Origin: a bacterium
Lineage (GTDB): Bacteria > Hinthialibacterota > Hinthialibacteria > Hinthialibacterales > Hinthialibacteraceae
Assembly (NCBI GenBank): GCA_963663405.2
Contig: CAXXSM010000118.1
Coordinates: 1-64,000 of the forward strand
Direction: 5' to 3'
DNA: 64,000 nt
The notes beneath the pieces were generated by a model. The model was given only the letters and a program-made list of their open reading frames with translations. It was not told where the DNA came from and made no database searches. Below are positions 1-64,000 of this stretch, in pieces. A program made the position numbers and the translations under genes. How positions within the stretch are numbered: the stretch's first letter is position 1; the number at the start of each line of letters is the position of its first letter.

Positions 1-1271
1 CATAGCGATCCGCGCCGCGTTGTTTTGTGTGGCGACGATCAGATTCGCCATGGTGATACGGCCTTTTTCATCCGTTTGGTAATGATGGAAAAGCGTGCCT
101 CGCGGGGCTTCTACGGCGCCAAAACCTTCCCTGGGAATCGTTGTTGGCAATACGCGAATCTCATCACTCGTTATTTCCGGATCGTTCGCCAATTCACGAA
201 GGCGTTCCGCCGCGTACAGCATTTCTATCAAACGCGCCCAATGGTTCGCTAAAGTGTGATGAACGGGTTTCGAACCGAAGAATTGAAACATGCGGTCATA
301 CGCTTCCTGAGCGAGCGGGCCGCCATTCCTCTGGCGGCGTTAAGACGCGCCAGAGGAGCGACGGCGAAAACCCCACTGTCCATGCCTTCTTGAAAACCTT
401 TCCAACCGATTTCCTTTAAATAACAAAATTTAATATAACTCCACGGCTCCACATGTTCGGCGATATAATCCAAGTATTTCTCGGGAGGGAATTTACAATA
501 TTCACTTCCATTCGGTTTCACGATACGCAACCGGCCCTCATAAAAATTAACGTTATTATTTTCATCCACCATACCCATGTAATAGGTTTTGTGGGTGTAG
601 GTTTCGGATGTCACCCATTCCACATAGCGTGGATTCTTCAGGACAACGTCGTGGAAAATCTCTAAGCTCATTTGACTGAATTCCACGGCGTGATCAGCGG
701 CGTCGATAAAACGCGGTTGATCTTCCTCGACGATTCCTTTGGACACTCCGCCCGGAAGCCCCATGACGGGATGAATGGCCTTCCCTCCCAAATAGGCCAT
801 CAACTCCCTGACTTCTTTGCGAAGACCGATGACTTTTTTTCCAACTTCCAAACCGGCTTGCCCGATGACGCCGAGAATATTTCGCTGGGTTTTCGGCGCA
901 TCGGGCCCCACCACGAAGTCCGGACCCCCGAGGAAGTAGAAATGAAGGGCATGATCTTCAATAAAGAAAAGACAGTACATCAATTCACGCAATTTCTTCG
1001 TTGCCGATGGTGGTTTGACTTGATAGAGATCATCAAGCGCCTTGGTGGCGGCCATGTGATGGGCGGTTGGACAGACGCCGCAGATACGGGATGTGATTTG
1101 GGGCATGTCCTCTGATGGCCGTCCCTGGGCGAATTTTTCGAATCCACGCAACTCAGGAACCTGGAAATACGCCCGATCCACGTCCCCTTCATTATTCAGA
1201 AAAATATCGATCTTGCCATGCCCTTCCAGACGAGTGATGGGATCAATGACGATTTTCCGATTCATGCGCAA
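1..1271 (-). CDS. mvhA: [NiFe]-hydrogenase large subunit, MvhA-like (group 3c); frameshifted near 317-319, 3' end runs off the window
   Basis: DPITRLEGH and RICGVC (L1) motifs. After ARGMAA the sequence continues in another frame as PLAQEAYDRMF...HWARLIEMLYAAE...[17 protein letters not shown]...NLIVAT, so one C is missing from a C run. Confidence 0.9.
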
Positions 1272-2254
1272 ACCTCGTTATGCCTTTTGTTCTCCCCTGG
1301 GAGCCGCTGGAATAATTGAGAGGCGGGTAGACAATACCGATACACCGTTCCCGCCGGATCAATGATTTGATCCAGCGTGGCTTCAATTTCGTGTTCTTCC
1401 CGGTTGTCAAAGAGAGAGGCGATCGCTGCGACCGCCTTGGCTCCGTAATCCTTGATTTGACTAATCGGCCCTATACAGCCAGTACAAGGCATATTGGCTT
1501 TTATACATGGGCTGTCGCATCCACATCGGGTCACAGGTCCCAAACAGAGAAATCCCTGCGCGAGAATGCAGCGCTCCGGATCAATCACCGCTTCATGAGG
1601 GCGTTTCCATTCGGTAATGTGAAACTCATCCGGTTTGGTCACTTTTCGTGGACATTCATGACACTGCGCAATATCCGGCGCCAAGACAGATCCACGCGCA
1701 GGGAGTTCCCCTCCTAGGAGAGCGCGTAACGCTTCTTTTATGAGTCGCGTGGGTGGGGGACAGCCGGGTAAGTAGTAGTCCACGGGGATCGTCTGGTCCA
1801 GCGTACGAACGGAGTCGCAAAAGCGGGGCAGTGTCACAATTCCTTCCGGTTGTCGAGTCTCCACCTGAGGCGTCATTTCATTCTGATTTAAAGACGGGGA
1901 TTCAAGATAACTGTTGCGGAGAATTTCTTTCGCGCTGATAAAATTCCCCATACCAGGGATACCGCCCAGATGCGCGCAGCTGCCAAAAGCGATGACGTAT
2001 TTTGACTTGCGCCGCAACAGGACGGCGGTCTCTTCTTCATCCGATGTGCGAACCGCGCCGTTGATAAAACTAACGTCAATTTCCCCGTCCGTCATCCGCT
2101 CTACATCTTCCTTTTTGAAATCCAGCGCGCAGGGCCAATACACAATGTCCACGGCTTCCACAACATTTAACAGTTCTTCGTGCAAGTCCACGATCGCTTC
2201 TTCACAACCGCCGCAGGAGGCGAGCCAGTTGAAGGCGGCCTTTATATTAACCAT
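1262..2254 (-). CDS. mvhG: [NiFe]-hydrogenase small subunit, MvhG-like
   Basis: WLASCGGCE, FGSCAHLGG, LPGCPP, CHEC and CLGPVTRCGC...C...PCTGC Fe-S motifs; lies between mvhD and mvhA. Confidence 0.9.
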   Translation of the reverse strand: MVNIKAAFNWLASCGGCEEAIVDLHEELLNVVEAVDIVYWPCALDFKKEDVERMTDGEIDVSFINGAVRTSDEEETAVLLRRKSKYVIAFGSCAHLGGIPGMGNFISAKEILRNSYLESPSLNQNEMTPQVETRQPEGIVTLPRFCDSVRTLDQTIPVDYYLPGCPPPTRLIKEALRALLGGELPARGSVLAPDIAQCHECPRKVTKPDEFHITEWKRPHEAVIDPERCILAQGFLCLGPVTRCGCDSPCIKANMPCTGCIGPISQIKDYGAKAVAAIASLFDNREEHEIEATLDQIIDPAGTVYRYCLPASQLFQRLPGENKRHNEVCA

Positions 2255-2765
2255 GACAGACGCCTCCTTCCTCCCTCACCACCGTCAAGACTTCCTCCTG
2301 CAGCGATTCGAAATCAGGTTGGGGAATCGGCGTCAAACACAATGGACCTAACGCTCGTATTTGTTCCGTCATTTCATTCATAACCCGCTGTACTTTGTCC
2401 CCCTCGGAGGCGGCGATCCATTCCAAACGCACACGTTCCTCCTCAATGCCCATAGTTCGTAAAAGACGTTTCAGTAGTTTATAGCGGCGCAGAGCTTTGA
2501 AATTGCCTTCTTGATAGTGACAATCACCGGGATGGCATCCACCGATTAAAACACCGTCCGCGCCTTGGCGCAGCGCCGACACAACGAATTGGGGATCAAG
2601 CCGTCCTGAACACATCACACGGATCACTCGAACATTCGGCGCATAACGGAGTCGTGAAACGCCTGCTAAATCCGCCGCTGTGTAGGTGCACCAATTACAA
2701 AAGAATGCGACGATCCGAGGTTCAAACAAATGAAGATCATTATTATTGACATCTGTTTCAGACAT
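2247..2765 (-). CDS. mvhD: hydrogenase iron-sulfur subunit MvhD/FlpD
   Basis: FEPRIVAFFCNWCTYTAADLAG, RVMCSGR, GCHPGDCHY motifs. Confidence 0.93.
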   Translation of the reverse strand: MSETDVNNNDLHLFEPRIVAFFCNWCTYTAADLAGVSRLRYAPNVRVIRVMCSGRLDPQFVVSALRQGADGVLIGGCHPGDCHYQEGNFKALRRYKLLKRLLRTMGIEEERVRLEWIAASEGDKVQRVMNEMTEQIRALGPLCLTPIPQPDFESLQEEVLTVVREEGGVCHG

Positions 2766-4776
2766 AACTCAGCAATCCCTCAATCTCTTGGTAAATTTGC
2801 TCGTCGGTGAACAACCGCTGCTGCGCCGCGCCGGACGGACAGGCGGCTACGCAGGTTCCACATCCTTTGCAAAGAGCCTCATTGACTGTGGACGTCAATC
2901 CATTTTCACTTGGTGTGATCGCGCTGAATGGACATAGAGCGATACACACACGGCATCCGCTGCACCGATTTTCCTCAATGTGAGCGGTATTAGGTTCTAA
3001 TTGAACAAAACCTTTATCGATCATGGAGAGCGCCTCGCATGCGGCCGCTCCCGCCTGCGCCACTGTGTCCGGAATATCTTTCGGTCCTTGACACGTTCCG
3101 GCGAGAAAAATACCATCCGTCGTGGTGGACACAGGGGCTAACTTGGGATGACGTTCGGTAAACCATCCATCATGGCTGCAAGAGATATTGAACTGGCGAC
3201 GGATCTCATCCGCGTCCTCCCGCGCCTCCAATCCAACGGAAAGAACCACCATATCCACTGGGATACGCCGTGCGATTCCCACCAATGTATCTTCGACACG
3301 AAGAACCAATTTCCCTTCTTCCTCGGGTCTCCTGGCCCAATCCGTCACCTCGGCTACCCGGCCGCGGATGAAATGGATTTTTTCGTCTAGCAACCGGTCA
3401 TAAAACTCGTCGTATCCTTTGCCGGGTGTGCGCATATCAATATAAAAATTATAGATTTCGGCGCCGGTTCGTTCTTTAATTAAGTGCGCCAGTTTGAGAG
3501 AATACATACAACAGACGCGGGAACAATACGAATGATTTTTCTTATCCCTTGAACCCACGCAATGAATGATCCCAACTGACTTAGGCGTCTCTCCATTACG
3601 CCGGACAATTTTCCCTTGTGTGGGTCCAGCGGCGTTTGTAAAACGCTCCATTTCCAGACTCGTATACACATCTTCGTATTTACCATATCCATATTGGGGA
3701 ATCCGGCGGGGATCAAACGTTTGGTAACCAGTGGCTAAAATAATCGCTCCCACTTCGATCTCCTCAAACGTTTCTTTCATACTAAAATCAATCGCGTTTT
3801 TTTCACATACATTCATACATGACCGCTTACATTTCCCTTTTGTCAATTGTATACATTGATTAGGATCAATCAGAACGATGGGCGGTGTCGCCTGGGGAAA
3901 CGGCATGTAAATCGGTTTCCGGAAACTGAATCCCAGGTTGAATTCATCCGCGAAGCGGGGTTTTTTAAAAACACACGCCTCCACGCACAACATACATCCA
4001 ACACAATCGTCTTCTTTCACATAGCGTGGTTTCCGTTTGACTTTGATCTTGAACTGCCCCGCGTATCCCTTGACTTCCTCGACCTCGGAATAGGTCCAAA
4101 GAACAATATTCGGATGATTTTTGACATCGGACATTTTTGGAGTGAGGATACAGGCGGAACAATCCAGTGTGGGGAAAGTTTTATCGAACATGGCCATATG
4201 GCCGCCGATAGTGGGTTCCCGTTCCACCAGATACACTTTCCGACCGGCGTCGGCGATCACCAACGCCGCGAAAATACCCGCAATTCCTCCCCCCACAATC
4301 AACACCGCGGGATTGACCGGACTCTGTTGGCTGTCCAACGCCTCATGCGATTGCACGCGTTGGACCGCAGCGGCGACCAAGGCTTTAGCCTTATCCGTTC
4401 CAAGAGCGTTGTCGAGTGTCACCCAGCTGACATGCTCACGGATGTTCGCCATTTGAAAATAAAATGGATTCAGTCCGGCGTCTTGCGCCGTTTTCCGGAA
4501 AGTACGTTCATGCAGCAATGGAGAACAGGAGGCGACAACGATCCGGTTCAGTTTGTGTTCACAGATATCATCTTGAATCATGTCCTGACCAGGATCGGAG
4601 CACATAAATTTGTTTTCGCGAGCGATAACAACGTGCGGTAGACCTCTCGCGAATTCCGCTACCTGCTGTGTGTTGACCACGCTTGCGATGTTTAATCCAC
4701 AGTGACAAATGTATACACCGATCCGCGGTATTTTCCCATTGTTTTCACTTGATATGGGCATTGATATCCCTTTCAA
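2758..4776 (-). CDS. hdrA: heterodisulfide reductase flavoprotein subunit A
   Basis: RIGVYICHCG, ANIREHVSW, GGGIAG FAD motif, DKTFPTLDCSACIL, CVGSRD, CSRVCCMY, C-terminal 2x[4Fe-4S] ferredoxin. Confidence 0.95.
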   Translation of the reverse strand: MKGISMPISSENNGKIPRIGVYICHCGLNIASVVNTQQVAEFARGLPHVVIARENKFMCSDPGQDMIQDDICEHKLNRIVVASCSPLLHERTFRKTAQDAGLNPFYFQMANIREHVSWVTLDNALGTDKAKALVAAAVQRVQSHEALDSQQSPVNPAVLIVGGGIAGIFAALVIADAGRKVYLVEREPTIGGHMAMFDKTFPTLDCSACILTPKMSDVKNHPNIVLWTYSEVEEVKGYAGQFKIKVKRKPRYVKEDDCVGCMLCVEACVFKKPRFADEFNLGFSFRKPIYMPFPQATPPIVLIDPNQCIQLTKGKCKRSCMNVCEKNAIDFSMKETFEEIEVGAIILATGYQTFDPRRIPQYGYGKYEDVYTSLEMERFTNAAGPTQGKIVRRNGETPKSVGIIHCVGSRDKKNHSYCSRVCCMYSLKLAHLIKERTGAEIYNFYIDMRTPGKGYDEFYDRLLDEKIHFIRGRVAEVTDWARRPEEEGKLVLRVEDTLVGIARRIPVDMVVLSVGLEAREDADEIRRQFNISCSHDGWFTERHPKLAPVSTTTDGIFLAGTCQGPKDIPDTVAQAGAAACEALSMIDKGFVQLEPNTAHIEENRCSGCRVCIALCPFSAITPSENGLTSTVNEALCKGCGTCVAACPSGAAQQRLFTDEQIYQEIEGLLSYV

Positions 4777-5657
4777 GAAACGGCGGCGATATAGGCTGGC
4801 GGCACAAACAACCGGCGCATACCAAGCCGCTTTTCCTCAATTCCAAACGCCATTCCCATGATTTGCGTAAAATAGGCGACTGCCATATGCGCGTCATCAT
4901 GATAACGGGTTTGCCATTGTTTTTGATAACATTCCAAGTTGAAGTGACAAAGAGGGCAGGACGTGGCGATGATGTTCGCTCCCCGGTTGATAGCTTCTTT
5001 TACAAGAATGAAACTTAATCGATGACCGAGTTCTTCGATGGTCCCAGTCAGAGAACCGCCGCAGCAACGGGTCTTGAGCGGCCAATCGACGGTTTCCGCA
5101 CCAAGCGCCCACATTAATTGATTCATGGAAGTGGGATTGTATTGATCATCGAACGTCGCGTAGGGCCGGACAATCTGACAGCCGTAATAACAGGCCACAC
5201 GCATTCCTTCCAACGGTTTTTTCACCGCCGTCTTAATTCGTTCAACGCCGATGTCATGAAGTAGAATATCCAATGGATGGCGGACATGGACACCTCCACT
5301 ATACGTCATATCTCCCGCCGCCAATGCGGTGTGGATTTTATTTCCGATAGACTCATTTTCGGTGATATATCGCTGCGCTTTATTTAAAACCAAGTAGCAT
5401 GCGTTGCACGGCGCGATTAGATCGGCAGGCGGCGTGTCCGTATCCATTCTTTCCGCCAAAGCCAGATTCCGAGCCGCCAAGGCGAACGCTTTCAATTCAT
5501 CCACGGCCATATACGCGGTTGCGCCGCAGCAGTTCCAATCCGGCAACTCCTCTACCAGAACATCCAACGCCTGGAACACAGCCAACATCGATTCTTCATA
5601 AGCCCGTCCCGTGCCTTTTAAAGAGCAGCCGGGATAATAAAGATAGCGCATGTGCAT
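4773..5657 (-). CDS. hdrB: heterodisulfide reductase subunit B (CCG domains)
   Basis: YYPGCSL, WNCCGA, YYGCQIVRP, RCCGG, CPLCHFNL. Confidence 0.93.
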   Translation of the reverse strand: MHMRYLYYPGCSLKGTGRAYEESMLAVFQALDVLVEELPDWNCCGATAYMAVDELKAFALAARNLALAERMDTDTPPADLIAPCNACYLVLNKAQRYITENESIGNKIHTALAAGDMTYSGGVHVRHPLDILLHDIGVERIKTAVKKPLEGMRVACYYGCQIVRPYATFDDQYNPTSMNQLMWALGAETVDWPLKTRCCGGSLTGTIEELGHRLSFILVKEAINRGANIIATSCPLCHFNLECYQKQWQTRYHDDAHMAVAYFTQIMGMAFGIEEKRLGMRRLFVPPAYIAAVS

Positions 5658-5682
5658 TAATCCTTCGCTGAATGATGTCGGC

Positions 5683-6258
5683 TTAGTCTAACGCCGATAA
5701 GATCTTCCGTAGTTCGTCACGATTTTGAATCACATCGGAATGAAGTCCGATGCGTCCTTGGCGCCAGAGTTTCAGCCCTAACAGGGCCTGTTTGAAGATT
5801 TTCAAGGGATTGGTTTTTAATAAGACTTTCGTCATTAATATTCCTTCGTTGTTCCGGCCTTTGGCAAAAACGGATTTGAAGAATTCCCGCGCCAGGACCG
5901 TCACAGGAAAACGCCGGGGATAGCGCCCTTCTTCGATCGCTTTCTGTTTGAGCGCATACATAATATCCGTAATTTTAATTTGTTTCGGACATTCTACAGC
6001 GCAGGAATAACACGAGGCGCACAACCAAATGGAATAACTCTCCAATACATCCTGTTTCAATCCTTCTCGCGTCATCGCGACAATGCGGCGTGGCGTGTAA
6101 TCCATATAAGCGCTTATCGGACAAGCGCCGCCACACGTTCCACATTGGATGCAATGAAACAAATCCTCACAACCGGCCTTTTCCACGATTTCCTTGGCGA
6201 AATGTGAATCTAATTCCGATTCATACTTAATTTTCCGCTTTGCTTTCCTAAAATCCAT
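5683..6258 (-). CDS. hdrC: heterodisulfide reductase subunit C
   Basis: CIQCGTCGGACP and WLCASCYSCAVECP [4Fe-4S] motifs; directly upstream of hdrB. Confidence 0.92.
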   Translation of the reverse strand: MDFRKAKRKIKYESELDSHFAKEIVEKAGCEDLFHCIQCGTCGGACPISAYMDYTPRRIVAMTREGLKQDVLESYSIWLCASCYSCAVECPKQIKITDIMYALKQKAIEEGRYPRRFPVTVLAREFFKSVFAKGRNNEGILMTKVLLKTNPLKIFKQALLGLKLWRQGRIGLHSDVIQNRDELRKILSALD

Positions 6259-6281
6259 CGGGGCTTCCCTCTTTACGATAT

Positions 6282-7031
6282 CTATTTCTTATTCTTTGAT
6301 TCCTCAGTCTTTATGAATTTAAGTACCCCCAATTCAATTAACTTGTTGACAATATGTTTTGCATTTTCCTCAGGCGTACGCTTCATCGTGTCACAGACAA
6401 CTTCTGGATAAGCCGGGGATTCATAGGGATCATCAACTCCAGTAAAGTGTTTTATTTCACCGGCGCGCGCCTTGGTGTACATCCCTTTTACATCACGGCG
6501 CTCACATTCTTCGAGGGGGCATTTTACATAGACTTCCACATAATGTTGGATCAGATTCCGGTTCTCTTGACGAATAGAACGGTAAGGGCTGATCGCCGAC
6601 GCAATAGCGATGATTCCATTTCGCGTAAGCAGGTTACACACAAATCCGATACGCCTGATATTCGTGTCACGATCTTCTTGTGAAAAACCAAGATCTTTCG
6701 ACAAATTAGAACGAACCCACTCGCCGTCTAACACTTCGAATTTCAATCCGCGGTTATTGAATAAAGGCGTCAAGTGATTGCATATCGTTGTTTTTCCAGA
6801 GCATGGAAGACCTGTAAACCATAAAGAAAATCCTTTTTGCCCCGCCGGCGCAAAAGGCGCGTACCATCCGGGATGACATACCCATGTCTTCTCTTCATCT
6901 GAGGATATACCACCTGGACTCATACTTTTTGTTTTCTTTTTCTCGATGTATTTATTAATAATTAAGCAAATACCGCGCCAAGACAGTGGTGGGTAATCCA
7001 TATTCCAATGAATCAAGTCATGGTAATCCAT
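6282..7031 (-). CDS. cysC: adenylyl-sulfate (APS) kinase; true start possibly the ATG at 6923
   Basis: WFTGLPCSGKTT P-loop, LDGEWVRSNL, LGFSQEDRDTNIRRI, ISPY, RDVKGMY, FTGVDDPYE. Confidence 0.92.
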   Translation of the reverse strand: MDYHDLIHWNMDYPPLSWRGICLIINKYIEKKKTKSMSPGGISSDEEKTWVCHPGWYAPFAPAGQKGFSLWFTGLPCSGKTTICNHLTPLFNNRGLKFEVLDGEWVRSNLSKDLGFSQEDRDTNIRRIGFVCNLLTRNGIIAIASAISPYRSIRQENRNLIQHYVEVYVKCPLEECERRDVKGMYTKARAGEIKHFTGVDDPYESPAYPEVVCDTMKRTPEENAKHIVNKLIELGVLKFIKTEESKNKK

Positions 7032-7151
7032 GAATTGAAAAAAAAATTACTAGGATAAATAAAGGTCACTCAAGGCGCCACGTGGTTTAATTTGCGTAAG
7101 AAATCATGACTTATTAAGGAAAGGGAATTGGTCAGCCAGTTGAAGTGAATG

Positions 7152-7240
7152 ATTCCTCCCCAAGTTGAAGGAGGTTAGGAGGGGATTGTCCTATTGATGC
7201 TCAATCCCCCTCTAACTCCCCTCAGGCTTGGGGGGAGAAT
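7152..7240. repeat. imperfect ~37-bp inverted repeat (REP-like palindrome)
   Basis: attcctccccaagttgaaggaggttaggaggggattg (7152-7188) pairs imperfectly with caatccccctctaactcccctcaggcttggggggagaat (7202-7240). Confidence 0.7.
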
Positions 7241-7633
7241 AACACTCATCATGCTTTGCATAATGATTTTCGTAATCTTATCACTTCATATGCCTAACCT
7301 GTATATAAGGTGAGAATCTATAATCATGTCCTCAATCGTAAGACGAATCAACGATCATTAAGAGAAGGAATAAATAAACCAATGGTTCAACACGTAAATA
7401 TCACAATATTTTTCAAATGAATGCGCCTTTCATTATACAGCGCTATTCGGATATTATTTATTGTGTCATTTAAATGCCATTCAACTAGTATATATACTCG
7501 AAATACAATTAAATATAATAGAATAACTATCGTATATTATAGAATATATTACAAATACGTTCTCAAAAAAACTTGTAATGTCTTTCATTCACCGGCTGTG
7601 TATCCAGAGCGGTCATAAAATCCACAGCATTCT

Positions 7634-9832
7634 TCATCTTAGACTTGGAATACATTTTCTGTCGTAGTCGTCTTGCAGGCCTATCCGATCAAAAGGTATA
7701 GGTTTAAAACCGGTTTCCCAAACCGGGGAATCTTTGGAGATATGAAAATCCGTTTCAGGCCTTCCCACTTTACTAAGGTCTTCTGTCACGTAATTATCCC
7801 GTACATTGAAGAGTTCCGGTTTTGCATTCCAGCTTATTTCCAACCACTTACCGAAACAAACATTACGGGTGATGAGATTTCCTTCCGGTGGCACGCCTGT
7901 AAATGAATCGCCTGTGATGGATTCTCCGTCAGGCGGGCCATAATAAGCGTCCAGCGTTTTCAGTTCGGGGTAGCGCCGCCGGTACAGTTTGTGTGGAACC
8001 GCCCAAAGACGTTCCCGCATGGTTCGATCAACCATGTTCCGCCAGACTGGTTTCGTGTCTAGACCGCGTCCATCGGCGCGTATGGCTGGATCACAGTCTA
8101 CAAACAGGTTGTTTACGACGCGATGGTCACGTCCTCCGCCAATAAACATGGCCCAATGCGCTTGATAAAATACATTGCCGAACACTTCCGTACCACTTAC
8201 ACAATCGTCCATATAAACACCCATAGAGCCCATCCCAACACCGCCGGTTTCATGGATGAAATTATGACGGATACTGTTCCCTCGGAACGAGTAGTCTCTT
8301 CCTGTGTAAATTGCGCCTACATCACCGGTTTCCAATGCAATATGATGGATGTCATTGAACTCAATAAGATGATCGTTCCCCCAAAATAGAATTGCGCAAT
8401 GGGGGTGGTCATGAATAAGATTGTGTGATGCGCGTAATCCTACGCCAGTCATCGAGACGGCGGGCACATAGCACTTAGACCAGCGTCCCAGCCGGGCGAA
8501 ATGACAATTTTCTACATAATGGCGGCCGGGCGTGAGAGTCTGACGATCACCGCCCTTCAAGCTGACGCCGCCATCCCCGGTGTCGAATACGTCACAGCTC
8601 ATTACGCCATGATTCTGGCCGTCAGTAATGATAACAGCCCAATTTCCGATATTGCGCAGGAGACAACTAACAATTCGATTGCCCTCGCCGCCTGTAATTT
8701 CGATGGCGTTACCGCGCATCGCCTCAAATACAATACCGCGCAAGGTGAGATAACTTGCGCTGGTCAGTTTGAGCAGTGGGGCCTCCAGTTGTGAGTACAA
8801 CACCTCGCCTGACTCGATTGGACTGGGTGGCCAGAAATAAAGGACGCCTGTTTTTGTATCCACGAACCATTCACCGGGTTCGTCGAGTTCCTCCAGTATA
8901 TTAAGGTAGTAGAAACGTTGTTTTTTTCTAAATCCGTAGTTCCCATAGGGCTTCGCCGTCCGGATGAATCGGCGCGATGGATCCAGTTCAATAATACGCT
9001 CGTAACTGTTGGCCCAATCGTAGGCCCAATAACCGTGAATCCATATATTTTCTGTGCTCTTCCATCGCGCCGGCCGATTGCTTTCATAAAAGAAACCAGC
9101 GGAAAGCGTTCCGAGAGTTGTGCCGTGTCCATCGTCGGCGCCTGCCTCTTTAGGGAAGTCTTTGATTTGTTCCCAACCGCCTTCATTTGGCCAGCGCGCG
9201 AGTGTCATTGGATGGCTCTTAAAAAATAATTCACCATGGGCGGGTACAGTGGGTCTGGCGAAACCTCGTGATTGCATGGCTCCGAACTCATGGATGCCCT
9301 GTTTCCGTAGGTCAGCCTGCAGAACGTTGTCCCGCGCAGATTCATCAAGGCGGGCGCGCACATTGGGATCGACGATCTTCTGGAATCCTGAGATTTTTTG
9401 TCCACCAAGTAGTCGAACGCGTTCATTGTTGTAGGCGCGCCATTCAATCGGCGCCTCTGACGTCCCCGAATCTTCAGCAGTCAATTCAAAAGTATGTGAG
9501 CGAAGATAATCCCCCCCGTGCAGCCAGATGGTTATACCGTCTTTGGGCAGAGTCTCATTTCGCTTCAGTTCCCGAACCGCGTCACGCGCGCGTTCAAACG
9601 TAGCGAATGGTTTCAGTTTTGTCCCAGGATTGTCGTCGGTTCCTTTGGGAGAGATAAAGATGTCAGCATGAGCCATCAATGCGCACAACATCGGCGCCAT
9701 CAATCCAATTAGAATTCGATTTGATAAGTAAAATGTAATATGATATCTTCTATCCGATAAACGTAGATCGTTCCAATGCGTTGATTTCATCTTAATGTAG
9801 TCTCCTTTCCAATCTAAAACAAATAATTCCAA
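7634..9832 (-). CDS. secreted right-handed parallel beta-helix protein (putative glycoside hydrolase/lyase); real start probably downstream of 9832
   Basis: IFISPKGTDDNPGTKLKPFAT..ARDAVR N-terminus, LARWPN, LEELDEPGEW, beta-helix repeats, ETGDVGAIY, GVYMDD. Confidence 0.75.
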   Translation of the reverse strand: MELFVLDWKGDYIKMKSTHWNDLRLSDRRYHITFYLSNRILIGLMAPMLCALMAHADIFISPKGTDDNPGTKLKPFATFERARDAVRELKRNETLPKDGITIWLHGGDYLRSHTFELTAEDSGTSEAPIEWRAYNNERVRLLGGQKISGFQKIVDPNVRARLDESARDNVLQADLRKQGIHEFGAMQSRGFARPTVPAHGELFFKSHPMTLARWPNEGGWEQIKDFPKEAGADDGHGTTLGTLSAGFFYESNRPARWKSTENIWIHGYWAYDWANSYERIIELDPSRRFIRTAKPYGNYGFRKKQRFYYLNILEELDEPGEWFVDTKTGVLYFWPPSPIESGEVLYSQLEAPLLKLTSASYLTLRGIVFEAMRGNAIEITGGEGNRIVSCLLRNIGNWAVIITDGQNHGVMSCDVFDTGDGGVSLKGGDRQTLTPGRHYVENCHFARLGRWSKCYVPAVSMTGVGLRASHNLIHDHPHCAILFWGNDHLIEFNDIHHIALETGDVGAIYTGRDYSFRGNSIRHNFIHETGGVGMGSMGVYMDDCVSGTEVFGNVFYQAHWAMFIGGGRDHRVVNNLFVDCDPAIRADGRGLDTKPVWRNMVDRTMRERLWAVPHKLYRRRYPELKTLDAYYGPPDGESITGDSFTGVPPEGNLITRNVCFGKWLEISWNAKPELFNVRDNYVTEDLSKVGRPETDFHISKDSPVWETGFKPIPFDRIGLQDDYDRKCIPSLR

Positions 9833-9885
9833 GTATCTTTACCAGTATAGACTTTAAGAAAAAATGATGAAATATTGTAATGAAA

Positions 9886-11919
9886 TTATTGATTCAAGAC
9901 CTCTGTATAAGTCCAGTCAGGTTCCCAGCCATATCCTAAATCGATAACAGGGCTTTTGGGGATGTTTGACAAAAAGTTTACTGCACTCTCATTATTGCCG
10001 ATTGCAATGGGTGTTTCTGAAAAACGCACAATTCCAATCCGAGTTTTTGAATTTTGGATTTTACCCAAATCAGTTTCGCTTCTTGTAAAAAGAACATATT
10101 GATCGTCCGGTGAAAGCGCGCCTCCGTAAATATGCTGTTGATCCTCAGCCAAAAGAAGACGTTTGTTCTGACCATCGCCATCCGCCATCCAGAGTTCCGC
10201 CCATCCGCCCTGGTCAGGAATGATTCCCCGTGAATAAATAATATGTTTTGAATCATGAAACCAGTCCGGCGTACAATTGAACCGATCGGTTTCACTGACG
10301 GCGTTGATTTCACCAGTCTGGGCATTGATCCTTCCGATAGACCAAAATACTCCCAGACCATTGGCGGTTCCACAAAACCAGTTTCCATCAAACGACCAAC
10401 CCAGTTGCTGTACTACTCCTTTTCTAGGTAGGGTATGGATTACTTTCTTATCTGCTATATTGACAATATGGATTCCTGCTTTGTTTAAAATGGCGAATTG
10501 AGTACCGTCTCCACTCCAAGATGCCCAAGGAAATTCATCCCCCCATATTTCTGAATGGGTTCCATCAGCATCCGCAACGACCAACACTTGATTCCCATAT
10601 GTATTGTTGTCCACTGGAATATTTTTCGGCATACGATAATATAGCATTTTTTTTCCGTTAGGAGAAAATCGGATACCGGCCTCATTGAACTGTGGAGAAT
10701 TGGAGATATTTCGTCGATTCGATCCATCCGGCCGCATCAAATATAAATCCCAATCTCCCTGATCCGTTTCAGCGCTGTATGCAATCCAGCCCCGATCATG
10801 AATTTCTTCCATTAACGCTTGCTGGGGATCTTCTATCTTCTCCGCTGTTTCAGGTTGCAAGACCTCAGAATATGTCCATGAGGGTTCCCATCCTTTGGGA
10901 AGCGTCAATACCGGTCCTCGATTGGCCTTCGGGTATAAAGAACGTAATTCCATACTTTGACCAGCAATGATCGGAGTATCACTCAAACGAATCAATCCCA
11001 TTGCCGCGCCCTGATTCCCTGGATCTCCATCCTCGTTCATGTTTCCTGTAAACAACACATACTTTCCATCTGGAGAAACATTTCCTCCATAAACGTGGCG
11101 TCCATCCTCTCCATACACCAGTTCCCGATGGTTTCCTTCAGCATCGGCGCGCCATAGCTGTGTCCAGCCATAACCGTTATTTCCTTTCTGGCCTGGAGGA
11201 CGATTACTGAAAATAAGATTCTGTGAATCAGGAAACCAGTCTGGTGTGCAGCAATCCATCCGGCTGACCGGATTAACCATACCGGTTGAAACGCTCATGC
11301 GCGCTACACTCCAACTGGTTCCCAGATTATTGGCAACCCCGGATAACCAATGACCATCCGGTGACCAGGTCAATTGTTGGAAAAAACCTTTTCGATCCAT
11401 TTTTTTCAAGGTTTCACAAGTCTCGATGTCATAGAAGATAATTCCTTTAATCGATAAACAAACGATCTGTTTTCCATCGGGGCTCCAACTCGCCCAGGGG
11501 TATCCACCATCATCGCTCATGATTCTTGGATTCGTTCCGTCACTATCACACAAAACCAACTCCCCTTGAGCGCCGTAAGCATTCCCATCAATCTTTTCTT
11601 CACGAGGCAGTCGCCGATACAACAGTTGCCCGCCATCTTGAGAAAACTGTGGCGCCGCTTCGTTGAAATCCGGGGTTTTAGTTACATTAATTGAATTGGA
11701 TCCATCCGGCCGGCAAAAAAACAAATCCCAATCCCCACTTTCAGAACAGGCGCAATACACAATCCAGCCTTTCGAATGTACTTCCGCCGCCAATTGATCA
11801 ATCGCATGATCAGCCAATACAATAATTGGTTCTTGAAAACAAACCAACATGACAATCAGGCAGATTACCTCTAGAAAATGGGGTATTGTAACAGGTCGTT
11901 TTACATGTTTTTTGATCAT
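9886..11919 (-). CDS. secreted TolB-like protein with two tandem beta-propeller (PD40) domains
   Basis: Signal-like N-terminus; two homologous halves (GWIVY..GDWDLF..RPDGSN / GWIAY..GDWDLY..RPDGSN); repeated WSPDG/FSPNG motifs. Confidence 0.75.
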   Translation of the reverse strand: MIKKHVKRPVTIPHFLEVICLIVMLVCFQEPIIVLADHAIDQLAAEVHSKGWIVYCACSESGDWDLFFCRPDGSNSINVTKTPDFNEAAPQFSQDGGQLLYRRLPREEKIDGNAYGAQGELVLCDSDGTNPRIMSDDGGYPWASWSPDGKQIVCLSIKGIIFYDIETCETLKKMDRKGFFQQLTWSPDGHWLSGVANNLGTSWSVARMSVSTGMVNPVSRMDCCTPDWFPDSQNLIFSNRPPGQKGNNGYGWTQLWRADAEGNHRELVYGEDGRHVYGGNVSPDGKYVLFTGNMNEDGDPGNQGAAMGLIRLSDTPIIAGQSMELRSLYPKANRGPVLTLPKGWEPSWTYSEVLQPETAEKIEDPQQALMEEIHDRGWIAYSAETDQGDWDLYLMRPDGSNRRNISNSPQFNEAGIRFSPNGKKMLYYRMPKNIPVDNNTYGNQVLVVADADGTHSEIWGDEFPWASWSGDGTQFAILNKAGIHIVNIADKKVIHTLPRKGVVQQLGWSFDGNWFCGTANGLGVFWSIGRINAQTGEINAVSETDRFNCTPDWFHDSKHIIYSRGIIPDQGGWAELWMADGDGQNKRLLLAEDQQHIYGGALSPDDQYVLFTRSETDLGKIQNSKTRIGIVRFSETPIAIGNNESAVNFLSNIPKSPVIDLGYGWEPDWTYTEVLNQ

Positions 11920-11963
11920 CAGAGGAATTACTTTCTCCTGTGGAATCGAATCGCTCGAATCAT

Positions 11964-13360
11964 TTATTGTTCCAGATAATAAAAATGAACTCCATAGGAT
12001 TCGATAGAAATATTAATCCGCGTATTGTCGCGGTTCAATTTCAGTGGTGTTCCTGGTTTGAGTCTGGCATTCTCATCGCTATTAGGAGTCAATGCATCCA
12101 AAACAATGGGTTTGACATGCAAATCAAAAGGTGGATTATCAAACTCCAAATTGACAGTAACCGGAGATGGAGAAAAGTTCCAGACCAAAAGATTGTATAG
12201 CCGGTATGTATCATCCCAGGAAGCCAATGCATGAACTGTGTCCGAATCCGATTCAATCCGCAATCGGTCACCCGTTAGACGGGAAAGCAGTTTAAACAAA
12301 AAATACGTGGGCCTGATCGTGTTCTGATAATCAAACAACCCATCCCATTGGGGCCGCCGGTTCCACCATTTGGACATGAATGCGTTCCCTTCCGGTGACA
12401 TAAATCTCGAAAAACGTTCAAATGAAACATGGTAATCTCTGATATGGTAATAACAGGAATAGTCCAATCCGGCTTCCTTCATCCGCCAGATTACCTCCGC
12501 GACATAACAGGGTTGAAACCGGGCGTCATCAGGGAAATTGGATAAGTTCACATTCCATTCATCCAGTATGGTTTCCGGCTGCAAGTCCGAATGTTTCTTC
12601 AATTCCTCATGCACATACTCGATCGTATTCCGCAATTGAGACGGATCGCTGGTATAGATATGCCAGGAAACAAAATCCAATGGAGTCTTTGTGGCTTCGC
12701 AGAAATCAAGCAAAACCGGCAATATTGGAGAACGCACATTAGCCAAAGCCGGACCGCCGACTTTGGCGCTTGGATCCGCACGGCGAATGGCTGCAACGGT
12801 ATGTTGATAATAGTTAGTGTAATTACTTGGCTGGAAGCGATAAGGACATCCACCGCTTTCCCCAATGTCCGGTTCATTGCTGATTTCCCAATACCGGATA
12901 TCGGCATTCCGTTCTTTATAATGCCGCACCATGGCATAAATCAAATTCTCCCATTCCCTATAATCGTTGGGTTCCACGATGTCCTGGTTGATTTCGGGAA
13001 AGAGCGCCGAGGGCTTGAAGCAAATGCACATCAGTGGTTCCGCTCCCGCTTGTCGAATGCAATCGACGGACCTGTCCAGCAAATCAAAATGATACTGCCC
13101 GGGCGCCGGTAACAGATCGAAATATTCCTGGATAAACAGCCGGATCATTTGAGGATGCAACGCGCGTATTTCCGCAATGCGATTGTCCCACATGGGTTCC
13201 TCCGACAATCCGCCCTGGCCCAACGCCATACGATCGATATTCATGGGGCCAATCTTATCGCTCAGGTCAATCTTCAATTGAACAGGGCTCGGCCTGCCCC
13301 CAGGACACCACAGAAATCGATACAAACAAAACTCAAAGAAAAAGCCGATGTTTTAGCCAT
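11964..13360 (-). CDS. GH39-like glycoside hydrolase (beta-xylosidase/alpha-L-iduronidase clan); signal-peptide region frameshifted
   Basis: YWEISNEPD acid/base motif, AKVGGPA, LDFVSWHIY, ILDEWN nucleophile. The track ORF starts at 13325, but an ATG at 13360 and a hydrophobic FVSISVVSWGQAEP stretch lie in other frames. Confidence 0.75.
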
Positions 13361-13366
13361 AGTCTT

Positions 13367-16186
13367 CTACCCTTCATATTCAACGATTATCGAATAATGC
13401 TGTTGATCAGGATTTTCAATAATGACCCATTCTCTCTGAATATCGTAGTTCTGCCAATCCGCGCCATTCACTATAACACCATGCATTTGTTGCGCTGTGG
13501 GATGCCTTAGTCGGATCAACAATTTCTCCGGTTGATAGTCAGCCGGCATATCAATTTCAACCATGATCCTCCCATTATTTGAATGCGACATAACTGAGAA
13601 TGTAATATTGCCATAATAAGTGGGCGCGTTCTTAACTTCAATTCGCTCTCCATCCTTGAGCCAGACTCTTGGAGTAGCCTGCAACAGCAGCAATGAATCA
13701 TCATCCTGTTCATGAATGAGCATGTGCCGGTACAATTCAAACCAGGCTCCATCTGTACTCGGTGGCCCGAAATACTGTCCCCAAAACCAGCGGTGTTCGA
13801 CAGGTTCGTAAACCGAATGACTGAATGCGCTTGCCATGGTCGTGTAAAAAGCGCGGATTGTTGCTTTCACATCATCACGCAGCAAGTAGACCATCGCCTG
13901 CGGATTGTATACAGGCTCGTTTGCCGCTCCCCATCCATGAAGGTACAGGTTGTCTTCATGGTCGTTCAATAGCGAATCGGCCAGCAAACCCTCTGCGTGG
14001 ATTGCTTTTAATCGCAGCAGATGAGTAGCCCCCGTGTCGACATCCGTAGGATACCATTGTTCCATCAACCGCTGCGGTGAAAGAACCTCGCAAGGTACAT
14101 AGGGTATCCAAGTTTGATCCCGTAACTGAACCAGGGGTGAGCGCATCGACGCTGATGCAAAAGCCTGGATTACCTTTTGTTGAAAATCACGCGCCGCATC
14201 TAGACATTCCTGCGCACGAGGATGATGAATCCGTTCCAGGGCTTTGCCCAATGTACTTAATCCCGCATAGATGTACGCTTGCGTAAATGCCCAAATGCCA
14301 TCGCCAGTCAGATCATTAAGCGGCGCCCGGATGAGTCCTTTGGTTTCTTCCATGTTTTGTTGGGATTGACTAATCTCATTCAAACACCAATCCAGGGCTT
14401 TTAGCGTATAAGGCAGTAATCGCTCAAAATTTTCCTGATTCTGCGAGAGTAGGAAATGCTTTGCAACGGAATATATCATGGATGGTGTATAGACCCCCCA
14501 ATTGGCGTAACCTTTGATATGACCGTTCAGCTCCTGATTGTTTCGGAACATGGCCAGTAATTCTTCCAATGAAAGGGCGTGGTATCCTCTCAGATCGTAC
14601 AACATGTAATCCACATAAACCGCTTGGTTGACCGGCCAGGGTATCCCCGATTGATCGTAGGCGAAATTGGAATAAGGAAGATCGATTTTTACATTTTCTT
14701 CTTCTCCTCCATGACGGCGGGGAAGGCGCAAAGCATGCCAAAGGTTGGCTCGAAACAAGTCATTGACGTCCTGTTCCGGAACATGGAACTGTGCGCCTTG
14801 GTTCAGATAATTTGACCAGAATTGAATCGTTTTACGTTTTGACTCTTGATAATCTAACGCAACTAACATTCCCCGCTCCTCAGCACGAACCATGGGTGAA
14901 GGGAGTTTGATAATCAGATCCCGGTTTTCTTGCGGATTCAGAGTAATTGATAAATTGACATCAAAACATACTTTCTCATTCTGCTTCTTTTCCCGCGTAT
15001 CACATGAATCAACCACCAAGCCATTTCCCTCTATCGAAAACAAGATTGAGGTCTCTTTATCCAGGTGGAACAGAATTACGTTTCCCGCTTGTGTCGCTTT
15101 CAGATCTGGTAGATGGTCCGATTCCAGTTTTCGTTGATGATGAATGCATAATGGCACGGATTGGCGATGGTTGTTCGTATTGATAATCCGGATTTTTTGA
15201 AGCAGAACCATTGGAATGTCGCCTCTCCGTTCAACCGGAACACCATTCAGAGGAAAAGCGAATTGCTCGACTTCAAAGAGCGAAAAATTTCGCTCGATCG
15301 TGGTCGTTATCACTGGCAATCCTTTTTCCAGGGTCTGCCCTTTCCACGTTTTTTTTAATTCATCATCCAATTCACCGAAATCGAACCAGAATCGAAAACG
15401 ATCCGGATTGCCATAATCATTCCAAACCCCCGCGCCCCGGTCGATACCGAACTTGTAAATCGCGCTATCCCAACTGAGGCCAACGATATGGCCTGGCGCG
15501 GGCTGGTTCGGATGGAGATACGCCGGGGATCCCATATCTTCCCATAAATCCGTAAATTGCTTCAAACTTGATTCCGGTTCAAGCGCCACTTGTTGGAGTA
15601 CACGTTTTTCTTGCAGGGATTCAAATGCCTGCTGGTAAGTTGTAAACGAGACTGGATTTTCACCGACAGACAGATAAAGGTCGAGTGCGGGAATCCAAAA
15701 ACATCGATTCTGTTCCAATTGATTGATCGTCACACAGAATCCGCGATTCCCTTCTGGATTGGTTTGTACAAATAACCGCCGCGAATCTTGCCGCATCGAT
15801 GGATCATGGCTCAAACGGTGAACTGTATCGGAATCACTATGCTCCATCAAGTACTTCCAGAATGGATGGATATGATCGTTTTGAATGACCGGCGTCGCTG
15901 AATAGATGATTTTGAATGACAATCCATCCACATCATTCCCCCCCGCCGCCGTTTTACAAAGCAGGTCTATACTCTCTTCTCCCGATTCCAGTTCCATGCC
16001 TCCAATATCCGTAATTTCGGCGTGATCGCTGTTGAATTGAATATAAAATGGAGTATTCGCCGCGGATGTATGCCCCCATGATATACGAACATCCAATTGT
16101 TTGATTAAGCTTTCAGAGCCGAATACCTTGAATGGGGTGAAGATCAATATGCCGGCCAATACAATCCTAATTACGATAGTCCGCAT
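13367..16186 (-). CDS. large secreted protein, probable (alpha/alpha)6-barrel glycoside hydrolase-like
   Basis: Signal peptide; C-terminal LLLLQATPRVWLKDGERIEVKNAPTYYG resembles the tails of six-hairpin glycosidases; sits among CAZyme genes. Confidence 0.55.
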   Translation of the reverse strand: MRTIVIRIVLAGILIFTPFKVFGSESLIKQLDVRISWGHTSAANTPFYIQFNSDHAEITDIGGMELESGEESIDLLCKTAAGGNDVDGLSFKIIYSATPVIQNDHIHPFWKYLMEHSDSDTVHRLSHDPSMRQDSRRLFVQTNPEGNRGFCVTINQLEQNRCFWIPALDLYLSVGENPVSFTTYQQAFESLQEKRVLQQVALEPESSLKQFTDLWEDMGSPAYLHPNQPAPGHIVGLSWDSAIYKFGIDRGAGVWNDYGNPDRFRFWFDFGELDDELKKTWKGQTLEKGLPVITTTIERNFSLFEVEQFAFPLNGVPVERRGDIPMVLLQKIRIINTNNHRQSVPLCIHHQRKLESDHLPDLKATQAGNVILFHLDKETSILFSIEGNGLVVDSCDTREKKQNEKVCFDVNLSITLNPQENRDLIIKLPSPMVRAEERGMLVALDYQESKRKTIQFWSNYLNQGAQFHVPEQDVNDLFRANLWHALRLPRRHGGEEENVKIDLPYSNFAYDQSGIPWPVNQAVYVDYMLYDLRGYHALSLEELLAMFRNNQELNGHIKGYANWGVYTPSMIYSVAKHFLLSQNQENFERLLPYTLKALDWCLNEISQSQQNMEETKGLIRAPLNDLTGDGIWAFTQAYIYAGLSTLGKALERIHHPRAQECLDAARDFQQKVIQAFASASMRSPLVQLRDQTWIPYVPCEVLSPQRLMEQWYPTDVDTGATHLLRLKAIHAEGLLADSLLNDHEDNLYLHGWGAANEPVYNPQAMVYLLRDDVKATIRAFYTTMASAFSHSVYEPVEHRWFWGQYFGPPSTDGAWFELYRHMLIHEQDDDSLLLLQATPRVWLKDGERIEVKNAPTYYGNITFSVMSHSNNGRIMVEIDMPADYQPEKLLIRLRHPTAQQMHGVIVNGADWQNYDIQREWVIIENPDQQHYSIIVEYEG

Positions 16187-16331
16187 TGTTTACTGTACTC
16201 CTTGAAATCGATATCATATTTAGTTTCTTAAAGCGGATATTCCGTAGTATATGTACAGAAAATTGCGGCTCATCCAGTAAGTGAGCGCTATTAGTAAATG
16301 CGACTTCTAATGAGAAAGCATATTCCTCTAT

Positions 16332-16409
16332 CCCCAGGATTGAAATAATGGGCTATTTTCTTTCGTCCCGGAGGGACATATTATAGCAGCCCAGACTTTT
16401 AAGTCTGGG
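16332..16409. repeat. REP/REPIN-like element with a central gtcccggagggac palindrome and a cccagac-ttttaa-gtctggg hairpin
   Basis: Palindromes are directly visible in intergenic DNA. Confidence 0.55.
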
Positions 16410-16766
16410 TAAACATGGATACACAATCTTCCATGAAATGAGAATAAATTTTTACATTGCGCACTCACTTACCGGATAAACCAAAATTGTCATATAAAGC
16501 ATCTAATTTTAAGAACTTACTTACGAGGTATCAATTTTTTTCTTGTGGCTGCTTTGCTGCCTTTTCAGCTAGCGCGATCCCAACAGCCTTGAGAAGATCT
16601 TACTCTGTTTCAACTCTGCAATCCAATTCATTAACGGATTTTTTTTGGTGTCATAATTTAATCCTTGACGGGTATCAACGTTTTGATTGGATAAAGGGAA
16701 GAGAGAATGGATACGAAACATGCAACAGTAACAATTTTTTTTCTTGAAGATCTATATCGATCCTCT

Positions 16767-18191
16767 CTACTGAATCCCAGGCGCTTGGAAACCGGCAGCC
16801 GCGTCATCAAGCACTAGTACCCAATCTTGATTTTGACCGTTAGTAGGCGGAACAAATGTTAATGCTTCTTTTGTATGCAAGACAGTGAAGGGGGAATGTA
16901 TAAGCTTTAATTTTTCCGCATACAATAAACCATCTCGCGGACTATACCACCAGGCATTGATTTTCGAGCCCGATATTTTTGACAAATCGATTTTGAATGG
17001 AAGGCCCATGGTTGAATAAACAAATGCACACGTTCCATTTGTATCGCGTAGGACCGCACGATAGGATGGTTCCATACCTGTATTTCCCGCTTCAGAGAGT
17101 AACAAAGACTGGTCTGGAATCATGGTTAGTTTGGATCGAGATTCCATCAAGTAGCGCAAATGCTGCATATCGGACGCGCCTTCATATTCCAACGCGTTTT
17201 TCCATTCACCGCGATATTGCCAGACTCGATCAGCGCCGTAAGTGAAACCAAATGCCCCGGAAAACACCGACCAGTAACCTTCATAGCGACATTTCCATGC
17301 TGATGACGTAGGCGCTTCAGACCGATTTTCATAGCCAGGTTCACCGTTTATGACTGGTTTGACAGGTGTCAAATTATAATCGGAACGTATGCGCGAAACA
17401 TTGGCCGCCTGATGCCCCCATGTCTGTTGCATGTTAAAATCAAGCCACGCGTCTTGATGAAAATCATCCGATGAAATCGAAACGGGATGGATTGTCATCA
17501 AATGTTGGCCGCCGTGCCCTTCTTCCAATCCGTGCGCTACTGCGCGCACTAATTCCCGTTGATCATCAGATATTCGTTGTTTATCTTCACGCCAATTATC
17601 ATTGACTTTTTCGTATTCTCCTGTAACAAGCCAAATCACATTGTTTCTGTTTTTGTATCGTTCGCCAAGTAGTTTCCCATAGAGGAAATTGTTATTTCTT
17701 GGATCAGGAAATAGGGTATCAACATCTTGTCCCCACATACTTGCAAGTGCAATAGCCAAGTTATATTTATGGGCCGTATCGATTATAAAATCCAAATGGT
17801 TCCAATATGCTTCATTCAACACAACCGGATTGAACTGTGTAAAAGGTAATTCTCCATTGTAATTAGGGACCGGTTGCTTCTGTTCATTCATGGAATCGTG
17901 GTGATTGACTCGAATCGCCATCACTTGAATAACGGTAAAACCTTTTTGACTTCTATCTTTCATATAATAATCTACATCGCTGGGATTACGATTTATGAGA
18001 ACCCATGCAGTATCACCAAGCCAAAAGAAAGGTTTTCCATTGTTGAGTAGGTAGTGTCCGGATATTGAAAAAAGAAACGCTTGTTGTTTTTGGTCTCCAA
18101 ACACTAGCATTGTTAAACTAAAGAATAGTGATGCTACAGCAACAAGAAATACCTTTTTTGTAAGATCTTTTATCCATCTCTTTCCTGTCAT
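16767..18191 (-). CDS. DUF4038/apiosidase-like (GH140-like) protein with C-terminal putative collagen-binding domain
   Basis: NGKPFFWLGDTAW, KGFTVIQ, LMTIHP, WLDFNMQQT, KPVINGEPGYE, GAFGFTYGA, AWWYSPRDG, DWVLVLD. Confidence 0.8.
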   Translation of the reverse strand: MTGKRWIKDLTKKVFLVAVASLFFSLTMLVFGDQKQQAFLFSISGHYLLNNGKPFFWLGDTAWVLINRNPSDVDYYMKDRSQKGFTVIQVMAIRVNHHDSMNEQKQPVPNYNGELPFTQFNPVVLNEAYWNHLDFIIDTAHKYNLAIALASMWGQDVDTLFPDPRNNNFLYGKLLGERYKNRNNVIWLVTGEYEKVNDNWREDKQRISDDQRELVRAVAHGLEEGHGGQHLMTIHPVSISSDDFHQDAWLDFNMQQTWGHQAANVSRIRSDYNLTPVKPVINGEPGYENRSEAPTSSAWKCRYEGYWSVFSGAFGFTYGADRVWQYRGEWKNALEYEGASDMQHLRYLMESRSKLTMIPDQSLLLSEAGNTGMEPSYRAVLRDTNGTCAFVYSTMGLPFKIDLSKISGSKINAWWYSPRDGLLYAEKLKLIHSPFTVLHTKEALTFVPPTNGQNQDWVLVLDDAAAGFQAPGIQ

Positions 18192-18253
18192 TTTTTACTC
18201 TTTCCGGGATTTCCCATTTGAACCAAGTACTATTTGATAAATCTTCATATGAA

Positions 18254-18813
18254 TCATACATCTGAATCGAAAATGTTGAACCAATCTATCAGGAATCCTT
18301 TTATGAATCCTTGGATTCCATCTAAGAGATCTATAGTCCACAAGGAGTCAGATTCTTCGTCTTTAGAAGGATCTGAAAGTACGTCATTTAAATATACTCT
18401 TTTTTGAAGTAATACCAGTTGCGCATTTGCCAGTACATATCCGTCCAATCCGGTTGACGTGGTTTTACCCATATTATCCCGATAATCGTTGGCTTGCAGT
18501 GTATGGATATCCCCAACCGCCCCTTCCTGAAGGCGCGAAACCGTTTCCTGAAATCCTTTACTGAAACGAAGACAGAGTCCGGAAACCACCGACAAATTTC
18601 GTTTCATTGCTAGCCGGCTTGTTTCGAGTACAGACTGCACATCGGTAGCATCGACGGCGATGGATTTTTCAGCAAAGACATTTTTCCGGCTTCGACGACC
18701 GCTTGAAAATGTAACGGCCGACTATGCGCTGAAATCGCTTTTGCAACCTCAGCGCTGTTGTTCGCTGAGACAATACCCCGGGCAAAAAACAGACAGGCCA
18801 TGGAAAGGATCAA
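18254..18813 (-). pseudogene. fragmented Gfo/Idh/MocA oxidoreductase remnant
   Basis: Pieces HFQAVVEAGK / VFAEKSIAVDA / SRLAMKRNLSVVSGLCLRF...GAVGDIHTLQANDYR lie in different frames; the N-terminal Rossmann start and the C-terminal half are missing. Confidence 0.65.
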
Positions 18814-19143
18814 CCATCGAACAATCGAAACGGGGTCATTCCAATTCGTTGCGCCTTCTTTACACGAAATTGTTTTCGATCGGCGTTTTCTTTTTTTTCT
18901 AATCCCACCTGGGCTTGCCTATATCAAAGACATTAGATTCCCTCCCTTGTGATTTCATATTGAAAGATAATCTGTAAGCAAAATACACTGGATGCATATC
19001 TCTGGCAAAAATCATTGTAGAGAAAAACTTTGCGATTTACAATCATTCCTCCGGAAGATTGATTTGGGTATTGCATGTGACAAGACATTCATGCGACAAT
19101 GAAGATAGTCGCATTTCATTCATTTCTATCCGGGAGAGAGGCT

Positions 19144-20163
19144 ATGAATCCGATCCATTTAAACCATATCGACAATCCACCTCATCAAACCAATCATCAC
19201 AGCATCCATGAGACAGAGTCAAGGAACGCTTTTTCAAACCGCCGTGATTTTTTACGTTTTGGGGCGCTTTTAATGTCAAGTATCACGACAAATGCGATCA
19301 CTACACCCGTTTCAATCTCCGCGGATGAAGTTCGTAAACCAACTCAATTCCAAATCGCGTGTATGACATTGCCATACAGTCAATTTCCTTTTCAACGCGC
19401 CCTAATGGGAATCCAATCCGCTGGATATGAGTATGTCGCCTGGGGAACGACTCACATTGAAAGCGACAATAATCGCACGCCTATCATTCCCGCGGATGCG
19501 CCGCCAAAACGGGCGCGAGAGCTGGGTGATCTCTGCCGGGATATGGGTCTTACACCCTTGATGATGTTCTCTATGGTTTATCCGGAGCATGATGACGCCA
19601 TGAGTATCCTGACCAGCCGCATTCAACAAGCAAGCGCGGCGGGAATCCCCCAAGTCCTTACGTTCGGTCACACGCAAGGGGGTAATCGGAAACTTTGGAT
19701 CGAGCGGTTTTCCAAATTGGCGCCCATTGCACGCGATCACAATGTCATGATTGTCGTGAAACAGCATGGCGGAGAGACCGGAACCGGCGAGGCGTGCGCT
19801 TCCATTGTACGTGAAGTGAATGATCCCGCAATCATGGTCAATTATGACGCCGGCAATGTGATGGATTACTTGAATGTGGATCCGATTCCCGATATCCAGT
19901 AGTGCGCTGACGTTGTACGGAGTTTTTGTATGAAAGACCATCGGAATTGGCCGGAAGATCAGGACTGTGGACCTGGATTTGGTGAAATCGATCACTACCG
20001 CCTACTGCATCCCGCAACGTTCAAAGGCATCCCGATGCCGTTGTGCTGCGAAAACATTTTTGCGCCGTTGATTCCCCGGCCAGACAACCCAGAAGGTATA
20101 GACATACTCGCCCGCCGCGTAAGAGAATACCTGCAAACAGTCATCCAAGGGCTACAACACTAA
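19144..20163 (+). pseudogene. Tat-exported sugar-phosphate isomerase/epimerase (xylose-isomerase-like TIM barrel) with an in-frame TAG at 19900-19902
   Basis: RRDFL twin-arginine motif; KQHGG, VNYDAGNV. ORFs 19099-19902 and 19930-20163 share a frame (IQ*CADVVRSFCMKDH..PGFGEIDH). Confidence 0.75.
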
Positions 20164-21351
20164 GCGCACATTAAAACGACTGGTAAGATTCAAAGAAATC
20201 CAGGATTCAATTTCAATGGGAATGACCCAATATTTCACTTCCATTGATGAAGAGCACGCAGATATCAAAACTGGCTAATGGGATCATTTTTCAGACGAAA
20301 AAGAATGAATTGTTATAAGAACATTATAAAATTATCCGCTCCATGTTCGTCATACAAAGGAGGATCGATGATATCTAATCGAATATTTAATCGTTTCTCG
20401 ATTGCTCTTTATACCGTCTAGTCCAACGCCCATTGGCGCCTACTCGTTTTTCCTAAAGTACGCTGATAGGGTACATTTGCTTTTGATAACAGCAAAGCGT
20501 AAATTCCCATGATTTTCTTCAGGACAATATGGTAAAAAACTAGAACTATAACAGACTTCATCAGAGAGCCCCATTCCTTCATCTATAATTATCATATCTT
20601 TTTTAGTAAAATATATAGATTAGAATAGACATCGTTCAATTGTTGTAGGAAGATAAAATCTGATCCATTTCATGACAATCAAGGTGTCGATATGAATCGG
20701 TTTCTCTCTACTATCGTCTTTCTATGGGCTTCGCTTTTTTCTTACGCGCAGGATGAGAATAGCGGTTTGGTTGGTCATTGGATATTTGACTCCACGCATA
20801 TATCTGGAAATGTTGTAAAAGACCTGGCTGGAAATCATGACGCGATCATTGAGGGCAAAGTCAACTTATACGAGCCAACGGGCAATATAGGTTTGAAACT
20901 CAATCCATTGGAAGCAGATAGCAAAACTGACGCTATTGTGATCTCAAATATGATTTCTCCATCAGAATTGCCTCAAAAAGAGATAACAGCAGAAACCTGG
21001 TTCTGCGTCTTGGGTGGCACTCGCTGGAATGGGATTATTGGATGTTTTGAAGATAAGGAGAATGTTGATAAAGGATGGGGATGGTTATTAGGGTTCAACG
21101 ACGATTTTTTCTTTTTTGCTCTTTCCAGCGATGGTAATAACAATGAAGATGGAAATGTTACTTATTTACATTCAAATACATTTCTAACGTATGGGAAATG
21201 GTACCATCTCGTAGGCGCCTATGATGGAGTATCGCAGAAAATCTATGTGAATGGCGAACTCCATAATTCATCCAATCATCAATCAGGGAAAATCAATTAT
21301 GCTGAAGGCGCTCCTTACGTAATTGGAGTCTATAGGGATTCCAATGAAAAT

Positions 21352-23001
21352 GGGTGTAACTCGCGCTCCGCGCTATGCAGCCTGTTCCCAGATTTCATTG
21401 ATCATCTCTCGATATGGATATAACTTATGAACGTTTTCTTGAATACGATGGTCTTGGAAAGCCTCCCAATCGTCATTGAGAAAGACGGCTCGCAAGTCCA
21501 ACATGGCTTGAGCGCCTTCGGTCCGCCAACGCATTCCTGTTCCTTCCATTCGATCCTTGACTAAGTGACGGCAAGCCCCTTCGACCACCCCACTCCCGAT
21601 GGGATAGCCAAACGCTAAATAATAATCATAGCGCATATACTCTCGGTTATTTTCCAAATACGTAATCACGCGCTCCAGCTGTCTCTTTTTTCGCCCCCCC
21701 GCAGACCTCGCTTGGTTTCCCATTTGTCTCAAGCCCACCAATCACTCGGCCCACTTGCCCTTCGAGTAAACGAGTCAGACGGAGTTTCACGAATGTTTTC
21801 CGCTTCTTCACTCCCTTCCGGAACGAAACAATAGGCGGCGCTCCACAGGGCGTTCCATGACGTGATAAATATCGATGATGCAGACGGTAATCGACTTCAT
21901 AGGCTTCGGCTTTTTTCCACAAACGCCCCGTTCCCCGTCCATCAAACAAACGACCGCTTTATTTCCAGCTGCATTCCGGATGTTTCAGTTCCTCCGCAAA
22001 CCATTGGAAGATTCGATCTTTTCCGTTGCTCTCTTCGCCTTCCATCTCTCTTGTCAGTTCCGCCCGCATCTGTTTGTGGCGCGGAACGGGGCGGTTTGCG
22101 CTCTGCTCCTTCCGGAAGATTTCATTCACCACGTCCTCCGCCTGACGAGGAAACGGATCGATTGTATACACTGCGCCTACACACGCTTGACGCTTTTTAT
22201 TCGCCTTTTCTCCTCGTTTCCGTCTCCCCGGCTCAACCGTCTCTTCCCGCCGCATCGGTACTCCCTTCCCATCCGCCGTGAGAACTAGAATCGAGCCCTC
22301 TTCTTCCGCGGCGGGTGTGGGCTGCGCCCAGCGAAACGCTTCCACCTCTTGCGCCATGGCGCCGTTCATATATTCCAGACTGCGAACCGACTGGCCAATC
22401 CCCAATATCCGTTCCAAGGTTTGACTGGATTGCTGATAAGAGTTTTGCACACAAAACGCCTGCGACCATTCTTGGAGTAAAAAGGAAAAATCACTTTCGG
22501 GTAAATTCAGCCGGGCGTCCAACGGAACCACCTCATGTTTTTGGCTCTCGCGAGTTCCATAGACCGTTCGGTTAATCATGATTTCACCAAAGACGGATAC
22601 ATACCGCTTTTCGTATTGCGTGTCCAAGCGGCGTAAGGTTTTCCCGTCCGGCTCAATGGTAGGACCGAGGTCGCCCGTTCCTTGCCGGTCGATCGTCTCT
22701 TCCAGCATGATTCGGCCAAGATTCATAAGACCGCTCCATAGCTCTTTCTCGATTTGATCGATTGGGATTCCGTTTTCGGCTGCTTCTTTCACCTCATTCC
22801 ACAACGCGGCAAACTGATCTTTCGACTTGAAAATTTCTCGTTCTTGTTCCATCATCAACCTGGGGCCTCATTTCAGTCAGGATATACATTGTTTTCATGG
22901 ACTAATGTTATACCTGTTGAGGCCCTTTTTAACAAGTCATAAATTACACTAACTATAATATAATCAATACTTTATGAAATCGAGCTCCGCGGGTTACACC
23001 C
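21352..23001 (-). mobile_element. ISKra4-family-like insertion sequence, 1650 bp
   Basis: Terminal IRs gggtgtaactcgcg / cgcgggttacaccc; 9-bp direct repeat AATGAAAAT at 21343-21351 and 23002-23010. Confidence 0.9.
21373..22858 (-). pseudogene. ISKra4-like DDE transposase, frameshifted into at least three pieces
   Basis: VPLDARLNLP, TADGKGVPM, KKRQACVGAVYTI, and C-terminal YMRYDYYLAFGYPIGSGVVEGACRHLVKDRMEGTGMRW. Confidence 0.85.
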
Positions 23002-26000
23002 AATGAAAATCGTACAAGTGACGGTATTATTCTCGAATCCAAAGTGTATAATCGCGCTCTCAACCAAGAAGAAATAAAAATCAATTATAAAAACAACGCT
23101 TTATATCGCACATTTCCGGACGTACCAACGAAAACTGAAAAAGAAGCATCCATCCCCCTCTCAAACTCGCCTCCAAAAGCTCCAGGGATCTGGCGGTTCT
23201 GGACTTACATAGATGGCCTTTTTACAAACTTTTGCACTGGCGCATGGCAAGGCCCAACCGGTAATATTATTGTCTCTCATGGCGATGAATCCAATGACTA
23301 TTTTGATGGATACAAAATTTACCATTTTCCAAATCCTATGCACTACCCTTTAATACATGAACAACCAGAGAAGTTTTTTTGGTTGATGGGCGTTAAAGAA
23401 CCAGAACTTCTGCAGACTTATGATTTTACAAAGAATGAAGTAAATGGAGAATGGAAACAATATTCAATCTCTCCTCCCTTTTCAAGTTCAGCATTTTTCC
23501 AGTGGTTTGTCCCTCTGGATCAATTTCGAATCTTATATATTTCTCAAGATCAGCGGATCATGGAATTTAATACACAAACTCTTTCTTCTACACAAATCAT
23601 GAATGTAGCGGATACGAATGTAGGGAAAGCCTGGGGATTATCAATGGGGAATGATGACCGAACGGTTTGGGTCAGTGGACAAAATGGACTTGGAAAACTG
23701 ACTCCAGATTTTGGTTGGGAAGAACATCTACTAAAAGGACTGAATGGTCCGTGTATTTTTGAATATGAAATGGATACAGGGGATGTCGTTGGTTATCTTT
23801 TCAATGGCACTACTGAGGGAAATTGTATTTTGGGTGAATATACATCATTCTTGTTCAATGGGAAAAAATTTCTTACTCACTCAATAATGTATCCCCTAGT
23901 TTCACCTAAAATAGATTTAGTGAATCGAAAGCCTCTTGTGATTCGGCAAAAGGATCAATGCTATTCAATAGATGGACTTGGTAAAGATGAATACGGTTTA
24001 GATGAATTAATTGTTCGCGAAGAAAACGCTCTCTAGTTATCTCATAATATCGGAGGCGTTGCGCGCTATGCTCCCGCTATGTGGCAGACTCCACGTTGTT
24101 TAAGACACATTGACAAAAAGGCGCTTGCGATCCGAGAAGATAGACAAGGCAGTCTATGGGTGTGTTATGAGAATGGATTTTCACATTTTTCTGATCAAAA
24201 ATGGACTTTTCATCCCTCTCCAACTGGCTGGTATCCTTCTCACCAATTCGATATTGGAGTTTTACCTGGGGGAAAATTCTATTATTCTTGTTCTGCAATG
24301 ATCAAGGGATTTGATGTTGCAACACAACAATTCAATAGATTGTTTAAGCAGCAATCAACGAAGAGAATTCCGACTTGCTTTGGGCAGTTTAGCAAAGATA
24401 AACTGTGGATTACTAATGGAACATCAATGGGATTGTTTGATGGTGTCAATTTTGAACCTGTTTTTGATCTATCAGAAATACCTTTTATACATGAAAAAAT
24501 TGAGAGTTTAGCCTATCTACGATTTTACTTTTTTAATGATATCAAAAAGATCAAAAATGGTGATATATGGGTAGCTACAAGAGATGGAATTGATCGAATC
24601 CGGAATGGGAAACTCGTCCCTTTCGTAGAAAGTCAAAAATTGCATGTGATGTGGATTAAAAGAATACTCGAACTTGAAGACAATACAATCTATGCGAATT
24701 CAGGAAGCGCTATATACCAATTTGATGGAGATCGGTGGACAGTTTTACAAAAGGGATTTTATATTATCAATACAATGAAGCAATTTAAGGATGGAAGTGT
24801 ATGGGTCGGCGCCTGTGATGGTTTGCATCGTTTCTATAACGGTTCATGGTCTTCGTTCAATATAGAGGATGGTCTACCGAGTAATCAAATCTGGGATTTG
24901 CTCGAAGACAGCGAAGGGCGGATCTGGGCTGCGACAAGCAAGGGTGTCAGTCTCTATCATCCGGATTCTGATCCCGATAGTCCAGATACGTATGTTATTG
25001 ATCAAGGAAAACGTGTCTACGAAAACAGTATAATCGAAGAAGTGGCGCCGGATGGGAATATACGAATCGAATTCACGGGGATGGACAAATGGAAATATAC
25101 GGAAGTGGATCGGCTTTTGTATTCTTATAGGCTTGATGAAGATGAATGGTCGCCGTATAGTTCCCAAACGGTTGCTTCGATCACGGGTGTATCCCCGGGG
25201 ATACACCGTTTCCAAGTGAAAGCGATGGATCGTAATTGGAATAAGGATCTCACACCGGCGGTATGGAATTTTATGGTCATCCTACCCTGGTATAAGCAGC
25301 CGATATTTATAATCAGTCTCGCGGGGAGCGTCTTGATGATTCTCTTTCTTCTAATTCTTCACCTTCTTCGATACATCAATCAAGAAAAGATCATTTCGAA
25401 ACGGACATACGATTTAAGTCAGGCGCATGTAGAACTACAAACATACCAACAGCAACTTCGCTCTCTGGCGTCTAAAATGTCAATTATGGAAGAGCGCAGC
25501 AAGCGCGAAATCGCCTTTAAAATTCATGATCGGATCGGGCATACACTGGCGTTATGTCAAATGCGGATCGAGTCCCTTCAAAAGGAAGAGTGGGTCAAGT
25601 ATGACGACGATAACAGACTGACTGAAGTCCGCCAGACTGTGAAACAGATTATAGAAGAAACACGAGATCTTACAGTCGAAATCAGCCCACCGATTTTATA
25701 CGAACTGGGTCTTGAACAAACTCTCCGATGGTTGATCGAGCAAATGAATGAAAAATACGACATGCGTTTTGAATTAAATGTGGATCGACGCAGAATAGAA
25801 ATCGGTATGGATGAGCGAGGCCTTCTCTATAATTCGATCAAAGAACTATTGTTTAATGTCATTAAACATGCAAAGACTCAACATGCTCACGTTTCCATAT
25901 CAAGAGAAATTGATTCGATTCAAGTTCAAGTTTGTGACGATGGGATTGGATTCAGTATTGACGATCTTCAATCCACGATAATTGCTAAACAAAGTTTCGG

Positions 26001-26120
26001 CTTGTTTAGCATACGAGAGCGTATTGAATTTCTTGGCGGGACATTTCATTGCGAGTCAAACCAACACGCTGGAACAAAAGTAACGCTGGCATTACCACTA
26101 CAATCAAGGTAAAGAGTGAC

Positions 26121-26777
26121 ATGGGATTCAATATTCTTATTGCGGACGATCATCGGATATTACGAGAAAGTTTGCGGCGCGTTTTGGAGGATGAGCCGGA
26201 TATGAAGGTCATCGCCGAAGCGCAGGATGGTTCCGAAGCGGTCAATATGGCGAAAAAAACAAAACCCGATGTGATTCTGATGGATATCTCGATGCCTAAG
26301 TTGAATGGGATCGAAGCCGCGCGTAAGATCTTGCGAGAACAACCTTCTACAAAGATATTGATCTTATCCATGCATTCAAACAAGCAATTTATTGAGGATG
26401 CGTTCCAAGCCGGAATTCGCGGGTATCTATTGAAAAACTGCGCTATTTCAGAAGTTGTATCGGCTATCCATGTTCTGGAGAATGGACAATACTATATCAG
26501 TCCAGATATCGCTGGTGTAGTGATAGAAGATTTTATTCAATTCACGCCAGCTAAAAGTGATACGGATCCAAATGTGTTATCGAATCGAGAAAAAGAAATA
26601 CTGCAGCATATCGCCAATGGGGAAACGACAAAGAAGATCTCTCAATCTCTATATGTCAGTGAAAAAACAGTGGAAACGCATAGAAAACATATCATGAAAA
26701 AGTTACATTGCAGCAACCTGGCGGAATTAATCAAACAATCGATCCGCAAAGGTTACATTTCCATTGTTGAGGAATGA
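26121..26777 (+). CDS. NarL/LuxR-family response regulator
   Basis: ILIADDH, PDVILMDISMPKLNG receiver; LSNREKEIL..SEKTVETHRKHIMKKL LuxR HTH. Confidence 0.93.
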   Translation: MGFNILIADDHRILRESLRRVLEDEPDMKVIAEAQDGSEAVNMAKKTKPDVILMDISMPKLNGIEAARKILREQPSTKILILSMHSNKQFIEDAFQAGIRGYLLKNCAISEVVSAIHVLENGQYYISPDIAGVVIEDFIQFTPAKSDTDPNVLSNREKEILQHIANGETTKKISQSLYVSEKTVETHRKHIMKKLHCSNLAELIKQSIRKGYISIVEE

Positions 26778-26820
26778 AATTTATATCCATATACAATGAA
26801 CGATTCTTCACCTTTTACCG

Positions 26821-26905
26821 ATACCGTTTTTCCCTATCTCATACCGTCATTCCCCATAGCAATATACCTACTTTCCTCCGTTTTAAAATACCTAGAAACC
26901 CTAAT
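26821..26905 (+). promoter_or_regulatory. four phased ATACC-N5-(T/A)(T/C)CC repeats; candidate response-regulator operator
   Basis: ataccgtttttccct (26821), ataccgtcattcccc (26841), atacctactttcctc (26864), atacctagaaaccct (26888), spaced 20-24 bp, between the regulator and the next gene. Confidence 0.45.
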
Positions 26906-27023
26906 TGAAAATATTACTTATCCATTTTAGTATTCAAGTTGAACGTTAAAAGCGGGCATATTTATTTGTCAAAATGTGCAATTCCGCTAAAAAATTATTC
27001 TATGTTTTTAAAAGGAGAAGACT

Positions 27024-28022
27024 ATGTTGAGATCTGGATCAATAGTGATAGGGATCGTAATGGTGTGTGGTATTATTCAATCGATTCACGCGCAACAAGC
27101 AGAGAATCTTCTTGCTGTTCGTCAGGCCATTCAAGATGGATTTAACGCGCATGATCTCGATCAAGTGATATCGAATTTCACAGATGATTTCACGGCGGCG
27201 CATGGTTGGAATACCGAAATCAAAGACGCGCAAGGATTCAAAACAGGATGGGAAAATGTAATCGCAGCCTATCCTGATGTGAAATTCACGGAAGGGACTA
27301 TCCTTGTATCCGTTTCAGAAAAAATAGTCATCGAAGAAATGACCATGGAAGGGACCTTTACAAATGAATATAAAGGTATGCAGCCCACCGGCGAAAAATC
27401 AGCGACCCGATATTTAAATGTCTTGGAATTTGAAGGCGATAAAGTCAAACATCTGATGATGTACCTGGATCAACAAACGACTTTAATCAACGCAAAATTG
27501 ATGCCTCCTATGGAGATGCCTCCGGTGGAGCCATCATTTACTATACCCGATCCAGAACCCAGGCCGGGAATGACACCAATCGAACTCTTTCAGGATGGCA
27601 GTGTTTATTGGAATGCGCATGACGAACAGAACTGGATCAAAGGATATACCGAAGAAGCGGATATCTATGCGAATGTCGGTGGTGGTGGCACATTTACCCG
27701 TCTTGAAAATGCGGCGCTGATGACTCTGCATTGGACCGGCTTCCCCGACGCTCATTTTGAAATCGATCGTCTCATTGATATGGGTGACGGATGGGTACTT
27801 GCCGAGATGATCTTTCAGGGAACCCACACAGGTCCTTGGTTTGGGATTCCTGCGACAGGACATCCTTATAAGCAATTACCGATCGCGCAAATTATACACT
27901 ATAATTCTGAGGGTTTGGCTGTTTTTGATCACGCCTATTACGATAACTTATGGATCCTCTCCCAAATTGGTGTTTTTCCTCCGCGTTCCTCCCATGCGAA
28001 TCAGTGGAATTTGTATCGCTAA
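27024..28022 (+). CDS. secreted protein with two SnoaL/ester-cyclase-like (NTF2-fold) domains
   Basis: Signal peptide; AAYPDVKF..EGTFTNEYKGMQPTGEK and GFPDAHF..GTHTGPWFGIPATG; strong AGGAG RBS. Confidence 0.8.
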   Translation: MLRSGSIVIGIVMVCGIIQSIHAQQAENLLAVRQAIQDGFNAHDLDQVISNFTDDFTAAHGWNTEIKDAQGFKTGWENVIAAYPDVKFTEGTILVSVSEKIVIEEMTMEGTFTNEYKGMQPTGEKSATRYLNVLEFEGDKVKHLMMYLDQQTTLINAKLMPPMEMPPVEPSFTIPDPEPRPGMTPIELFQDGSVYWNAHDEQNWIKGYTEEADIYANVGGGGTFTRLENAALMTLHWTGFPDAHFEIDRLIDMGDGWVLAEMIFQGTHTGPWFGIPATGHPYKQLPIAQIIHYNSEGLAVFDHAYYDNLWILSQIGVFPPRSSHANQWNLYR

Positions 28023-28315
28023 AAATCAGTTTCATTTGTGTCTTACAGTGAAAGCAGTTAGGTTGGAAACGACGTTTATCAAGGAATAAATAGATGGTTT
28101 TTATATTATTTTGATAAGTTTATAGAAATTATTATGGCGCACTGATTTATTAAACAACTCAGCATTGGACGAAGCGGCTCCGCCGCAGAGTGTCGTACGC
28201 CGAATTTTCTAGTTGAACAATCCCCTTGCGAAATCTCCTGAGTTGTCATGTATTTCTTCTGAGAAGGCAGTGGCTGTAAGACTGCCAACCACTACTTATT
28301 TACAGGAGAAAGATC

Positions 28316-29163
28316 ATGAAATCATTACGGAAACGCATGATCGAAGACATGACGTTAGCAGGACTGAGCGAAGGCACGCAAAAAGCATACGTCCGAGCCG
28401 TCGCCTCATTCGCTCTAGAATTTGATTGCTCGCCAGAATGCATTAGCGAGGAACTCGTCCGGGTCTATTTACTGAATTTGCGAGACGTGAAGAAAGTCGC
28501 TCTCGGAACGTTTCAGGTCCACTACAGCGCGCTGAAATTTCTTTATCAAACCACGCTGGATCTGGGGTGGCCGTTGTTTGCAAAAAAAAGATTCGTAAGC
28601 CTCGCCAAAAGCGCCTGCCGCATTCATTAACCCATTCCCAAGTTCGCGCCCTCCTGGCCGCCGTCAGGAAAACGCCCTACCGGTTGGCTCTAACGTTGAT
28701 GTATGCGTGCGGCCTTCGGACCAGTGAAGTCATCTCTCTTCCGGTGCGGCAGATCGATTCCAACCAAATGAGTTTACGGATTATTGGGAAGGGCGATAAA
28801 GAGCGAATCGTTCCTCTCCCGGACACCTTGTTGGAGCCGATGCGTGAACTCTGGTTGATGCATCGCCATCCCACCTGGCTATTCCCCAACCAACAAGGCT
28901 CCAACCACATTCCCTCATCGACACTCGGCAAAGCGTTTCGCTTGGCCTGTAACGCTACCGGGCTGACAGACGATGTGAAGCCGCATTCGATGCGTCATTC
29001 GTTTGCCAGCAGATTGCTGGAGAACGGCGAAAGCCTGCGCGTTGTCCAGATTCTTCTCGGCCATTCCAGTATTCGTTCGACACAGATCTACACTCATTTG
29101 ACTGAGCCGCTTCGCCACGAGGCTCAGGATCGGATCAACGCCGTGTTCGCCGATCTGATGTGA
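28316..29163 (+). CDS. tyrosine recombinase: N-terminal SAM-like ORF (28316-28630) plus catalytic ORF (-1 frame, to 29163), joined at the A8 run 28582-28589
   Basis: LRKRMIEDMTLAGLSEGTQKAY SAM-like start; catalytic residues in YACGLR, GKGDKER, HSMRHSFA, LLGH, TQIYTH. Confidence 0.88.
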
Positions 29164-29172
29164 GGAGGAATC

Positions 29173-30339
29173 ATGAATTGCACTTCATCGAACCTCGAAC
29201 TCGGCGATGTGGTTCGCCGGTTTGGCCCGGCCTATATCCGGCAGCAAGGGAAGCGCCTTTTGCCCTCCCAGCGTAAAGCGCTGCACGATATCATGGCCTG
29301 TCATACGGCGGAACTGGGAGGGCATCGTTATCACTGTCAGGACTGCGGCGAAGACTTCTGGGTGTATCACGGGTGTGGCAATCGATCCTGTCCGTCCTGT
29401 CATTCCCAGGCGATGCGGCAATGGATCGAGAAGCGGGAAGACCAGATGCTTGGCTGCCGTTACTTTCATGTAATCGTAACAGTTCCGCAGTCTATCCGGG
29501 CGGCTTTCTTGGCTCATCAAAAGATTCTCTATGGGTTGCTGATGACGACGGCTGCTTCCTGTATCATGGATCTGATGCGCAATCCCCAAGTCGTTGGCGG
29601 GACCCCGGCGATCCTGGCCGTGCTGCACACTTGGCGGGGAGATCTGGAATTGCATCCACATGTCCATCTGTTGGTCAGCGCCGGCGCCGTGAGTGAGGAC
29701 GGCCACTCTTGGATGGAACTCCGCCACCCGAAATGGCTTCTCCATGTGGGAACGCTCAGCTTACTCGTTCGCCGGCGCTTTAAAGAACGGCTCGAAAAAG
29801 CGGCGCCGGAGATCTTCCAAGGCATCGAGACCAAGGTCTGGAATAGAGGCTGGAACTCGTTCTGCAAACCGTATGGCAAAGGCGTGAAAGCCATCTTGAA
29901 TTACCTGGGGCGCTATGTCTATCGCATCGCGATCTCCAACCACCGGCTTCTGGCAATGGACGCTACCCACGTGACGTTCCGCTACAAGACCTTCAAAGAG
30001 AAGCATTGGCGAACTCTCCGCTTGCCGGGCGAAGAATTTCTGCGGCGCTTCGTGATGCATGTGCTCCCCCGCGGCTTCCATAAAGTCCGCTACTATGGGC
30101 TGTGGCATCACTGTCATCGGGACACACGCAATCGAATCCGTTTGCTCCTCGCCCCCAAGGCGGAGAGCGTTTCTATTCCCGAATCGGTTGAGAATTCCAT
30201 CGTTTCAAAAGAGACCAACGACAAAGCAGTATTCGATCGGACCGGCCAAGAATCGGCGCCGGAATGGCCTAAATGTCCGCGTTGCAAAAGCTGTAACGTG
30301 ATTGTCATTGAAACCCTCAATCGGAATCGAAGCCCCTGA
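29173..30339 (+). CDS. IS91-family rolling-circle (Y2/HUH) transposase with N-terminal Zn-binding domain
   Basis: CHTAELGG..CQDC..CGNRSCPSC, HTW..LHPHVH (HUH), YLGRY (YxxxY), HVLPRGFHKVRYYG, C-terminal CPRC. Confidence 0.93.
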   Translation: MNCTSSNLELGDVVRRFGPAYIRQQGKRLLPSQRKALHDIMACHTAELGGHRYHCQDCGEDFWVYHGCGNRSCPSCHSQAMRQWIEKREDQMLGCRYFHVIVTVPQSIRAAFLAHQKILYGLLMTTAASCIMDLMRNPQVVGGTPAILAVLHTWRGDLELHPHVHLLVSAGAVSEDGHSWMELRHPKWLLHVGTLSLLVRRRFKERLEKAAPEIFQGIETKVWNRGWNSFCKPYGKGVKAILNYLGRYVYRIAISNHRLLAMDATHVTFRYKTFKEKHWRTLRLPGEEFLRRFVMHVLPRGFHKVRYYGLWHHCHRDTRNRIRLLLAPKAESVSIPESVENSIVSKETNDKAVFDRTGQESAPEWPKCPRCKSCNVIVIETLNRNRSP

Positions 30340-30534
30340 TCGATTCCGATTGTAAGCATCGCGATGGTAATATAAAGAAATTATAACTTTACGCGGGAAG
30401 ATTTTTTTACTTTTCTTGCCGTGAGGGGATTTCTATAGCTTCAAGAGGATTTTCTCTTTCTAAACTATCAACTTCTCTTCCTCAATTAAGCCGTTTCGCG
30501 AATAAATGGCGTGTTATTGGTTCTCACATTCCCC

Positions 30535-30605
30535 CCGCACTTCGTCCAATAGAGTTTGTATCTCGGCTTCGCTCGATAAAAACTCCTATCTATTGGACGA
30601 AGCGG
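30535..30605. other. junction hairpin (attC-like / oriIS-like recombination site), complete only between the two copies
   Basis: cttcgtccaataga (30540-30553) is the exact reverse complement of tctattggacgaag (30589-30602); inner stem gagtttgtatc/gataaaaactc has one mismatch. Confidence 0.7.
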
Positions 30606-30743
30606 CTCCGCCGCAGAGTGTCGTACGCCGAATTTTCTAGTTGAACAATCCCCTTGCGAAATCTCCTGAGTTGTCATGTATTTCTTCTGAGAAGGCAGTG
30701 GCTGTAAGACTGCCAACCACTACTTATTTACAGGAGAAAGATC

Positions 30744-31591
30744 ATGAAATCATTACGGAAACGCATGATCGAAGACATGACGTTAGCAGGACTGAGCGAA
30801 GGCACGCAAAAAGCATACGTCCGAGCCGTCGCCTCATTCGCTCTAGAATTTGATTGCTCGCCAGAATGCATTAGCGAGGAACTCGTCCGGGTCTATTTAC
30901 TGAATTTGCGAGACGTGAAGAAAGTCGCTCTCGGAACGTTTCAGGTCCACTACAGCGCGCTGAAATTTCTTTATCAAACCACGCTGGATCTGGGGTGGCC
31001 GTTGTTTGCAAAAAAAAGATTCGTAAGCCTCGCCAAAAGCGCCTGCCGCATTCATTAACCCATTCCCAAGTTCGCGCCCTCCTGGCCGCCGTCAGGAAAA
31101 CGCCCTACCGGTTGGCTCTAACGTTGATGTATGCGTGCGGCCTTCGGACCAGTGAAGTCATCTCTCTTCCGGTGCGGCAGATCGATTCCAACCAAATGAG
31201 TTTACGGATTATTGGGAAGGGCGATAAAGAGCGAATCGTTCCTCTCCCGGACACCTTGTTGGAGCCGATGCGTGAACTCTGGTTGATGCATCGCCATCCC
31301 ACCTGGCTATTCCCCAACCAACAAGGCTCCAACCACATTCCCTCATCGACACTCGGCAAAGCGTTTCGCTTGGCCTGTAACGCTACCGGGCTGACAGACG
31401 ATGTGAAGCCGCATTCGATGCGTCATTCGTTTGCCAGCAGATTGCTGGAGAACGGCGAAAGCCTGCGCGTTGTCCAGATTCTTCTCGGCCATTCCAGTAT
31501 TCGTTCGACACAGATCTACACTCATTTGACTGAGCCGCTTCGCCACGAGGCTCAGGATCGGATCAACGCCGTGTTCGCCGATCTGATGTGA
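30744..31591 (+). CDS. tyrosine recombinase, copy 2 (same -1 split at A8 31010-31017)
   Basis: Translations identical to those of 28316-29163. Confidence 0.88.
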
Positions 31592-31600
31592 GGAGGAATC

Positions 31601-32767
31601 ATGAATTGCACTTCATCGAACCTCGAACTCGGCGATGTGGTTCGCCGGTTTGGCCCGGCCTATATCCGGCAGCAAGGGAAGCGCCTTTTGCCCTCCCAGC
31701 GTAAAGCGCTGCACGATATCATGGCCTGTCATACGGCGGAACTGGGAGGGCATCGTTATCACTGTCAGGACTGCGGCGAAGACTTCTGGGTGTATCACGG
31801 GTGTGGCAATCGATCCTGTCCGTCCTGTCATTCCCAGGCGATGCGGCAATGGATCGAGAAGCGGGAAGACCAGATGCTTGGCTGCCGTTACTTTCATGTA
31901 ATCGTAACAGTTCCGCAGTCTATCCGGGCGGCTTTCTTGGCTCATCAAAAGATTCTCTATGGGTTGCTGATGACGACGGCTGCTTCCTGTATCATGGATC
32001 TGATGCGCAATCCCCAAGTCGTTGGCGGGACCCCGGCGATCCTGGCCGTGCTGCACACTTGGCGGGGAGATCTGGAATTGCATCCACATGTCCATCTGTT
32101 GGTCAGCGCCGGCGCCGTGAGTGAGGACGGCCACTCTTGGATGGAACTCCGCCACCCGAAATGGCTTCTCCATGTGGGAACGCTCAGCTTACTCGTTCGC
32201 CGGCGCTTTAAAGAACGGCTCGAAAAAGCGGCGCCGGAGATCTTCCAAGGCATCGAGACCAAGGTCTGGAATAGAGGCTGGAACTCGTTCTGCAAACCGT
32301 ATGGCAAAGGCGTGAAAGCCATCTTGAATTACCTGGGGCGCTATGTCTATCGCATCGCGATCTCCAACCACCGGCTTCTGGCAATGGACGCTACCCACGT
32401 GACGTTCCGCTACAAGACCTTCAAAGAGAAGCATTGGCGAACTCTCCGCTTGCCGGGCGAAGAATTTCTGCGGCGCTTCGTGATGCATGTGCTCCCCCGC
32501 GGCTTCCATAAAGTCCGCTACTATGGGCTGTGGCATCACTGTCATCGGGACACACGCAATCGAATCCGTTTGCTCCTCGCCCCCAAGGCGGAGAGCGTTT
32601 CTATTCCCGAATCGGTTGAGAATTCCATCGTTTCAAAAGAGACCAACGACAAAGCAGTATTCGATCGGACCGGCCAAGAATCGGCGCCGGAATGGCCTAA
32701 ATGTCCGCGTTGCAAAAGCTGTAACGTGATTGTCATTGAAACCCTCAATCGGAATCGAAGCCCCTGA
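31601..32767 (+). CDS. IS91-family Y2 transposase, copy 2
   Basis: Translation identical to that of 29173-30339. Confidence 0.93.
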   Translation: MNCTSSNLELGDVVRRFGPAYIRQQGKRLLPSQRKALHDIMACHTAELGGHRYHCQDCGEDFWVYHGCGNRSCPSCHSQAMRQWIEKREDQMLGCRYFHVIVTVPQSIRAAFLAHQKILYGLLMTTAASCIMDLMRNPQVVGGTPAILAVLHTWRGDLELHPHVHLLVSAGAVSEDGHSWMELRHPKWLLHVGTLSLLVRRRFKERLEKAAPEIFQGIETKVWNRGWNSFCKPYGKGVKAILNYLGRYVYRIAISNHRLLAMDATHVTFRYKTFKEKHWRTLRLPGEEFLRRFVMHVLPRGFHKVRYYGLWHHCHRDTRNRIRLLLAPKAESVSIPESVENSIVSKETNDKAVFDRTGQESAPEWPKCPRCKSCNVIVIETLNRNRSP

Positions 32768-33020
32768 TCGATTCCGATTGTAAGCATCGCGATGGTAATA
32801 TAAAGAAATTATAACTTTACGCGGGAAGATTTTTTACTTTTCTTGCCGTGAGGGGATTTCTATAGCTTCAAGAGGATTTTCTCTTTCTAAACTATCAACT
32901 TCTCTTCCTCAATTAAGCCGTTTCGCGAATAAATGGCGTGTTATTGGTTCTCACATTCCCCCCGCACTTCGTCCAATAGAGTTTGTATCTCGGCTTCGCT
33001 CGATAAAAACTCCTATCTAT

Positions 33021-33935
33021 TTACTCACAATTAATGACGGTTCCCAGGTTATAGGCTTTAAGAAAACGAACTTCGGATTCCATCCCGTATGAGGTAAAAA
33101 CTTCCCGCATCGCTTCGCCGATGCTTTCCCGATTCCGCTGTGTGACCGCCATCATCGTTGATCCGGAACCGCTCAAATACCCCCCAATGGCTCCGGCTTC
33201 TCTCGCGGCGTGGATCACGTCGAAGAGAGGTTTTAGCGCAGGGATCTTCGCTTGCCGATCGATTTGATGAAGCCGGTCCTCGAATAAATCCCCCATGCTT
33301 TCGTAATCCCCTTTTGCGAAAGCGAGCGCAAGAAGCGCAGCGTGATTGACGTTGAAGACCGCATCTTCTCGTGGGATTGTATCCGCGAACACGACACGGG
33401 CCTTATCGGTTTCAACCGCCTGCGAGGGCCAGACCGCGACGAAGTCGAGTGTGTTTGGAATTTCGCATTTATAGCAATAGAGTTTTCCGTTTACAATCCC
33501 CGATGCGGTCATTCCCCCATAAAATGAAGCGGCCGCGTTATCCGTGCAAGCCTCTAATTCCGAAACGATGGTAACAAGCTTCCGATCGGAAATCTCAGCC
33601 GCAAGCATCGCGTTCAATCCAGCCACCACAGCGATCCGGAACGTGGCGCTGCTGGCCAATCCACGCGCAATAGGCACATTGTTATCCACTTTCAGCGTAA
33701 AATGCGTCTCTGGAAGACCGGTCTTTTCGAAGAAATACCGCGCCGCATACTGGATCATCTTTTCGCATGGCTCATGCAACGCTGGATCAATCCCACAATT
33801 TTCATCTAACACAGTCTCTGAATCATTTTGTATTAACTCAAATGAATTCAGAAGATTAACAGCTATGCCCAGCGTATCAAATCCTGGGCCTAGATTAGCG
33901 GACGAAGCGGGCACATGGATTGTAACTGTTTTCAT
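33021..33935 (-). CDS. thrB: homoserine kinase
   Basis: VPASSANLGPGFDTLG, VPIARGLASSA GHMP motif, DNAAA, EDRLHQ, LSGSGST. Confidence 0.92.
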   Translation of the reverse strand: MKTVTIHVPASSANLGPGFDTLGIAVNLLNSFELIQNDSETVLDENCGIDPALHEPCEKMIQYAARYFFEKTGLPETHFTLKVDNNVPIARGLASSATFRIAVVAGLNAMLAAEISDRKLVTIVSELEACTDNAAASFYGGMTASGIVNGKLYCYKCEIPNTLDFVAVWPSQAVETDKARVVFADTIPREDAVFNVNHAALLALAFAKGDYESMGDLFEDRLHQIDRQAKIPALKPLFDVIHAAREAGAIGGYLSGSGSTMMAVTQRNRESIGEAMREVFTSYGMESEVRFLKAYNLGTVINCE

Positions 33936-34067
33936 TCAAGGTTGTTCCTAATTTTTACTAAAAGTGATAATCAATAATGAATTATTCCATCTCTAAATCA
34001 AACCGGGAATCCACAAAGACTGCTCTAACAAGATATTTCAAAACAAGCAGAAAATGTAGTTAATCAA

Positions 34068-34110
34068 AATCCTGAAAATCCTTTAATCCTGCCCATCCTG
34101 ATTCAGACAA
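34068..34110. repeat. short tandem (a/c)atcct repeats with ~9-bp period, ending in gattcagacaa
   Basis: aatcctgaa aatccttt aatcctgcc catcctgattcagacaa. Confidence 0.5.
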
Positions 34111-34134
34111 AAAAAAAACAATGTGTTAACGTTT

Positions 34135-34200
34135 CTATTCTTCCAAAAAATAATCAAAATCGATTTTCTTGATTTCGTAGGTGGATTCAACCAAAACGCT
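34135..34200 (-). repeat. diverged second copy of the last ~21 codons of mrr (direct repeat of 34898-34963)
   Basis: Encodes SVLVESTYEIKKIDFDYFLEE* versus GVSIESTYEIKKIDFDYFLEE* in mrr. Confidence 0.85.
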
Positions 34201-34227
34201 GCTCTCATATTCTATTCTTTTAACGTA

Positions 34228-34529
34228 TTTACCGATAAGACGTAAACTCGGTTTCCGGATCTTCTCGTCCCAAAATTCGAAGAATAATAATTTCATCAGG
34301 ATCAATCCGGTAATATATTGAATGGACTACGGTAAACACAACGCCGCAATCCGGCTCGAATATGGGAAACCGCTGGCCAACGCTGTGGATATTCGGTTAG
34401 ATCATCTAGTTGTTCGTACAATCCATCAACATACGTATCTGCTTGTTCCAGCCCAAATTTCTCAAATCCGAAAACGAATAAACGATCAATATCAGCATCA
34501 GCGGCGTTTGTTAGTCTATATCTCGCCAT
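34228..34529 (-). pseudogene. parE: ParE/RelE-family toxin, frameshifted near 34324
   Basis: YRLTNAADADIDRL..FGLEQADTY..P..HIRAGLRRCVY. Removing one C gives SHSIYYRIDPDEIIILRILGREDP. Confidence 0.8.
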
Positions 34530-34774
34530 CGGCTTTCAAACGTTTTTTTTGCCGCCTCTACAATCTGTTGTGGTGTCCGGTTACTCATTCCACTCTGTTC
34601 ACCTTCGATGATAGCGGCGCGGATCATTTCAATTTCTTCGATTCGAGTCTGTTTCTCACGGATTAAATCACGCAATAACTCACTCTCATTACCATATTTA
34701 CCGCTCTCAATTTGAGACTTAATCCAAGCGTCTTGTTGATCGGTTACCGTAATACTTTTTTTGACCATCCCCAT
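34511..34774 (-). CDS. parD: ParD-family (RHH) antitoxin; C-terminus probably shifted by an extra A
   Basis: KKSITVTDQQDAWIKSQIESGKYGNESELLRDLIR..IRAAIIEGEQSG; overlaps the parE start. Confidence 0.85.
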   Translation of the reverse strand: MGMVKKSITVTDQQDAWIKSQIESGKYGNESELLRDLIREKQTRIEEIEMIRAAIIEGEQSGMSNRTPQQIVEAAKKTFESRWRDID

Positions 34775-34897
34775 GATTCTGCCTCCAAGAAAACACACGA
34801 TAATATACTAATATATCCTATATTATCGTATCCTAAAAGCAAAAATCGACTTTTATTTCTCAAAAAGAAAGTATCATGAAACTTTGGATTTTCTTTC

Positions 34898-35819
34898 CTA
34901 TTCTTCCAAAAAATAATCGAAATCAATCTTCTTGATTTCGTAGGTGGATTCAATTGAAACGCCGATATTATAATCAATCATATACTGCGCGAGAGCCTCT
35001 CCATCAATCAGAATGATTTTTGAATCCATTTTTCCCACACATTCAGTCGCCTGACTTGTGAAATCAGAAGTCGTGATGAAAATTCCTTTTTTAGCATGAT
35101 GCATTTGTAAAGCGCCAGCAAATTTTTGGATTTCAGGACGAGAGACGCTCCCTTCCCAACGTTTGGCTTGAATATAGATCACATCCAATCCCAACCGGTC
35201 TTCCTTGATAATCCCATCAATCCCCCCATCACCGCTTTTCCCAACCGCCTGCCCGGCGTCTTTCAAAGTTCCCCCATACCCCATTTTCACAATCAACTCA
35301 ACAACGATTCGTTCAAAATAAGCGGGGGAAACTTTCTTCAATTGATCCAACAACTCAGACGCTAATTCATTTCTGATCTTTTGGTATCCATTTTCCAACG
35401 CCTCTAATGGTTGTAATCTGATCATCTTTTTGCTCAATCTCGTCAGTACTACTTTGATCTTTACTATCATTTAAGCGTCTTTCTTTAAATTCAATAAATT
35501 CAGGAAATTTCTTTAAATAGTCATTATCGATTTTAGCAGGATTCTGTTGAAGAACATCCAATCCTCTTTGTGTAATTTTCACAATTCCTCTTGATGGATT
35601 ATCAACAAGACCCGCTTTTTTTAAATATACTTTCGCCCAAGAAACCCTATTTTCAAATTTCGATTGTCGACCGCTTGGTACAAGTACTTTTAAGTCATCA
35701 TCTGAGAGATCCATTTCCTCAGCCATTCTGTCATAAACTTCACGTATCCGATGATCTTCTTGATCAGAGCAGAATTTCAAAATGGGTAACATGAATTGTT
35801 GATAATCTGGAACAGCCAT
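34898..35819 (-). pseudogene. mrr: Mrr type IV restriction endonuclease, frameshifted near 35411
   Basis: Mrr_N (VPDYQQFMLPIL..PSGRQSKFENRVSWAKVYLKKAG) and Mrr_cat (SPAYFERIV..SGDGGIDGII.EDRLGLD.IYIQAKRW) lie in different frames. Confidence 0.88.
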
Positions 35820-35847
35820 TTCATTACCCTTAATAATAAGATTCAAC

Positions 35848-37569
35848 TCACTTCTCAATAAACTGCTTCATTCGCTTCAATCCCTCGCGGATGTTCTCCA
35901 TCGATGTGGCGAAAGAGAGCCGGATATATTCCTGGTCTTCCCCCTCATTGCGGCGTCCGAAGCAGGTTCTGGGAAGGACAGCGACGCCCGCTTGTTCCAA
36001 TAGGGCTTTCTGCAATTCATTAGCGGTCCGCAGACCAAGGCGGCGGCAGGCTTCGGTTACGTTAGGGAAAACGTAAAACGCGCCCTGCGCGGGCAGGCAT
36101 CGGACACCATCAATACCATTTAGCAATTCCACAATAATACGGCTGCGCTGGCTGAACTGTTCAATCATATATTGAGATTCATGGTGCGGGCCTTCGAGCG
36201 CGCTGACGCAGGCGATTTGTGAGAACGAGCAAGTGCAGCTGTCGATGTTGGTTTCAATCTTGGCCACATGTTTCGCCAGTTCACGGTTCATGACGCCGTA
36301 TCCCATCCGCCAGCCGGTCATCGCGTACGTTTTTGAGAATCCATCCACGATAATCGTCCGCTCCTTCATCCCCGGAAATCCAACAACGGAATGAAACTCG
36401 GAATCAAAGATGATCTGCGAATAAACCTCATCAGAAATAATCCAAAGATTATTCTCAACCGCAAGTCGCGCGATCTCTCTCAATACCTCGATCCCTAGAA
36501 GCGTTCCTGTCGGATTCCCAGGCGTATTGAGAACGATTAACTTGGTTTTCGACGTAATCCGTGAAGCGAGATCGTCAACACTGAAGTTCCAATTCCGCTC
36601 TTCCAACATTGGAAGCGGGATCGATCTCGCCCCAACCCAATCGATCACAGATTCGTAAATCGGATAGCCGGGATTGGGGTAAAGCGCTTCATCTCCTGGA
36701 TTGAGAAGCGCCATCATCACATCAAAAACAATCGGCTTGGCCCCCGGCGTTACAACCACTTCATCCGGATCAACCGGAATGCGGCGGGTGCGTTGCATAT
36801 ACCGGGCGATGGATTCCCGCAGTTCAGGAATCCCCGCGCTGGGACAGTAGTGCGTCTGATTCTCATCCAACGCCCGTTTAGCCGACTCCTTAATATGCGA
36901 TGGAGTGTCAAAATCCGGCTCGCCCAGACCGAACGAGATAATATCCCGCCCTTCAGCGCGCAGTTGATTCACCTCGGCCAACACATCAAACGCCGTCTCG
37001 GTCCCAAGTTTTGACATCCGTTCGGCTAAGGAAGGAAGACTCGCGCTTGGTTGTATATCAAAGAGCCGCGATCCTGAAAGTGGAGCGGTAATCCATAACG
37101 GTTTATTCCCCCCAGCGCGATGAGCGGTGAAGATCGATTCGAGATCAATAAGTGACAAGTTTTCGCAAGTATGAATCGTCCAGCGCGGAGAATCGACCGG
37201 CTCGATTGGACAGATGACAATGACCTGATCCGATAATCCATCACGAATTCGCGAGATCGAAACCGTGTCACTTTGATCCACTAGGCAAAAGAGACGGCGG
37301 GGATACGGCATTGTGGCTAGACAGATATCAAGCGTATCAAAACCCGCCGCGGGAAGATCCTTCGGACCACAGCCCATTCTCAGAAACGCTTCCCGAACAA
37401 CTTCCGCATAAGCTTCCGAAAAGAGCAACCGGTCCCCTCCTTCCCACATGGGATTCCCTGGATCGATTCTCATCTCAGCAAATAGAATCCCTCCAACCGC
37501 ATTGACAAGGGCTTCCGGACGATTTCCTTTACGCAGTTTTTCTATTTTAGTAACAAGATCGGCGCGCAT
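35848..37569 (-). CDS. class I/II PLP-dependent (aspartate-like) aminotransferase with a ~180-aa N-terminal extension
   Basis: GLGEPDFDTP, VTPGAK, LNTPGNPTG, ISDEVY, DGFSKTYAMTGWRMGY, GAFYVFP, YIRLSFA. Confidence 0.88.
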   Translation of the reverse strand: MRADLVTKIEKLRKGNRPEALVNAVGGILFAEMRIDPGNPMWEGGDRLLFSEAYAEVVREAFLRMGCGPKDLPAAGFDTLDICLATMPYPRRLFCLVDQSDTVSISRIRDGLSDQVIVICPIEPVDSPRWTIHTCENLSLIDLESIFTAHRAGGNKPLWITAPLSGSRLFDIQPSASLPSLAERMSKLGTETAFDVLAEVNQLRAEGRDIISFGLGEPDFDTPSHIKESAKRALDENQTHYCPSAGIPELRESIARYMQRTRRIPVDPDEVVVTPGAKPIVFDVMMALLNPGDEALYPNPGYPIYESVIDWVGARSIPLPMLEERNWNFSVDDLASRITSKTKLIVLNTPGNPTGTLLGIEVLREIARLAVENNLWIISDEVYSQIIFDSEFHSVVGFPGMKERTIIVDGFSKTYAMTGWRMGYGVMNRELAKHVAKIETNIDSCTCSFSQIACVSALEGPHHESQYMIEQFSQRSRIIVELLNGIDGVRCLPAQGAFYVFPNVTEACRRLGLRTANELQKALLEQAGVAVLPRTCFGRRNEGEDQEYIRLSFATSMENIREGLKRMKQFIEK

Positions 37570-37701
37570 AATCGCTATTCCCCGATTTCTTTTTTTTGAA
37601 TCCTAATCGCCTGACGGATACCAAGGGCAAGGATTTTTCTGCCCATGCGTTTTACCAACATCGAAAGGCTTCATCATTGATTCCGGCTTAAAAATTCATT
37701 C

Positions 37702-37774
37702 ACGGGCGGGACGCCCGCGCTCCATTGAATATCCAATATTTCTTCTGACGGGTGGGTCGCCCGCGCTCCATTGA
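37702..37774. repeat. two direct copies of a 27-bp REP-like palindrome (acggg(c/t)ggg(a/t)cgcccgcgctccattga)
   Basis: Copies at 37702-37728 and 37748-37774; a degenerate third copy at 52014-52040. Confidence 0.75.
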
Positions 37775-39853
37775 TTATTCGATTGGGAGCATATCCATAT
37801 TTTGGCCGCGCAGTTTTGCGAGAGTTTTGACCGCGTCGTTGGCCGATACGTTTTTATGTACGAGTTCGCAGACGGATTCCGCAACGGCGGCTGGATCATC
37901 ATCACCTGGGAACAGGACATTTCTACCCACCATCGCGCCACGCACATTATTCCCTTCCCCCATCCCGCGTACGAACTGCTCAATCACGGAAATCGGATTC
38001 CCTAGCGATTCTCCACCAAGCATAAGAATCGGCCCGGAAAACGCCTGCGCGACTCGGTGATATTGATCCACATAAGGGATTTTCAGCCATAAATTCGCCG
38101 ACGAATGCGAAAGCCCCGACGCCACGCCGATGACGCGGATCAGATCGTCAGCCTGTAAAACGAGTTGGTATTTCCCATCAATCTGACGAACAGGAAGCGG
38201 TTCGATAAAGACCGGCAGGCCGATATCGTTACAGGCTTCCACACTGCGCGAGCATTCTTCCATCGTTTGGAGACAATAACGGTCATAAGGATCGGGCACG
38301 GCGAGACGCAGCAACAATTTCGCTCCATCCAGTTTGAGCGCTTGTATTTTTTTCGCGTCGCGGTACGCGGTCATCCGATCGAGCATTTCGTATTTGGCGC
38401 CCGCCAAACCACTGCGATTCATACAGGCGATCAATACTTTTTCATCCATAAAACTTTTGCCCGATTTCTCCTCATAAATGGAATCAATCAGAATAAGATC
38501 TTCAATCACGTCGGCGGTCGCCATCAATCCATCAACGGAAGACGCCATCATGACTCTGGCGCATCGCCCAAGATATTCAAAACGGTTCCCCATCGCGGTC
38601 TTATCGGATCCAACGCTTGTCACCATACGTGCGGGATGATCGGCGGCGAGGATAACCATTTTCCCATCCGGCGCCAGAATTTCCCTTTGTTTCCGTTTTT
38701 TCATTCTTTCCAGGATCAATCCCGGTTGTTTCACGCGGATATCGACCAATCGATCCCATAAATCATCACTAATAAATTTTCGAGTTTGGTATACGTAATT
38801 ATTGACTAGTGAATAGTTTACATCAATTCGATTCCGTGTGCGAAACAGGATAGATTTCGCTTCCACCGCCAAATCTTCGGGAATCTCACTTCCTATAGGG
38901 CTGATCTCAAACGCGATTGTCCCCTTATAATTGGACTCAGTGAGCGCTTGCAGGAATCCAGCCAACCGTGTTTCCGTCAATTCACCATCCACAGCGCTGA
39001 GGCCGGGATGAACGTCACCATACCGAATATCCCCTTCAGGAGTATTCCGATTCAAGACAACATTGGCGACATGAAAATGACCAATGTACGGACAGAGACG
39101 CTTCAAAACATCCGGCCCTTCACCCGAAATCAGCATGTGGCTTGAATCCACGAGAAGAACCAGTTCTCTATGCCCATAAATGTTGCGGATCGATTCGACA
39201 AACAGCTCCGCCCGGTCCGCCGGACCGAGCAACGCTTCCTTGAAAAAAGAGGCGCCTTCCGGATTTTTCCGGTAATCAAAGATCTCCAAGAGAGGGATCA
39301 AGGCGGTTTGATTTTTCTTCTCGGCGGCTTCTTGAATGTAGACACAGATCTCACGAACCGATCGGCGCAGTTGAGACAACGCTTCCGAGCGGATCGCTTC
39401 CGCCTGTTCCCCTTCCGCGTCCTGCATGACGGCCGGATCTTTTCCGCTGAAGAAAGCGAATTTATCACAGCCGTATTCATACGCTTCATCTATGAATTCT
39501 TTTAGCCGCCGAACCGCTTTTTCCCTCTCGTTTTCGTCCAATGAACAAATATCCGAAGGAAGAACGATGTTGTCTTCATTGATAAGTTGTATGGGCTGAG
39601 CGGAAAAGACGATTTCCCTCAATTGATTCTTTTCTTTGGCCACGCGCAGCAAATCAGCGGCCTTGCGGCGGATCGAAGGGGATTTAATCCGGGTGATTTC
39701 AACAGATCGAAAATCCGGATCCTTGATGATCCATCCTAATGTGTTAAGCAGATATTCTTCACGGCCTTCACCACGGAGCACGGAATTTGTGTTACCCGGT
39801 CCAGAGAATTGCGAGCAGTGGACAATGCCAAGGAGATTTTGTTCCAGGGCCAC
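37775..39853 (-). CDS. fusion of a xylose-isomerase-like TIM barrel (epimerase-like) and a class I aldolase-like domain (DeoC/LacD/Cgl0159-like)
   Basis: N-half: LEIFD, LLVDSSH, HFHVAN, GDVHP, IAFEI. C-half: ILAADHPAR, DGLMATADVIEDL, MNRSGLAG, DGAKLL, FIEPL, WLKIP, LMLGG, GAMVGRNVLFP. Confidence 0.7.
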   Translation of the reverse strand: MALEQNLLGIVHCSQFSGPGNTNSVLRGEGREEYLLNTLGWIIKDPDFRSVEITRIKSPSIRRKAADLLRVAKEKNQLREIVFSAQPIQLINEDNIVLPSDICSLDENEREKAVRRLKEFIDEAYEYGCDKFAFFSGKDPAVMQDAEGEQAEAIRSEALSQLRRSVREICVYIQEAAEKKNQTALIPLLEIFDYRKNPEGASFFKEALLGPADRAELFVESIRNIYGHRELVLLVDSSHMLISGEGPDVLKRLCPYIGHFHVANVVLNRNTPEGDIRYGDVHPGLSAVDGELTETRLAGFLQALTESNYKGTIAFEISPIGSEIPEDLAVEAKSILFRTRNRIDVNYSLVNNYVYQTRKFISDDLWDRLVDIRVKQPGLILERMKKRKQREILAPDGKMVILAADHPARMVTSVGSDKTAMGNRFEYLGRCARVMMASSVDGLMATADVIEDLILIDSIYEEKSGKSFMDEKVLIACMNRSGLAGAKYEMLDRMTAYRDAKKIQALKLDGAKLLLRLAVPDPYDRYCLQTMEECSRSVEACNDIGLPVFIEPLPVRQIDGKYQLVLQADDLIRVIGVASGLSHSSANLWLKIPYVDQYHRVAQAFSGPILMLGGESLGNPISVIEQFVRGMGEGNNVRGAMVGRNVLFPGDDDPAAVAESVCELVHKNVSANDAVKTLAKLRGQNMDMLPIE

Positions 39854-40246
39854 GATTGTTCTCTCCTGTCAATGAATATAAGAAACTGTTTGTGATCGAT
39901 GGACGCTGCGGCAAAATGATTATGCGAGACAAAATTCCATTCGAACTCGCTAAGTCATTCTCCTGTTTCCCTCGTTTTGGGAAATCGATTTTAACATCCG
40001 TTTTTCGCCGCTTTATCCTGTTCTAAACATTATAAGTATATGTTCAAGAAGAGATAGAGGAGCGGATGTATCGTGGGATGGTTTCTAAGATGAATCCGTT
40101 CAATAATCATAGTTCAAAGATGGATAGCGGGAAATTTTGGCGGGATGAAGTCATGTTTTCAAGAATTTTCCTATAGCTAACAAATCCATATTCATCAATC
40201 AAGATTTCTAATCTGATTCACTTTTTTTTTAAAATCATAAGCTAAG

Positions 40247-41104
40247 TCAGATGGGGGAGATACTATTTTTGTTGTACATACGATCGACGATATACGCAAG
40301 TGGATCCACCACGGCGTGTCGATAGATTGTTGAATAAACCTGCCTGAATTTACTAAAAGAGAAATTCGCGTTGGATTCCCTTAATTTCGCAACATCTGAA
40401 TCCAAATTTCCAACATAGTTTTTGACATAACCAGGAAATACTTTTTCTTTATAAAATTGATACAACTCGATATCTTTCGCATTGCATTCCCGAATACGGG
40501 AGAGGAGTTTCTCGTCTTCTAAAATCTCGTCTACGACATTGGTTTTATGAACGTTAACATTCATGCGTTGATAATTGATACATAGATCTTTTATTCCTAA
40601 AATCTGCTTCATTAATACGAGAGACCGGTCGTATTCTTCGCAAGATCCAACAAACGTGAAATGATTGAGCAACGCATCTTTCGCATATTCAACATCATTA
40701 TTTGGCGCCAATCGTTTCGTCATCACATTATAAACATTCTTTCTTTTTTCCAAAAACTCTTCTATTGTGTTCATTTTCTTTTTGAGATCTTTAACTTGCC
40801 GGAATTGAGAAATGAAACGAGCGACCGGATCGCGGAGTATTGTAATATATTGAATCGGTTTACGAGTCACGTCTTGATAGCCTAAATAATGCCGCAAGCT
40901 ATGACCGGCAAAGGCTTCTAAAAAAGGCATTACCGTAAACATCGCTCTCGCTTCTTCTTTCAAGAAAATGTCTTTAGATGTTTTATCCTGATCAAAATTC
41001 CCCGTTTTTTTTGTAGACAATAAGAGAATGTGGAGATAATTGTTTATTAATATCTGCTCAAGTGTGATCCCACCGGTCTTTGCGATATGAATAAAACATA
41101 TCAT
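40247..41104 (-). CDS. sulfotransferase family protein
   Basis: FIHIAKTGG PAPS-binding loop, YITILRDPVARFISQF, N..DIELY. Confidence 0.82.
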   Translation of the reverse strand: MICFIHIAKTGGITLEQILINNYLHILLLSTKKTGNFDQDKTSKDIFLKEEARAMFTVMPFLEAFAGHSLRHYLGYQDVTRKPIQYITILRDPVARFISQFRQVKDLKKKMNTIEEFLEKRKNVYNVMTKRLAPNNDVEYAKDALLNHFTFVGSCEEYDRSLVLMKQILGIKDLCINYQRMNVNVHKTNVVDEILEDEKLLSRIRECNAKDIELYQFYKEKVFPGYVKNYVGNLDSDVAKLRESNANFSFSKFRQVYSTIYRHAVVDPLAYIVDRMYNKNSISPI

Positions 41105-41406
41105 GGATATGCGATCTCCTTTAAACGGTAACCGTTTCGATTGTATTCAGTAAATTAACTCTCTCAATAACTCCAGAAAAACAACTATAATAATTAAAAC
41201 GTCAAACGGCGGAGAAGCAATACTAAAAGTGATAAATCAGTTTTAATTTTGTTTTCTAAACAACTTGAACGATTTAAAAAAAATGAATAGTCTTTCCAAT
41301 CCAGCCATCAATAGAAGTGTTGAATTATGAAAATAGATCAGCCGAATGACTTGGAATGATGAATGATTGGAAACCAGCGATACACATGGCGATGGAAAAA
41401 TAATCC

Positions 41407-44139
41407 ATGAAAAGAAAATCTGATTCAGACAACCAGAATCCAATTCCTCGTTCCTTGCGAAAACCACAATCGAAATCGGACGCCTTCAGTAAGAAATCCT
41501 CATTTGCTTCATCCAACCCCCTAAATCGCAAGGCGTCTGACACGCAGTCTCCGCTTCCACCTTGGAAAAAAGATACCGCAAAAATCAATCAAAACAATAG
41601 TTCATTTGGAAATGAGCTCCCTCCAATAGTCCATGACAAAGAGCCGCTGAATCAGAAATACAGCCAAGCGCGTGTATCGCGCCGGATAAAAAAAACTACA
41701 CGAAAAAGAAAACTCCGATGGCCATTTATTTTCGGTTTTTTATTCCTATTAATGGGCTCAATTGTGGGTGTCGCCGCTGGGATTTTAAATTTATATTTGG
41801 ATCAACTGCCGGCGATTCCTTATTTGGAAGATTACAATCCTTGGATGCCTTCCCGCGTTTTCTCCGGGGAGGGCCGCCGGGAGCTCATCGCCGATTTTTT
41901 CAGCGCGGAGCAAAACCGCAAGGTTGTCCCGATCACGGAAATGCCTAAGAATCTAATTAACGCGGTCATCGCTCTTGAAGACCGGTATTTCTATCAACAC
42001 AGCGGGATCAGCCCACGGGGTATCCTCCGGGCCGCTTTGATCAACTTCAACGCAGGACGTATTAAAGAGGGCGCCAGCACGCTAACCATTCAGTTGGCTG
42101 AAGATCTGATCCAAAATAACAAACTCCCATATGAATTGCCGAAAGCCGGGCTTCGATCGTACACGACAAAAGCTTCGGAAGCGATTCTGGCTTTACAGAT
42201 CGAAAAACGTTATACCAAAGAAGAAATTCTCGAAATCTATCTCAATCAGGTTCTGCTCGGAGGCAATCATTATGGTGTCGCGGTCGCTGCGGAAGCGTAT
42301 TTTGGGAAAGATGTCTCGGAATTAAGTCTCAAAGAATGCGCGTTGTTCGCGGGTATGCTCCGGGCGCCCAACCGTTATGCGCCCGCGCAAGACCTCGAAG
42401 CGGCGGAAAGACGAACGGAAGTGGTTTTGCGCGTCATGCTCCGTGAAAAATTCATCACGCAAGAGGAATACGATCAAGCCATATCGGAACCATTTCATTT
42501 ACGGACGAAAGCCACCCGCACCAAACAAATCGCGCTTTTCCCCTATTTCTCCTCCGCCATTCGCCGCCAGTTCATGGATGGGAAGATCAAAAACCAGGAA
42601 GGCCTTCCAATCCAACTGTATGGGAATGGAATCGATATTGAATCCACCGCGGACGTGGATCTTCAAACCATTGCTGAAAAATCTCTAAAAAAAGGGATCG
42701 AAGAACACGAGCATACACGCCGGTTCAAACATGGGCGCGACTGGGGACGTCCTGGATATCGAAGCCCCAATCAATCCGGCGCCAATCGTTTACAAGCCGG
42801 GGAATTTTATGACGCTCGAATTCTGGACGAATACGATCCACTTTCGGGATATCTGAGTGTCACACTGCCGAATGTCCGTGATGGGAAAGGCCCATTCCGG
42901 GTACCCGTCAATTCCGATACAACGTGGCTGGATAAATTTGATCTGTTACATCCTGATTACTACGTTTACGTACAAGCCATCCAACAGGGAGGCGGGATGG
43001 AACTGCGCTTAGCCAAAGACCAGCACGTGCAAGGCGCGCTTATTGCCGCGCAACCTTCAACAGGGCGGATTCTCGCTATGGTGGGAGGATACAATTTCTT
43101 TGATGAATTGAACGACGGAAAATTCAACCGTGCGACCCAAACCACGCAGGTCCAACCAGGCAGCGCATTCAAACCTCTCTTTTACTGCGCCGCCCTCTCT
43201 GATCCTTCCGGAAAATGGACTCCCGCTACCTTGATTCATGATGTTGAACATGAGTATTGGAAGGGTTGGACGCCCAAAAATTTTGAAGATCAGTTCTTTG
43301 GCTGGGTTCCCATACGGTTTGCGCTGGTCCACTCTCTGAACGCCGCCAGCGTATGGCTGCTTGATAATTATAAAGGCAGCCGTTCCAGTGGAATTCAAGA
43401 CCTACGTCGATTCTGCCGCGATACCTTTGATCTTGTCATTGAAGAATCAAACCTTTCTCTAGCGCTGGGCACATCCGGCGCGACACCGTTGGAGATCGCT
43501 CAGGCCTACGCCGTCTTGGCGAACGGAGGAAACTTTATCCGTCTGCATTCGATCGATAAAGTCTTTCAACGCAACGACAGCCACCGGAACTACCCGAACC
43601 TCCTCTATGAATTTAAACCTCCATCCAATCAGATCCAACGCATCTCTCCCGGCGCCGCCTACCTGATGACGTATCTCCTTCGCGCCGTCGTTGAAGAAGG
43701 AACCGGCGAGCCAGCCAAGGATCTGCCTTTTTATTGCGTCGGTAAAACTGGAACAACTGATAATTGCACTTACGCCTGGTTCGCCGGCTATACAAAAGAT
43801 CTTCTATGCATCGTCTATTTCGGTTTCGATAATCCCAACCGGTCACTTGGTTATAAAATGACGGGTTCAAAAGTCGCGTTGCCTGTTTGGATGAATTTCA
43901 TGAGCGGCGCGTATGAAATCCATCCTGAACTGTTTGGAGAGATTAGCAAACCGAACGATATCGTTTTTTGTGATATTTGTCCAAAATCCAACGCCCTTGC
44001 GCGACCCACTTGTCCCTCCCCCCGCAGTATCCCTTTCCTCAAGGGAACGGAACCAACCCATAAATGTACAAAACATGGGAAAGACACTCTGCAGCCATAC
44101 CGTTTGGAAGTAAATAAGTTAATATTGAGTAGTAATTAG
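41407..44139 (+). CDS. mrcA: class A penicillin-binding protein (PBP1A-like)
   Basis: GT51 motifs EDRYFYQHSG, GASTLTIQL, KEEILEIYLN; transpeptidase motifs QPGSAFKP, SLN, GKTGT. Confidence 0.9.
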   Translation: MKRKSDSDNQNPIPRSLRKPQSKSDAFSKKSSFASSNPLNRKASDTQSPLPPWKKDTAKINQNNSSFGNELPPIVHDKEPLNQKYSQARVSRRIKKTTRKRKLRWPFIFGFLFLLMGSIVGVAAGILNLYLDQLPAIPYLEDYNPWMPSRVFSGEGRRELIADFFSAEQNRKVVPITEMPKNLINAVIALEDRYFYQHSGISPRGILRAALINFNAGRIKEGASTLTIQLAEDLIQNNKLPYELPKAGLRSYTTKASEAILALQIEKRYTKEEILEIYLNQVLLGGNHYGVAVAAEAYFGKDVSELSLKECALFAGMLRAPNRYAPAQDLEAAERRTEVVLRVMLREKFITQEEYDQAISEPFHLRTKATRTKQIALFPYFSSAIRRQFMDGKIKNQEGLPIQLYGNGIDIESTADVDLQTIAEKSLKKGIEEHEHTRRFKHGRDWGRPGYRSPNQSGANRLQAGEFYDARILDEYDPLSGYLSVTLPNVRDGKGPFRVPVNSDTTWLDKFDLLHPDYYVYVQAIQQGGGMELRLAKDQHVQGALIAAQPSTGRILAMVGGYNFFDELNDGKFNRATQTTQVQPGSAFKPLFYCAALSDPSGKWTPATLIHDVEHEYWKGWTPKNFEDQFFGWVPIRFALVHSLNAASVWLLDNYKGSRSSGIQDLRRFCRDTFDLVIEESNLSLALGTSGATPLEIAQAYAVLANGGNFIRLHSIDKVFQRNDSHRNYPNLLYEFKPPSNQIQRISPGAAYLMTYLLRAVVEEGTGEPAKDLPFYCVGKTGTTDNCTYAWFAGYTKDLLCIVYFGFDNPNRSLGYKMTGSKVALPVWMNFMSGAYEIHPELFGEISKPNDIVFCDICPKSNALARPTCPSPRSIPFLKGTEPTHKCTKHGKDTLQPYRLEVNKLILSSN

Positions 44140-44391
44140 ACGGCCTTTGCTTTGACTCATCCAGCTAGTGAGTCCAATGAATATGAATCCTTTTATATAC
44201 TATCATAATTGAGATCACAACCTACAAATAAAAATAAGTCACGGAAGTGTTTACGAATGAGATAGTTTTGGGACTCATTTTCATATAAAAAAGACGGAAA
44301 ACCAACTACAATATTCAGCCTTGAAAGATTGCCAAGAAACAAATGTCCTCTTGAGACAAATAAAACTAGCCAAGGGGATTCAGCTTAGGAT

Positions 44392-45730
44392 TTGGTCACA
44401 AACACTGATCTGGAATTCAATATGGATAATTTTATTCCCTTCCGCGGAATTAGTTACAATTCAAAGAAAATCCCCTGTTTTTCGGAAGTGATATCCCCCC
44501 CTTACGATAAAATCTCTCCCGAAGAACGGAAAATCCTCTGGGAACGGAATGAATACAATATTATCAAGTTGATTCATCCACCGCCCAGCGGAAGCCAAAC
44601 CGATCTGATGACCCAATCAGCGGATGAAGAATCAAGCAGCTGGTACGACCAAGCGGCGGAGCGGCTCAATGCTTGGATACAAGCCGGTGTATTCTGCATT
44701 GATTCACCTCGCTTCTATCATTATCAGCAAACGTTTACACATGAAAATAGTACATATACACGACCGGGGATTTTTGGCGCTCTCCGGCTGCAAGAAGAAT
44801 CAGGCGTCTATGCGCACGAGCACACATTTGAAGGCCCGAAAGCGGACCGGCTGCGGTTGCTCCGCGCCACACAGACCAATCTCTCCCCCATTTTTCTTTT
44901 AGGCGATGGATCCTATTCCGATTGGGAAAACATTTTTAAATGGGGCCACCCAACCGTTAGTTGAATTCACCGATTTAAAAGGGCGGATTCATCGAATCAA
45001 TGCGATCGATTCCGAGATGGATCGTAAAACTGCTTCGGAGTTCCTAAGCGCTCGCACATTTGTCATTGCCGACGGTCACCACCGCTATGAAACCGCGCTT
45101 AACTACAAACAGGAAAAAGAGACAGAGACTGGTCTTGATCCAAAATCCCAAACCTGGGGATACGTTCTCGCTCTTGTTGTTCCCGTCGAATGTCCCGATT
45201 TACTTGTCCTGCCGACCCACCGGATTTTATCCGGTTTACCGGACGAGTGGCTTACCAAGTTAAACGCTGGAATCACGCCTTATTTTGATATTACGCCCAT
45301 TGAAAATCCCTGCGCGGAAACCGTTTGTCAGCATCTCCAAGAAAAGGAACAAACCCTCGCTGTTGTTACAAAAGAGAAATCGTTTTGTATGACGTTGAAA
45401 GATTCCCTGCCATCGGCGCTATCGGATGTTCCCTTGGCGTTGCGAAAACTGAATGTGACGATTCTTCACCGGTTCATTCTGGAACAGTGTTTACAAATCT
45501 CCCCGCAATCGATTCCGAATCATATACGATTTGTGCGTGGGGAAAGCGAAGCGATCTCGATGGTCCAAAAAGGTCCATCACAAGCGGCCTTTTTACTGAG
45601 CGCCCTCTCTCCACAAACCGTTTTCAAGGTTTCACTGGAAGGGCAACGAATGCCGCAGAAATCAACCGATTTTTATCCCAAAATACCAACTGGTTTACTC
45701 TTACGCTCGGTGGCGGATGAAAATGCATAG
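44392..45730 (+). CDS. DUF1015-family protein split by a +1 frameshift near 44940
   Basis: PFRG..SPPYD, HEHTF..KADRLRLL..TNLSPIF in ORF1; IADGHHRYETA, LPTHR, MPQKSTDFYPK in ORF2. Confidence 0.85.
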
Positions 45731-46517
45731 AACGTTTTTGATTCGTTTTTCGACGACTTTTTTGGTTTTGCTGCATTACGTTTGTATCAATCCTCAACCG
45801 GTTCTCTCTCATGCCCTGCATCCAGAGAGCATTGACCGGTACGCGGAAATCACGATTACGCCGAATCGGCTCGTATTGATCTATCAAGTGATTCTCGGCA
45901 TCAATCCGACGGAACGCGCATCAAAAGCCCTTGATCCGAACAATGATGGAACCATTACGGATGAAGAAAGAAACACTTACCTTCAACAAATATCTCAAGA
46001 ATACATTGAAGGGCAGAAAATTTACCTGGGCGATGTCGAATTGAAAATGACGTATCAAATTGGCGATGTCTATTCCGCTTATGGACATAATGGGATTCGA
46101 GTCATCCGGATCGACATTGGTTTCATATGTGACCTCCCATCCGATATCCCTAGAGAGACCCATCTCAAATTCTCTTATGAAGACCAGACGATGAAACAGC
46201 GGGTTGGATGGAAACAGATTCAATTATTCACCCGCAACGGCGTAAAATATGAAGGGCACATTCCATACACAGAATATAAACCATTCGACTACGAAATCCT
46301 CAACACAAAAGGCTTTTCTCCAGCCACGGATTCAATCACCGGTGAGATTCTCTTACCCGCAAACGAAAAAAATGGGGAAATAGCGCCCATTAAACTGCCT
46401 GAAAGAAGTATGGAAGCGGTTAAAGTGGAATCTTCATTGGATACGGTCATTCTGGTGGGAGTTTCTCTTTTACTTCTATTCTTTTTCATCGCCGTCGCGT
46501 TCCGCTTGCGCCGTTAA
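45717..46517 (+). CDS. hypothetical exported protein with a C-terminal membrane anchor and an EF-hand-like loop
   Basis: Signal-like N-terminus followed by HP, DPNNDGTITDEE motif, hydrophobic C-terminus ending in basic residues. Confidence 0.6.
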   Translation: MKMHRTFLIRFSTTFLVLLHYVCINPQPVLSHALHPESIDRYAEITITPNRLVLIYQVILGINPTERASKALDPNNDGTITDEERNTYLQQISQEYIEGQKIYLGDVELKMTYQIGDVYSAYGHNGIRVIRIDIGFICDLPSDIPRETHLKFSYEDQTMKQRVGWKQIQLFTRNGVKYEGHIPYTEYKPFDYEILNTKGFSPATDSITGEILLPANEKNGEIAPIKLPERSMEAVKVESSLDTVILVGVSLLLLFFFIAVAFRLRR

Positions 46518-47636
46518 AAGCGCTTTTCCATTCTCTATATCAAGAAGCCGCCGTTCGAACGCGCTGAAAACGATCAATCCCCATAATACCGCCGCGATAA
46601 ATACAAGAAAAAACAATAGCGAATATCGCCTAGGCAATTGATTCGCCAACGCCGCTGACATGGAGAGTAGAAAACATAATCCATAAACATATAACACCGC
46701 TTGACGATCTGAAAATCCCAATTTTAACAACCGGTGGTGAATATGTTCGCGGTCGGGAGAAAAGAATTTCCTCCCTTTTTGACCACGGCGGATAATGGCG
46801 AGAAGCGTATCTAATAAAGGAAGCGTAAGAATCACTAATGGAAGCGACAGCGACATCGCCGTCGCGCCTTTGACGTTACTGGCCAGCGAACTCCCCGCCA
46901 ATAAAGCTCCCAGGTACAGGCTCCCCGCGTCTCCCATAAAAATCCGGGCAGGAGAGAAATTATAAGGAAGAAATCCCAATGTGGCGCCCATCAGCGCCAG
47001 CGATATCACACAGACAAAGTTTTGCCAGGGGTGAAACGAGATTGTGAGATTCGCTAAAGCGGCGAAAAAAACCACTCCGGACGCAAGCCCATCCAATCCA
47101 TCAATAAAATTGATGGCGTTTACGATAATTAAAATCCAAAAAATCGAGAGAAACCAACCGGACCAACCCATCGAAACCGGTTCCCCAAAAGGAACCGTCA
47201 ACTGCGCAATCGAAAATCCCGCTCCCACCAGCACGACGCCTAGGATCGCCTGTATGATTAATTTCACTTGTGGTGAGATCGGTTTTGTATCATCACAAAT
47301 TCCTAAAATCATAAAACACGCTGAAATAACATATAGCGCGAGAAGCCGTCCGGAAAATTCGGAGATTTCAAACGTATACGAGAATAGATGAAACCGTTCA
47401 CCGGATGACTGCGCTTCAAGGATATGCGGCGCAAATACAAATAGATAGACCATCACTGCTGTCAAAGAGACGTGAAACGCTAGTCCACCCAGATACGGAA
47501 TCGCGCGCGCATGTGTTTTTCTTTCGTTTGGGTGATCCGTGATATCCAAATCCTTCGCCAACCGGCGAAAAACAGGTGTGCTTAGAAAGGCGGCGATCCA
47601 ACTAACGCCGAAGAGTATCCAATATTCGAGTGGCAT
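46476..47636 (-). CDS. undecaprenyl-phosphate N-acetylhexosamine-1-phosphate transferase (WecA/TagO, GT4)
   Basis: DHPNERKTH..IPYLGGL, GICDD, NAINFIDGLDGLA, PARIFMGDAGS, DREHIHHRL. Confidence 0.9.
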   Translation of the reverse strand: MPLEYWILFGVSWIAAFLSTPVFRRLAKDLDITDHPNERKTHARAIPYLGGLAFHVSLTAVMVYLFVFAPHILEAQSSGERFHLFSYTFEISEFSGRLLALYVISACFMILGICDDTKPISPQVKLIIQAILGVVLVGAGFSIAQLTVPFGEPVSMGWSGWFLSIFWILIIVNAINFIDGLDGLASGVVFFAALANLTISFHPWQNFVCVISLALMGATLGFLPYNFSPARIFMGDAGSLYLGALLAGSSLASNVKGATAMSLSLPLVILTLPLLDTLLAIIRRGQKGRKFFSPDREHIHHRLLKLGFSDRQAVLYVYGLCFLLSMSAALANQLPRRYSLLFFLVFIAAVLWGLIVFSAFERRLLDIENGKALLTAQAERDGDEKE

Positions 47637-47762
47637 CCTATTGCTCGATTCTGATTTTCATCCTACTATACAGTTACGATAAAACAGTGAAAAATGGTTG
47701 AGAGATGAAATATACATCTTAATCGTATTTGTTACACATCGATATCCCGGCATATTAGCCGT

Positions 47763-48989
47763 TTGAGTCAAGAATTCAATTTTTACCGTTTCATTTTTGA
47801 ATCATATAACCTTGGGAAGTTAATCGTGAAAAAAAGAACAGGATTTCTCTTATTTTTTATGCTGTTTATTTTCATTATATTTGTGACGGGCGCGTTCGTG
47901 GCTCTGTTCTTCTTCGCGCTCCAAGATCAATCCCCATTTTTGTTTGGAGAAAACCGCATTGCGCTCGTTCGGATCGAGGGAGTGATCTACGACGCCGTTA
48001 AATGGGTCGATCAAATTGAAGACTACCAAGATGATGATTCGATCAAAGCGATAGTGCTCCGGGTGGACAGCCCCGGCGGCGCAGTCACACCATCGCAGGA
48101 GATTTTTGAAGCCGTTCAAACCGCGCGTCAAGATTATCACAAAGTGGTTGTCGCTTCATTCGGATCGGTTGCGGCGTCCGGGGGGTATTACGCGGCCTGT
48201 AACGCCGATCGGATTGTCAGCGCGCCCGGCGCTCTGACGGGCAGTATCGGTGTTTATATCAAGTTCTTAATCGTCAAAGACTTATTCGAAAAAATCGGGA
48301 TCGATTATGAAACCATCAAAGGCGGGAAATTCAAGGATTTCGGTTCCATGGAACGCGGCTTGAGCGACGAAGAACGTGAGATGATGGAAGAAGTCACCGA
48401 TGACATCTATCTGCAATTCATTGAAGCGGTCGCGCAAGGCCGGCGGGAGAATATCACCAAACTCTTAATGGAGTGGGATGAATCCGATGCATCGGAAGAC
48501 TATCCCTTCTCCCCCGAAACGATGGCCGTCGTTCAAACCTATCGAAAACAGTACAAAGAAAAAAAGAAGGAATTAGAAGACTCTCGTCAAGAGGAAGAAA
48601 ATGAGACGGATGATTTCTGGTCCAAATTCCACTCACTCTTCCCCCCTGTTCAGTCAGCAGATAGTGACGATGGCGATAATCCTGAATCAGCAGAGGACAC
48701 ATTACCACCAGATTTTGAAACCATTCTCAATTTTGTGAAAACGATCGCGGAAGGAAAAGTCTACACAGGCCGTCAAGCCAAGAAAATCGCTCTTGTCGAC
48801 GAAATTGGCACATTGGACGACGCGATCAAACTCGCGGCTGCGCTGGTTGGAATCAAGGGAGATGTGACGCTGGTTGAAAAAGAGGCCAGCAGGCCGTTCG
48901 ATCTAATTGACCTGATTAGTGAAAAGGTCACCAATTTTGTCAATCCTCCCTATAGCGCGCCCATCCAATACCGTTTTCCTTTCAATTGA
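47763..48989 (+). CDS. sppA: signal peptide peptidase SppA (S49) with an acidic insertion; start may be the GTG at 47826
   Basis: LRVDSPGG, AASGGYY, TGSIGV, GKFKDFG, EGKVYTGRQA..LVDEIG. Confidence 0.88.
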   Translation: MSQEFNFYRFIFESYNLGKLIVKKRTGFLLFFMLFIFIIFVTGAFVALFFFALQDQSPFLFGENRIALVRIEGVIYDAVKWVDQIEDYQDDDSIKAIVLRVDSPGGAVTPSQEIFEAVQTARQDYHKVVVASFGSVAASGGYYAACNADRIVSAPGALTGSIGVYIKFLIVKDLFEKIGIDYETIKGGKFKDFGSMERGLSDEEREMMEEVTDDIYLQFIEAVAQGRRENITKLLMEWDESDASEDYPFSPETMAVVQTYRKQYKEKKKELEDSRQEEENETDDFWSKFHSLFPPVQSADSDDGDNPESAEDTLPPDFETILNFVKTIAEGKVYTGRQAKKIALVDEIGTLDDAIKLAAALVGIKGDVTLVEKEASRPFDLIDLISEKVTNFVNPPYSAPIQYRFPFN

Positions 48990-49010
48990 AGAATCTTTCC
49001 CGCCTTTCGA

Positions 49011-50111
49011 TCAACTATTCTTTTTTGAATTCAACCATACATCGATCGGCCTTTCATCGTTAGAATGATAGGGCAATTCAATCGCCTGGCCGGAGGCGGC
49101 GGACGCGTAAGCGGCGAAGACAATCTCCAACACGGCCCGGCCATCCTCACCGGTCACTTCTGGAGCCTGATCGAAACGGACACAATCGATAAAATGCTGC
49201 ATCTCTTGTGGAAATCCATAATTCCAAGCTTCTTCGTAAATCGTGAAACTCCACCCCTGAGTGCTTCCAGCTTTTTCTACCGCATACCCGTAACCAGCGT
49301 CACTGTAGGTCAGAATCGCGTTTCCCTGCAATAAATTTGCATAAGCCACGCCTTGAGAGCCATGAATTTCCGCCCGGTCGTCCATGCCCCCTTTTTTGAT
49401 CCAACTCTCCTCAGCCAGGGCGGTTACTCCGTTCTCAAATTTTAGAATGAAAAGTGTGTTGTCATCCCCCTGCGTTTTATCGCCATGCGCGTAGGTTCCC
49501 ATATCGGCATAGACGGATTTGATCTTCTTCTCGCGTCCGGCGATCCATCGAAAAAACTCAATCGCATGACACCCCATGTCCATCATCACTCCACCCCCGG
49601 ATCGTTTTACATCCCAAAAATGGATCGCGTGTGGACCATCATGCTTTTCCGATTGCTTAATGAGGATCAAATCCCCAAGCGCGCCTTCATTCAGCAGCTG
49701 TTTCAAACGGACATATTTCGGCGTAAAGCAGAGTTCCTCGGCGTACATTAGTTTAACATGGTTCCGTTTACCCGCTTCGATCATCTCATCAGCCTGCGCC
49801 AAGTTTATACAGAACGGTTTTTCGATAACAACATGTTTCCCGGCGTCCGCCGCGTCGCAGACCATCTGGCAATGGAGATCGTTGGGAGCGCCGACTATGA
49901 TTAAATCAATATCGTTGCGTTCCAGCATCGCCCGGTAATCGGTATATGCATGGGGAATCGAAAAATCGTCGGTGAATTTCTTTACATGATCTTCCATTGG
50001 CGAAGCGGCGGCGATCAATTCCGCCCCATTCACATGCCGTTTGATTGAGTCCGCGTGTATCGTAGCTATAAACTGCGTACCAATGATCCCCACTCGAACT
50101 GTATCCATCAC
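49011..50111 (-). CDS. Gfo/Idh/MocA-family oxidoreductase
   Basis: RVGIIG, PNDLH, GKHVVIEKP, GGGVMMDMGCH. Confidence 0.9.
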   Translation of the reverse strand: MMDTVRVGIIGTQFIATIHADSIKRHVNGAELIAAASPMEDHVKKFTDDFSIPHAYTDYRAMLERNDIDLIIVGAPNDLHCQMVCDAADAGKHVVIEKPFCINLAQADEMIEAGKRNHVKLMYAEELCFTPKYVRLKQLLNEGALGDLILIKQSEKHDGPHAIHFWDVKRSGGGVMMDMGCHAIEFFRWIAGREKKIKSVYADMGTYAHGDKTQGDDNTLFILKFENGVTALAEESWIKKGGMDDRAEIHGSQGVAYANLLQGNAILTYSDAGYGYAVEKAGSTQGWSFTIYEEAWNYGFPQEMQHFIDCVRFDQAPEVTGEDGRAVLEIVFAAYASAASGQAIELPYHSNDERPIDVWLNSKKNS

Positions 50112-50380
50112 AATTCTCCTCCATCGATTATGTTCTATTCTCCAGAATAACGTATTTCAACAAAATCATCATAATAACACAAGGTGGATACAAGTTTAAA
50201 ACATTGCTCTCTAATCATTAGAAAAATTACCGCAAAATAACGTAAATATCATTCCATCCAATACGTCAAACAGAGCAATTCGCAGTCATAATCTCTGAAA
50301 ACATCCCCCTTCCCTTCTCTTGCGGCTACAATGCGAAACGGGAAACGGTTTGGTTTCTATTGATCCATACGGACGTGGTT

Positions 50381-52001
50381 ATGAGAAAACGTGATTCACT
50401 CCTTCGTTCAACAACGCTGTTCAGCGCCGCCACACTGATCAGCCGCTTTTTAGGGCTGGCGCGGGATTCGTGCATCGCCGCATTTATCCCTTCGGCTTGG
50501 CAGGATATATTTTGGGCGGGGATCAAAATTCCCAGCACTTTCCGTCAGTTATTCGCGGAAGGCTCTCTTTCAGCGGCGTTTATTCCTTTACTGACACGAA
50601 TCCGGGAACGCGAGGGAGAGAACAAAGCGCGGGAGGTAAGCCATGCGGTCTTCAATCTGCTCTTGATCACGGTTTTCACGATCGTCGTTCTCTTTATTCT
50701 CTTTGCGCCCTGGATTGTCCCGTTTCTATTGGATTTTCCATCCGATTCCGTCACTGTTTGGACGCCGGTCGCGGCGAAGACCACGATCCCAACAACGATT
50801 GAACTGGGAACCAACTGGAGGGTAGACGCCGGGATCTGGGTCACGCAGCTGATGTTTCCTTTCCTTCTATTCGTCGCGGTTTCCGCTTGGGCCATGGGAG
50901 TGCTGAATACGAATGGTTATTTCTTTATCCCCGCGCTGGCGCCCGCTTTTTTCAATTTGATCCTAATTATCGGATGCGTAATCGGGTCTTTTTTATTCCA
51001 AGCACCAGATTTTATGGTTTTTCTCAGCGCCGCAGTATTGCTGGGAGGTTTCATGCAATTCGCCGTACAGATCCCCCAGGCCTGGAAAATCCGCTACCTC
51101 CCACCACGTCCCGTTTCCCCCTTTCATCCACAGGTAGGCGCCTTTCTCTTCCTGTTAGCGCCCAGTATTTTGGGATTGGCCGTCTATCAGATCAACGCCC
51201 TTATCTCGCAAACCTATTTCGCCTCCAAATTCGGGGGAAGGTGGGATCTCCATAATGACCTACGCGCACCGGCTGGTTCAGTTTCCCCTTGGCGTTGCCG
51301 GTGTTGCGCTCGCGACGGCGTCGTTTCCCCGCATCGCTGAACAATTCGAAAAGAAACAGGACCAGAAGGCGGCGCAGACATTTACAGCCGTGATAAAGTA
51401 TCTACTCCTTATCATGATTCCTTCCGCAGTGGGATTCCTCGTCTTGGGAGAGGACATTGTTGGCGCGATCTATGACCGGGGCTTCTTTCATGAGCGGGGC
51501 TGGTTGCGCCCCACATATCTCACGCTTAGTTTTTACTCCTTAGGTTTATTCGGCTATGCGATGGTCAAAGTGCTGGCGCGGGTATTTCAGGCGCAGCATG
51601 ATTTTTATACTCCAGTCAAAACAGGACTCATTGGCGTAGCGCTCAATATTCTTCTTTGTGTATTGTTTATCTGGCGCGAATGGCCACTCTGGACATTGGC
51701 GTTGGCGTCTTCCATCGCCAGTTCGGCCAACGCGGGATTGATGCTGATTATTCTTCGTTGGCGGATGCGTGATCTGCGTCTGTTTTCAACGTTTCGTTTC
51801 TCGGTTCGAGTTTTACTGGCTTCGGTGGGAATGGCGCTTACATGCGCGCTGTTTCTCGCATTCTGTCCCATTGAGGGTGGAACTCTGTTATACTATTCAA
51901 TCCGCGTCGCGCTTGGAATAGCCGTCAGCGCCGCCGCTTATGGGGCCTTTGGATATTGGCTTTTTTACGAAGAACTGATGCGTTTGATAAAACGGAAATA
52001 G
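50381..52001 (+). CDS. murJ: lipid II flippase MurJ; frameshift at the G5 run 51233-51237 (likely assembly error)
   Basis: TLISRFLGLARD, IPSTFRQLFAEGSLSAAFIP, APAFFN. Deleting one G gives FGEGGISIMTYAHRLVQFPLG and joins the two ORFs. Confidence 0.9.
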
Positions 52002-52550
52002 TGTAAAATTGTTACGGGTGGGACGTCCGTTCTCCATTCAAACTCAATTGATTACTCTATTAGGAATCAGGTAAATTGATGAGACGTTTTTTTGATTCTA
52101 TGATAAATATAAAGTAACAGAAAAAGTATTTATTCTCGTTCTCCAAACCACCTAATGAATAAATTATGATAAAATATGACTCCCGATTCCCGATTCAAGG
52201 AAAAATTGTAATAAAATGAAAACAAGATTTCATGATGAGATATATAATCATAACTATGATTCAGGAATCATAAAAAACCGGAGAATCACTCTATAGAAAT
52301 GTTTCATTTAGAAAACTTTTTTATTCTTAATTCATAAAACATATGAAGAAATTACAAATAACCTCAAAATAAACAAAGATTTATAAAATAAATAATAACT
52401 CGCGTTAAGTGTAGCCAATACATAATTTATTACGAATAAGTTACTAAGAAAGGGGGGTGATTCGTTCCTATACGTTGATCGGGTATCCGGACACCCGCGT
52501 GTGGGCGCCGACTCATTTAGGACACCTGATAGGGAAAGGCAAAGAAGACC

Positions 52551-53276
52551 GTGAGTGATACCGCCACTGCTAGCATGATGGGAACCGCGACACTGAACGC
52601 TCCAGCATGGGGTCAAAGCGAACCGGTTTGTGAGGGTGAGACACGATCGAAGACCGGTCGAGAGACCCGGCTAATGAAATGGGATGAAGAAACTACAGAC
52701 GAGCAATTGATGCTCGCATGTCAAAAGGGACGTGAGGACGCGCTGGAAATTCTTTATAAGCGTTTCTATCGCCAAATCTTTTTGTTTATCGTACGGATCG
52801 TGCAAGATCGGCACCTGGCTGAAGACCTTGCGCAGGAGACGTTTTTACGGATTTACAACAACCGGACCGCATGGCAGCCACGTTCGAAATTCAGCTCATG
52901 GATCTATCGAATCGCGCGAAATCTCTGTATCGATGAGAAACGGCGCTACTGGAACCGGATGGTCCACATGGATTCCCAGTTCAAAGAAAGCGCTGAATTC
53001 GGTCAATCCACTTTCCTCTCCCGTGTGGAAGATAATAATGGGGACGCCCGTGACGCCTACTACTCCAAAATTGATGAAGATACGATTAAACAAGCGATTA
53101 ATCAACTTTCGGAAGAACAGAGGGAAGTGATTATTCTTAATAAATACCAAGGTCTCTCCTACCAGGAAATCGGAGAGATACTTGGCGCCTCTCCTGAATC
53201 CATCAAACAGCGGGCCTATCGCGCCCATCTTAAACTCCGGCGTATATTGGAACCGATTTTGAAAGAATACGCATAA
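52551..53276 (+). CDS. ECF RNA polymerase sigma factor
   Basis: TDEQLM, AEDLAQETFLRI, FSSWIYRIARNLCID, LSEEQREVI..GLSYQEIGEIL. Confidence 0.9.
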   Translation: MSDTATASMMGTATLNAPAWGQSEPVCEGETRSKTGRETRLMKWDEETTDEQLMLACQKGREDALEILYKRFYRQIFLFIVRIVQDRHLAEDLAQETFLRIYNNRTAWQPRSKFSSWIYRIARNLCIDEKRRYWNRMVHMDSQFKESAEFGQSTFLSRVEDNNGDARDAYYSKIDEDTIKQAINQLSEEQREVIILNKYQGLSYQEIGEILGASPESIKQRAYRAHLKLRRILEPILKEYA

Positions 53277-53394
53277 TTCATGGACAGAAAATACCTGATC
53301 GTAAAATAAGTTACCTTTTTCTACTAGGAACGTTGCTTTAGTTGAATGTAATATGCTATAAATACATGAATTGTCTTGGTGAGGTTAGAGTGAC

Positions 53395-54117
53395 ATGAAT
53401 GAAGTGAATTGTCCGTTCAATCAAGAGTTATTATCGGCCTTCGCTACGGGGAACGTCGATCCCGATGAGCGGAAAATCGTCGAGCGTCATCTCGCCCAAT
53501 GTCCTGAATGCCGCCGTGAAGTTGTCAAATTTGAAGAAACCTGGTGGCTTCTTGACACGTGGGAAGTAAAAGAGGAACGGATTCCACTCCAATTCGACGC
53601 GCTTTACGGCCGGTTGTTAGAAACTCGTCAGAAGGAAAGTCCCTGGCGCCGGTTTTGGGATTCACTTTCGTTTTACCAAACAAGATTCAATCTCCGTCCC
53701 GCGTTCGTTTTCGCGACGGTTTTAGCCGCTATAATGCTCTATCCGGCCTTCCTCTATTTATTTACGAATGATAACATCTCCACTCCCGGCAATCCCGTTC
53801 TAGTCAAGAATAATTACCCGGAAATAACCGGCGCCGATTTGAGTTCCGATCCGATTCCGAGTGGGGTCGTTTCGGGTGTGTCGGAAGCGGAACTAAATTA
53901 TATGTTTACCAAAGCGGTTGACGAGAGCCGAAACGATCCCCCCGCAACTGAACAACCAGGGGTACGTGTTGATATGGCCCATTTAACCGGCATGTATTTT
54001 GCTCCCAACGAGAATATGCCCGTCAACAACATTCTTACAACGCAAGAATTAAGTGAGTTGCAACCTTTCGACAACACCATCCCGAATCCTGGCACACGAA
54101 TACGAATAGGATACTAA
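53395..54117 (+). CDS. membrane-anchored anti-sigma factor (zinc-binding HxxxCxxC)
   Basis: ERHLAQCPECR plus one TM segment; follows the ECF sigma gene. Confidence 0.8.
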   Translation: MNEVNCPFNQELLSAFATGNVDPDERKIVERHLAQCPECRREVVKFEETWWLLDTWEVKEERIPLQFDALYGRLLETRQKESPWRRFWDSLSFYQTRFNLRPAFVFATVLAAIMLYPAFLYLFTNDNISTPGNPVLVKNNYPEITGADLSSDPIPSGVVSGVSEAELNYMFTKAVDESRNDPPATEQPGVRVDMAHLTGMYFAPNENMPVNNILTTQELSELQPFDNTIPNPGTRIRIGY

Positions 54118-54306
54118 ACGAGAAATTCCATAACACTTAAAATTAATTCACCGGCTTCCATCCTCTTTGTCCGCTCCATTCTGAATACTAACCTTTCCGA
54201 GATGCAATATCGTTATAAGATCAAATTCACATTGACAGCGCAACGATCAATCACTTGTCCATTCCAATAGATGAGAAACAGTGGATAGAAAATCAGCAGG
54301 TATTAA

Positions 54307-55482
54307 ATGAAATTTAAGTATTGGCGTTTAATTCCATGGCTCACCGCTACACTCCTCGTGGGATTCTTTCTCTATCTAACGTGGGGTTCATCCATTCCCC
54401 CGATGATCGCTGCGGTACAATCCGGATCACTCGAAAAAGTACAAAAATGTATTCGCTATCAAGCGGATCTGAACGCTCGCAGGCAAGATGGTTTCACTCC
54501 CCTTATGCTCGCGGTGACGATGGGCCGGGACGATATGGTTCAAGCCTTAATTGACGCAGGCGCCATAAGCAATGATGAAAATGTGTTATCACTAGCTATA
54601 CGCTTTGATAAACCAGCCTGTATAAAGGCGCTGGCCGACGCGAACGTGGATATAATCACCACCGCGATTCATCCACAATTACTCAGAGCGATTCACAATA
54701 ACAGTGTTGAATGCGTAAAAATCCTTCTTGATCATGGCGCGGATGTCAATCAATTTTATTACGACGATTTTCCATTGCTGATCGCTTGCCAAAAAAATTC
54801 GATCGAAATCGTTAAAATTCTATTGGAACGGGGCGCCAAAGTGAATGGTGTTCTTGCGGAAGTGGCGGACCAGGATGATTTTGAGATCTTTGAATTATTA
54901 CTCGCCCATGGAGCGGATATCAATGAAACAGGCATCTCCAACAAAAGCCGATTGCTCCGTTTTACGCCCTTATCGTTCGCTGCGTACAAAGGGAAATTAA
55001 AAAATATTCAATTCTTTCTTGACCATGGAGCGAAATTCAAACCCGCGGCAAAAAACCAATGGAACGCGCTTCGAAATGCGGCTCATAATGGTCATCTTGA
55101 AGTGGTCAAATTCCTCTTTGAGAAAGATCTTGATACACAAGGCGCTCTCGTCTCCGCGGCGCAAAATGGTCATCTTGCAGTGGTCAAATTTCTCTTGGAG
55201 AAACACGCCGATCCCAAAGGCGCTTTAGCCTCCGCGGCGTCAAAAGGCCATCTCGAAGTGATGAAAGTCCTCTTACAACACGGGGTGGATTCGAACGAAC
55301 TCCATGCCGCTCTCAGGGCGGCGGTCGCTCTTGGACAATTGGACGCGGTTCAGTTATTGATTGATTCAGGTGTGGATGTCAACATACGAAACCAGGATGG
55401 GAAAACCGCCCTGCAATGCGCGATTGAATACAAAGATGTCGAAATCGCGAACCTCCTCAAACAAGCCGGCGCAGTCGAGTGA
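54307..55482 (+). CDS. ankyrin-repeat protein with an N-terminal membrane anchor
   Basis: Repeated TPL..A...G...V..LL..GAD motifs. Confidence 0.9.
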   Translation: MKFKYWRLIPWLTATLLVGFFLYLTWGSSIPPMIAAVQSGSLEKVQKCIRYQADLNARRQDGFTPLMLAVTMGRDDMVQALIDAGAISNDENVLSLAIRFDKPACIKALADANVDIITTAIHPQLLRAIHNNSVECVKILLDHGADVNQFYYDDFPLLIACQKNSIEIVKILLERGAKVNGVLAEVADQDDFEIFELLLAHGADINETGISNKSRLLRFTPLSFAAYKGKLKNIQFFLDHGAKFKPAAKNQWNALRNAAHNGHLEVVKFLFEKDLDTQGALVSAAQNGHLAVVKFLLEKHADPKGALASAASKGHLEVMKVLLQHGVDSNELHAALRAAVALGQLDAVQLLIDSGVDVNIRNQDGKTALQCAIEYKDVEIANLLKQAGAVE

Positions 55483-55640
55483 TCTCGAAGAATCCGATCC
55501 GTCAACTACACTCATCCTCATATTTTTTTAATATTTTTCTCAAAGAATACATCCGTGGGTTGTTGATGAAAATCACACTCAGTATTATGAGTATAAGCGC
55601 AAAAGCGCCATGTTTTGTCATACTATTAAGGAGCGATACT

Positions 55641-56141
55641 ATGCGGATGTCGCTTGGCAAACCCACGCCTCCTTCAGACGATCGCCGGTGGAAACTTGTT
55701 GGAGCGGCGATGCGCCGTCACGGTTTTCAGCCCCATGCGTTGATTGAAACGCTGCACTCGGTACAAGGCGCATTCGGATATTTAGATGAGGACGCGTTCC
55801 GTTTTGTCGCCAGTTCTCTTCGCGTCCCCCTCAGTCATGTTTATGGTGTCGCCACGTTTTACCATTTTTTTAAACTCAAACCCCAAGGCGAACACACCTG
55901 CGTTATTTGTATGGGAACCGCGTGCTACATCAAGGGCGCAAATAAAATTCTAGAAGCCGTTCATGAAGAGTACGACATCAAACCGGGTGAAACGACCGAA
56001 GACGGCAAGCTCTCACTTCTGACCGCCCGCTGTATTGGAACTTGCGGGATCGCTCCGGCGGTTGTGTTTGACGGTGAGATCGTTGGAGGAGTCACTCCAG
56101 ACGACGCCTTAACCCGGATTCGGAGGTGGACGGAAAAATGA
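55641..56141 (+). CDS. hoxE: bidirectional hydrogenase subunit HoxE
   Basis: [40 protein letters not shown] [2Fe-2S]; AGGAG RBS before 55641. Confidence 0.9.
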
Positions 56142-57781
56142 CACCGGAAGAACTGATCCAAATCGCCGAGGACGAACGTGAATCCCGTCAAAAATATAAA
56201 TATACCCTTTCTGTTTGCACCGCCGTTGGATGCCTCTCATCCCACGGCGATAAAGTCGTCGAATCGCTGACCGAGGCGATCAAAAAAGAAGGCCGTGAAG
56301 AGGAATACCTCTGCAAAGGAGTCGGTTGTCTGGGCCTATGCTCCGAAGGGCCGCTGGTTCTTGTTGAACCGGATGGGCTGCTATACGGGAAAGTCAAACC
56401 CGAAGACGCGGAAGAGATCATTCAAAGCCTTGGTAAAGAACCGGTCAGCCGTCTACTTGTTCCGACAGACATCCCCTTCTTCCAAAAACAAGAAAAAATC
56501 GTATTGGAAAATTCCGGGAAGATCGATCCGACACGATTGGAAGATTATATCGCCGCCGATGGGTATGACGCCTTGATCCAAGTCATCACGGAGATGACAC
56601 CGGATGAAGTCATCGAAGAAATCGTCCACAGCGGCCTGCGTGGACGCGGGGGAGCCGGATATCCCACTGGCTTAAAATGGAGCACAGTCGCTAAAGGCAT
56701 AGGCGATACGAAATACGTCGTCTGCAACGCGGACGAAGGGGATCCGGGCGCATTTATGGATCGCAGCGTTCTCGAAAGCGATCCCCACCGGGTGCTCGAA
56801 GGCATGGCGATCGCCGCGTATGCGATCGGCGCCACGTTAGGCTATATCTACGTCCGCGCTGAATATCCACTGGCGATTGAACGGCTGCAAAACGCGATTA
56901 AGCAAGCGGAACGCGCCGGATTGCTTGGCAATCATATCTGCTCGACCACATTCGGTTTTAGCATCCAGGTCCGACTTGGCGCCGGCGCTTTTGTCTGCGG
57001 TGAGGAGACCGCCCTGCTCGCTTCAATCGAAGGAAAACGCGGTGTGCCTCGCCCAAGGCCTCCCTACCCAGCCGTAAGCGGACTGTGGGGTTGTCCCACA
57101 CTTATTAATAATGTAGAAACTTTCGCCAACATCGCGCCCATTATTCGGAAGGGCGCTGAGTGGTACGCGAATATCGGCACGGAAAAAAGCAAAGGTACGA
57201 AAGTCTTCGCTCTCGCCGGCCGGGTCAATCATACCGGCTTGATCGAAATCCCGATGGGGGTTTCTCTCCGTGAAATTATCTTTGAAATCGGCGGTGGGAT
57301 TCCAGAAGACCGTCAATTTAAAGCGATTCAGACAGGCGGCCCATCCGGAGGATGCATTCCCGAACAACATCTCGATGTTTCCGTCGACTATGAATCCCTG
57401 AATGAACTAGGCGCGATTATGGGTTCCGGCGGTATGATCGTTATGGATGAAACATCAAGTATGGTCGATGTCGCCAAATTCTTCATGGAATTCTGCATGA
57501 CGGAATCGTGTGGCAAATGCGTGCCGTGCCGCGTAGGGACAGCCCAAATTTACAATTTCTTATGCAAAATCATGGACGGGAGAGCGTCGCCCGACGATTT
57601 GGAATTCCTTGAGAAACTCTGCAATATAGTGAAAGAAGCGAGTTTGTGTGGATTGGGGCAGACCGCGCCCAATCCGGTTCTCAGCACGCTTCGTTATTTC
57701 CGCCATGAATATCTGGATTATATCGTCAAAAAAGATACGCGCGCAGAAATTGGTGAGGCGCTGTCAACCAAGGAGGCGTAG
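56138..57781 (+). CDS. hoxF: bidirectional hydrogenase diaphorase subunit HoxF
   Basis: [55 protein letters not shown]. Confidence 0.92.
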
Positions 57782-57783
57782 AG

Positions 57784-58503
57784 ATGAGCGCGTCGATCAG
57801 TGTTGTAACCTTTAAAATCGATGAGAAAGACGTCAGCGCCCGGTCGGATGAAACCATCCTTGAAGTCGCCCGCCAGAATGGAATCTTTATTCCAACACTC
57901 TGTTATCTTGAAGGATTGACTCCCATTGGGGCGTGCCGGCTTTGCATGGTTGAAATCAAGGGATCACCGAAACTTTTCCCATCCTGCGTCACGCGCGTCG
58001 CGGAAGGCATCGAAGTGATCACCGACTCAAAACGTCTGTATAAATACCGGCTCCGTATTTTAGAATTTCTCTTTTCCGAACGCAATCATGTCTGTTCCGT
58101 CTGTGTCTCCAATGGGCATTGTGAACTGCAAACCCTCGCGGAAAAACTCGGTTTGACGCATGTCCGTGTCCCCTATTTATACCCCAATCAGCCTGTTGAC
58201 GCTTCCCACGAGCGATTTGTCGTGGATCATAACCGATGTGTCTTATGCTCGCGTTGCGTCAGAGTATGCGAGGAAATTGAGGGCGCTCATACCTGGGATA
58301 TCATGTCGCGGGGGATTAATTCCCGTGTCATTAACGACCTTAACAGCCGGTGGGGTGAATCGGAAACCTGCACCAGCTGCGGGAAATGCGTTCATGTCTG
58401 TCCGACTGGCGCTTTGTTCGAAAAAGGAAAATCGACCGCTGAAATGTTAAAGAAACAACAATTTCTACCGTATTTAACCTGGTTGAAAGAAGGGCGGAAA
58501 TGA
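57784..58503 (+). CDS. hoxU: bidirectional hydrogenase subunit HoxU
   Basis: [48 protein letters not shown]. Confidence 0.93.
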
Positions 58504-59033
58504 GTAAATTGACATTCGCCACTGTTTGGCTCGATGGTTGTTCCGGTTGTCACATGTCCTTTTTGGATCTCGATCAGAGATTAATTGAACTCGGAGACGC
58601 CGTCGAAGTCGTCTACAGCCCTTTAGTGGATAACAAAGAATTCCCGATCGGTGTGGATATTACTCTTGTTGAGGGAGCGGTCAGCAGCGAAGAAGACAGG
58701 GATAAAATCACCATGATCCGGCAACGGACAAAAACCCTAGTCTCGCTTGGAGACTGCGCCGTGACCGCCAACGTGCCATCCATGAGAAATCCGTTTAAAG
58801 TGGACGCCGTGCTGGACCGCGCGTACAACGAGAACGTGACGATCAAATCCCAAATTCCAAACGAAGTCATTCCATCGTTGTTACCCTATTCCCGCCCGGT
58901 ACACGAAGTGGTTTCGGTCGATGTCTTTATCCCCGGCTGTCCACCCCCGGCGGACGTGATCTACGAAGCGCTTACCGCTTTACTCGAAGGCCAGCCTCTC
59001 GATCTCACCGGCAAAACCCGATTCGGCGCCTAG
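58500..59033 (+). CDS. hoxY: bidirectional hydrogenase small subunit HoxY
   Basis: [21 protein letters not shown]; short, single-cluster small subunit. Confidence 0.92.
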
Positions 59034-59046
59034 GAGAACTTAAACA

Positions 59047-60474
59047 ATGGCAAAGAAAATTGTTATCGATCCGGTAACACGGATTGAAGGACACGCCAAA
59101 ATCACGATCCATTTGGATGACAGCGGCGCTGTACACGACGCCCAGTTTCATGTTACGCAATTTCGTGGATTTGAAAAACTGTGTGAGGGACGCCCCTTTT
59201 ATGAGATGCCCTCCCTGATGGCGCGTATTTGTGGGATCTGTCCGGTGGCGCATCTCGTCACATCGGCCAAAGCCTGCGATCATATCATGGCGGTCCGTAT
59301 CCCCGAAACAGCGTTCAATCTCCGGCGCATTTTGATCCTCGCTTCGATTCTCCAATCGCACGCGCTCAGCTTTTTCCATCTCTCCTCTCCCGATTTCCTG
59401 CTCGGAATGGATTCCGATCCCGCTAAGCGCAATATTTTCGAAATTATGAAATGCCATCCAACCTTGGCGAAAGATGGTGTCCGGCTGCGACAAATCGGCC
59501 AGCAGATCATCAAGTGGCTGGGAGGCAAGAAAATCCATCCCGCCTGGGTCGTTCCCGGCGGTGTCAACGAACCCCTTTCATCGGAACTACGCGACCGCAT
59601 CCTCGCGGTTCTCCCAGAAGCGTTGAGCATCACCCAGCGAAACTTGGATTGGTTTAAAAAGACCATCGACAAATTTCAACAGGAAATCCGCACTTTCGCC
59701 AACTTCCCTTCCCTCTTCATGGGATTGGTGAAACCGGATGGCGCGTTGGAAACCTATCATGGCAGCCTTCGTATTGTCGACGCCACCGGCAAGATTGTAG
59801 AAAACGGGCTGGATCCTTCTAAATTCAACGAATATATCGGAGAAGCGGTCGAATCCTGGTCCTATTTAAAATCCCCTTATTACAAACCATTAGGCTACCC
59901 ACAGGGCATCTACCGGGTCGGCCCCTTGGCGCGATTAAACTTGATCGATCATATCGGTTCTCCTCTCGCGGATCAGGAATGGGCGGAATTCCGGTCTCTC
60001 GAACGGGGCGCTGTGCTCAGTTCATTCCATTTCCATTACGCGCGCCTTGTTGAAATCTTGATGTGCGTCGAACGAATAGAACGCATCCTTAACGAGCCCG
60101 ACATTCTCAGCAAACACGTCCGCGCTTTTGCGGGAGTGAACAACCTTGAAGGCATAGGAGTAACCGAAGCGCCTCGCGGAACGCTGTTCCATCACTACAA
60201 AGTCAATGAGGAAGGCCTGATTACATGGGCCAATATGATTATCGCTACCGGCAACAACAATCTCGCCATGAACCGGGGGATCTTGCAAGCGGCGAAGCAT
60301 TACATCGACGGCAATAATATCACGGAAGGGATGCTCAACCGAGTCGAAGCTGTTATCCGTTGTTACGATCCGTGCCTGAGCTGCTCGACACACGCGCTGG
60401 GCCAGATGCCGATGCGCGTTCAACTCATCGGTCCCGATGGAGACTTGATCAGCGAACGCTGTAGATCCTCATGA
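59047..60474 (+). CDS. hoxH: bidirectional [NiFe]-hydrogenase large subunit HoxH (group 3d)
   Basis: [16 protein letters not shown] (L1), [10 protein letters not shown] (L2) with cleavable tail. Confidence 0.94.
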
Positions 60475-60914
60475 ATGTCCTAGTAATCGGCTACGGAAAT
60501 TCGCTGCGGGGAGATGACGGATTAGGGATCTACGCCGCGAACCAAATCGCCGAAGACAATCCAGACGGAAGTGTACACTTTATTACCTGTCACCAACTCA
60601 CTCCCGAACTTGCTGAAGTATTCTCTCAATACAACCGAATCCTCTTCATCGACGCCAACGTCAAAGGCGTTCCAGGCGAATTCCATCATCAAATCGTAGA
60701 ACCTTCCGCCTTTTCAACTCCGTCGTGCATTCATCACCTCGACCCATCCACACTACTCGCCTACACAAAAGAACTGTATGGGCGTCAACCGGAAGCCATA
60801 GCCCTTTCGATTACCGGCGCCTGCTTTGATTATAGAGAAGAACTATCCCCCGAAGTAAACGCCGCCCTGCCCCAGTTATATCAACATGCTCAGGATTTCA
60901 TTCAGCAAAAGTAA
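60471..60914 (+). CDS. hoxW: hydrogenase maturation protease
   Basis: [28 protein letters not shown]; follows hoxH. Confidence 0.88.
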
Positions 60915-60977
60915 ACCTATCAACTATACTCGTAACGGGCCAAATGCTACTATAGTTCAAAACAGAGGCGCTGCATC

Positions 60978-62348
60978 ATGACGCCATCCAACGGGAGACA
61001 GCACATGCAAAAAGACACCAATCTAACACGAAGACATTTTATCGAAACAGCGGGCAAAGGCGCGGCGGCGTTGACCGCGGTCCAGATTGTAAAGGGGAAT
61101 CCAAGAGCCAGCGCGGCAAACAGCACAGTCGGCGTTGGCCATATCGGCTTGGGCGTGCGCGGGGGCACCTTGATTAGCCAAGTCGCTGGCAGGCAGTTGG
61201 GGGGCGGCGTGAAAGGCGCGAAAGTGGTTGCGGTCTGTGATGTGTATAAACAACACCTGCAAAAAGGCGTCCAACGCAGCATGAATCCCGATGTCAAAAC
61301 CTACGTGGACTATCAAGACTTGCTAGCTGATCCCGCCGTGGACGCGGTTGTCATCGCCACACCTGACCACTGGCATTCCAAAATGGTGATCGACGCGGCC
61401 AACGCGGGGAAAGATATCTATATTGAAAAAGGCTGGACACGTACAATTCCCGAAGCCAAAGCCATGCTCGCCGCCATCAAGAAAAACAAAACCGTCATGC
61501 AACTCGGTCACCAATCCCGCTCCATGACGGCGGGAATCCAAGCCGCTGAGCTGATTCGAGACGGCGCCCTTGGTCAGGTTACCCTTGTGCGAACCGGACG
61601 GTTTGAGAATCGTCCATTGGGGAACAATATCTGGCGTTGGTATGGCTGGTATAACAATTACAATCGTCCCGACCCGGCGGAAGTGGAAAGCGAGGTCGAT
61701 TGGATGCGCTGGCTCGGTCTGGCGCCCAAACATCCGTTTAATATGGAGCGCTTTTGGCATTGGCGCTGTTATTGGGATTACGGAACCGGGATCGCTGGAG
61801 ACCTGCTGTCTCACGAAACCGACTTCGTTCATTCCGTTCTGCGGCTTGGCATTCCCGACACCTGCATGTGCGCGGGACAAAACATCCTTCTAAATGATGG
61901 GCGTGAAGTGCCCGACACATGGAGTACCGTCTTCGGTTTTCAGAAAAAAGGTTGCAACGTGACGTTCGATTGCAGTATGAATACAAGCGCGCTCGTACAG
62001 CCTCCCGAATTTCGTGGAAAAGACGCGATTCTTCGATTCGACACAATCGCCCAGTCGGTCAGCACATTTGATATCTATGCCGAACCGACATCGGTTCAAT
62101 ACCAACAACGTATTGAAGACGGTAAAATTCCCGCCGGTCCGAAGCCGTTTATGAAATACGATCCCGCCAAAACGCCCGAACAACCAAGCCACATGCAGGA
62201 TTTCATTAACTGCGTCATCAATCGCAAGAAACCAAAATGCGACGAAGACGAAGCCTTCATTGACACCGCTACGTTCCTGATGTCCGTCGCCGCCTATAAA
62301 GAACAACGCCTTGTCCGCTGGGATCCGGAAAAACAAGATATCGTGTAG
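60978..62348 (+). CDS. Tat-exported Gfo/Idh/MocA oxidoreductase
   Basis: TRRHFI signal, IGLGVRG, ATPDHWH, GKDIYIEK, WRCYWDYGTG. Confidence 0.9.
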   Translation: MTPSNGRQHMQKDTNLTRRHFIETAGKGAAALTAVQIVKGNPRASAANSTVGVGHIGLGVRGGTLISQVAGRQLGGGVKGAKVVAVCDVYKQHLQKGVQRSMNPDVKTYVDYQDLLADPAVDAVVIATPDHWHSKMVIDAANAGKDIYIEKGWTRTIPEAKAMLAAIKKNKTVMQLGHQSRSMTAGIQAAELIRDGALGQVTLVRTGRFENRPLGNNIWRWYGWYNNYNRPDPAEVESEVDWMRWLGLAPKHPFNMERFWHWRCYWDYGTGIAGDLLSHETDFVHSVLRLGIPDTCMCAGQNILLNDGREVPDTWSTVFGFQKKGCNVTFDCSMNTSALVQPPEFRGKDAILRFDTIAQSVSTFDIYAEPTSVQYQQRIEDGKIPAGPKPFMKYDPAKTPEQPSHMQDFINCVINRKKPKCDEDEAFIDTATFLMSVAAYKEQRLVRWDPEKQDIV

Positions 62349-62468
62349 ATCTATTCAAACCAATTTCTCACTATTTATTTTATGAGACGAAATATTACAC
62401 AAATGACATTCACAACATCTACCTTATTCAACTATAATAAATCATAATAATTAAGACCAAAAGAACAA

Positions 62469-62693
62469 ATGAAAATCGTAAAAATAAAAAGTCAAATCGA
62501 TCAAAAAGGGAAACTCCAATTGGAAATTCCAACAACGTTTCCTCCTGGTTCTGTTGATGTAATAATCATCCTTCAATCCTCGGTGGTGGAGTGCAAGGAA
62601 AACAACCTTTATGATTTTTCTGATTTGATCGGAAAGTTGGAATGGAACGGAGACGCTTTGGCCGTTCAAAAGGAATTGCGGAATGAATGGTAA
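62469..62693 (+). CDS. small putative antitoxin
   Basis: 74 aa ending DALAVQKELRNEW; overlaps the start of a PIN-like fragment. Confidence 0.6.
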   Translation: MKIVKIKSQIDQKGKLQLEIPTTFPPGSVDVIIILQSSVVECKENNLYDFSDLIGKLEWNGDALAVQKELRNEW

Positions 62694-62766
62694 ACGTCTT
62701 CTTCTAGATACAAACGCTATCATTTCGCTACTACTTAAATTCAGACTTTCATTCAATATGAATTAA
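62683..62766 (+). pseudogene. truncated VapC/PIN toxin fragment
   Basis: MNGKRLLLDTNAIISLL is a typical PIN N-terminus; stop after 27 aa. Confidence 0.6.
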
Positions 62767-62858
62767 TCTTATCCCTATCCATCAACCACCATCGACAAAC
62801 ATACTCTCTTTATGCTTAGATACATACAATCATTGAATCCAACTCAATGGAGGTTACT

Positions 62859-64000
62859 ATGTCCAATTCGTCATTCAATCGCCGTCAATTTCTCGCGCGG
62901 ACGGGAAAAGCCGCCGCTGTTCCTCTCCTCGCTTCTATATCCAATACCGTGCTGGGCGCGAACGACCGGATCTCAATCGGAATCATCGGTTGTGGAAGCC
63001 GGGGCCGCAACGCGCATATGGAACAGATTCACCGCTTCAGCGAAGAACAGAATGTCGCCATCACCGCTGTCTGCGACGTTTGGAGACAACACCGCGAACA
63101 AGCCGCGGACATGGTCAAGGAATGGTACGATCTCACTCCATTTCAATGTGAAAACTATCAAGAAATCCTTGCGCGGGATGACATCGACGCCGTCAGCATC
63201 GCCAGCCCTGACCATCATCACTGCGCCCATCTTACTGCGGCGGCCAACGCGAAGAAAGACGCGTACTGTGAAAAACCTCTCGCCATGAATATGCGCGAAT
63301 TGAACAAAGCCGTTGACGCTGTCAAGCGTAACAAAACGGTCGTTCAAATCGGCACCCAGCTCCGCAGTTGGCCATCGTTCACCGGTTGCAAAAAAGTCGT
63401 CCAAGAAGGCAAACTGGGGCAGATCATCAAATGTATGCAGGTCCGCAATTCCTACCGGCCTTATTGGCATCAATACGCCAAGCCGGTAGAAGAAAAAGAC
63501 GCGAATTGGAAAACCTTTTTGGGGAACGCCCGGCCTCGGCCCTTTGATCCCGATCGGTTCAGCGCGTGGTATGGTTACCGGGATTATTCCACCGGCGCGA
63601 TCGGCGGTTTTATGAGCCACTTTATTGATCTCGTTCACTACATTACCGGCGCCAAATTCCCCCTTACAGCGGTCACCATGGGAGGAATCTATCGATGGAA
63701 GGATCAACGCACGTGCCCCGATTCCGTCCATACACTGTTGGATTATGGTGATTTCATGGTCAGCTACTGCACAGTTTTTGGTAACAATGCGGGAAACACT
63801 ATGCGGTTTCTCGGTACAAAAGGCGATCTTGACACGACGGATTGGCGCAATCCCGTCATGAGCGGCGAAAGCGTGGAAGATCCTGACCGAATAAAAGGAA
63901 CCAGTCCCGTGCCCGAAGTATCCCGGCCGCAGCATATGGAAGACTGGCTCCAATGCCTGCGCACACGTAATAAACCGAACGCCGATATCGACGCGGGATA
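62859..64000 (+). CDS. Tat-exported Gfo/Idh/MocA oxidoreductase, runs off the window (absent from the ORF track)
   Basis: GGAGG RBS; MSNSSFNRRQFL..GANDRISIGIIGCGSRG..SPDHHH..DAYCEKP. Confidence 0.88.
   Translation, partial: MSNSSFNRRQFLARTGKAAAVPLLASISNTVLGANDRISIGIIGCGSRGRNAHMEQIHRFSEEQNVAITAVCDVWRQHREQAADMVKEWYDLTPFQCENYQEILARDDIDAVSIASPDHHHCAHLTAAANAKKDAYCEKPLAMNMRELNKAVDAVKRNKTVVQIGTQLRSWPSFTGCKKVVQEGKLGQIIKCMQVRNSYRPYWHQYAKPVEEKDANWKTFLGNARPRPFDPDRFSAWYGYRDYSTGAIGGFMSHFIDLVHYITGAKFPLTAVTMGGIYRWKDQRTCPDSVHTLLDYGDFMVSYCTVFGNNAGNTMRFLGTKGDLDTTDWRNPVMSGESVEDPDRIKGTSPVPEVSRPQHMEDWLQCLRTRNKPNADIDAG

Follow-up and report, generated by a model that had tools for sequence, protein, structure and literature searches.

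An exact head-to-tail pair of a recombinase-bearing IS91-family element, tentatively ascribed to rolling-circle copying that missed its stop

Two copies of a transposable element stand head to tail in a 64,000 nt stretch of contig CAXXSM010000118.1 (assembly GCA_963663405.2, Hinthialibacterota), here called the window, to which all coordinates refer; how did this pair arise, and what does it tell us about the element? As stated by a first-pass annotation made from the sequence, the copies, of 2,428 and 2,427 bp, abut directly in the assembly, with no spacer. Their sole difference is one extra T in copy 1, in a run of seven (30,402–30,408, plus strand) that has six in the other near-identical copies; it is likely a consensus error or slip. 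Each unit of the element comprises 2,427 bp together with a single TT, and the middle junction, with its TT at 30,593–30,594, is exactly the end-to-end, circle-type join predicted from the right and left ends of dispersed copies. The TT at the right end of copy 2 (33,020–33,021) reaches the final base of the stop codon of thrB (33,021–33,935, minus strand); as the edge of the dimer only touches this base, neither neighbouring gene is broken.

The transposase gene (29,173–30,339, and 31,601–32,767 in copy 2; plus strand) encodes a 388-aa HUH (Y2) protein with H161-P-H163, Y244 and Y248, and these two histidines and two tyrosines are invariant across 62 aligned transposases. The product scores 343.8 bits with NF033538 (cut-off 125), which upholds its initial reading as an IS91-type transposase, and also carries PF04986 and PF14319; no helicase domain was found in it. 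A 13-bp inverted repeat spans the stop codon of the gene (30,318–30,352, also 32,746–32,780). The element shows the IS91 hallmarks: its HUH transposase has a zinc-binding domain and a pair of catalytic tyrosines, its two ends differ and bear subterminal palindromes, and the target site is not duplicated, TT alone being common to both sides.

Directly upstream of the transposase lies the tyrosine recombinase gene that the first reading had described; its domains are present, but it is not a single ORF. A −1 frameshift at a run of eight adenines (A8; 28,582–28,589, plus strand) divides the gene into a 5′ ORF of 104 aa with a SAM-like DNA-binding domain (28,316–28,630, plus strand; PF13495, E = 1.6e-17) and, in the −1 frame, a catalytic ORF containing the residues R-K-H-R-H-Y (28,567–29,163, plus strand; PF00589, E = 8.5e-41). 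The split gene of copy 2 occupies 30,744–31,591 on the same strand, with its A8 at 31,010–31,017. Sequencing error and decay are ruled out, since the frameshift with its A8 occurs in 16/16 spanning copies, including those at 95% and 89%, and a split at this point is shared by 104 of the 125 distinct relatives, with shifts in either direction. The six catalytic residues are preserved in 126–127 of 127 relatives; among the 127 relatives with 1 kb of upstream sequence, the recombinase is complete in 116, partial in 8 and absent in 3. Judging from these reading frames, the gene would need slippage at A8 to be read whole. With such slippage, the short DNA-binding product may predominate and the full recombinase be scarce; the latter would be an accessory enzyme, whose likeliest substrates would be joined ends or multimers. 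No downstream RNA stimulator of frameshifting was found at the switch (z −0.65 and −0.09). The recombinase lacks the IntI-specific insertion: the IntI model TIGR02249 gives 127 bits, compared to a cut-off of 265, in two separated stretches (88–176 and 231–303 only), and this genome contains no integron integrase above cut-off. With such a gene, devoid of the IntI insertion, immediately preceding the transposase, the element belongs, as a variant, to the already known recombinase-bearing IS91 subgroup; we found no paper that settles the role of the recombinase in this subgroup.

The ends of the element are better set by the dispersed copies than by the dimer, which had been thought to define them to within a shared 3-bp ATT core. 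This core must be rejected: it is TT (left, 28,165–28,166), base 28,164 is target DNA, and the base preceding TT is A in only 13 of 16 left flanks, being C, G or T in the remaining three. The very termini do lack an inverted repeat pair, as first claimed, but the left end pairs with a subterminal arm of the right end. The first 10 nt (left terminal arm, 28,165–28,174, plus strand) have a perfect inverted copy at 30,540–30,549 and at 32,967–32,976, which lies some 50 nt short of the right end and precedes a terminal stem-loop. In copy 1, the subterminal arm (30,540–30,553, plus strand) runs into this stem-loop (30,552–30,585), which by its position may be oriIS-like; both lie at 32,967–33,012 in copy 2. 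The small hairpin already observed near the left end (28,174–28,186) overlaps the end of the arm and is, again by position, putatively terIS-like. Across the dimer junction, the repeat extends to 14 bp (30,540–30,553 with 30,589–30,602), closing a 14-bp stem, with fold z values of −4.7 and −3.7 for the two strands versus −0.9 to +1.1 for the outer ends. The asymmetric inverted repeat covaries across relatives, in which both hairpins are conserved, and is retained in mini-elements of 102–105 bp. Circles of IS3 and IS30 form a promoter at their junction; a sigma-70 scan revealed none at this one, and there was no match to an Rfam family. We found no description in the literature of either the asymmetric repeat or the recombinase frame switch for this IS91 group, although ISfinder, TnCentral or the main IS reviews may hold one.

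Fifteen copies in the genome have both ends. Eight of the 12 other uninterrupted copies are 0–1 substitution away from copy 2, which supports the recent activity proposed at first. Besides the A at −1, the insertions prefer T at +1 (13/15) and A at −8, the latter present in 16/16 distinct left flanks of this genome and located here at 28,157 (plus strand, host DNA). The A at −8 is not general, because it occurs in 20 of 64 flanks from relatives and in 4 of 10 from one family (G063). This extended preference had been missed by the earlier reader, together with the subterminal inverted repeat and the split recombinase gene. No clear rule emerged for a guide-like match of the target base to the base that follows the internal arm. 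Homing to attC was rejected for this set, given that empty sites were attC-like in 0/13 cases in this genome (1/39 in relatives and 4/117 control TT positions).

The routes that could have made the dimer are not distinguishable by sequence, and we put forward only tentatively the one that we favour: both 2,427-bp elements of the exact pair may have arrived in one insertion, after a circular intermediate had been copied by rolling circle and the stop had been overrun a single time. Support for an origin by rolling circle or from a circle, as initially suggested, comes from the identity of the junction to the predicted join. By analogy with IS91, the Y2 transposase would make its nick at the right end, in the bottom strand, and peel this strand off; joined up at the left end, the strand would become a single-stranded circle that inserts at TT. 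Pairing or binding of the left and subterminal arms could bring the two ends together. The available part of PMC13181058 reports that IS91 forms circles with joined ends, that it inserts as the bottom strand and that termination fails in 1–10% or 1–14%; one dimer per ca. 14 insertion events falls within this range, a weak agreement with n = 1. At −8, −1 and +1, the outer flanks carry the bases preferred in targets, whereas a second insertion at the inner junction would have had to use a site that departs from this consensus, with C at −8 or G at +1, and a chance landing on a resident end amounts to ca. 1% (ca. 28 ends among 33,457 A-N6-A-TT-T sites, times 14 events). Conversely, the full dimer was found only once: a search of 24 genomes with 56 left ends gave 0 true junctions of a second one, the lone match lacking the hairpin by eye, and viral contigs contained 0 dimer junctions. 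Additionally, a left flank is never common to two copies at separate places, the one repeat being a twin 458 bp away on contig C103, so that this genome gives no sign of read-through from a donor in the chromosome. Among other candidates, the circular NZ_CP155766.1 (4,862 bp) was rejected as a bare circle or dimer, since it comprises one element plus cargo, as was L084 as a natural junction, because its right end is not intact. A mini-element junction appeared in 1 of 401 genomes, a set that may include genomes devoid of the element.

Insertions at or adjoining resident ends in three relatives (L181, L140 and L066) also speak against a single insertion and favour re-insertion. It is conceivable, if somewhat unlikely, that a resident copy gained a monomer circle, inserted at its end by the transposase or brought in by homologous recombination of the host across 2.4 kb of identical sequence, and a single crossover would leave copies identical save one homopolymer base, as found. 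Near-end arrangements are seen in L140 (right end, 14 nt and left end) and in L066 (the last ca. 109 bp repeated after the right end), and in G045 a 102-bp mini-element has a full copy at an inner TT of its right end; however, none of these three is an exact join. In L181, where such an end is interrupted, a count by hand with only one TT restores the usual 51 nt of the mini-element end, in line with the absence of a target duplication. Insertion at the end of the resident is further disfavoured by the targets that it would use, the right end lacking the A at −8 (16/16 elsewhere) and the left end giving G at +1 (0/15 elsewhere), mismatches that do not bear on homologous recombination. More doubtful is an assembly artefact, with reads from free circles or concatemers threaded through a single chromosomal copy. 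No read or contig crosses the middle junction among the pieces listed, and depth is 2 on the flanks versus 26–39 on the element, facts that also weigh against a single insertion; the element is a 15-copy repeat, and single-base homopolymer indels in several copies suggest a low-depth long-read consensus. Nevertheless, contigs from runs X1 and X2, possibly the source sample, enter the element by 28–29 letters from both outer flanks, overlaps that fall below the 31-letter bridging rule, and the joint for the empty site is absent among the pieces listed; that site had no paralogue among the matches listed. Even then, the exact junction would have to derive from real joined ends; the 2–3 nt that dispersed copies have in common there are presumably insufficient for an assembly program to create such a join.

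We consider it improbable that the recombinase, rather than the transposase, did the joining, the folded single-stranded junction acting like attC and being recombined at the end of the resident. The conservation of its catalytic residues favours this, as do targets of the form A(A)-N6-TT, which is the spacing of a tyrosine-recombinase core. Additionally, IS91 recombinases are the closest homologs of IntI in the accessible text of a preprint (bioRxiv 10.1101/542381), and the boxes flanking the junction stem fit the attC core RYYYAAC/GTTRRRY except at C/G, with a bottom-strand break after AA, like attC in the available part of PMC5027507. However, the IntI insertion is missing, as that preprint text also says, the stem has a one-sided 5-nt bulge with no evident extrahelical base in its inner part, and the targets are not attC-like; likewise, the A at −8 is not a general trait of relatives, and Helentrons have the same end layout without any recombinase.

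Since tandem products of rolling-circle elements are already known, the dimer alone is modest. Its value is that it shows an active element with its ends joined, the exact substrate for testing the subgroup recombinase. The ends, which resemble those of Helitron2, and the mobile mini-elements of 102–105 bp define what the element needs in cis, and offer a small bacterial model for ends hitherto described in eukaryotes; the conserved frame switch, in turn, means that such recombinases are likely mistaken for pseudogenes. As a speculation that we hold rather unlikely, recombinase-bearing IS91 elements might be self-contained cassettes, in which the HUH enzyme would make a single-stranded circle, the joined ends would fold like attC, and a slippage-gated relative of IntI would integrate it at AA-N6-TT. 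If true, the orphan recombinase would have a function, the birth of integron cassettes could be modelled on such elements, and the ends of bacterial IS91 would be connected with those of Helitron2.

Among known systems, IS91, IS801, IS1294 and IS1294b share with this element, according to the available text of PMC13181058, a Y2 HUH transposase with a zinc-binding domain, unlike ends with subterminal palindromes, joined-end circles and no target duplication. They differ in their CTTG/GTTC/GTCC tetranucleotide target, whereas this element uses TT with an upstream A, a distinction that separates it from these four characterised members, not from the NCBI-defined family; in that same text, the upstream gene of characterised members is orf121, instead of a split tyrosine recombinase, and the asymmetric inverted repeat linking the ends is a further difference. 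The integron-like recombinase subgroup has its recombinase gene directly before the transposase, as here, in the preprint text available (bioRxiv 10.1101/542381). So does ISMno24 (annotated on NC_011892.1), whose transposase is 35% identical and whose left start has the same motif as the in-frame relatives, although its recombinase is one annotated 861-bp CDS with no A7 run in the first 500 bp, unlike the A8 split. Programmed frameshifting in IS transposases similarly involves a conserved A-run at the frame switch and mixed +1 and −1 directions, taken to favour transcriptional slippage (PMC3711429); that work deals with transposases, rather than a recombinase, and the words integrase and recombinase are absent from its main text. 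As in the accessible account of integron cassettes and attC (PMC5027507), the hairpin is complete only when the ends join, the bottom strand breaks after AA and the recombinase is related; the folded junction has a stem and R-box-like arms, but its central bulge is one-sided, extrahelical bases are not evident, the recombinase lacks the IntI insertion and there is no cassette array. A matching layout is that of Helitron2/Helentron and their non-autonomous HINE/DINE-1 elements, which, in the available parts of PMC4067079 and PMC5148889, have an inverted repeat of ca. 12 bp at the 5′ end and 38–60 bp inside the 3′ end, a 3′ stem-loop, a short 5′ hairpin overlapping the repeat and a TT target; mini-elements are known there as well, as are joined ends and copies in tandem. 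Those elements are eukaryotic, with a Rep fused to a helicase and no tyrosine recombinase in these sources; the element described here has their asymmetric terminal repeat, hairpins at both ends and TT target but not the Rep-helicase fusion, and is therefore not a member of that group.

The first-pass annotation had reported a side-by-side pair of copies, 2,428 and 2,427 bp long (window 28164-33021); these were confirmed, the sole difference being one homopolymer T, and each encodes a tyrosine-recombinase region together with an IS91-family transposase. The dimer lies between two convergent genes, both intact, and abuts the thrB stop codon. A survey of the genome (8.44 Mb, 170 contigs), which that annotation had also proposed, revealed 13 uninterrupted copies, two more split by other insertions, and several fragments. 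Of the 12 uninterrupted copies besides copy 2, eight are within one substitution of it; the spread of the element in this genome is therefore recent, in line with the recent activity initially proposed. The dimer holds the only end-to-end junction in the whole assembly.

Two same-orientation copies with 674 bp between them (G000:C27:38596-44133) might form a composite unit. Another copy is inserted into one of the spacers of a ~94-repeat CRISPR array (G000:C103:19125-22063), and is itself broken by a 501-bp element that has inverted ends and nine listed copies in the genome; the array contains two further gaps of 1.5-1.6 kb each. Elsewhere in the window we found a 299-aa ORF weakly matching UPF0236, possibly a truncated transposase (21959-22858); a ParD/ParE pair with a short parE (75 aa; 34302-34798), flanked by two 100-bp repeats of 80% identity within 34116-34978; a split Mrr-type restriction gene with overlapping N-terminal and catalytic ORFs (34898-35858); and two coding 78-bp tandem repeats, 79% alike (55078-55233).

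A conventional terminal inverted repeat pair was initially considered absent; a perfect inverted copy of the first 10 nt of the element does exist, but ~50 nt inside the right end, where it precedes a stem-loop. The inverted repeat lengthens to 14 bp across the junction (fold z -4.7 and -3.7), and folding of the outer ends is no better than that of shuffles. Among 160 related loci retrieved for comparison, the left motif was present in 74 of the 79 with sufficient upstream DNA and the right motif in 62/85, with the inner arm situated 50-53 nt from the end in 67 of the 71 loci having both. These motifs were the search patterns themselves, and only their variable letters, not the invariant ones, are informative. 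Over 65 end types, arm position 7 is paired in all (G-C in 50, T-A in 15), position 4 is G-C in 63, the two exceptions being C-G, and position 8 is paired in 45 only; in the transposase tree, as judged by eye, the T-A state at position 7 is spread over no fewer than four distinct branches. Likewise, the inner stem shows 85% pairing in one register vs. at most 49% in 19 other registers across 36 right ends, with several pairs changed on both sides. Non-coding mini-elements of 102-105 bp retain nothing but the ends: besides the left end they comprise the inner arm plus the right stem-loop. Four occur at different sites in one family (L220, L222, L224, and L228, in genome G063), and another is L181 (G045:C25:74584-74705).

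Comparison of the distinct flanks (16 left, 15 right) did not bear out a 3-bp ATT at the boundaries: only TT is common, preceded by A in 13 flanks and followed by T in 13. An A occurs at -8 from this core in 16/16 left flanks (p 1.7e-8 against the 33% A of the flanks themselves; 28 positions examined), and likewise in one extra flank, read by hand in one sequencing run and absent from the ends in the assembly. The preference is weaker in relatives (A or T in 43/64, A alone in 20/64), and one multi-copy family of these has A in 4/10 flanks. Homing to attC sites is not seen in this genome: target sites resembled attC in 0/13 cases here, 1/39 in relatives and 4/117 in controls, and this genome contained no integron integrase above the cut-off; ISShvi3 is recorded adjoining an attC site (PMC9229058). 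Among 13 empty targets, just one, that of the copy at G000:C118:107167-109597, lies in a strongly palindromic sequence (fold z -4.2).

The DNA-binding and catalytic halves of the recombinase are in different frames, with the switch at a run of eight adenines. The two halves were adjacent in 132 of the 162 loci examined; in the 125 distinct ones among these, the catalytic half was at -1 in 91, at +1 in 13 (including a clade of eight, and also L024, which is -1 at the switch site itself) and in frame in 21. At least seven adenines occur at the switch in 101/104 shifted genes vs. 0/21 in-frame genes. Mixed directions have been taken as favoring transcriptional slippage (reasoning of PMC3711429) and, because we also found no downstream RNA structure at the switch, slippage is the favored way in which it would be crossed. 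Conservation of the six catalytic residues in 126-127 of 127 relatives shows that selection acts on the full-length recombinase. The IntI insertion is missing from it, and is also reported absent from IS91 recombinases, which were termed the closest homologs of IntI (10.1101/542381).

Contigs from the two best-matching sequencing runs, possibly from the same sample as the assembly, covered the flanks at a depth of 2 and the element at 26-39; the depth comparison suggested earlier thus fits about 15 copies and is too coarse to resolve one more. From both outer flanks, run contigs extend 28-29 letters into the element, which falls short of the length that the comparison required for a bridge, and no piece among those listed from these runs spans the middle junction. 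Given an exact join, and only 2-3 nt shared there by the dispersed copies, the junction most likely derives from real joined ends, chromosomal or on a circle. We consider it quite probable that the dimer is present in the chromosome, and improbable that it is an artefact; as assembled, it would be an ordinary kind of rolling-circle product.

In IS91, the bottom strand is described as copied from the right end, and a circle is closed at the left end and then inserted (PMC13181058). By analogy, the transposase would here start at the right end, copy the bottom strand and insert the circle closed at the left end; the dimer junction would be that of the circle, and a single insertion event missing termination once would yield the dimer. 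Of the two routes originally proposed, rolling-circle read-through or integration of a circle into a resident end, we tentatively favor the former, since the outer flanks are consensus target, as the inner join would not be, and since IS91 termination is reportedly missed at a few percent (PMC13181058). The alternative, in which a circle was added to a resident copy, ranks only slightly lower, if rather unlikely in itself, and relatives L181, L140, and L066 do have insertions at or beside resident ends. Joining by the recombinase seems the least probable: the junction is similar to an attC fold (PMC5027507) and the target spacing to a recombinase core, but the enzyme lacks the IntI insertion, the geometry is unlike attC, and Helentrons have the same ends with no need for a recombinase.

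We found no second full dimer: no true junction occurred in 24 genomes carrying 56 left ends between them, a survey of 401 genomes from a single phylum yielded only a mini-element case, and viral contigs yielded no junction. Many of the surveyed genomes are short-read assemblies, in which a dimer would collapse. In L066, the final ~109 bp are repeated directly past the right end; in L140, the right end is followed by 14 nt and a left end. Most close transposase relatives (P0001-P0120) are encoded on contigs of 1.3-3.5 kb, roughly the length of a single element, as expected from multi-copy repeats or circles. L200 (NZ_CP155766.1, 4,862 bp, circular), a plasmid by its record, has only the recombinase and the IS91 transposase as annotated genes, plus an unannotated 450-aa ORF, and might represent an excised circle that carries cargo.

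The interest resides in the traits of this recombinase-bearing IS91 subgroup rather than in the dimer as such; we did not find them described in the literature searched, which excluded IS databases and IS reviews. Helentrons, HINE/DINE-1 and Helitron2 are described as having a repeat close to the 5' end that recurs 38-60 bp from the 3' end, a 3' stem-loop and a TT target (PMC4067079; PMC5148889), a layout that agrees with the repeat, stem-loop and TT target of this element. However, the bacterial element has no helicase, and the relationship to Helentron/Helitron2 is therefore one of likeness, not of membership.

What the first reader, a model, noticed from the sequence alone, without database searches (positions are those of the whole stretch)
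30535..30605. Copy-copy junction rebuilds an integron attC-like hairpin overlapping an oriIS-like end
Seen: the element's right end carries cttcgtccaataga (30540-30553). Its perfect complement tctattggacgaag (30589-30602) exists only where the right end joins the left end, as in a circle or dimer. An inner stem (gagtttgtatc/gataaaaactc) and a few unpaired bases complete a ~70 bp fold. The outer cores GTCCAAT (30544-30550) and ATTGGAC (30592-30598) span 55 bp and match the attC pattern RYYYAAC/GTTRRRY with one compensating C>T/G>A change. All three boundaries share ATT (agcATTggac, tctATTggac, tctATTtact). The same end reads AAAAACTCCTATCTAT. Established: integron integrases recombine folded single-stranded attC at G|TT; IS91-type HUH enzymes displace ssDNA from an oriIS downstream of the transposase gene. 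From memory, that oriIS has an AAATTCCTATxCAT-like motif. Inference: the HUH enzyme makes a ssDNA circle, the junction folds into a recombination site, and the element's own tyrosine recombinase inserts it at A|TT, like a self-mobilising cassette. Caveat: the recombinase seems to lack the IntI-specific insertion, and the hairpin could serve HUH nicking alone.
Basis: partly seen in the sequence, partly recalled or inferred. Interest (0 to 1): 0.9.

Follow-up and report, generated by a model that had tools for sequence, protein, structure and literature searches.

The report
Tandem IS91-type element joint hairpin
Two copies of a jumping gene of the IS91 type sit head to tail, and their joint folds into a hairpin that is conserved across the family and looks like an integron recombination site, but which of its two enzymes uses it is still open.

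Summary
Two copies of a 2427/2428-bp element lie head to tail (28165-30592, 30593-33019) and share ATT. The 14-nt perfect complement and the ~70-nt fold are there (DNA fold -19.3 kcal/mol, z -5.9).

The element is an IS91-family insertion sequence. It has a Y2 HUH transposase (NCBIfam IS91 equivalog, 343.8 bits) and an upstream tyrosine recombinase. This gene pair is already noted in print.

Ten of the 14 paired bases are a family-wide inverted repeat: TTGGACGAAG at the left tip against CTTCGTCCAA about 45 nt inside the right end. The inner stem is a hairpin with strong covariation. The four extra pairs (TAGA/TCTA) show no covariation, and two of them compete with that hairpin.

An empty site shows insertion without duplication. 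The left base of NTT comes from the target and the right A from the element.

The recombinase groups with an integron integrase rather than chromosomal Xer, lacks the IntI insert and keeps its catalytic residues. In most relatives it is split at a poly-A tract.

Most likely the HUH enzyme cuts and joins, as shown for IS91, and the recombinase has an undefined catalytic role on the repeat.

The parts
28165..30592 (+). Copy 1 of the IS91-family element, written as TTGGACG...CTATCTA (2428 bp, T7 run at 30402-30408)
30593..33019 (+). Copy 2 of the element (2427 bp). It is followed by the TT (33020-33021) that the empty site assigns to the target or to the shared triplet
30540..30549 (+). Subterminal right inverted repeat (IRR) CTTCGTCCAA of copy 1; the same sequence is at 32967-32976 in copy 2
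30552..30585 (+). Conserved right-end hairpin (oriIS-type palindrome), with CGGCTTCGC in its loop (30564-30572)
   Evidence: 92.2% of cells paired; 9 of 14 pairs changed on both sides
30586..30594 (+). Right-end tail CTATCTA plus the shared TT. The joint lies between 30592 and 30595
30593..30611 (+). Left tip of copy 2: IRL TTGGACGAAG followed by CGGCTCCGC, the same-strand motif that also sits in the right-end hairpin loop. The same sequence is at 28165-28183 in copy 1
30744..31058 (+). Recombinase frame 1: N-terminal SAM-like core-binding domain, 104 aa (copy 1: 28316-28630)
31010..31017 (+). A8 run in register A_AAA_AAA_A, where the recombinase reading frame changes by -1 (copy 1: 28582-28589)
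30995..31591 (+). Recombinase frame 2: catalytic domain with R, K, H, R, H, Y present (copy 1: 28567-29163)
31601..32767 (+). IS91-family Y2 HUH transposase, 388 aa (copy 1: 29173-30339)

Best explanation
The feature is the head-to-tail joint of two copies of an IS91-family insertion sequence that also carries an IntI-related tyrosine recombinase. The joint has the sequence expected of the element's circular transposition intermediate, with the right (ori-type) end abutting the left (ter-type) end.

The fold is real and belongs to the family. Its outer stem is the left terminal repeat TTGGACGAAG paired with a copy of itself about 45 nt inside the right end. Its inner stem is the conserved right-end hairpin.

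Most likely mechanism (inferred by analogy with IS91):
1. The Y2 HUH transposase nicks the bottom strand just 3' of AA, at the right end and again after ...CGTCCAA at the left end.
2. The strand is displaced by rolling-circle replication.
3. Pairing of the two repeats holds the strand's ends together while it is closed into a single-stranded circle.
4. The circle is joined into a target between N and TT, without duplication.

A resident right end followed by TT is itself such a site, which gives tandem copies.

The recombinase is catalytically intact and conserved. Its full-length form needs a frame change at a poly-A run. It probably acts on the duplex made by the repeats, for example to resolve tandem or multimeric products or to make termination accurate. 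Its step has not been identified.
For: Shown here:
- The transposase passes the NCBIfam IS91 equivalog (343.8 bits, cut-off 125). It carries Pfam Y2_Tnp and Zn_Tnp_IS91, with H161/H163 and Y244/Y248 invariant in 33 homologues.
- The host genome holds about 13 full copies.
- An empty paralogous site reads ...gagATTttagc against the occupied ...gagATT[element]ATTttagc, so there is no target duplication.
- At 14 own sites the left base is A 11, C 1, G 1, T 1, while the right triplet is ATT in 14 of 14.
- The right-end tail resembles that of three IS91-like copies, TCCTATCGAT followed by CAAG/GAAC.
- The right-end hairpin covaries: 33 sequences, 92.2% paired against 42-52% when slid, 0 of 500 shuffles reach the score.
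- The left-tip/subterminal repeat is present in all 24 elements with both ends defined. It is 10 bp here, 12 bp in one subgroup and 25-47 bp in another, with compensatory variants in further lineages.
- In-silico joints pair it in 23 of 24 elements.
- Natural joints of related elements occur in 4 of 35 metagenome pattern hits. One joins two unlike copies, about 6 of 88 bases different by eye, which argues for insertion next to a resident end.

From print:
- IS91 forms circles with oriIS and terIS joined.
- The bottom-strand ssDNA circle is inserted by TnpA.
- IS91-family elements make no duplication and use a tetranucleotide target next to oriIS (PMC13181058, abstract and passages).
Against: - No experiment or read evidence for circles, or for which enzyme cuts where.
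- The recombinase keeps R, H, R, H, Y in 56 of 56 distinct sequences and K in 54 of 56. It therefore must catalyse something, and this account does not define what.
- Its relatives include integron integrases, which act on folded ssDNA at G|TT, the very geometry seen here.
- In the folded window joint the N|TT point lies inside a perfect 14-bp duplex. That suits a tyrosine recombinase better than an HUH nuclease, which needs single-stranded DNA.
- The repeat-bearing left end was seen only in recombinase-bearing elements. The one recombinase-less lineage examined (IS91-like, 3 copies, by eye) has a different left end. This ties the repeat to the recombinase.
- The tandem could not be confirmed with reads.
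Confidence: 0.55

Rival explanations
1. The HUH enzyme only makes the single-stranded circle. The joint folds into an attC-like site, with R box GTCCAAN/N'TTGGAC. The element's own IntI-related recombinase then integrates it by a single strand exchange at N|TT, as integron cassettes or the CTX phage are integrated.
For: - The core matches RYYYAAC/GTTRRRY at 6 of 7 and 6 of 7 positions here, and exactly in one subgroup (GTCCAAC...GTTGGAC).
- The crossover lies just after the first base of NTT. [quoted passage not shown]
- The recombinase groups with a true IntI (484 bits) and apart from six chromosomal Xer proteins, with split support 100/99.
- A preprint places IS91 recombinases in the integron-like subgroup (10.1101/542381).
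- Catalytic residues are conserved.
- The repeat was seen only together with the recombinase in the lineages examined.
- In the long-repeat subgroup the distal repeat varies between elements but stays complementary within each, as expected if pairing itself is selected. It also carries a recurrent 1-nt bulge.
Against: - The integron-integrase model scores 127 bits against a cut-off of 265.
- The IntI-specific insertion is absent: 16 residues stand opposite 58 of IntI4.
- The base pair across the crossover (alignment columns 13 and 57) is formed in only 5 of 33 rows. By reading the alignment, about 7 more rows pair if slid by one column. The four junction-proximal pairs do no better than shuffles (68.2% against 70.6%).
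- No second (L) box was seen, and no extrahelical base in the window's stem.
- Apart from the TT used to anchor them, the 46 targets show by eye no recombinase-arm-like sequence.
- IS91 TnpA alone inserts ssDNA circles (PMC13181058).
- Full-length recombinase needs a rare frame change in 61 of 70 loci, which is odd for the enzyme of an obligatory step.
Confidence: 0.2
2. The recombinase works on double-stranded DNA. It binds the palindrome-bearing repeats and recombines directly repeated left ends of tandem or multimeric products of rolling-circle transposition. This reduces them to monomers, or releases double-stranded circles, as Xer does for replicon dimers. The short frame-1 product, a DNA-binding domain alone, regulates.
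For: - Tandems do occur, here and in 4 metagenome contigs.
- By sequence the recombinase is Xer-like (best PDB matches XerD and XerA; best NCBIfam matches XerA/XerD/XerC).
- By my reading, the left end holds an imperfect palindrome (CGAAGC-G-GCTTCG in relatives).
- The gene sits where IS91 has orf121, whose product lowers transposition and improves termination at terIS (PMC13181058, abstract).
- The split at poly-A gives two products, as in other insertion sequences.
Against: - The palindrome has no 6-8-bp spacer of the usual kind and is weaker in the window's element (CGAAGCGGCTCCG).
- The tandem in the window persists unresolved.
- No direct evidence.
Confidence: 0.2
3. The joint is an assembly artefact or the complementarity is chance.
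For: - The two copies differ only in a homopolymer length, and public contigs show T6 only.
- No listed contig bridges the joint.
- The four extra pairs are specific to this element.
Against: - The fold z-score is -5.9.
- Ten of the 14 pairs are conserved family-wide with compensatory changes.
- Natural joints of relatives exist in independent short-read contigs.
Confidence: 0.04

Closest known systems
IS91 family insertion sequences (IS91, IS801, IS1294)
   Same: - Y2 HUH transposase with an N-terminal zinc-binding domain.
- No target duplication.
- Short target next to the end downstream of the transposase gene.
- That end carries a palindrome and a TCCTATC.AT-type tail.
- An accessory gene lies just upstream of tnpA, as orf121 does in IS91.
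   Different: - The upstream gene is a full tyrosine recombinase.
- The left tip is TTGGACGAAG-CGGCT.CGC and is repeated in inverted form about 45 nt inside the right end. In the IS91-like copies read here the left tip (CGAGTAGG...) mirrors, by eye, the extreme right tip.
- The target is N|TT rather than CTTG/GTTC.
IS91-family members with a phage-integrase-type second ORF (noted in ISfinder-based reviews; ISShvi3 and ISwz1 are names recalled or met in papers)
   Same: - Same gene pair and order.
[quoted passage not shown]
- The three closest plasmid relatives all have an integrase gene directly upstream.
   Different: - This element is 30.7-36.9% identical in TnpA to the three plasmid relatives fetched, and to the best plasmid hit overall, and 45-54% to most of the 80 genome loci.
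- In the papers I could search I found no description of the end architecture, the joint fold or the poly-A split.
Integron attC sites and IntI integrases
   Same: - Inverted core pair of the RYYYAAC/GTTRRRY type.
- Crossover after the first base of the triplet.
- A folded single strand is the plausible substrate.
- The recombinase falls on the IntI side of the Xer/IntI split.
   Different: - No IntI insertion and below the family cut-off.
- No L boxes.
- No attC-type extrahelical bases seen in the window.
- The stem runs outward for 10-47 bp.
- The element carries its own enzymes.
- There is no attI platform.
CTX-type phage integration by XerCD on folded ssDNA
   Same: Two inverted sites some tens of nucleotides apart in a circular single strand could fold into a duplex site for a Xer-like recombinase.
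   Different: - Targets here share no dif-like site.
- The enzyme is element-encoded.
- This comparison rests on recalled knowledge only.
IS200/IS605 and Helitrons (other HUH transposons)
   Same: Subterminal hairpins, single-strand chemistry, no duplication, and a hairpin about 10 nt from the 3' tip of the top strand.
   Different: Different transposase families. No helicase, no TnpB, and an added recombinase.

Membership tests
IS91 family | Y2 HUH transposase with zinc-binding N-terminus | tested here: met
   Pfam Y2_Tnp 3.3e-48 and Zn_Tnp_IS91 2.1e-28. NCBIfam transpos_IS91 343.8 bits against a cut-off of 125.
IS91 family | HUH motif and two catalytic tyrosines | tested here: met
   H161, H163, Y244 and Y248 are invariant in an alignment of 33 homologues. 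Assigning them to the motifs is my reading.
IS91 family | Insertion without target-site duplication | tested here: met
   One empty paralogous site has a single ATT where the occupied site has ATT on both sides of 2427 bp. This rests on one site.
IS91 family | Short sequence-specific target next to the ori end | tested here: inconclusive
   46 sites were compiled by anchoring on the TT, so its constancy is partly by construction. Two right ends read AAT or AGT instead (L054, L082). The own-genome left base is A in 11 of 14.
IS91 family | ori-type end with palindrome and conserved tail downstream of tnpA | tested here: met
   The hairpin covaries. The tail TCCTATCTAT compares with TCCTATCGAT in three IS91-like copies.
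IS91 family | Rolling-circle transposition through circular ssDNA | not testable with these tools
   Contigs only; none of those listed bridges the joint.
Integron attC site | Inverse core RYYYAAC and core GTTRRRY that pair | tested here: inconclusive
   The window has GTCCAAT/ATTGGAC (6 of 7 positions each, and paired). One subgroup has GTCCAAC/GTTGGAC. In the large long-repeat subgroup the seventh position is mispaired. The RYYYAAC consensus is recalled; GTTRRRY is from PMC8876359.
Integron attC site | Second pair of boxes (L''/L') and extrahelical bases | tested here: not met
   The window stem is a perfect 14 bp followed by the hairpin. The candidate inner pairs AGR/TCT show no covariation and clash with the hairpin base. 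A recurrent 1-nt bulge exists only in the long-repeat subgroup.
Integron attC site | Score against an attC covariance model | not testable with these tools
   Rfam gave no relevant match in 27500-33600. That Rfam holds no attC family is my recollection.
Integron integrase (IntI) | Family score and the IntI-specific insertion in the catalytic domain | tested here: not met
   TIGR02249 scores 127.2 bits against a cut-off of 265, matched in two stretches. Against IntI4 (2a3v), query residues 96-111 stand opposite chain residues 181-238.
Integron-like subgroup of simple tyrosine recombinases | Closer to IntI than to chromosomal XerC/D | tested here: met
   In a tree of 23 proteins, a split with support 100/99 puts 15 IS91-linked recombinases, L172 (also IS91-linked) and one true IntI apart from 6 Xer proteins. 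There is only one IntI and the tree is unrooted. It agrees with 10.1101/542381 (passage).
Tyrosine recombinase (active) | Catalytic R-K-H-R-H/W-Y | tested here: met
   All six are present in the window. Among 56 distinct relatives, R, H, R, H, Y are kept in 56 of 56 and K in 54 of 56.

The most novel reading that the evidence does not exclude
IS91-type rolling-circle elements with IntI-related recombinases may use a two-enzyme cycle. The HUH transposase would make a single-stranded circle whose joint folds into an attC-like site, and the recombinase would integrate or excise that site at N|TT. These elements would then be self-mobilising cassettes and living relatives of the ancestor of integron cassette recombination.
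Probability: 0.2. Interest if true: 0.9.

Novelty: new member of a known kind. Interest (0 to 1): 0.6.

Why it matters
The role of the integrase-type gene carried by part of the IS91 family is not explained in anything I could find. The origin of integron recombination on folded single strands is also an open question.

This locus, with 80 genome loci, six plasmid loci and 35 metagenome stretches gathered here, gives concrete material for experiments:
- a conserved joint fold;
- a core of the attC type placed exactly at the crossover;
- a catalytically conserved recombinase that groups with IntI;
- a conserved poly-A frame change that should set how much full-length enzyme is made.

If the HUH enzyme does all the cutting, the result is still a useful description of a widespread subgroup of insertion sequences. 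It would also give a likely reason for tandem copies.

Tried and rejected
- First scan of genome contigs with the single transposase found no relative. The second, with an alignment, worked.
- Rfam scan of 27500-33600 gave only three weak, irrelevant matches.
- Junction-proximal pairing TAGA/TCTA was tested as a helix and gave no covariation.
- I looked for wobble bias to tell which strand folds. Among 46 repeat mismatches, top-strand G.T/T.G number 4 and those that would be G.T on the bottom strand number 11. The elements are related, so I draw no conclusion.
- I tested whether the target's first base pairs with the base after CCAA, or equals the element's own base. This holds in the window's genome (A in 11 of 14) and in one subgroup (G in 8 of 8) but not in the long-repeat subgroup. 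Base composition confounds it, so it is left as a note.
- Recombinase-less relatives as a test of dispensability: L055 keeps the right end but has unrelated DNA upstream of tnpA. It is a single truncated copy and not informative.
- The 4862-bp plasmid record L123 was tested as a dimer of the element. It has no internal repeat.
- Sequencing runs: no RNA holder listed. Contigs of four runs break at the element boundary, and none of those listed bridges the joint. This gives no verdict on the tandem or on circles.
- Integron integrase was sought in the own genome and in 5 genomes behind my loci: none over the cut-off. One was found among the 35 genomes of the phylum.
- Supplementary files of papers were not opened. 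Those of PMC13181058 and 10.1101/542381 may hold end sequences or subgroup lists that bear on the comparison.
- Claims that something is not in print rest on searches of the held library only.

Full report
**What is there.** Positions 28164-33021 of the window hold two head-to-tail copies of a 2427/2428-bp element. They are identical apart from a T7/T6 run at 30402-30408. Each copy encodes:
- a tyrosine recombinase in two overlapping frames: 104 aa with the SAM-like N-terminal domain and 198 aa with the catalytic domain;
- a 388-aa Y2 HUH transposase.

The transposase passes the NCBIfam IS91 equivalog (343.8 bits, cut-off 125). The genome holding the window (8.44 Mb, 170 contigs) carries about 13 full copies at 95-100% identity, plus fragments.

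**The observation.**
- the 14-nt perfect complement (30540-30553 with 30589-30602);
- the inner stem;
- the 55-nt span of GTCCAAT...ATTGGAC;
- ATT at all three boundaries.

The 81-nt stretch folds as DNA to -19.3 kcal/mol, z -5.86, with 0 of 200 shuffles as good. The other strand folds about as well.

**Boundaries and chemistry.**
- Fourteen insertion sites in the genome read N-TT-GGACG on the left, with N = A 11, C 1, G 1, T 1. All 14 read ...CTATCT-ATT on the right.
- One copy sits in a repeated sequence whose unoccupied paralogues read ...gagATTttagc, so the net insert is 2427 bp and nothing is duplicated.
- The left base is therefore target-derived and the right A element-derived. The crossover lies after N, within the TT or just behind it.
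- This is the geometry of an integron cassette (G|TT).
- It is equally the geometry of IS91 read on the bottom strand, with a cut 3' of ...AA at the target and 3' of ...CGTCCAA at the left end. Three IS91-like copies fetched from E. coli plasmids end in AAATTCCTATCGAT followed by CAAG, GAAC and GAAC. That matches the published CTTG/GTTC target read on the other strand (PMC13181058, passages).

**Relatives.**
- The transposase has more than 5000 homologues at E <= 1e-20 among the 8000 candidates scored.
- An alignment-driven scan returned 80 loci, many from Planctomycetota metagenome-assembled genomes, most at 45-54% protein identity.
- Seventy of them have the recombinase domains directly upstream of tnpA.
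- Multi-copy genomes and cross-genome pairs define the ends of several lineages.

**Common architecture of the ends.**
- Left tip: TTGGACGAAG followed by CGGCT.CGC.
- Right end: the inverted copy CTTCGTCCAA, then one variable base, a hairpin of about 32-34 nt, a tail of the type CTTRTCTRTT, then flank.
- The hairpin has CGGCTTCGC in its loop. This is the same motif, on the same strand, as at the left tip.
- The hairpin is strongly supported. In 33 sequences 92.2% of cells pair, against 42-52% with slid partners. Nine of 14 pairs change on both sides, and 0 of 500 shuffles reach the covariation score.
- The terminal/subterminal repeat is 10 bp in the window's element and 12 bp (with a one-base gap) in an alphaproteobacterial subgroup.
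- It is 25-47 bp in a large subgroup. There the distal part differs between elements yet stays complementary within each, with a recurrent one-base bulge near position 12.
- Other lineages show compensatory variants: TTGAAC/GTTCAA, TTGCAC/GTGCAA, TTGGACTAAG/CTCAGTCCAA. Plasmid relatives at 31-37% identity show TTGAACTAAG/CTTAGTTCAA.
- When right and left ends are joined inside a script, the top-strand minimum-energy fold pairs the repeat in 23 of 24 elements, z -3.0 to -16.0.

**What the joint adds.**
- Ten of the 14 pairs are the family repeat.
- The other four (TAGA with TCTA) both lie in the right end. As a helix they do no better than shuffles: 68.2% paired against a mean of 70.6%.
- The pair next to the crossover forms in only 5 of 33 rows. 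By reading the alignment, about 7 further rows with a one-base-longer tail pair C with G.
- Two of the four bases belong to the covarying base of the hairpin.

**Tandems elsewhere.**
- Among 114 left tips in my loci and the genome (duplicate fetches included), only the window's own is preceded by a right end.
- A pattern scan of metagenome contigs gave 35 stretches. Four are true right-end/left-tip joints of related elements: L146, L148 and L160 by rule, L151 by eye. The other 31 are unrelated coding sequence or single insertions.
- L146 runs from a partial copy across the joint, through a whole copy, into unique flank.
- In L148 the two right ends differ at about 6 of 88 positions by eye. Two unlike copies therefore lie in tandem, which points to insertion beside a resident end rather than duplication.

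**The recombinase.**
- It has all six catalytic residues.
- Among 56 distinct relatives, R, H, R, H, Y are kept in 56 of 56 and K in 54 of 56.
- By profile scores it is Xer-like. It scores 127 bits on the integron-integrase model (cut-off 265), matched in two pieces.
- Against IntI4 it has 16 residues where IntI4 has 58, so the IntI insertion is absent.
- In a 23-protein tree, a split with support 100/99 sets six chromosomal Xer proteins apart from all IS91-linked recombinases together with the one true IntI I could fetch. The tree is unrooted and has only one IntI.
- A preprint on tyrosine-recombinase classification says that recombinases of IS91 and IS3 elements fall in the integron-like subgroup and lack the IntI insertion (10.1101/542381, passages).

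**A conserved frame change.**
- In the window the two recombinase frames overlap at an A8 run in the register A_AAA_AAA_A. The second frame is -1, including in the two 95% copies.
- Among the 70 loci, 48 have the -1 arrangement (mostly A8), 13 the +1 arrangement (mostly A7), and 9 a single frame with A6 or no run. Near-identical copies from one genome are counted separately.
- Run length and frame go together as expected if an mRNA with A9 or A6 is in frame. That suggests transcriptional slippage or ribosomal frameshifting.
- The default product would be the DNA-binding domain alone.
- I found no mention of this in the papers searched (passages of PMC5009743 and PMC6211511 matched only IS911).

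**How it most likely works.**
- What is shown: the family assignment, the ends, the absence of duplication, the conserved fold and the conserved catalytic residues of both enzymes.
- What is inferred: for IS91 the transposase forms circles with joined ends and inserts the bottom-strand ssDNA circle (PMC13181058). The same enzyme type, the same kind of ori end and the same duplication-free insertion are present here. I therefore take the HUH enzyme as the one that cuts and joins. I take the repeat pairing as what brings the ends of the displaced strand together, and a resident right end plus TT as a preferred target that gives tandems.
- The recombinase must catalyse something.
- Against that model: the missing IntI insertion, the mispaired crossover base in the largest subgroup, the absence of L boxes, targets without any arm-like sequence, and the low default output of full-length enzyme.

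**Limits.**
- Reads could not confirm the tandem.
- Only one recombinase-less lineage (three IS91-like copies) was compared, and by eye.
- The attC consensus RYYYAAC, the CTX-phage comparison and the names of ISfinder entries are recalled.

Noticed in passing
window 31010-31017 (and 28582-28589); L040-L119: The recombinase gene is split at a poly-A run. 48 of 70 loci are in the -1 frame (mostly A8), 13 in the +1 frame (mostly A7), and 9 are a single ORF (A6 or no run). This looks like conserved programmed slippage that makes a DNA-binding-domain-only product by default.
   Followed up: partly
G000 contig C103:9650-19120 and 22089-22127 (outside the window): One interrupted copy of the element (C103:19125-22063) lies inside a long array of perfect 37-41-nt repeats with a period of about 71 nt (dozens of matches). 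It is CRISPR-like in layout. Not examined further.
   Followed up: no
L123 (NZ_CP155766.1, Sphingomonas parapaucimobilis plasmid p4, 4862 bp, circular): A small circular record with no replicon type and only an integrase and an IS91-family transposase annotated. Its ends are of the same kind (CTGGACGA... and ...TCGTCCAG). It could be a free circular form of such an element with cargo. It has no internal repeat.
   Followed up: partly
site table; L101-L118: The target base 5' of TT is G at all 8 sites of the subgroup whose own right end is GTT. It is A at 11 of 14 sites in the window's genome, whose element ends in ATT. The long-repeat subgroup shows no such match. Base composition may explain part of it.
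   Followed up: partly
L046:4936-5021; L089 around 4960: L046 has a second partial right end about 15 nt downstream of a complete element. L089 has a right end followed by reiterated TCTATT-like tails. These may be traces of repeated end-targeted events.
   Followed up: no
window 33021-33935 (- strand): The stop codon (33021-33023, on the - strand) of the flanking GHMP-kinase-type ORF includes the last T of the shared ATT at 33021, so the element sits exactly at the gene's end.
   Followed up: no
window 30402-30408: T7 in copy 1 against T6 in copy 2. Public contigs of the best-holding runs show the shorter form only. This may be a homopolymer error of the assembly.
   Followed up: partly
window 34116-34215 and 34879-34978: A 100-nt direct repeat at 80% identity, 763 nt apart, next to the element. 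Not examined.
   Followed up: no
G000 C103:40785-45044: A copy of the element is itself interrupted by about 1.8 kb of other DNA, with a 10-nt overlap of the element's coordinates (278-287). This looks like another insertion sequence with a 10-bp duplication.
   Followed up: no
PMC9229058 (passage): [quoted passage not shown] This may bear on target choice by this kind of element.
   Followed up: no
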